Shown here: positions 1-10,381 of the stretch, piece by piece
How positions within the stretch are numbered: the first letter of the stretch is position 1
Layout of the letters: each line of letters starts with the position of its first letter
DNA from: a virus
Taxonomy: Duplodnaviria; Heunggongvirae; Uroviricota; Caudoviricetes
Direction: 5' to 3' (one strand)
Virus record (IMG/VR): IMGVR_UViG_2645727555_000004
Coordinates: 1 to 10,381 of that record
DNA length: 10,381 nucleotides
Made by a program: the position numbers and the translations under genes
The notes under the pieces: model-generated
The model's database searches: none
What the model was told of the DNA's origin: nothing
The model's input: the letters and a program-made list of their open reading frames with translations, nothing else

Positions 1-214
1 ACTGCATATTGAGGTGTTTTTACCGGCACAGGTACCTGATTCGGAGCTCGATCAGTGGATGGAAAGCCGGATTTATCCGGCGATGACTGCGATCCCTGCA
101 CTGGCAGGACTGATTACCACGATGGTTACGCAGGGCTATGAGTATCGTCGTGATGACGATATGGCGTTATGGAGCTCTGCGGATCTGACTTATTCCATTA
201 CATACGAGATGTGA
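1..214 (+). CDS. U: Tail terminator / minor tail protein U, 3' portion only (5' end lies upstream of the window)
   Basis: The reading frame is open from position 2 to TGA at 212-214. The translation (..[26 protein letters not shown]...[10 protein letters not shown]) matches the C-terminus of lambda gpU as I recall it. It sits immediately upstream of V as in lambda. The M at 14 in the ORF track is a GTG inside the frame, not the true start. Confidence 0.85.
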
Positions 215-221
215 GGACGAT

Positions 222-974
222 ATGGCAACACCAAATCCCCTGGCGCCGGTAAAAGGTGCCGGTACCACTCTGTGGGTTTACAACGGCAAGGCTGATGCTT
301 ATGCAAACCCGTTGTCAGACGATGACTGGCAGCGACTGGCTAAGGTGAAGGATCTGACGCCGGGCGAGATGACGGCAGAATCCTACGATGATAACTACCT
401 GGATGATGAAGACGCGGACTGGACCGCGACCGGGCAGGGGCAGAAATCTGCAGGTGATACCAGTTTTACGCTGGCCTGGAAACCGGGAGAGGAAGGCCAG
501 AAAGGGCTTATAGGCTGGTTTGAAAGCGGCGATGTCCGGGCCTATAAAATCCGTTTTCCGAATGGCACGGTGGATGTGTTTCGTGGCTGGGTCAGCAGTA
601 TCGGTAAGGCCGTGACGGCGAAAGAAGTGATCACCCGCACGGTGAAAGTCACTAACGTGGGTAAACCTTCTGTAGCGGAAGAACGCAGCAAAATTACGCC
701 GGTCAGTGCGATTAAGGTGACGCCGACATCCGGTACGGTGGCAAAAGGGAAAACAACCACCCTGACGGTTTCTTTTGAGCCGGAAAGTGCAACCGACAAG
801 ACGTTCAGAGCGGTTTCCGCCGATCCGTCGAAAGCCACCATTAGTGTGAAAGATATGACAATTACGGTAAACGGCGTGGCGACAGGTAAGGTGCAGATCC
901 CTGTGGTGAGCGGAAATGGTCAGTTCGCCGCAGTGGCTGAAGTCACCGTTACTGAAGCGGGCGCTGCAGGGTAA
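222..974 (+). CDS. V: Major tail tube protein V, with C-terminal Ig-like (Big_2-type) domain
   Basis: The 250-aa ORF has an N-terminus ([67 protein letters not shown]) highly similar to lambda gpV. The C-terminal third ([39 protein letters not shown]) resembles the Ig-like decoration domain. A GAGGA Shine-Dalgarno lies at 213-217. Position between U and G fits. Confidence 0.92.
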
Positions 975-987
975 ACGGAGGTAATAC

Positions 988-1410
988 ATGTTTCTGAAAA
1001 CAGAACAATTTGAATATAACGGTGTGTCTGTCACGCTTTCTGAGCTGTCTGCGCTGCAGCGGTTTGATTATATAAAGTTTGTTTCAGACGCAGAACAACA
1101 GGAGACAACGAAGCATGATGTCGTGCACATTAACCAGCGATACCTGGAAACGGCATCCCTGCTTGTGGCGATGTCGCTATGGCATACCCATTCCCTCAAA
1201 GGCACTCTGGCCTCTCCGGAGACAGAGATGCAGCAGATCCGCCGTGAAGTGATGCTGGGATGGCCTGCTGATGCACTGAATCAGGCAACGAACCGGGTGC
1301 TTTATCTTTCAGGTATGCTGGATAACCGGCACGATGCCGATCCTGAACAAACCGGGAAAGCAGAAGCGACTGAGCCGGTAACATCAAAAAAGCATTCGAA
1401 GGCGAGCTGA
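988..1410 (+). CDS. G: Tail assembly chaperone G (zero-frame product)
   Basis: The 140-aa ORF starts MFLKTEQFEYNGVSVTLSELSALQR, matching the lambda gpG N-terminus. A GGAGG Shine-Dalgarno lies at 976-980. It is followed by an overlapping -1 frame ORF, as expected for the G/GT pair. Confidence 0.9.
   Translation: MFLKTEQFEYNGVSVTLSELSALQRFDYIKFVSDAEQQETTKHDVVHINQRYLETASLLVAMSLWHTHSLKGTLASPETEMQQIRREVMLGWPADALNQATNRVLYLSGMLDNRHDADPEQTGKAEATEPVTSKKHSKAS
1386..1392 (+). other. Programmed -1 ribosomal frameshift slippery heptamer A AAA AAG (G to G-T)
   Basis: Seen directly: tc A AAA AAG ca, with the zero-frame codons AAA AAG at 1387-1392 (Lys-Lys in G). After a -1 slip the frame continues as AAA AAA GCA TTC... 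into the T frame. This is the only X XXY YYZ heptamer located between the -1 frame stop (1371-1373) and the G stop (1408-1410). Confidence 0.7.
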
Positions 1411-1850
1411 ACTTTGTCCTGAAACTGGCGCGAGAGATGGGGAGACCCGACTGGCGCGCCATGCTTGCCGGGATGACATCCACCGAATATGCCGACTGGC
1501 GACGTTTTTACTGCACGCATTATTTTCAGGATACCCAACTGGACGCTCATTTTTCCGGGCTGATGTACGCCGTACTCAGCCTGTTTTTTGGCGATCCGGA
1601 TATGCATCCGGCGGATTTCAGTCTGCTTGCTCCAGCGTGTGAGGAAGAGCAGACGGAGATGCCGGACGAGGAAGAAATGCTGATGCAGAAAGCGACAGGA
1701 GTTGCCGGAGGCGTCCGGTTCGGAGGGGACGGAGGGCGCGATATTTCACCTTCTGCGGATGTGGTGGATGTCAGCGAGGATGATGTTGCATTAATGATGG
1801 CTTCAGCGGGGATTTCCGGAGGTGTGAGATATGTCCCAGCCAGCGGGTGA
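1392..1850 (+). CDS. T: T portion of the tail assembly chaperone G-T fusion, made by programmed -1 ribosomal frameshift from G (full product 988..1392 joined to 1392..1850)
   Basis: The -1 frame relative to G is open from 1374 (just after an in-frame TGA at 1371-1373) to the stop at 1848-1850. It has no convincing Shine-Dalgarno of its own. A slippery heptamer A AAA AAG at 1386-1392 is in the correct register in the G frame. The G-then-T arrangement before the tape measure gene is conserved in lambda and most long-tailed phages. Confidence 0.8.
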   Translation, partial: AFEGELNFVLKLAREMGRPDWRAMLAGMTSTEYADWRRFYCTHYFQDTQLDAHFSGLMYAVLSLFFGDPDMHPADFSLLAPACEEEQTEMPDEEEMLMQKATGVAGGVRFGGDGGRDISPSADVVDVSEDDVALMMASAGISGGVRYVPASG

Positions 1851-4443
1851 TCTGGTTATTGATTTGAGTCTGGATGCGGCCCGGTTTGATGAACAGATGG
1901 CCCGGGTACGCCGTCATTTTTCCAGTCTGGAGGCGGATGCCAGAAAAACCGCCAGTACTGTTGAACAGGGGCTGAGCCGACAGGCGCTGGCTGCACAAAA
2001 AGCCGGGATATCAGTCGGACAGTATAAGGCTGCCATGCGCACACTGCCCGCACAGTTCACGGATATTGTCACTCAGCTTGCCGGTGGTCAGAATCCCTTC
2101 CTTATCATGCTGCAGCAGGGGGGGCAGATCAGCGATTCATTCGGTGGACCGCTCAGCCTGCTTACCCTGCTGAAGGAGGAACTTCTCGGGATCAGGGATG
2201 CCTCTGAATCATCAGAGGAGTCGCTGTCAGATACGGCAAATGCACTGGCTGAAAATGCCCGGAATGCCGGTGAGCTGGGACGATTTATGTCGGTGGCCCG
2301 TGTGGCGGCAGGTGGCGGGGTTGCCGTACTGGCCGCGCTTGCTGCCGCCGCCTGGCAGGCAGAGCAGGCTGACCGGGCCTTATTGCGTTCACTGATCCTG
2401 ACCGGAGGGGCGGCTGCCACCACAACGGCAGAATTGTGGAAAATGGCCGGGGTGATCAGCGATGAAGCCGGTGGTGGTATCAGACAGGCGGCAGAAAATC
2501 TGGCCCGTCTGGCAGAAAGCGGGAAATATACCGCCGGGCAGCTACGGATCATGGGGGAAACCTCTCAGAGATGGCTGCAGACGGTGGGGGACGATGCCGG
2601 GAAGGTGGAAAAAGCCTTTGAAGGGATTGCAGCAGATCCGGTGAAGGCGCTGGCCTCCCTGAATCAGCAGTATAACTTCCTGAGCGTTTCCCAGTTACGC
2701 CATATTGATGAGCTTGAGCGCACGAAAGGTAAACAGGCTGCGGTGACGGAGGCGATGTCCCTGTTTGCGGATGTCATGAATGCACGTCTGGAGCAACTTG
2801 ATAAAGCGGCCACGCCGGTGGAAAAAATCTGGGACGATGTTAAAACCTGGACTTCTGACGCATGGGCATGGATAGGTGATCATACACTGGGGGCACTCAG
2901 TCTGATCACTGACGTGGTGGCCGGAACCGTTGAACAGGTGAAGCTGCTGCTTGTGCAGGGGGATCTGGCGCTGGCTGAATTTATTCAGTCAGCCTGGGAA
3001 ACGACAAAGAATGTGCCCGGCGTTGGTGCGTTGTTTGGTGAACTGGCAGAAGAGAACCGCGTATTTATTGAGAAAACAAAACGCGATGAACTGGCGCTGA
3101 GAAAATCCATTGCGGAACGGGATGCGCGTATACGCCAGGGGGAAATGGGGTACATCAACCGCTCGCGTGCAACAGGCGTCAGCAAAGGTCCTGGGCAGCA
3201 GGAAGCCGTCAGCCGTCTGGCTGAAGAGCTGACAGGTAAAAAGCATACATCACCGAAAACGCGCTCTGCCGGGGAGAGGGAAGAGGAGCAGGCAAGAGAG
3301 GCTCTGCTTGCCCTTGAAGCTGAGCTCAGGACGCTGGAAAAACACAGCGGTGCGAATGAGAAAATCAGCCTGCAGCGCCGTGATTTATGGAAGGCGGAAA
3401 GTCAGTATGCGGTCCTGAAAGAGGCTGCCACGAAACGGCAGTTATCTGAGCAGGAAAAATCCCTGCTGGCCCATGAGAAAGAAACGCTGGAGTACAAACG
3501 CCAGCTGGCTGAGCTGGGCGACAAGATTGAACACCAGAAACGGCTGAATGAGCTGGCACAGCAGGCGGCGCGGTTTGAACAGCAGCAGAGCGCGAAGCAG
3601 GCGGCAATCAGCGCAAAAGCCCGCGGACTCACCGACCGTCAGGCGCAGCGGGAGTCGGAAGAGCAGCGCCTTCGTGAGGTGTACGGTGATAATCCGGCTG
3701 CGCTGGCGAAGGCCACATCTGCACTGAAGAACACCTGGTCTGCGGAGGAGCAGCTTCGTGGAAGCTGGATGGCCGGGATGAAGTCCGGCTGGGGCGAGTG
3801 GGCGGAAAGTGCGACGGACAGTTTTTCGCAGGTTAAAAACGCGGCCACGCAGACCTTTGACGGTATTGCACAGAATATGGCAGCGATGCTGACCGGCAGC
3901 GAACAGAACTGGCGTGGTTTCACCCGTTCTGTGCTGTCCATGCTGACAGAGATTTTTCTGAAGCAGGCGATGGTGGGGATAGTCGGGAGTATCGGCAGCG
4001 CCATTGGCGGTGCTTTCGGTGGCGGCGCATCCGCGTCAGGCGGTACAGCCATTCAGGCCGCTGCGGCGAAATTCCATTTTGCAACCGGAGGATTTACGGG
4101 AACCGGCGGCAAATATGAGCCAGCGGGAATTGTTCACCGCGGTGAATTCGTCTTCACGAAGGAGGCAACCAGCCGGATTGGCGTGGGGAATCTCTACCGG
4201 CTGATGCGCGGCTATGCCACCGGCGGTTATGTCGGTACACCGGGCAGCATGGCGGACAGCCGGTCGCAGGCGTCCGGGACGTTTGAGCAGAATAACCATG
4301 TGGTGATTAACAACGACGGCACGAACGGTCAGATAGGGCCACAGGCACTGAAGGCTGTTTATGACGTAGCCCGTAAGGCGGCAATGGATGTTGTGACCGG
4401 GCAGATGCGCGATGGTGGTCTGTTCTCCGGAGGTGGACGATGA
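1831..4443 (+). CDS. H: Tail tape measure protein H
   Basis: The 870-aa ORF has an N-terminus (DLVIDLSLDAARFDEQMARVRRHFS...AAQKAGISVGQYKAAMRTLPAQFTD) and C-terminal ~300 aa (LEAELRTLEKH.GANEKIS.QRRDLWKAES...FHFATGGFTGTGGKYEPAGIVHRGEFVFTKEATSRIGVGNLYRLMRGYATGGYVG...MRDGGLFSGGGR) that match lambda gpH. The middle is Ala/Glu/Gln-rich and helical in character, typical of tape measure proteins. It is the largest ORF, follows G-T, and has a GGAGG Shine-Dalgarno before the ATG. Confidence 0.93.
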   Translation: MSQPAGDLVIDLSLDAARFDEQMARVRRHFSSLEADARKTASTVEQGLSRQALAAQKAGISVGQYKAAMRTLPAQFTDIVTQLAGGQNPFLIMLQQGGQISDSFGGPLSLLTLLKEELLGIRDASESSEESLSDTANALAENARNAGELGRFMSVARVAAGGGVAVLAALAAAAWQAEQADRALLRSLILTGGAAATTTAELWKMAGVISDEAGGGIRQAAENLARLAESGKYTAGQLRIMGETSQRWLQTVGDDAGKVEKAFEGIAADPVKALASLNQQYNFLSVSQLRHIDELERTKGKQAAVTEAMSLFADVMNARLEQLDKAATPVEKIWDDVKTWTSDAWAWIGDHTLGALSLITDVVAGTVEQVKLLLVQGDLALAEFIQSAWETTKNVPGVGALFGELAEENRVFIEKTKRDELALRKSIAERDARIRQGEMGYINRSRATGVSKGPGQQEAVSRLAEELTGKKHTSPKTRSAGEREEEQAREALLALEAELRTLEKHSGANEKISLQRRDLWKAESQYAVLKEAATKRQLSEQEKSLLAHEKETLEYKRQLAELGDKIEHQKRLNELAQQAARFEQQQSAKQAAISAKARGLTDRQAQRESEEQRLREVYGDNPAALAKATSALKNTWSAEEQLRGSWMAGMKSGWGEWAESATDSFSQVKNAATQTFDGIAQNMAAMLTGSEQNWRGFTRSVLSMLTEIFLKQAMVGIVGSIGSAIGGAFGGGASASGGTAIQAAAAKFHFATGGFTGTGGKYEPAGIVHRGEFVFTKEATSRIGVGNLYRLMRGYATGGYVGTPGSMADSRSQASGTFEQNNHVVINNDGTNGQIGPQALKAVYDVARKAAMDVVTGQMRDGGLFSGGGR

Positions 4444-4769
4444 AAACCTTCCGCTGGAAAGTGAAACCCGGTATGGATGTGGCTTCGGCCCCTTCCGTAA
4501 GAAAGGTGCGCTTTGGTGATGGCTATTCCCAGCGAGCGCCTGCCGGGCTGAACACTGACCTGAAAACGTACAGCGTGACGCTTTCTGTTCCCCGTTGGGA
4601 GGCCGCGGCGCTGGAGTCGTTTCTGGCTGAGCACGGGGGCTGGAAGGCCTTTCTGTGGACGCCGCCTTATGGCTACCGGCAGATAAAGGTGACCTGCGCA
4701 AAATGGTCGTCGCGGGTCAGTATGCTGCGTGTTGAGTTCAGCGCAGAGTTTGAACAGGTGGTGAACTGA
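4440..4769 (+). CDS. M: Minor tail protein M (tail tip assembly)
   Basis: The 109-aa ORF (MKTFRWKVKPGMDVAS.PSVRKVRFGDGYSQRAPAGLN..LKTYSVTLSVP...VEFSAEFEQVVN) is near-identical to lambda gpM as I recall it. Its start overlaps the H stop (ATGA at 4440-4443). A GGAGG Shine-Dalgarno lies upstream. Confidence 0.93.
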   Translation: MKTFRWKVKPGMDVASAPSVRKVRFGDGYSQRAPAGLNTDLKTYSVTLSVPRWEAAALESFLAEHGGWKAFLWTPPYGYRQIKVTCAKWSSRVSMLRVEFSAEFEQVVN

Positions 4770-5467
4770 TGCAGGATATCCGACAGGAAACACTGAATGA
4801 ATGCACCCGTACGGAGCAGTCGGCCAGCGTGGTGCTCTGGGAAATCGACCTGACAGAGGTCGGTGGAGAACGTTATTTTTTCTGTAATGAGCAGAACGAA
4901 AAAGGTGAGCCGGTCACCTGGCAGGGGCGGCAGTATCAGCCGTATCCCATTCAGGGGAGTGGTTTTGAACTGAATGGCAAAGGCACCAGTACGCGCCCCA
5001 CGCTGACGGTTTCTAACCTGTACGGTATGGTCACCGGGATGGCGGAAGATCTGCAGAGTCTGGTCGGCGGAACGGTGGTCCGGCGTAAGGTTTACGCCCG
5101 TTTTCTGGATGCGGTGAACTTCGTCAACGGAAACAGTGACGCCGATCCGGAGCAGGAGGTGATCAGCAGCTGGCGCATTGAGCAGTGCAGCGAACTGAGC
5201 GCGGTGAGTGCCTCTTTTGTACTGTCCACGCCGACGGAAACGGATGGCGCTGTTTTTCCGGGACGTATCATGCTGGCCAACACCTGCACCTGGACCTATC
5301 GCGGTGACGAGTGCGGTTATAGCGGTCCGGCTGTCGCGGATGAATATGACCAGCCAACGTCCGATATCACGAAGGATAAATGCAGCAAATGCCTGAGCGG
5401 TTGTAAGTTCCGCAATAACGTCGGCAACTTTGGCGGCTTCCTTTCCATTAACAAACTTTCGCAGTAA
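4769..5467 (+). CDS. L: Minor tail protein L (tail tip, iron-sulfur cluster-binding cysteine motif)
   Basis: The 232-aa ORF (MQDIRQETLNECTR.EQSASVVLWEIDLTEVGGERYFFCNEQNEKGEPVTWQGRQYQPYPIQGSGFELNGKG...) is almost identical to lambda gpL. The C-terminal Cys cluster (C..C..C: CTWTYRGDECGYSG...KDKCSKCLSGCKF) is present. Its start overlaps the M stop (TGATG). Confidence 0.93.
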   Translation: MQDIRQETLNECTRTEQSASVVLWEIDLTEVGGERYFFCNEQNEKGEPVTWQGRQYQPYPIQGSGFELNGKGTSTRPTLTVSNLYGMVTGMAEDLQSLVGGTVVRRKVYARFLDAVNFVNGNSDADPEQEVISSWRIEQCSELSAVSASFVLSTPTETDGAVFPGRIMLANTCTWTYRGDECGYSGPAVADEYDQPTSDITKDKCSKCLSGCKFRNNVGNFGGFLSINKLSQ

Positions 5468-5472
5468 ATCCC

Positions 5473-6216
5473 ATGACACAGACAGAATCAGCGATTCTGG
5501 CGCACGCCCGGCGATGTGCGCCAGCGGAGTCGTGCGGCTTCGTGGTGAGAACACCGGAGGGGGAAAGATATTTCCCCTGCGTGAATATCTCCGGTGAGCC
5601 GGAGGCGTATTTCCGGATGGCTCCGGAGGACTGGCTGCAGGCAGAGATGCAGGGTGAGATTGTGGCGCTGGTCCACAGCCACCCCGGTGGTCTGCCCTGG
5701 CTGAGTGAGGCTGACCGGCGGCTGCAGGTGCAGAGCGATTTGCCGTGGTGGCTGGTCTGCCGGGGGGCGATTCACAAGTTCCGCTGTGTGCCGCATCTCA
5801 CCGGGCGGCGCTTTGAGTACGGGGTGACGGACTGTTACACACTGTTCCGGGATGCTTACCATCTGGCGGGGATTGAGATGCCGGATTTTCATCGCGGGGA
5901 TGACTGGTGGCGTAACGGCCAGAATCTCTATCTTGACAATATGGAGGCTACTGGTTTTTACCGTGTCGCACTGACAGAGGCGCAGCCGGGCGATGTGCTG
6001 CTGTGCTGTTTTGGTTCATCGGTGCCGAATCACGCCGCCATTTACTGCGGCGACGGTGAGCTGCTGCACCATATTCCTGAACAACTGAGCAAACGAGAGA
6101 GGTATACCGACAAATGGCAGCGACGCACACACTCCCTCTGGCGTCACCGGGAATGGCACGCATCTGCCTTTACGGGGATTTGCAACGATTTGGCCGCCGC
6201 ATCGACCTTCGTGTGA
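5473..6216 (+). CDS. K: Tail tip assembly protein K (JAMM/MPN-like plus NlpC/P60-like domains)
   Basis: The 247-aa ORF matches lambda gpK. A JAMM-type motif H-S-H-x7-S-x2-D is present (HSHPGGLPWLSEAD) with an upstream Glu (AESCGF). A candidate NlpC/P60 catalytic Cys (VTDCYTLF) and downstream His residues (PNHAAIY, LLHHIP) are also present. The ORF begins 5 nt after the L stop. Confidence 0.9.
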   Translation: MTQTESAILAHARRCAPAESCGFVVRTPEGERYFPCVNISGEPEAYFRMAPEDWLQAEMQGEIVALVHSHPGGLPWLSEADRRLQVQSDLPWWLVCRGAIHKFRCVPHLTGRRFEYGVTDCYTLFRDAYHLAGIEMPDFHRGDDWWRNGQNLYLDNMEATGFYRVALTEAQPGDVLLCCFGSSVPNHAAIYCGDGELLHHIPEQLSKRERYTDKWQRRTHSLWRHREWHASAFTGICNDLAAASTFV

Positions 6217-6755
6217 AAACGGGGGCTGAAGCCATCCGGGCACTGGCCACACAGCTCCCGGCGTTTCGTCAGAAACTGAGCGATGGCTGGTATCAGGTAC
6301 GGATTGCCGGGCGGGATGCAGGAGAAACCGAATTATCATCCCGTCTTAATGAGCCGCTGGCAAATGGTGCCGTGATCCACATCGTGCCGCGTCTTGCGGG
6401 AGCAAAAAGTGGCGGTGTGTTTCAGGCGGTGCTGGGTGCGGCGTTGATTGCTACGGCAATCTGGATGCCGGGGATCAGTATCGCTTTCAGTGACATTCTC
6501 TTTTCAATGGGTGCGGCAATGACGCTTGGTGGTGTGGCGCAGATGCTGGCACCGAAAGCCAGAACTCCCCGTACACAGACAACGGATAACGGCAAACAGA
6601 ACACCTATTTCTCCTCACTGGATAACATGGTTGCCCAGGGCAATGTCCTGCCTGTTCTGTACGGTGAAATGCGCGTGGGGTCACGTGTGGCATCTCAGGA
6701 GATCAGCACGGCAGATGAAGGGGATGGTGGTCAGGTTGTGGTAATTGGGCGGTAA
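6114..6755 (+). CDS. I: Tail tip assembly protein I
   Basis: The 213-aa ORF has an N-terminus (MAATHTLPLASPGMARICLYGDLQRFGRRIDLRVKTGAEAIRALATQLPAFRQKLSDGWYQVRIAGRD) and C-terminus (APKARTPR.QTTDNGKQNTYFSSLDNMVAQGNVLPVLYGEMRVGSRV.SQEISTADEGDGGQVVVIGR) that match lambda gpI. It overlaps the 3' end of K by 103 nt in a different frame, as in lambda. Confidence 0.88.
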   Translation: MAATHTLPLASPGMARICLYGDLQRFGRRIDLRVKTGAEAIRALATQLPAFRQKLSDGWYQVRIAGRDAGETELSSRLNEPLANGAVIHIVPRLAGAKSGGVFQAVLGAALIATAIWMPGISIAFSDILFSMGAAMTLGGVAQMLAPKARTPRTQTTDNGKQNTYFSSLDNMVAQGNVLPVLYGEMRVGSRVASQEISTADEGDGGQVVVIGR

Positions 6756-6828
6756 TATTATTTTACTCATGTTCTAACTAATTTAATATTTATATCGAAC
6801 ACTGATAATTATTCTATTGGTTAGCTAT
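6756..6828 (+). promoter_or_regulatory. AT-rich upstream region of the moron gene; putative sigma70-type promoter (exact -35/-10 not resolvable by eye)
   Basis: This is a very AT-rich 73-nt stretch (tattattttactcatgttctaactaatttaatatttatatcgaacactgataattattctattggttagctat) immediately 5' of the lipoprotein ORF. It contains several near -10 hexamers (TAATAT at 6784-6789, GATAAT at 6804-6809), but no -35 element could be matched convincingly. Morons typically carry their own promoter. Confidence 0.25.
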
Positions 6829-7167
6829 ATGAACAAAACGATTTTATTCTGCACGATTATTGCCTTAACAGGATGTAAATCTTTGGATTACGTAAAATCC
6901 GGAAAACCTGTAATGGAAGGTAATTCATTAAAAAATATTGATGAATTGTCAGGCTGCATATCCAGACAATGGGCTGGTAATGGAACACCTATAACATCCC
7001 TTCCTATTGAGAATGGGGTAAGCCTTTTAGTTCCACAGGCTATGGGGGGATATGATGTTGTGCTTGATATCAAAAAAGCAGGAAATGGCAGTAGTTTTAC
7101 TCTTTATGAACGTGTACCAGCATTAACGCCAAAAATTTTTGCTGATAGTGTTAATGCATGTAAATAA
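6829..7167 (+). CDS. Small predicted outer-membrane lipoprotein encoded on an AT-rich moron between tail genes I and J; function unknown (candidate superinfection-exclusion or host-envelope factor)
   Basis: The ORF is 112 aa from ATG 6829 (the track's TTG start at 6817 is less likely). The N-terminus MNKTILFCTIIALTGC has a basic n-region, a hydrophobic core and a lipobox LTGC, so it looks like a signal peptidase II substrate. The residue after the lipidated Cys is Lys, not Asp, which implies outer-membrane sorting by the Lol pathway. The mature part has two further Cys residues (SGC, NAC). G+C is visibly far lower than in the flanking tail genes, and the gene is followed by an intrinsic terminator. 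No homolog was recognised from memory. Confidence 0.7.
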   Translation: MNKTILFCTIIALTGCKSLDYVKSGKPVMEGNSLKNIDELSGCISRQWAGNGTPITSLPIENGVSLLVPQAMGGYDVVLDIKKAGNGSSFTLYERVPALTPKIFADSVNACK

Positions 7168-7189
7168 TAGTTAATCCTGTCGTAACTCA

Positions 7190-7220
7190 TGAGCCGCCTT
7201 TTGGGCGGCTTTGTTGTTTA
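7190..7220 (+). terminator. Rho-independent terminator downstream of the moron lipoprotein gene
   Basis: A perfect 7-bp GC-rich inverted repeat AGCCGCC (7192-7198) and GGCGGCT (7204-7210) flanks a TTTTG loop and is followed by the T-rich tract TTGTTGTTT (7211-7219). It sits 25 nt after the lipoprotein stop and just before the J ribosome-binding site. Confidence 0.6.
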
Positions 7221-7233
7221 TGGAGTGTGAGGA

Positions 7234-10200
7234 ATGGGTAAAGGAAGCAGTAAGGGGCATACCCCGCGCGAAGCGAGGGACAACCTGAAGTCCACGCAGC
7301 TGCTGAGTGTGATCGATGCCATCAGCGAAGGGCCGGTTGAAGGTCCGGTGGACGGATTAAAAAGCGTGCTGCTGAACAGTACGCCGGTGCTGGACAGTGA
7401 GGGGAATACCAATATATCCGGTGTCACGGTGGTGTTCCGGGCAGGTGAGCAGGAGCAGACACCGCCGGAGGGATTTGAATCCTCCGGCTCCGAGACGGTG
7501 CTGGGTACGGAAGTGAAATATGACACGCCGATCACCCGGACCATCACGTCGGCAAACATCGACCGTCTGCGCTTTACCTTCGGTGTGCAGGCTCTGGTGG
7601 AAACCACCTCAAAGGGGGACCGGAATCCGTCGGAAGTCCGCCTGCTGGTTCAGATACAACGTAACGGTGGCTGGGTGACGGAAAAAGACATCACCATTAA
7701 AGGCAAAACCACCTCACAGTATCTGGCCTCGGTGGTGGTGGGTAACCTGCCGCCGCGCCCGTTTAATATCCGGATGCGCAGGATGACGCCGGACAGCACC
7801 ACAGACCAGCTGCAGAACAAAACGCTCTGGTCGTCATACACCGAAATCATCGATGTGAAACAGGGCTACCCGAACACGGCACTGGTCGGCGTGCAGGTGG
7901 ACTCGGAGCAGTTCGGTAGCCAGCAGGTGAGCCGTAATTATCATCTGCGCGGGCGTATTCTGCAGGTGCCGTCGAATTATAACCCGCAGACGCGGCAATA
8001 CAGCGGTATCTGGGACGGAACGTTTAAACCGGCATACAGCAACAACATGGCCTGGTGTCTGTGGGATATGCTGACCCATCCACGCTACGGCATGGGGAAA
8101 CGTCTTGGTGCGGCGGATGTGGACAAATGGGCGCTGTATGTCATCGGCCAGTACTGCGACCAGTCGGTGCCGGATGGCTTTGGTGGCACGGAGCCGCGTA
8201 TTACCTGTAATGCGTACCTGACCACGCAGCGCAAGGCGTGGGATGTGCTCAGTGATTTCTGCTCGGCGATGCGCTGTATGCCGGTATGGAACGGGCAGAC
8301 GCTGACGTTTGTGCAGGACCGGCCATCGGATAAGGTGTGGACCTATAACCGCAGTAATGTGGTGATGCCGGATGATGGCGCGCCGTTCCGCTACAGCTTC
8401 AGCGCCCTGAAAGACCGCCATAATGCCGTTGAGGTGAACTGGATTGACCCGAACAACGGCTGGGAGACGGCGACAGAGCTTGTGGAGGATACGCAGGCCA
8501 TTGCCCGTTACGGTCGTAACGTCACGAAGATGGATGCTTTTGGCTGTACCAGCCGGGGGCAGGCACACCGCGCCGGGCTGTGGCTGATTAAAACAGAACT
8601 GCTGGAAACGCAGACCGTGGACTTCAGCGTGGGCGCAGAAGGGCTTCGCCATGTGCCGGGCGATGTCATTGAAATCTGTGATGATGACTATGCCGGTATC
8701 AGCACCGGCGGGCGCGTGCTGGCGGTAAACAGCCAGACCCGGACGCTGACGCTCGACCGTGAAATCACGCTGCCATCCTCCGGCACCACGCTGATAAGCC
8801 TGGTTGACGGACAGGGGAATCCGGTCAGCGTGGAGGTCCAGTCCGTCACCGACGGCGTGAAGGTGAAAGTGAGCCGTGTTCCTGACGGCGTTGCCGAATA
8901 CAGCGTGTGGGGGCTGAAGCTGCCGACGCTGCGCCAGCGCCTGTTCCGCTGCGTGAGTATCCGTGAGAACGATGACGGCACGTATGCCATCACCGCCGTG
9001 CAGCATGTACCGGAAAAAGAAGCCATCGTGGATAACGGGGCGCACTTTGACGGCGACCAGAGCGGCACGGTGAATGGTGTCACGCCGCCAGCGGTGCAGC
9101 ACCTGACTGCCGAAGTCACCGCAGACAGCGGGGAGTATCAGGTACTGGCCCGCTGGGACACGCCGAAGGTGGTGAAGGGCGTGAGCTTCCTGCTTCGCCT
9201 GACCGTGGCAGCGGATGACGGCAGTGAGCGGCTGGTCAGCACGGCCAGGACGACGGAAACCACATACCGCTTCACGCAACTGGCGCTGGGAAACTACAGG
9301 CTGACAGTCCGGGCGGCAAATGCCTGGGGGCAGCAGGGCGATCCGGCATCGGTATCGTTCCGGATTGCCGCACCGGCAGCGCCGTCGCGGATTGAGCTGA
9401 CGCCGGGCTATTTTCAGATAACCGCCACGCCGTATCTTGCCGTTTATGATCCGACGGTACAGTTTGAGTTCTGGTTCTCAGAAAAGCGGATTGCGGATAT
9501 CAGGCAGGTTGAAACCGCAGCCCGCTATCTTGGCTCGGCGCTGTACTGGATAGCTGCCAGTATCAATATCAAACCGGGCCATGATTATTATTTTTATATC
9601 CGCAGTGTGAATACTGTTGGCAAATCGGCATTTGTGGAGGCTGTTGGCCAGCCGAGTGATGATGCATCCGGCTATCTGGATTTTTTCAAAGGAGAGATAG
9701 GGAAAACCCATCTGGCTCAGGAGTTGTGGACGCAGATTGATAACGGTCAGCTTGCGCCTGACCTGGCTGAAATCAGGACGTCCATTACGGATGTCAGCAA
9801 TGAAATCACGCAGACCGTCAATAAAAAACTGGAAGACCAGAGTGCAGCGATCCAGCAGATACAGAAGGTTCAGGTTGATACAAATAATAATCTGAACAGC
9901 ATGTGGGCTGTGAAGCTGCAGCAGATGCAGGACGGACGCCTTTATATTGCGGGTATCGGTGCCGGTATTGAGAATACGCCAGCAGGAATGCAGAGTCAGG
10001 TGCTGCTGGCGGCAGACAGGATTGCGATGATTAATCCTGCGAATGGCAACACAAAGCCGATGTTTGTTGGTCAGGGTGATCAGATATTCATGAACGACGT
10101 GTTCCTGAAACGCCTGACGGCCCCCACCATTACCAGCGGCGGTAATCCTCCGGCATTTTCCCTGACACCGGACGGGCGGCTGACGGCGAAAAATGCCGAT

Positions 10201-10381
10201 ATCAGCGGTAACGTGAATGCGAACTCCGGGACGCTCAACAACGTCACGATTAACGAGAACTGTCGGGTTCTGGGAAAACTGTCCGCGAACCAGATTGAAG
10301 GCGATATTGTCAAAACGGTCAGCAAGTCTTTCCCCCGCACGAGCACTTATGCCAGTGGCACCATCACGGTAAGAATCAGTG
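7234..10381 (+). CDS. J: Tail tip / central tail fiber host specificity protein J, 5' ~1049 codons (3' end beyond window)
   Basis: ATG at 7234 is preceded by GGAG at 7222-7225. The frame is open to the window end; it is absent from the ORF track only because no stop falls inside the window. The translation begins [54 protein letters not shown] and stays lambda gpJ-like throughout (e.g. ..[55 protein letters not shown]). All minus-strand ORFs across 7218-9279 are antisense to it. Confidence 0.93.

Follow-up and report, generated by a model that had tools for sequence, protein, structure and literature searches.

The −1 frameshift between genes G and T of phage lambda has reportedly been studied by Levin, Hendrix and Casjens (1993) and by Xu, Hendrix and Duda (2004, 2013 and 2014). 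The lambda G-T shift rate is about 4% (PMC3296357), and the G and G-T products stand at a ratio of 30:1 (PMC5009743). G-T frameshifting is conserved despite sequence divergence, as Xu, Hendrix and Duda concluded in 2004 (via PMC5009743 and PMC10885494), and different heptamers at the g-t site of related viruses are documented (PMC5009743).

The orfA–orfB pairs of IS3 and IS911, in which A AAA AAG is the commonest heptamer, resemble the locus described here in making a fusion from two overlapping frames; their product is a transposase and their stimulators are well-defined stem-loops or pseudoknots, often with a Shine-Dalgarno (SD)-like element, whereas the present product is a virion assembly chaperone. 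In dnaX the shift occurs at a frequency of about 50% and gives a shorter product, in contrast to the longer product expected here at a few percent. The dnaX site has the identical A AAA AAG and is read by the same host machinery, tRNA-Lys there moving from AAG to AAA (PMC5009743). It differs in having an upstream SD-like stimulator and a strong stem-loop close downstream; the present locus is without the SD-like element, and its candidate stem is weak and interrupted.

Efficiencies for all 64 heptamers in E. coli come from Sharma et al. 2014 (PMC4066793 supplement). With no stimulator, A AAA AAG shifted at 0.29% and G GGA AAG at 0.28%; with the IS911 stimulators the values were 4.3% and 3.8%, and with the IS3 pseudoknot 39% and 43% (PMC4066793 supplement). 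These near-equal values imply that a swap between the two heptamers is functionally neutral, the two being interchangeable. Under one and the same stimulator, the best tetramer, A AAG, was about ten-fold less efficient than the best heptamer (Sharma et al. 2014). In Table S4 of that study, two prophage tail chaperone clusters are listed as true −1 cases, A_AAA_AAG_25 (ECs1801) and G_GGA_AAG_4 (gpG); the hairpins predicted for them do not exceed the local background in stability (delta-delta-G 0.020). Of the two, gpG (135/279) is of the lambda type. In ECs1801 the motif sits at residue 124 and the fusion measures 226 aa, so this chaperone gene is not the one that encodes the 140/287-aa pair analysed here; together the two clusters carry the same two heptamers as our locus and lambda.

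Results

The window, by which we mean the whole stretch of 10,381 nt that was analysed, is by homology and gene order the tail module of a lambdoid E. coli prophage (V-G-T-H-M-L-K-I-J). Positions 900–1900 are 99.9% identical to O104:H4 E. coli prophages and 99% identical to Stx1a-converting phages, and 2360 of 5426 complete E. coli genomes carry related sequence. Pfam families of lambda type run through the whole module (V, G, T, H, M, L, K and I), so that its G-T site belongs to a textbook lambda tail module. As in lambda, the pair lies between V and H, combines PF06894 with PF06223, and has its second frame offset in the −1 direction; M, L, K, I and J follow further on, J beginning at 7234 and being incomplete at the window end. 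RefSeq names G 'phage tail assembly chaperone G' in the 99.9% identical prophage. The features of the G/T region are as follows.

222..974, plus strand: V, major tail tube protein, the gene 5' of G (Pfam Phage_TTP_12, E=1.1e-68, plus Big_2)
988..1410, plus strand: gene G, tail assembly chaperone, zero frame, 140 aa (PF06894 Phage_TAC_2, E=8.8e-34, residues 1-123)
1371..1373, plus strand: TGA in the −1 (T) frame, the upstream limit for shifts able to reach T
1386..1392, plus strand: slippery heptamer A AAA AAG in X XXY YYZ register, at Lys134-Lys135 of G, aligned with that of lambda
1392..1850, plus strand: T part of G-T, −1 frame, 152 aa (Pfam PF06223 Phage_tail_T)
1408..1410, plus strand: TGA stop of G, 15 nt 3' of the heptamer, as in lambda
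1831..4443, plus strand: H, tape measure protein, the gene 3' of T (Pfam TMP_2, Tape_meas_lam_C)

The ATG at 988 fixes the frame of G, with codon starts at 1 mod 3. Reading of the sequence by hand and its translation show the −1 frame to be open from 1374 to 1850, after the TGA at 1371-1373. This confirms the proposal of a first-pass annotation that the T frame is open only from 1374 and that a ribosome must shift before the G stop. In five related loci the equivalent of this TGA is missing and the −1 frame opens earlier. A −1 shift at the heptamer gives a predicted fusion of 287 aa; its translation agrees with the junction that had been foreseen, ...PVTSKK followed by AFEGELNFVLK. Direct reading of the sequence, the ORF list and the translations likewise showed the coordinates and frames of that annotation to be correct throughout.

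At the heptamer, the zero-frame codons are AAA (1387-1389, Lys134) and AAG (1390-1392, Lys135), and no other X XXY YYZ heptamer lies in register within the G/T overlap. As a bare 7-mer AAAAAAG is not enriched, with 2 copies in the whole window against 1.13 expected. A shift can reach T from 10 in-register starts (1374 to 1401). Assuming equal base frequencies, we estimate a chance of about 4% that any X XXY YYZ heptamer would fall at one of these; if only the three heptamers that work best in E. coli are counted, the chance is about 0.2%. Conservation of the slip site among relatives, described below, establishes that A AAA AAG at 1386-1392 is not a chance match.

Comparison with lambda (J02459) places the site precisely. 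The codons leading to the G stop read:

lambda: ...CCT GTT TCT GCG GGA AAG TGT TCG ACG GTG AGC TGA
window: ...CCG GTA ACA TCA AAA AAG CAT TCG AAG GCG AGC TGA

In the alignment, the heptamers of window and lambda fall in the same columns, each followed by 15 nt and the G stop, and the window site is on this evidence orthologous to that of lambda. The G halves are 43% identical and the first 79 T residues 81%. The A-site codon AAG, read by a single tRNA-Lys, and the downstream sequence are shared; the P-site codon is GGA (Gly) in lambda and AAA (Lys) in the window, where both slipping tRNAs are tRNA-Lys. With the columns the same and only the P-site codon and the base preceding it different, the site itself has stayed in place and the swap amounts to a replacement of GGA by AAA. 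The exact identity of columns bears out the earlier suggestion that the frameshift position near the C terminus of G was kept while the heptamer was exchanged. The choice of A AAA AAG at 1386-1392 as the slip site is upheld by its register, by the match to the lambda columns and by its fixed position in relatives.

The letters of the lambda heptamer also occur further upstream, 25 nt 5' of A AAA AAG:

1354..1360, plus strand: GGGAAAG, read as GGG AAA G; an out-of-register chance copy and no slip site

This sequence had been named as the G-T heptamer of lambda, correctly, since J02459 has G GGA AAG. That a lambda-derived GGGAAAG at this place, with all seven letters identical, should be the functional slip site is nonetheless improbable in the extreme. 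In the reading GGG AAA G the P- and A-site tRNAs are unable to re-pair in the −1 frame, and the −1 frame entered there is stopped by the TGA at 1371-1373; it had been dismissed on these same grounds, as being in the wrong register and a dead end. Nor does it lie in the alignment columns of the lambda slip site. Its counterpart is altered in close relatives, to GGGAAAA in VT1-Sakai (94% identical) and to TAAAG in locus L005, both of which retain A AAA AAG. Finally, its frequency is that of chance, with 3 copies found as a bare 7-mer in the whole window against 1.64 expected.

A programmed −1 ribosomal shift at A AAA AAG very probably yields both G and G-T from this locus, to judge from reading frames and conservation. 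The majority of ribosomes on G would end at the TGA at 1408-1410 and release the 140-aa G. In a minority, tRNA-Lys on AAA in the P site and tRNA-Lys on AAG in the A site would both move back one base, onto AAA AAA, and the −1 frame would be read to 1850, giving a putative 287-aa G-T fusion with the junction ...PVTSKK-AFEGELNFVLK. If the proteins act as their lambda homologues do, the tape measure protein H would be coated by G together with the G portion of G-T, and the T portion would recruit the tail tube protein V. The ratio of G to G-T, about 30:1 (a value from lambda only), would be fixed by the shift frequency. G-T would be expected at a few percent. The bare heptamer gives about 0.3% in one reporter system, so the context would have to contribute if the level is to reach the few percent of lambda; the lambda value of about 4% is nearer to the 'moderately stimulated' values than to those of bare motifs.

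The heptamer contains six consecutive A residues, and a frame change could in principle arise from slippage of RNA polymerase, with deletion of one base from the mRNA, rather than from the ribosome. Efficient bacterial transcriptional slippage involves runs of about 8–9 or more. Slippage at homopolymer runs as such is known in bacteria (PMC5009743); against it, A AAA AAG is a proven ribosomal shift site in dnaX and many IS elements (PMC5009743). The homologous sites G GGA AAG and G GAA AAG, moreover, have A runs of only 3-4, unable to support polymerase slippage, and the conserved mechanism of the family is thus ribosomal. We regard a transcriptional origin as highly improbable.

Translation of T on its own bears on the following feature:

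1437..1439, plus strand: internal ATG, the annotated 'T' start; probably not a real start

RefSeq and GenBank give a separate T CDS from this ATG, and a purine-rich GAGAG stands just 5' of it; T might then be an independent protein of 137 aa and G-T not be made at all. This GAGAG directly touches the ATG, however, with zero spacer, and the Met is replaced by Phe in about two-thirds of the distinct family members. A search for ATG, GTG and TTG between 1374 and 1437 found no T-frame start codon, yet the 15 T-frame codons 5' of the ATG are conserved as protein across the family. The motif GEL-F-LKLARE in particular is conserved among relatives between the heptamer and the first ATG, hence 5' of any start, which indicates that ribosomes read the T frame from the heptamer on and hence make a fusion. 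A slip-competent heptamer at the fixed position in every intact relative, and the expression of lambda T as the −1 frame part of gpGT (PMC5009743), argue in the same direction. Independent initiation without a fusion is therefore very unlikely, and production of T through the −1 shift remains the favoured reading. In all annotations inspected (VT1-Sakai, RefSeq O104:H4 and phages ASU11 and PhiR12_2_star) T is a separate CDS and the G-T fusion is omitted, so that the predicted 287-aa product is missing from protein databases.

G-T and T-domain queries against IMG/VR and GTDB genomes supplied the loci in which variation at the site was surveyed (n=267, some contigs having been fetched twice); the slip heptamer was read as the seven bases 57 nt before the conserved RPDWR codons. 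At this fixed position the 267 loci have GGGAAAG (96), GGAAAAG (85), AAAAAAG (84), GGGAAAA (1) or a deletion (1); among the 62 distinct 100-nt sequences the corresponding numbers are 14, 39, 7, 1 and 1. A slip-competent form is thus present in 266 of 267 related loci, the lone exception being a 31-nt deletion mutant. At least four heptamer forms occur, and the A-site tetramer A AAG is the sole part that never varies in the family. G GAA AAG, in the same register though no canonical X XXY YYZ heptamer, is the commonest form among distant relatives and is carried by Kluyvera, Atlantibacter, Entomohabitans and many further contigs.

The fourth form, G GGA AAA, was seen in a single relative (L253, positions 695-701) whose closest relatives have G GAA AAG. 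In E. coli assays this heptamer gave 0.12% alone and 17% with the IS3 pseudoknot, below G GGA AAG (PMC4066793). The deletion is in an IMG/VR prophage contig (L047, positions 1380-1400; window 1382-1412), where 31 nt are lost together with A AAA AAG and the G stop; with a truncated G and no route to T, this is probably a defective prophage. Another locus, from Shigella flexneri SFBU0723 (L107, positions 993-1092), keeps G GGA AAG and has small indels just downstream, with G apparently interrupted, which suggests a decaying prophage.

When the 3' part of T is used to build a tree, AAAAAAG and GGGAAAG loci come out interleaved, and in one locus (L078) a G of lambda type, with G GGA AAG, is followed by a T that resembles the window's. 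Both observations imply that the heptamer travels with the G half of the mosaic, and recombination joints appear, from these comparisons, to lie near the frameshift site.

Sequences that might stimulate the shift were sought on both sides of the heptamer. On the 5' side there was no SD-like stimulator: positions 1366-1385 (GCGACTGAGCCGGTAACATC) are without GGAG, GAGG or AGGA. On the 3' side, RNA from 1386 to 1480 folds with −34.6 kcal/mol (z-score −3.1). The minimum free energy (MFE) fold contains a candidate outer stem that encloses an inner hairpin.

1401..1407, plus strand: 5' arm of the candidate outer stem, GGCGAGC, 8 nt after the heptamer (MFE fold)
1463..1469, plus strand: 3' arm of the candidate outer stem, GCUUGCC (MFE fold)
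1426..1432, plus strand: 5' arm of the inner hairpin, UGGCGCG; synonymous sites nearly fixed (CTG 58/60, GCG 58/60)
1455..1461, plus strand: 3' arm of the inner hairpin, CGCGCCA; Arg codon CGC in 58/60

A search of 1393-1440 for such a structure, proposed in the first-pass annotation, would have included the 5' arm (1401-1407) and missed the 3' arm (1463-1469), which lies beyond that range. The outermost helix of the MFE fold (1393-1397 with 1471-1475) was rejected for lack of conservation (60.7% paired).

In 61 distinct relatives, 96% of the cells of the outer stem are paired. The pair 1401-1469 is G-C in 36 of them, A-U in 23, G-U in one and unpaired in one. The A-U state is confined to one large clade and a small second one with an otherwise degraded stem; this second G-C to A-U event (L219/L220) was discounted, the helix being absent from its MFE fold. 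Independent covariation events are thus few, with little beyond one clade. The outer stem has 7 bp in all A AAA AAG sequences, the window included, and 8 bp, as in lambda, in 13 of 14 sequences with G GGA AAG. Among 39 sequences with G GAA AAG, 25 have a stem of 10 bp and a spacer of 5 nt, the relatives with the weaker heptamer having the longer stem. Of the sequences with A AAA AAG, G GGA AAG and G GAA AAG, respectively, 6/7, 13/13 and 24/39 have the outer helix in their MFE fold.

Entropy at third codon positions is 0.31 in the stems and 0.61 outside (Mann-Whitney p = 0.004; 10 vs 38 sites). An Arg codon whose third base is unpaired varies freely, and a loop Arg uses all six codons, rare ones included. 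The candidate stem was chosen from single-sequence folds and tested afterwards, so that these comparisons are post hoc, and RNAalifold on the 61 distinct relatives did not recover it, returning a weak and different consensus (−6.6 kcal/mol). Against the stem also stands that the phage clusters of Sharma et al. 2014 show no hairpin of unusual stability. Pairing of 1401-1407 with 1463-1469, 8 nt 3' of the heptamer, may increase the shift rate, and a functional stimulator at this place, as modelled, is possible although we consider it somewhat doubtful. The broader proposal, which we offer tentatively and as less likely than not, is that lambda-family G-T sites could share a conserved 3' RNA stimulator, with an outer stem 5-8 nt after the heptamer and an inner stem, in which slipperiness and stem strength would be traded off to hold G:G-T constant.

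Discussion

The frameshift site found here is correct and ordinary, that of a well-known programmed −1 shift of the lambda type. That the mechanism is conserved rather than the sequence, as the first-pass annotation put it, is supported by the relatives and was already the conclusion published by Xu, Hendrix and Duda (2004). What the present analysis adds is the exact positional orthology of the site, a third and commonest form (G GAA AAG), a gap in annotation and a tentative conserved stem.

The practical message concerns annotation, with T being called as a free-standing gene from an internal ATG. The G:G-T ratio controls tail assembly in lambda-like phages, Stx-converting phages and O104:H4 prophages included. 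Three natural heptamers at one fixed site, with candidate stems of different lengths, form a test series for the balance between slip site and stimulator. Because two tRNA-Lys (mnm5s2U34) would slip at A AAA AAG, the sensitivity of this variant to host tRNA thiolation should be no lower than that of lambda (PMC3296357).

Two minor observations concern the survey and the window. A scan of genome contigs for G-T matched mostly phage lambda itself and gained about a dozen useful distant loci. Short and mostly low-coverage contigs with a G-T overlap identical to that of phage lambda (L085-L097, L102, L104 and L105) were found in Neobacillus, Oceanobacillus, Kitasatospora, Chromatium, Shewanella, Leeuwenhoekiella, Paenibacillus and Enterococcus assemblies; in such unrelated bacteria this looks like contamination with lambda control DNA. 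Within the window, the gap between I (end at 6755) and J (start at 7234) spans 478 nt (6756-7233), compared with about 240 nt in an O104:H4 relative, and contains a 116-aa ORF with a TTG start (6817-7167) that has no Pfam match. The second AAAAAAG of the window (7072-7078) was rejected as a slip site, since it is codon-aligned (AAA AAA G) and its ORF is unsupported.

Follow-up and report, generated by a model that had tools for sequence, protein, structure and literature searches.

The question raised by the 10,381-nt stretch of viral DNA analysed here (the window) is what an AT-rich segment is doing between genes I and J of a lambda-like tail operon, and what the product of its gene might do. 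All features described below lie on the plus strand. Gene I (6180–6755, stop codon TAA at 6753–6755) was recognised by the Pfam family Lambda_tail_I (E 9.5e-20), corresponds to a 'tail assembly protein' in the UTI89 annotation, and is 92–97% identical to its counterparts in lambda-type phages as far as the stop codon. Gene J, specifying the tail tip and host specificity, begins at 7234, and its 5' part runs to the end of the window at 10381; it was assigned from the UTI89 annotation and from tblastn identities of 89–100%. The spacer between the two genes is 478 nt here versus 60 nt by alignment in lambda-type phages, in line with the statement in an earlier note on this DNA that I and J of lambda lie only a few tens of nucleotides apart.

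Lambda, as that note had claimed, and most lambda-type junctions lack this DNA, judging from the alignment and from a survey of E. coli in which the insert was present in 334 of the 4351 genomes matching the I–J junction (8782 places). It is missing from approximately 96% of lambda-type I–J junctions in this species, and about 6% of complete E. coli genomes carry it. Empty junctions were some 418 nt shorter in every sampled case with both flanks aligned, and the best 25 E. coli matches for a junction with the hairpin of the window type (see below) all contained the insert. The carriers include the ExPEC ST95-type strains UTI89, APEC O1, S88, IHE3034 and NU14, and also O104:H4 outbreak strains. 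No match emerged when the insert was compared by megablast with 50,697 phage records.

The compositional break proposed from the letters alone proved to be strong. Positions 6756–7189 have a GC content of 33.6%, versus 57.0 ± 3.4% (minimum 47.2) for all other 434-nt segments of the window (z = -6.8), and the 434-nt segment with the lowest GC overall begins at 6742. The GC content of third codon positions is 0.24 in the open reading frame at 6829–7167 versus 0.52–0.69 in V, G, H, M, L, K, I and J. On the left the edge is abrupt, as claimed, with GC in 50-nt segments falling from 0.54 to 0.20 directly after the stop codon of I at 6755. On the right it had been placed near 7222, but the AT-rich DNA ends at approximately 7185–7190. 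Beyond it lies a terminator-like hairpin, GAGCCGCC-TTTT-GGGCGGCTT, followed by an interrupted T-run (7191–7221), which was found by scanning, folding and alignment; the hairpin itself (7191–7211) has a 9-bp stem with six G-C pairs, the sequence TGTTGTTTAT comes next, and the spacer folds with -23.3 kcal/mol (z = -2.2). The Shine-Dalgarno sequence of J, GGAG at 7222–7225, is conserved in lambda-type phages.

Alignment with PhiR49_1_star and Lambda_2E9 revealed that positions 7191–7233, comprising the hairpin, the T-run and GGAG, are homologous to the normal lambda I–J spacer. Since a homologous hairpin of the same architecture is present in insert-free spacers of 60 nt, the hairpin is probably resident or backbone DNA and not specific to the cargo, and the foreign DNA would end near 7190. 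The foreign segment, recognised by its GC break and by its absence from lambda-type phages, thus occupies 6756–7190 and measures approximately 420–435 nt; the earlier estimate of some 480 bp holds for the spacer, but not for the foreign part. About 19 nt of the lambda-type spacer have been replaced by the insert. A motif search of the window located two copies of the direct repeat ACTCATG bracketing the insert, at 6765–6771 and at 7185–7191, the latter touching the hairpin. The heptamer occurs only at these two places in the 10.4 kb, and their spacing of 420 nt is close to the net size of the insert. The pair hints weakly at an insertion or deletion mediated by microhomology; by itself it carries no significance because ten repeat families of 7–19 nt occur within 800 nt and 7-mer repeats are common by chance. 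A sub-threshold Rfam match to GcvB in positions 6500–7500 (19.6 bits versus a gathering score of 42) was judged to be due to chance.

A moron, in the sense of Juhala and Hendrix, is an extra gene of deviant composition with its own promoter and terminator that is expressed from the repressed prophage. The insert has part of these attributes. It consists of extra DNA of foreign composition with a single co-oriented, non-structural gene, and to that extent the earlier designation as a moron stands; its own promoter and a terminator belonging to the cargo find no clear support. The 73-nt leader (6756–6828; 20.5% GC) provides a weak Shine-Dalgarno sequence, and a σ70 scan of the plus strand upstream of the open reading frame discovered no site scoring 9/12 or better. 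The best scores were 8/12, attained by four matches in DNA of 20% GC. Weak promoter-like matches are TTTACT-N16-TAATAT (6762–6789), TTTAAT-N16-GATAAT (6782–6809) and TTAATA-N18-AATTAT (6783–6812). As for the strong terminator that had been attributed to the cassette, the hairpin and T-run are present, but their homologue also sits in empty I–J spacers.

The insert contains one real open reading frame, as had been noted, running from ATG at 6829 to TAA at 7167 in the same orientation as the tail operon. It specifies a 112 amino acid lipoprotein precursor, here termed LPP, which is identical to WP_001332187.1 and matches phrog_914 over its full length (E 7.3e-33; LPP residues 1–112 versus profile positions 1–118 of 118). 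The same profile, the only PHROG to match LPP, was matched by 47 of 47 aligned family members. The signal peptide and the lipobox L-T-G-C (6829–6876) end in Cys16, the residue predicted to be lipidated; the N-terminus, MNKTILFCTIIALTGC followed by KS, conforms to the lipobox pattern [LVI][ASTVI][GAS]C with lysine at position +2, which predicts sorting to the outer membrane. Cys16 is invariant in the PHROG 914 alignments, a lipobox was found in 122 of 129 family representatives, and none of the 129 has aspartate at +2. A pair of further cysteines, Cys43 and Cys111, is conserved across the family. The predicted mature protein has 97 residues and a pI of approximately 7.9, and the AlphaFold2 model of LPP is a compact alpha+beta domain (pLDDT 83.7). 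LPP is, then, strongly predicted from its sequence to be a small outer-membrane lipoprotein. Given its Sec/Lsp lipoprotein signal, the gene is not a structural tail gene. The case of a structural tail gene that most lambdoid phages have kept at this position, raised earlier as an objection to a moron, finds no support in that export signal or in the approximately 96% of junctions that lack this gene.

Searches of LPP against Pfam, including Lambda_Bor, revealed no family at E values up to 1, NCBIfam gave no match, and PDB sequence searches did not identify the protein. Nor did any defence family in the PADLOC-DB models match at E values up to 1, an observation that counts against a role in exclusion or conversion. 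A search of the literature and of annotations (phrog_914, WP_001332187, and lipoprotein, moron and tail topics) found no account of the function of PHROG 914. The best structural match of the model is the Francisella lipoprotein Flpp3 (Foldseek E 5e-3, 6–9% identity), a weak match within a generic fold class. Flpp3/DUF3568 and the N-terminal helix-grip domain of BamC are structural neighbours with 6–10% identity that do not match at the sequence level, and neither offers a known mechanism transferable to LPP.

An exhaustive search yielded 125 representative clusters of homologues, from Enterobacterales, Pseudomonas and Xanthomonadales. They occupy three slots in tail operons and are always co-directional: I–J, in 58 E. 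coli viral contigs; K–I, in Klebsiella, Kluyvera, Hafnia, Yersinia, Serratia OS31 and phage Fraca; and T–H, in Enterobacter. In every phage context the GC content of the family gene is below that of the flanking DNA, and a GC hairpin with a T-run comes after it; in the K–I and T–H slots this is always a canonical terminator of its own. Outside tail operons, one distant member lies directly behind a CI-like S24 repressor gene and overlaps its stop codon, and Pseudomonas phage phiAH14a has a member downstream of the CI repressor in its early-left arm, where it is accompanied by a 79%-identical copy of gene I. That homologues span three tail-operon junctions and contexts outside the tail fits a gene that is mobile moron cargo. 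In most of the phage contexts examined the gene is next to I, the exceptions being the T–H slot of Enterobacter and the CI-linked locus L091. A scan of genome contigs revealed one locus only, and tblastn of P0092, the distant member linked to CI, gave no match in phage genomes. Elsewhere, unrelated lipoproteins are encoded immediately 5' of I (gp83 of phiAH14a and a 149-aa protein at locus L072), a variety that would represent the allelic diversity typical of exclusion loci. Chromosomal homologues away from phages were found in Shimwellia and Dyella; these might reflect a housekeeping function in the envelope that has nothing to do with phages, which counts against the explanation that we prefer below.

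Several known systems bear comparison. Cor is a moron-type exclusion factor of lambdoid and T1-like siphophages. Like LPP, Cor of phi80, N15 and T1 (PHROG 1119) is a small outer-membrane lipoprotein from the tail-gene region, but it has approximately 77 residues, is encoded 3' of J and is specific for FhuA, whereas the precursor of LPP has 112 residues and is encoded between I and J. LPP did not match phrog_1119, and in an hhalign comparison of its family with Cor only 30 columns of signal peptide and lipobox aligned. Phage T5 makes Llp, a small lipoprotein with a disulfide, which sits in the inner leaflet of the outer membrane and acts from the periplasm on an outer-membrane protein. LPP is predicted to share the size class, the disulfide and the location. 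In a PDB profile search against Llp, represented by entry 8a60 ('lytic conversion lipoprotein'), only residues 1–20, the signal peptide, aligned (E 0.97), and Llp was not among the fold matches of the LPP model. Furthermore, genetic coupling ties Llp to its receptor-binding protein, but the LPP gene is uncoupled from the receptor-binding allele of J. Bor of lambda, with its relative Iss, is the classic lysogenic-conversion moron. It resembles LPP in being a prophage-encoded outer-membrane lipoprotein of about 100 residues; it adjoins the lysis genes, however, and not the tail operon, and no Pfam or PHROG match links LPP to Bor/Iss.

The mEpimmI lipoproteins Lpp021 and Lpp010, like LPP, are encoded in the structural gene cluster together with J, in their case that of J-bearing temperate siphophages, and exclude phages when expressed from a plasmid (PMC11893012). 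Their exclusion tracks the receptor type used by the phage (PMC11893012). Lpp021 differs in that its gene lies 3' of J and on the other strand; the protein, of 72 aa, is Cys-rich and has no evident similarity to the longer LPP, as compared without a formal alignment; a tblastn search with LPP did not find the mEp021 genome. Phage HK97 gp15, for its part, shares with LPP the arrangement of a single small envelope-protein gene between tail-operon genes, co-oriented with them and deviant in GC, and its slot between the tail chaperone and the tape measure genes is that of the Enterobacter members of the LPP family. Its expression from the prophage and its exclusion of phages have been shown, receptors not being blocked (Juhala et al. 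2000; Cumby et al. 2012; review PMC3594210), which matches the receptor-independent reading put forward below. Both proteins also have chromosomal homologues, which for gp15 are the YebO family (PMC3594210). In contrast to LPP, gp15 is a YebO-like inner-membrane protein and not a lipoprotein, and the two have no sequence relationship.

These comparisons bring up the idea of a blocker of the Llp/Cor type, which would bind the outer-membrane receptor of its own phage's J from the periplasm and so stop superinfection by phages of the same type and the loss of progeny on cell debris. A small outer-membrane lipoprotein encoded beside the tail-tip genes, as with cor, llp and the mEpimmI lpp genes, is what such a blocker would look like, and the position in the late operon would have it made just before lysis. 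The J alleles argue against it. A cassette that is 99–100% identical accompanies at least four C-terminal, receptor-binding alleles of J, whose similarity to UTI89 J is at least 93%, about 60%, about 42% and undetectable, respectively, and the UTI89-type C-terminus, common in insert-free phages, was found in more than 50 phage records, none with the insert. It seems, then, that the receptor used by the neighbouring J is not masked by LPP. In addition, phage Fraca carries both a member of the family and cor; the likeness to Cor, Llp and Lpp021 stops at the signal peptide (Lpp021 not having been formally aligned); and the LPP gene lies 3.3 kb upstream of the receptor-binding part of J, from which recombination separates it. 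On the strength of the allele analysis this idea was demoted from its leading place, and we now regard it as decidedly improbable. A host-fitness or virulence lipoprotein, expressed in the lysogen and contributing to serum resistance, adhesion or envelope stress in the manner of Bor/Iss rather than to phage sensitivity, is also unlikely, although it deserves some weight. It would suit the occurrence of the insert in ExPEC ST95-type and O104:H4 strains, the resemblance of the model to a Francisella virulence lipoprotein and the existence of chromosomal homologues outside phages; yet the homology to Bor/Iss is lacking, the fold match is weak, clonal inheritance of a single prophage can explain the strain distribution, and the family is found overwhelmingly in tail or immunity modules of phages, in a range of non-pathogenic genera.

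Another reading takes the gene for an optional part of the tail module, in linkage with I, with a late-operon role in virion release or tail function and no independent expression, and therefore not for a moron. The K–I slot lends it some credit, in that many phages place the gene some 32–40 nt behind K and some 60 nt ahead of I and provide it with a good Shine-Dalgarno sequence, an arrangement that suggests co-transcription with the late operon; so do the failure of the σ70 scan to find a promoter, the adjacency to I in most phages and the second copy of I that goes with the phiAH14a member. An exported lipoprotein, however, cannot enter tails, which assemble in the cytoplasm, and lambda and about 96% of the E. 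coli lambda-type I–J junctions do without the gene. The intrinsic terminator that always follows would be of no use to a gene that is purely late and antiterminated, and members are also present on chromosomes and directly after a CI repressor gene, so that we find this reading improbable. Much the least credible is a decaying or functionless hitch-hiker whose open reading frame persists only because the prophage is young. Frameshifted copies were found in 3 of about 60 E. coli viral contigs, from which it follows that the gene is dispensable, and copies P0002, P0007, P0018, L069, L070 and L071 are frameshifted or truncated; the same tail backbone also exists without the insert. Against this, 125 clusters across Enterobacterales, Pseudomonas and Xanthomonadales retain invariant cysteines and conserved motifs, the fold is predicted with confidence, and the differences between E. 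coli alleles of LPP are mostly synonymous, which makes a functionless gene highly improbable.

The explanation that we prefer, and to which we give an even chance, is that the insert is a horizontally acquired moron in a lambda-like prophage and that LPP is most likely an exclusion or conversion lipoprotein acting at the cell envelope. Its effect there would most plausibly be the exclusion of other phages. The accessory cassette, a moron sensu Hendrix and Juhala, would have lodged in the I–J spacer of the tail operon. Its gene would certainly be transcribed with the Q-antiterminated late read-through of that operon, low-level transcription in the lysogen from a weak AT-rich promoter being possible as well, and the downstream hairpin would stop transcripts that are not antiterminated before they reach J. 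According to strong predictions from its sequence, the precursor is exported by Sec and lipidated at Cys16 to give the 97-aa lipoprotein, which the Lol system sorts to the outer membrane, facing the periplasm and stabilised by a Cys43–Cys111 disulfide. From the periplasmic side of that membrane LPP may bind an envelope component, or the tail-tip or DNA-channel apparatus of an incoming phage, and so serve in superinfection exclusion or lysogenic conversion. A use in the lysogen or in exclusion is suggested by the distant members that adjoin CI repressor genes (the S24 repressor and that of phiAH14a), and a use in exclusion by the fact that lipoproteins from the structural cluster of J-bearing siphophages exclude phages (PMC11893012). 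The failure of the σ70 scan to reach 9/12 and the frameshifted E. coli copies, which mark the gene as dispensable, count against this explanation.

A more specific version of the exclusion hypothesis, which we consider distinctly unlikely, holds that PHROG 914 represents an unrecognised class of superinfection-exclusion lipoproteins that intercept the ejected tail-tip or DNA-channel proteins of lambda-like siphophages and mask no surface receptor. One candidate target would be the hydrophobic C-terminal part of gpI, whose gene mostly adjoins that of LPP and is co-duplicated with it in phiAH14a; the other would be the tape measure protein. LPP would then correspond, in the outer membrane of Gram-negative hosts, to the injection blocks of the Ltp and gp15 types, and entire groups of phages would be affected whatever their receptor.

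It is in tail-operon morons that temperate phages carry genes altering how the host behaves. If receptor-independent exclusion by LPP is true, it would add a new mechanism to the prophage-encoded defences and would matter when phages are chosen for therapy against ExPEC and Klebsiella. If LPP is instead a conversion factor, it would be a candidate envelope determinant in pathogenic lineages.

Gene order from V through G, T, H, M, L, K and I to J was established from the ORF list and by tblastn against the annotated prophage of E. coli UTI89, and it bears out the collinearity with the lambda tail operon claimed in an earlier note. That note had further called attention to abnormal AT-rich DNA between I and J, an observation confirmed by composition, alignment and a census of E. 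coli genomes. The distance from the I stop codon (6755) to the J start codon (7234) is 478 nt here and 60 nt in lambda-type phages. Nucleotides 6756–7189 have a GC content of 33.6%, against a mean of 57.0% (sd 3.4) for the remaining 434-nt windows (z = -6.8); that of the 73-nt leader is 20.5%, and the GC3 of the ORF is 0.24 compared with 0.52–0.69 in the tail genes. The left edge is as abrupt as had been claimed, but the right one does not lie near 7222: the AT-rich DNA stops near 7190, and the sequence from 7191 onward (hairpin, T-run, GGAG at 7222 and J start) aligns with the ordinary lambda I-J spacer, so the insert is some 45 nt shorter on this side.

Only two copies of the heptamer ACTCATG are present in the 10.4-kb window, at 6765–6771 and 7185–7191, bracketing the insert at a spacing of 420 nt, which is close to the net insert size. 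This pair, for which statistical support is weak, may reflect microhomology at an illegitimate insertion or deletion. In the leader, right behind the I stop codon, there is an AT-rich imperfect inverted repeat (6754–6790; AATATTATTTTA / TAATTTAATATT, 12-nt arms, 13-nt gap), which could be an operator, an H-NS-type site or compositional noise. The window and the UTI89 prophage are related as mosaics (window 988–4443 versus L001:14264–17689), with protein identities of 92–100% for V, M, L, K, I and the insert, 48% for G, 84% for T and 41% for part of H. None of the complete E. coli genomes matched the whole window above approximately 96% identity. The best match, in E. coli TUM3755 (NZ_CP135680.1, 2792540–2804124), exceeds the window in length by about 1.2 kb; in its tail region lies a protein annotated 'phage antirepressor N-terminal domain', another tail-operon insertion.

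A lambda-type I-J junction was found in 4351 of 5426 complete E. coli genomes, at 8782 places, and the insert is carried by 334 genomes. The sampled junctions lacking it, with both flanks aligned, were all about 418 nt shorter. The census thus confirms an uncommon insertion. Among the carriers are the ST95-type ExPEC strains UTI89, APEC O1, S88, IHE3034 and NU14, as well as O104:H4 outbreak strains. At the DNA level, the insert had no match among 50,697 phage records.

The single gene of the insert runs on the + strand from ATG 6829 to TAA 7167 and is 100% identical in DNA to that of UTI89 WP_001332187.1, annotated as 'hypothetical protein'. Its 112 amino acid product (LPP) starts MNKTILFCTIIALTGC-KSLD, translation revealing a signal peptide with a lipobox and Lys at +2. 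Searches of Pfam, NCBIfam, PADLOC and the PDB sequence set gave nothing for LPP; it is a full-length match (E 7e-33) to PHROG 914, a phage lipoprotein family that is already catalogued, though uncharacterised and of unknown function. A word-indexed search gave only about 20 close clusters (E. coli, Jejubacter, Kluyvera, Klebsiella and Enterobacter), and an exhaustive profile search 125 representative clusters, nearly all of 105–125 amino acids. In a 47-sequence alignment, every member of which matched phrog_914, C16, C43 and C111 are invariant and P27, W48 and G63 nearly so. A lipobox is present in 122 of 129 family representatives and Asp at +2 in none, which by the E. coli Lol sorting rule predicts that these are outer-membrane lipoproteins. 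The AlphaFold2 model of LPP is a confidently predicted, compact alpha+beta domain (pLDDT 83.7, pTM 0.76). Most of the 13 E. coli alleles differ mainly synonymously (typically 4–6 synonymous versus 0–2 non-synonymous changes), two have one non-synonymous change each and nothing else, and the gene is frameshifted in 3 of approximately 60 contigs; these patterns indicate a real gene that is under purifying selection and dispensable.

Family members occupy three tail-operon slots, in every case co-directional with the tail genes: I-J in E. coli (58 viral contigs); K-I in Klebsiella, Kluyvera, Hafnia, Yersinia, Serratia phage OS31, phages Fraca and LMessi and a metagenomic contig; and T-H, between tail chaperone and tape measure, in Enterobacter. 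This last slot is where the founding moron, HK97 gene 15, lies (PMC3594210). The leader of an Enterobacter T-H copy (L009:5960–6000) contains CCTCC-N8-GGAGG directly before the ATG, a hairpin which could sequester the Shine-Dalgarno sequence and thereby exert translational control. Distant members in Shimwellia and Dyella are chromosomal, with GC matching the host, and another sits on a small replicon-like contig. At I-J, cargo recurs in other siphophages also: an HNH endonuclease in mEp021 (L096:45958–46524), a 93-aa ORF (L013:1158–1439), a minus-strand 220-aa ORF in Yersinia (L086:7071–7733) and two small ORFs in phiAH14a (L101:19348–19755).

In every phage context the family gene has a GC content below that of its flanks and is followed by a GC-rich hairpin with a T-run, directly after which the next tail gene begins with its Shine-Dalgarno sequence and ATG. 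Since empty K-I and T-H junctions are too small for a hairpin, the terminator there belongs to the cassette, a classical argument that non-antiterminated polymerase would transcribe it too. The hairpin of the window (7191–7221; GAGCCGCC-TTTT-GGGCGGCTT) is homologous to AAACCGCC-TCCG-GGCGGTTT of empty lambda-type spacers and hence not countable as cargo, which leaves a terminator of the insert's own unestablished. Insert-free lambda-type phages have that hairpin and T-run within the operon (L003:943–1002, L004:973–1032), in a layout (7–8 bp GC stem, tetraloop, T-run, TTTATGGAG, 7–8 nt, ATG) resembling the 3' end of K-I lipoprotein cassettes such as that of Fraca. Perhaps it is an orphan terminator left by an ancestral moron. 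Nor is the proposed promoter established: no σ70-like site of at least 9/12 was found upstream of the ORF on the + strand, and the four 8/12 candidates are what DNA of 20% GC would be expected to give. At K-I no more than 32–40 nt separate the start of the gene from K, and its Shine-Dalgarno sequence is good, an arrangement that, together with the lack of such a promoter, suggests late expression by read-through. Such expression of the LPP gene is therefore certain in principle, and expression in the lysogen is plausible.

Several relatives lie beside immunity genes. In Yersinia and Jejubacter-like prophages the K-I gap forms a cargo island of several kb (L072:4064–8910, L086:1267–6402, L087:1709–6402, L073:7238–8388), where a region like the immI of P22 supplies Arc, Bro and Ant genes (Arc/Mnt-like, Bro-N, KilA-N/ANT) along with an XRE repressor. 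One of them, L072, has an additional, unrelated lipoprotein (149 aa, phrog_3152), encoded between its PHROG 914 gene and I. In a high-GC prophage (L091:2732–3795), a CI-like repressor gene (HTH and S24-peptidase), divergent from a cro-like gene, forms an operon with the gene of the distant member P0092, whose start overlaps the repressor stop codon. In Pseudomonas phage phiAH14a the family member, gp33, belongs to the early-left arm and lies downstream of the CI repressor. Its neighbour gp32 (gp33-gp32, L098:5028–5948) is an extra version of this phage's gene I, 79% identical to it, with a C-terminal region near-identical to that of genuine gpI. In the tail operon, the genuine I is immediately preceded by an unrelated 140-aa lipoprotein (gp83-gp84, L101:18239–19310), giving this phage two 'lipoprotein + gene I' pairs.

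The likeness of LPP to Cor and to Llp is confined to the signal peptide. The most informative evidence came from genetic linkage. A cognate receptor blocker of the Llp/Cor type should be coupled to J, yet the 99–100% identical cassette goes with a range of J proteins: over the last 150 residues, their similarity to UTI89 J is at least 93%, about 60%, about 42% or undetectable. Conversely, a UTI89-type J C-terminus is found in more than 50 phage records, none with the insert; phage vB_EcoS-640R1 has an empty I-J junction and a J C-terminus 98% identical to this type. Fraca, moreover, carries cor as well as a PHROG 914 gene. Such a blocker is therefore unlikely, and what remains is a putative envelope-acting accessory protein. 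The leading hypothesis, by indirect lines of evidence, is superinfection exclusion at a step below the receptor: PHROG 914 genes are repeatedly met in phage immunity regions, the slot upstream of I is filled by lipoproteins of different families, and there are precedents in HK97 gp15 and the mEpimmI Lpp proteins. The experimentally validated Lpp021 of mEp021 is a different protein (72 aa, Cys-rich, encoded downstream of J). The main rival to exclusion is a host-fitness role like that of Bor, to which LPP had no match in Pfam and PHROG searches.

The reading of the insert as a moron is thus largely right, as regards a foreign insert with a single co-oriented gene, though two defining features, promoter and terminator, are not established for this copy: it belongs to a known kind of element, and its cargo to a catalogued lipoprotein family.

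Follow-up and report, generated by a model that had tools for sequence, protein, structure and literature searches.

The outer-membrane lipoproteins Cor, Llp and Rtp45 are the best-understood means by which siphophages shut the door behind them, and with each one solved, another way of interfering with an essential machine of the outer membrane has come to light. Cor (phages phi80, N15, T1 and HK022) and Llp (phage T5) are small phage lipoproteins of the outer membrane, encoded in the siphophage tail region, with two non-lipid cysteines, one of them near the C-terminus. In T5 Llp a Cys11-Cys58 disulfide is present, and the known exclusion lipoprotein genes are located directly beside the RBP or RBD (PMC9586334). 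Rtp45 and related lipoproteins of small siphophages, directed at LptD or LamB, are likewise periplasmic outer-membrane lipoproteins with a disulfide, and they show that the targets can be receptors that are not TonB-dependent (PMC12685063, PMC9586334). Their genes are found directly downstream of the gpJ/RBP locus. Llp (PMC9586334) and Rtp45 (PMC12685063) are precedents for small, disulfide-containing, periplasmic outer-membrane lipoproteins as exclusion factors.

Two other kinds of cargo resemble the gene described here. HK97 gp15 is the product of a moron lying within a lambdoid tail operon (PMC3594210) and its exclusion depends on the phage tail, not on the receptor (Cumby et al. 2012, reviewed in PMC3594210); it is an inner-membrane protein related to YebO and not a lipoprotein. 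Lambda Bor (PF06291, PHROG 260) and TraT are outer-membrane lipoproteins of about 100 aa borne by prophages or plasmids, with bor placed by the lysis genes.

The window (the whole stretch of DNA analysed, 10,381 nucleotides) is part of a lambda-like E. coli prophage, carries tail genes of lambda type and its features are collected in Table 1. The 3' end of lambda I has 93% nucleotide identity to gene I of the window, the homology to lambda ends at about 6748 and picks up again at about 7203, and between both points lies an insert in which the lipoprotein CDS is preceded by an AT-rich leader of 73 nt and followed by a trailer of 23 nt. Its GC content is 0.34-0.39 against 0.55-0.60 nearby (0.36 against 0.58 and 0.59 in the flanks). 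The C-terminal half of gpI contains a hydrophobic segment at aa 100-130, as judged by hydropathy. In J the Pfam domains FNIII-A_GpJ, Phage-tail_3, Ig_J and Phage_Tail_Tip were identified; the full-length J of UTI89 has 1,159 aa, the receptor-binding C-terminus being beyond the end of the window.

Table 1. Coordinates of the features identified in the window
Feature	Position	Strand	Basis and details
Tail assembly gene I	6114..6755	+	Pfam Lambda_tail_I, E 4.4e-24
Low-GC insert, ~435 bp, relative to the lambda I-J spacer	6756..7190	+	GC, lambda comparison
Weak sigma-70-like candidates	6762..6809	+	each with 8/12 hexamer matches
Lipoprotein CDS, PHROG 914 family	6829..7167	+	112 aa; ATG 6829, TAA 7165-7167
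Signal peptide aa 1-15 and lipidated Cys16 codon (6874-6876)	6829..6876	+	sequence, predicted
Cys43 codon	6955..6957	+	predicted helix alpha1; putative disulfide partner of Cys111
Cys111 codon	7159..7161	+	penultimate residue, end of helix alpha2
Intrinsic-terminator-like hairpin, GAGCCGCC-TTT-GGGCGGCTT then TGTTGTTTAT	7191..7221	+	z -2.8
Host-specificity gene J, N-terminal 1,049 aa	7234..10381	+	Pfam domains

The lipoprotein gene is a moron situated immediately before J, as the sequence-only reading had proposed. It is an optional insert of foreign composition: its GC is low, and it is missing from lambda and from about 96% of the homologous E. coli I-J junctions, where it is a presence/absence polymorphism. 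The criteria for morons (Juhala/Hendrix, as in PMC3594210) are extra DNA, a differing GC, an own terminator and an own promoter, and extra DNA and divergent GC are both found in the insert. Upstream of the gene the candidate hexamer pairs are TTTACT-16-TAATAT (6762-6789) and TTTAAT-16-GATAAT (6782-6809), and the Shine-Dalgarno is poor (GG at 6819-6820). No + strand promoter with at least 9/12 matches was found by scan of the window and no convincing promoter was identified in the window or in two other loci (L004 and L008); the scan upstream of the Serratia OS31 copy gave one 9/12 match. Hairpins of -11 to -15 kcal/mol are located directly 3' of the gene in 9 contexts (the window and 8 others), and most tail-module copies have a terminator hairpin immediately 3'. 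The hairpin of the window is strong and is followed by a T-run, but it is homologous to one carried at the same place by the empty I-J spacer of lambda (CCGCC-TGCG-GGCGG-TTTT) and so gives no evidence for an insert-borne terminator; an autonomous transcription unit proven by the downstream hairpin was rejected for the window, since lambda has the hairpin without the gene. A role as o-spanin or in lysis was also rejected: there is no adjoining i-spanin, the protein is not proline-rich and the lysis cassette of the prophage is far upstream.

The start of the gene is ATG 6829: all the homologues agree with it (M-[NKR]-K...), and RefSeq annotates the same start in UTI89 (WP_001332187.1). The mechanical ORF list places it upstream at TTG 6817. 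From this ATG the translation of the + strand ORF gives the prolipoprotein MNKTILFCTIIALTGC followed by KSLDY...NACK. The signal peptide, MNKTILFCTIIALTG followed by Cys, contains K3 in the n-region and uncharged residues at 6-11, and the lipobox pattern [LVI][ASTVI][GAS]C is found as L13-T14-G15-C16. Asp at +2 is the Lol-avoidance signal in the sorting of E. coli lipoproteins; in the window protein +2 is Lys and +3 is Ser. The predicted mature chain is C16-K112, with a mature domain of 96 aa; C8 lies inside the signal peptide and would be removed with it. C16, C43 and C111 are invariant columns in the alignment of 54 family sequences; the lipobox is present in 53 of the 54, Asp at +2 in none, and the last Cys is penultimate in 51 of 53 members. 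The AF2 model (pLDDT 83.7, pTM 0.76) predicts the mature domain as a compact beta-alpha-beta4-alpha fold with both invariant cysteines in the two helices. The lipoprotein signal, the LTGC lipobox, the +2 Lys and the mature domain with two cysteines noted from the letters alone were all confirmed in the sequence. Judged by these features, the gene of the window encodes a real small lipoprotein with a predicted outer-membrane sorting signal.

The family to which this protein belongs is PHROG 914, matched at E 7.3e-33 over its full length (residues 1-112 against profile positions 1-118 of 118), and all the distant members tested likewise match phrog_914. It comprises about 125 cluster representatives of about 105-125 aa with the same cysteine pattern as the window protein; one homologue (P0006) is from Jejubacter. 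A scan of the genome contigs gave a single locus. In the E. coli clade 4-6 synonymous changes were counted against 0-2 non-synonymous ones, and this dN/dS of about 0.05-0.1 points clearly to strong purifying selection on the lipoprotein gene. No function is assigned to PHROG 914 in any library searched. The literature searches on the accession, on the PHROG number and on lipoprotein with gpK, gpI or gpJ found no paper on the family, and the papers on prophage transcriptomics (PMC7067206) and on the tail-assembly-interference protein Tai (PMC11364771) contained nothing relevant to the lipoprotein. The suggestion of a new family holds in that respect, but catalogue entries for it already exist, as PHROG 914 and as 'hypothetical protein' in RefSeq, and the proper term is uncharacterised rather than undescribed.

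Other identities were sought for the family and dismissed. No Pfam family was matched by the window protein at E<=1, and the defence HMMs of PADLOC-DB v2 gave no match at E<=1 for it or for four relatives. VirB7 (NCBIfam) was a sub-threshold match confined to the signal peptide, and the JGI label 'YceK' on member P0143 is unsupported by any Pfam match. The insert had no megablast match among 50,697 phage records, and tblastn of the distant member P0041 against phages likewise gave none. A degenerate DNA pattern for 'ERxPSLSPSWM' had three matches among viral contigs; the one that was read (L095) is a chance match in an unrelated high-GC contig without a lipoprotein ORF.

With Cor and Llp the window protein shares the small size, the predicted outer-membrane sorting, the two non-lipid cysteines with one close to the C-terminus and a gene in the tail region, together with a similar signal peptide and short N-terminal tether, but the families are different. 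Cor and Llp belong to PHROG 1119 (6.8e-34 for the Cor of phage Fraca and 1.1e-19 for T5 Llp) whereas the window protein matches only phrog_914, and hhalign aligned only residues 1-32 (Cor) or 1-20 (Llp), which cover the signal peptide and tether. The mature domain is about 96 aa with a predicted alpha/beta fold against about 60 aa in Cor/Llp, and Llp structures are absent from its fold matches. Unlike cor and llp, the gene neither adjoins nor is co-inherited with the receptor-binding end. No similarity to Rtp45-type proteins was detected and there is no sequence relationship to HK97 gp15. Lambda Bor scores 1.8e-30 (Pfam) and 2.5e-57 (PHROG) with its own families, whereas the window protein has no match to PF06291 or phrog_260, and hhalign to Bor covers the signal peptide only. 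Pfam contains models for Lom/Ail, TraT and YebO/gp15, and none was matched by the window protein or by the 54 family members. The earlier statement that the protein was not recognised as Cor, Llp, Bor or Lom agrees with the Pfam, PHROG and hhalign results. The best structural neighbour is Flpp3/DUF3568, a Francisella lipoprotein (PDB 6pny, 2mu4 and 9nlt_B) with 6-9% identity; none of the 54 members matches Pfam DUF3568, and the similarity is that of a common fold, found also in DUF302, KA1 and the BamC N-terminal domain.

Among 5,426 complete E. coli genomes, 334-337 carry the insert, those of UTI89, S88 and APEC O1 among them, and a homologous I-J junction was identified in 4,351 E. coli genomes, 334 of them with the gene. 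The E. coli copies occupy the I-J slot. The K-I slot is used in Klebsiella, Kluyvera, Fraca, LMessi, Serratia OS31 and Pseudomonas D14P, and the T-TMP (T-H) slot, the one of the HK97 gp15 moron, in the Enterobacter clade. Outside the tail modules, copies were identified at a prophage end beside the integrase (L097 and L098), in a replication region (L087) and in a small capsid/primase element (L089). The GC is below that of the flanks in the tail-module copies and, taken together, in 8 of 11 contexts examined outside the window. The cargo slots in which PHROG 914 relatives are found, in temperate siphophages as well as in other mobile elements, are thus interchangeable, and the one adjacent to J is only one of several. 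The 'lipoprotein' of PHROG 890 (phiAH14a p83) is located in the same K-I slot by gene I; its signal peptide and tether are of the same type, but its 124-aa mature domain is unrelated, so this slot attracts different lipoprotein families. A lipoprotein related to PHROG 890 is carried by the satellite AH14b (PMC4936722).

The hypothesis drawn from the letters alone was that the protein masks or modifies the receptor used by its own J, or otherwise alters the envelope. A mask of Cor/Llp type would prevent adsorption to the receptor recognised by the J C-terminus, and the small outer-membrane lipoprotein with two conserved cysteines and a gene in the tail module, as for Cor, Llp and Rtp45, is in agreement with it, as is the association of one J type (A) with 27 of the 39 copies in sampled E. 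coli loci with a readable J end. However, lipoproteins that are 99-100% identical accompany four J C-terminal types, of which A, B and C are 56-74% identical among themselves and D has an unrelated receptor-binding end, and in pairs with lipoproteins at least 98% identical the J C-terminal-200 identity goes from 14.5% to 99.5%. The similarity of the lipoprotein follows gene I (rho 0.74) and not the J C-terminus (rho 0.29); in loci L078 and L080 the lipoproteins are 80% identical with only 20% identity in the J C-terminus. A related J C-terminus was found in 287 phage records. In 17 of these, VT1-Sakai and PPompW phages among them, the identity reaches at least 95%, and all the records with at least 95% identity to type A are without the gene. 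The gene adjoins the 5' end of J, which leaves about 3.3 kb between it and the receptor-binding end, and in other clades it is in the K-I or T-H slot. Phage Fraca has both the PHROG 914 gene and a separate cor in the canonical position downstream of J, and beyond the signal peptide the protein resembles Cor and Llp neither in sequence nor in fold. A mask for the own J, the part of the sequence-only reading that these data weaken, is quite unlikely. Another proposal is a block after adsorption, in which the protein would act against the tail tip of an incoming phage (gpI or tape-measure material in the periplasm), or a two-gene unit with a gpI-like protein. It would then be a Gram-negative analogue of the Ltp lipoprotein of TP-J34 or of HK97 gp15. 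Gene I is repeatedly the neighbour over distances of 25-50% identity (in E. coli, Klebsiella, Kluyvera, Fraca, LMessi, OS31 and D14P), gpI has the hydrophobic C-terminal segment, and the lipoprotein and I genes form a pair outside the tail module in phiAH14a. In the satellite AH14b an I gene adjoins a lipoprotein gene without other tail genes (PMC4936722), and the slot used by the Enterobacter clade is that of gp15, whose exclusion is receptor-independent (PMC3594210). Against these points, adjacency to I is not universal (L008, L085, L087, L089, L097 and L098), permissive intergenic sites with recombination through conserved I sequences can explain it, and identical lipoproteins occur with tape-measure proteins of 25-99% and I proteins of 60-100% identity. 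This proposal is rather unlikely. The same low likelihood is given to the broader proposal that PHROG 914 would be a new Gram-negative exclusion class, one that leaves the receptor unmasked and either intercepts the incoming siphophage tail tip where the outer membrane faces the periplasm or works as a portable two-gene unit with a gpI-like protein, which would account for the frequent adjacency to gene I, for the I and lipoprotein pairs outside tail modules and in a satellite (phiAH14a and AH14b), and for the indifference to the receptor-binding type of J.

The protein could also serve the lysogen in a way unrelated to phage entry, as a host-fitness or virulence moron of Bor/TraT type (serum resistance, envelope robustness or adhesion). 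Copies that are 100% identical are listed in ExPEC/APEC strains (UTI89, S88, APEC O1, IHE3034 and NU14), Flpp3 is described as a virulence determinant, and lambda-type prophages carry bor and lom (PMC3594210). This is nonetheless unlikely: there is no match to Lambda_Bor, phrog_260 or any other Pfam family, and serum resistance would have no relevance for the family members in phages from Antarctic Pseudomonas, mine-biofilm Serratia, wastewater and rotten tomato. A small structural or assembly component of the tail would be expected from the location of the gene inside the tail-tip cluster in most lineages, but is extremely improbable, considering that the predicted cleavable lipoprotein signal exports the protein from the cytoplasm, where tails assemble, that lambda and most homologous junctions lack the gene, that its position is variable and also outside tail modules, and that its GC is foreign to the surrounding genes. 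No Pfam match at E<=1 connects it with a virion structural or tail-assembly component.

The explanation that we prefer, with a probability of roughly 0.45, is an envelope-acting cargo lipoprotein of the PHROG 914 family carried for the benefit of the phage, with superinfection exclusion or protection of the progeny from futile adsorption or injection as the most likely function. From the position of the gene, its transcription would occur at least as part of the antiterminated late tail operon, and perhaps also from the repressed prophage. Following established lipoprotein biology, the product would pass through Sec, Lgt, LspA and Lnt and then be sorted by Lol, so that Cys16 would carry the lipid and the protein would be anchored in the outer membrane, most likely on the periplasmic side, where a C43-C111 disulfide made by DsbA would staple the two helices. 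There its partner would be either the tail tip of an incoming phage or some conserved component of the outer membrane or periplasm, and the target would not be set by the receptor-binding domain of the neighbouring J. Against exclusion, the very low dN/dS is unusual for an arms-race factor, although a conserved host target would be in keeping with it. The helix-grip-like fold of the model, with its matches to Flpp3 and START/Bet v 1-like proteins, could point instead to binding of a small molecule or lipid.

PHROG 914 differs from Cor, Llp and Rtp45 in homology, predicted fold, genomic slots and linkage to the receptor-binding domain, and in lambdoid tail operons unrelated lipoprotein genes recur as cargo at the K-I, I-J and T-TMP junctions. 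The PHROG 914 gene is strongly conserved and is found in about 6% of the complete E. coli genomes, including those of the model ExPEC strains UTI89, S88, APEC O1 and IHE3034. Should it prove to be an exclusion factor, a conserved target is likely, which would inform how lambda-like tails cross the envelope and would be relevant to the prediction of host range in phage therapy. As a host-fitness factor it would be a surface or envelope protein that has so far escaped study in ExPEC prophages.

The analysis confirms both the existence and the description of the feature, a cargo gene (moron) for a predicted outer-membrane lipoprotein of an uncharacterised family, situated in the lambda-type tail module that fills the 10.4-kb window (see the table). 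The ORF is annotated in UTI89, with identical coordinates, as WP_001332187.1, 'hypothetical protein'. In the N-terminus (MNKTILFCTIIALTG followed by the lipid Cys) the n-region is basic and the h-region uncharged; the lipobox is LTGC, with Lys at +2 and Ser at +3. In E. coli, lipoproteins with Asp at +2 are kept in the inner membrane; since this one carries Lys, it is predicted that it should reach the outer membrane. The mature protein comprises 97 residues including the lipid Cys and contains exactly two further cysteines, C43 and C111.

Window features and contexts of the lipoprotein family (PHROG 914); window coordinates unless a locus is named, percentages being identity to the window protein
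Feature or carrier	Position	Remarks
V	222-974	lambda-type tail module
G	988-1410	lambda-type tail module
Slippery heptamer GGGAAAG	1354-1360	lambda G/T type, programmed -1 frameshift, near G 3' end
T	1437-1850	lambda-type tail module
H, tape-measure gene	1831-4443	lambda-type tail module
M, L, K	between H and I	K domains: JAB and NlpC/P60
I	6114-6755	Lambda_tail_I
Lipoprotein gene	ATG 6829 to TAA 7167 (+)	112 aa, between I and J
Terminator-like hairpin	7191-7221 (stem-loop 7191-7211)	between lipoprotein gene and J
J	7234 to window end	downstream of lipoprotein gene
E. coli clade (92% or more)	between I and J	
Klebsiella/Kluyvera clade (48-59%)	between K and I	J proteins 1,069 to >3,300 aa
Enterobacter clade (51-52%)	between T and tape-measure gene	HK97-like tail operon
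Hendrixvirinae phages Fraca and LMessi (~30%)	between K and I, after a hypothetical gene	
Serratia phage OS31	between K and I	
Pseudomonas phage vB_PaeS-D14P (BK061589.1)	K-I gap, L084 6956-7297	complete 113-aa member (MRIVAVGAALLLLAGC...), unannotated
phiAH14a p33	adjoins second I-like gene, early region	
L097, L098	prophage end	integrase adjacent
L087	prophage replication region	opposite strand
L089	small capsid/terminase/primase element	
L085	integrase/RadC island	

A full-length match (E 7e-33) assigns the protein to PHROG 914, a family of 'unknown function'. No Pfam match was obtained at E <=1, PADLOC gave none and no sequence relative was found in the PDB; an NCBIfam match was discarded as meaningless, covering the signal peptide only. 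Close homologues (48-62% identity) were identified in Klebsiella, Enterobacter, Kluyvera and Jejubacter, every one labelled 'hypothetical', and an exhaustive profile search yielded 125 cluster representatives at E <1e-3, nearly all of 105-125 aa. Invariance in the 54-sequence family alignment is confined to the lipid Cys, C43 and C111; P27, K35, W48 and G63 are near-invariant. The lipobox is present in 53 of 54 members and Asp at +2 in none; exactly two extra cysteines occur in 45 of 53, the last cysteine is penultimate in 51 of 53, and none of the 54 matches a Pfam domain family. E. coli alleles differ from that of the window by 4-6 synonymous and 0-2 non-synonymous changes (dN/dS ~0.05-0.1). 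The ORF is genuine and under selection, and belongs to a sizeable, uncharacterised family. Frameshifted or truncated E. coli alleles were also identified (proteins P0002 and P0018; loci L066, L067 and L068), so the gene occasionally decays despite overall purifying selection.

The protein is distinct from Cor, Llp and Bor. Fraca Cor and T5 Llp both match PHROG 1119 and lambda Bor matches PF06291 and PHROG 260, whereas the window lipoprotein matches none of these; when the family profile is aligned with the sequence of Cor, Llp, Bor or the phiAH14a lipoprotein p83 (PHROG 890), only the signal peptide and a few residues at the start of the mature chain are covered. The AF2 model (12-sequence alignment) is confident (pLDDT 83.7, pTM 0.76) with a disordered signal peptide, the order of elements being a short helix, beta1, alpha1 (37-50), beta2-beta5 and alpha2 (103-111). 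C43 lies within alpha1 and C111 ends alpha2; because both invariant cysteines sit in the two helices, a disulfide stapling the helices together would be likely. Foldseek against the PDB gave no match at E 1e-3, the top one being Flpp3 (E 5e-3, TM 0.52); the T5 Llp structures 8a60_B and 7qjf_A were in the searched copy, yet absent among the matches. One match in a viral structure library was significant (25% identity, TM 0.70/0.83): a Pseudomonas phage phiAH14a protein, itself uncharacterised, that proved to be a member of the same family.

The sequence-only reading stands in its predicted lipoprotein signal (LTGC lipobox, +2 Lys), its small mature domain with two cysteines, the location directly upstream of J and the distinction from Cor, Llp and Bor, and the homology and fold searches placed the protein in PHROG 914 and away from Llp. 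Its 'undescribed family' is indeed uncharacterised, but was already catalogued.

Moron status, also proposed there, agrees with the markedly AT-rich composition of the ORF (GC 0.36 vs 0.58-0.59 in both flanks) and with its absence from lambda and from most E. coli I-J junctions. The window aligns with lambda at 93-95% nucleotide identity as far as ~6748, at the 3' end of I, and once more from ~7203, the I-J spacer being 60 bp in lambda vs 478 bp in the window. The lambda spacer contains a hairpin (CCGCC-TGCG-GGCGG-TTTT, locus L081 2468-2490) homologous to that of the window; by this comparison the inserted DNA spans ~6756-7190 and the terminator was probably present before the insert arrived. 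Even without a moron, lambda thus carries a terminator-like element midway through its tail operon, perhaps as a landing pad or a relic. Homologous I-J junctions (8,786 places) were identified in 4,351 of 5,426 complete E. coli genomes, but an insert-bearing one in only 334; in the remaining junctions the flanks are ~590 bp apart and these are empty sites. The insert alone was found in 337 genomes (95-100% identity), including UTI89, NU14, S88, IHE3034, APEC O1, PMV-1 and the type strain ATCC 11775, as well as in 69 prophage-derived IMG/VR contigs and one plasmid record. The latter (NZ_CP082081.1 71460-71795, 100% identical) is a 150-kb non-mobilizable E. coli plasmid from blood and could represent either a phage-plasmid or a misassembled prophage.

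Promoter-like matches at 9 of 12 or better were absent from the window and from loci L004 and L008, while OS31 has one and the window has two 8-of-12 candidates. These matches are inconsistent. From its position, the gene is certain to be transcribed with the antiterminated late operon; its expression from the repressed prophage would be plausible.

Members of the family occupy different cargo slots in different lineages; slot positions were assigned by mapping the window tail proteins onto 80 fetched loci, plus annotated records. The slot of the Enterobacter clade is the one occupied in HK97 by the gp15 moron (PMC3594210). The gene preceding the lipoprotein gene is a small ORF in Fraca and PHROG 2320 in LMessi, and a weaker relative (L100) lies amid ordinary chromosomal genes. 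Of 11 contexts outside the window, 8 show the family gene at a GC 8-14 points below its flanks (22 points in the window), and a hairpin with T-run (-11 to -15 kcal/mol) lies directly 3' of it in 9 contexts. For p33 (L082 ~6962-7309) the annotated TTG start lies too far 3'; with an in-frame ATG ~66 nt before it, the lipoprotein signal is complete (MRIAALGLAVALLSGC), in a region overlapped by the annotated 37-aa p34.

The family gene adjoins gene I in seven independent lineages. In phiAH14a the pair is a second one, in the early region and outside the tail module, the real K-I slot being occupied by p83. Phage phiAH14a and its satellite AH14b together contain three lipoprotein-plus-I pairs (L082 7028-7948; L092 16239-17310; AH14b), with two unrelated lipoprotein families, PHROG 914 and PHROG 890; satellite AH14b is reported to have its I gene beside that of a lipoprotein, other tail genes being absent (PMC4936722). 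This adjacency may reflect permissive intergenic sites and recombination through conserved I sequences. A functional link between the lipoprotein and gpI, the tail assembly protein, is favoured by the hydrophobic C-terminal segment of the window gpI but seems improbable. That segment (residues 100-130, window 6411-6503, GGVFQAVLGAALIATAIWMPGISIAF...) is strongly hydrophobic and transmembrane-like, C-terminal to a ubiquitin-like domain, and gpI has weak Pfam matches to membrane families.

Known exclusion lipoprotein genes lie directly beside the receptor-binding protein gene and the pair co-travels (PMC9586334, PMC12685063). Loci with 99-100% identical lipoproteins carry four types of J C-terminus (A in 27, B in 4, C in 6 and D in 2); over the last 250 aa B and C are 74% and 56% identical to A, D aligns over ~50 residues only, its distal domain being unrelated, and the LamB-binding end of lambda J shares 55-63% identity with A, B and C. 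In locus-pair statistics, descriptive only since pairs are phylogenetically non-independent, the 322 pairs with lipoproteins at least 98% identical had 14.5% to 99.5% identity over the 200 C-terminal residues of J, and lipoprotein similarity had a Spearman correlation of 0.74 with adjacent gene I vs 0.29 with the J end. Loci L078 and L080 share 80% identity in the lipoprotein, 77% in I, 93% in the N-terminal part of J and 20% in the J end. A related J end was identified in 287 phage records, 17 of them at >=95% identity to type A (including VT1-Sakai, PPompW phages and vB_EcoS-640R1), and the lipoprotein in none of these. Finally, Fraca (L002) contains both the family lipoprotein (9001-9336) and a bona fide cor (PHROG 1119, 14579-14812) in its canonical place downstream of J. 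These observations argue against the lipoprotein being a cognate mask for the receptor of the neighbouring J, and that mechanism, advanced by the sequence-only reading, is disfavoured; exclusion through another, conserved target is compatible with them.

Across E. coli loci L011-L068 the block from M, L, K and I through the lipoprotein to the N-terminal part of J is conserved at 88-100%, identity in V-G-T-H upstream varies between 25% and 99%, and exchange of the J C-terminus is independent, which looks like sharp mosaic boundaries on either side of this tail-tip block. Four loci (L014, L054, L056, L059) have ~1.6 kb of additional DNA between L and K, probably an insertion sequence. The UTI89 prophage (L001 24026-24625, 30106-30231) carries a Lom/Ail barrel just after J and a truncated ompW remnant; it is integrated at ompW, beside the trp operon, the site used by PPompW phages, which have the J C-terminus in common with it but no lipoprotein gene.

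By analogy and context, the role is most likely an envelope-level function for the phage's benefit, either exclusion or progeny protection. A lipoprotein moron as such is no surprise to a specialist; what is new here is the family, the fold class in such a role, the slots and the lack of RBD linkage. Widespread and conserved, the family is present in model ExPEC strains yet unstudied.
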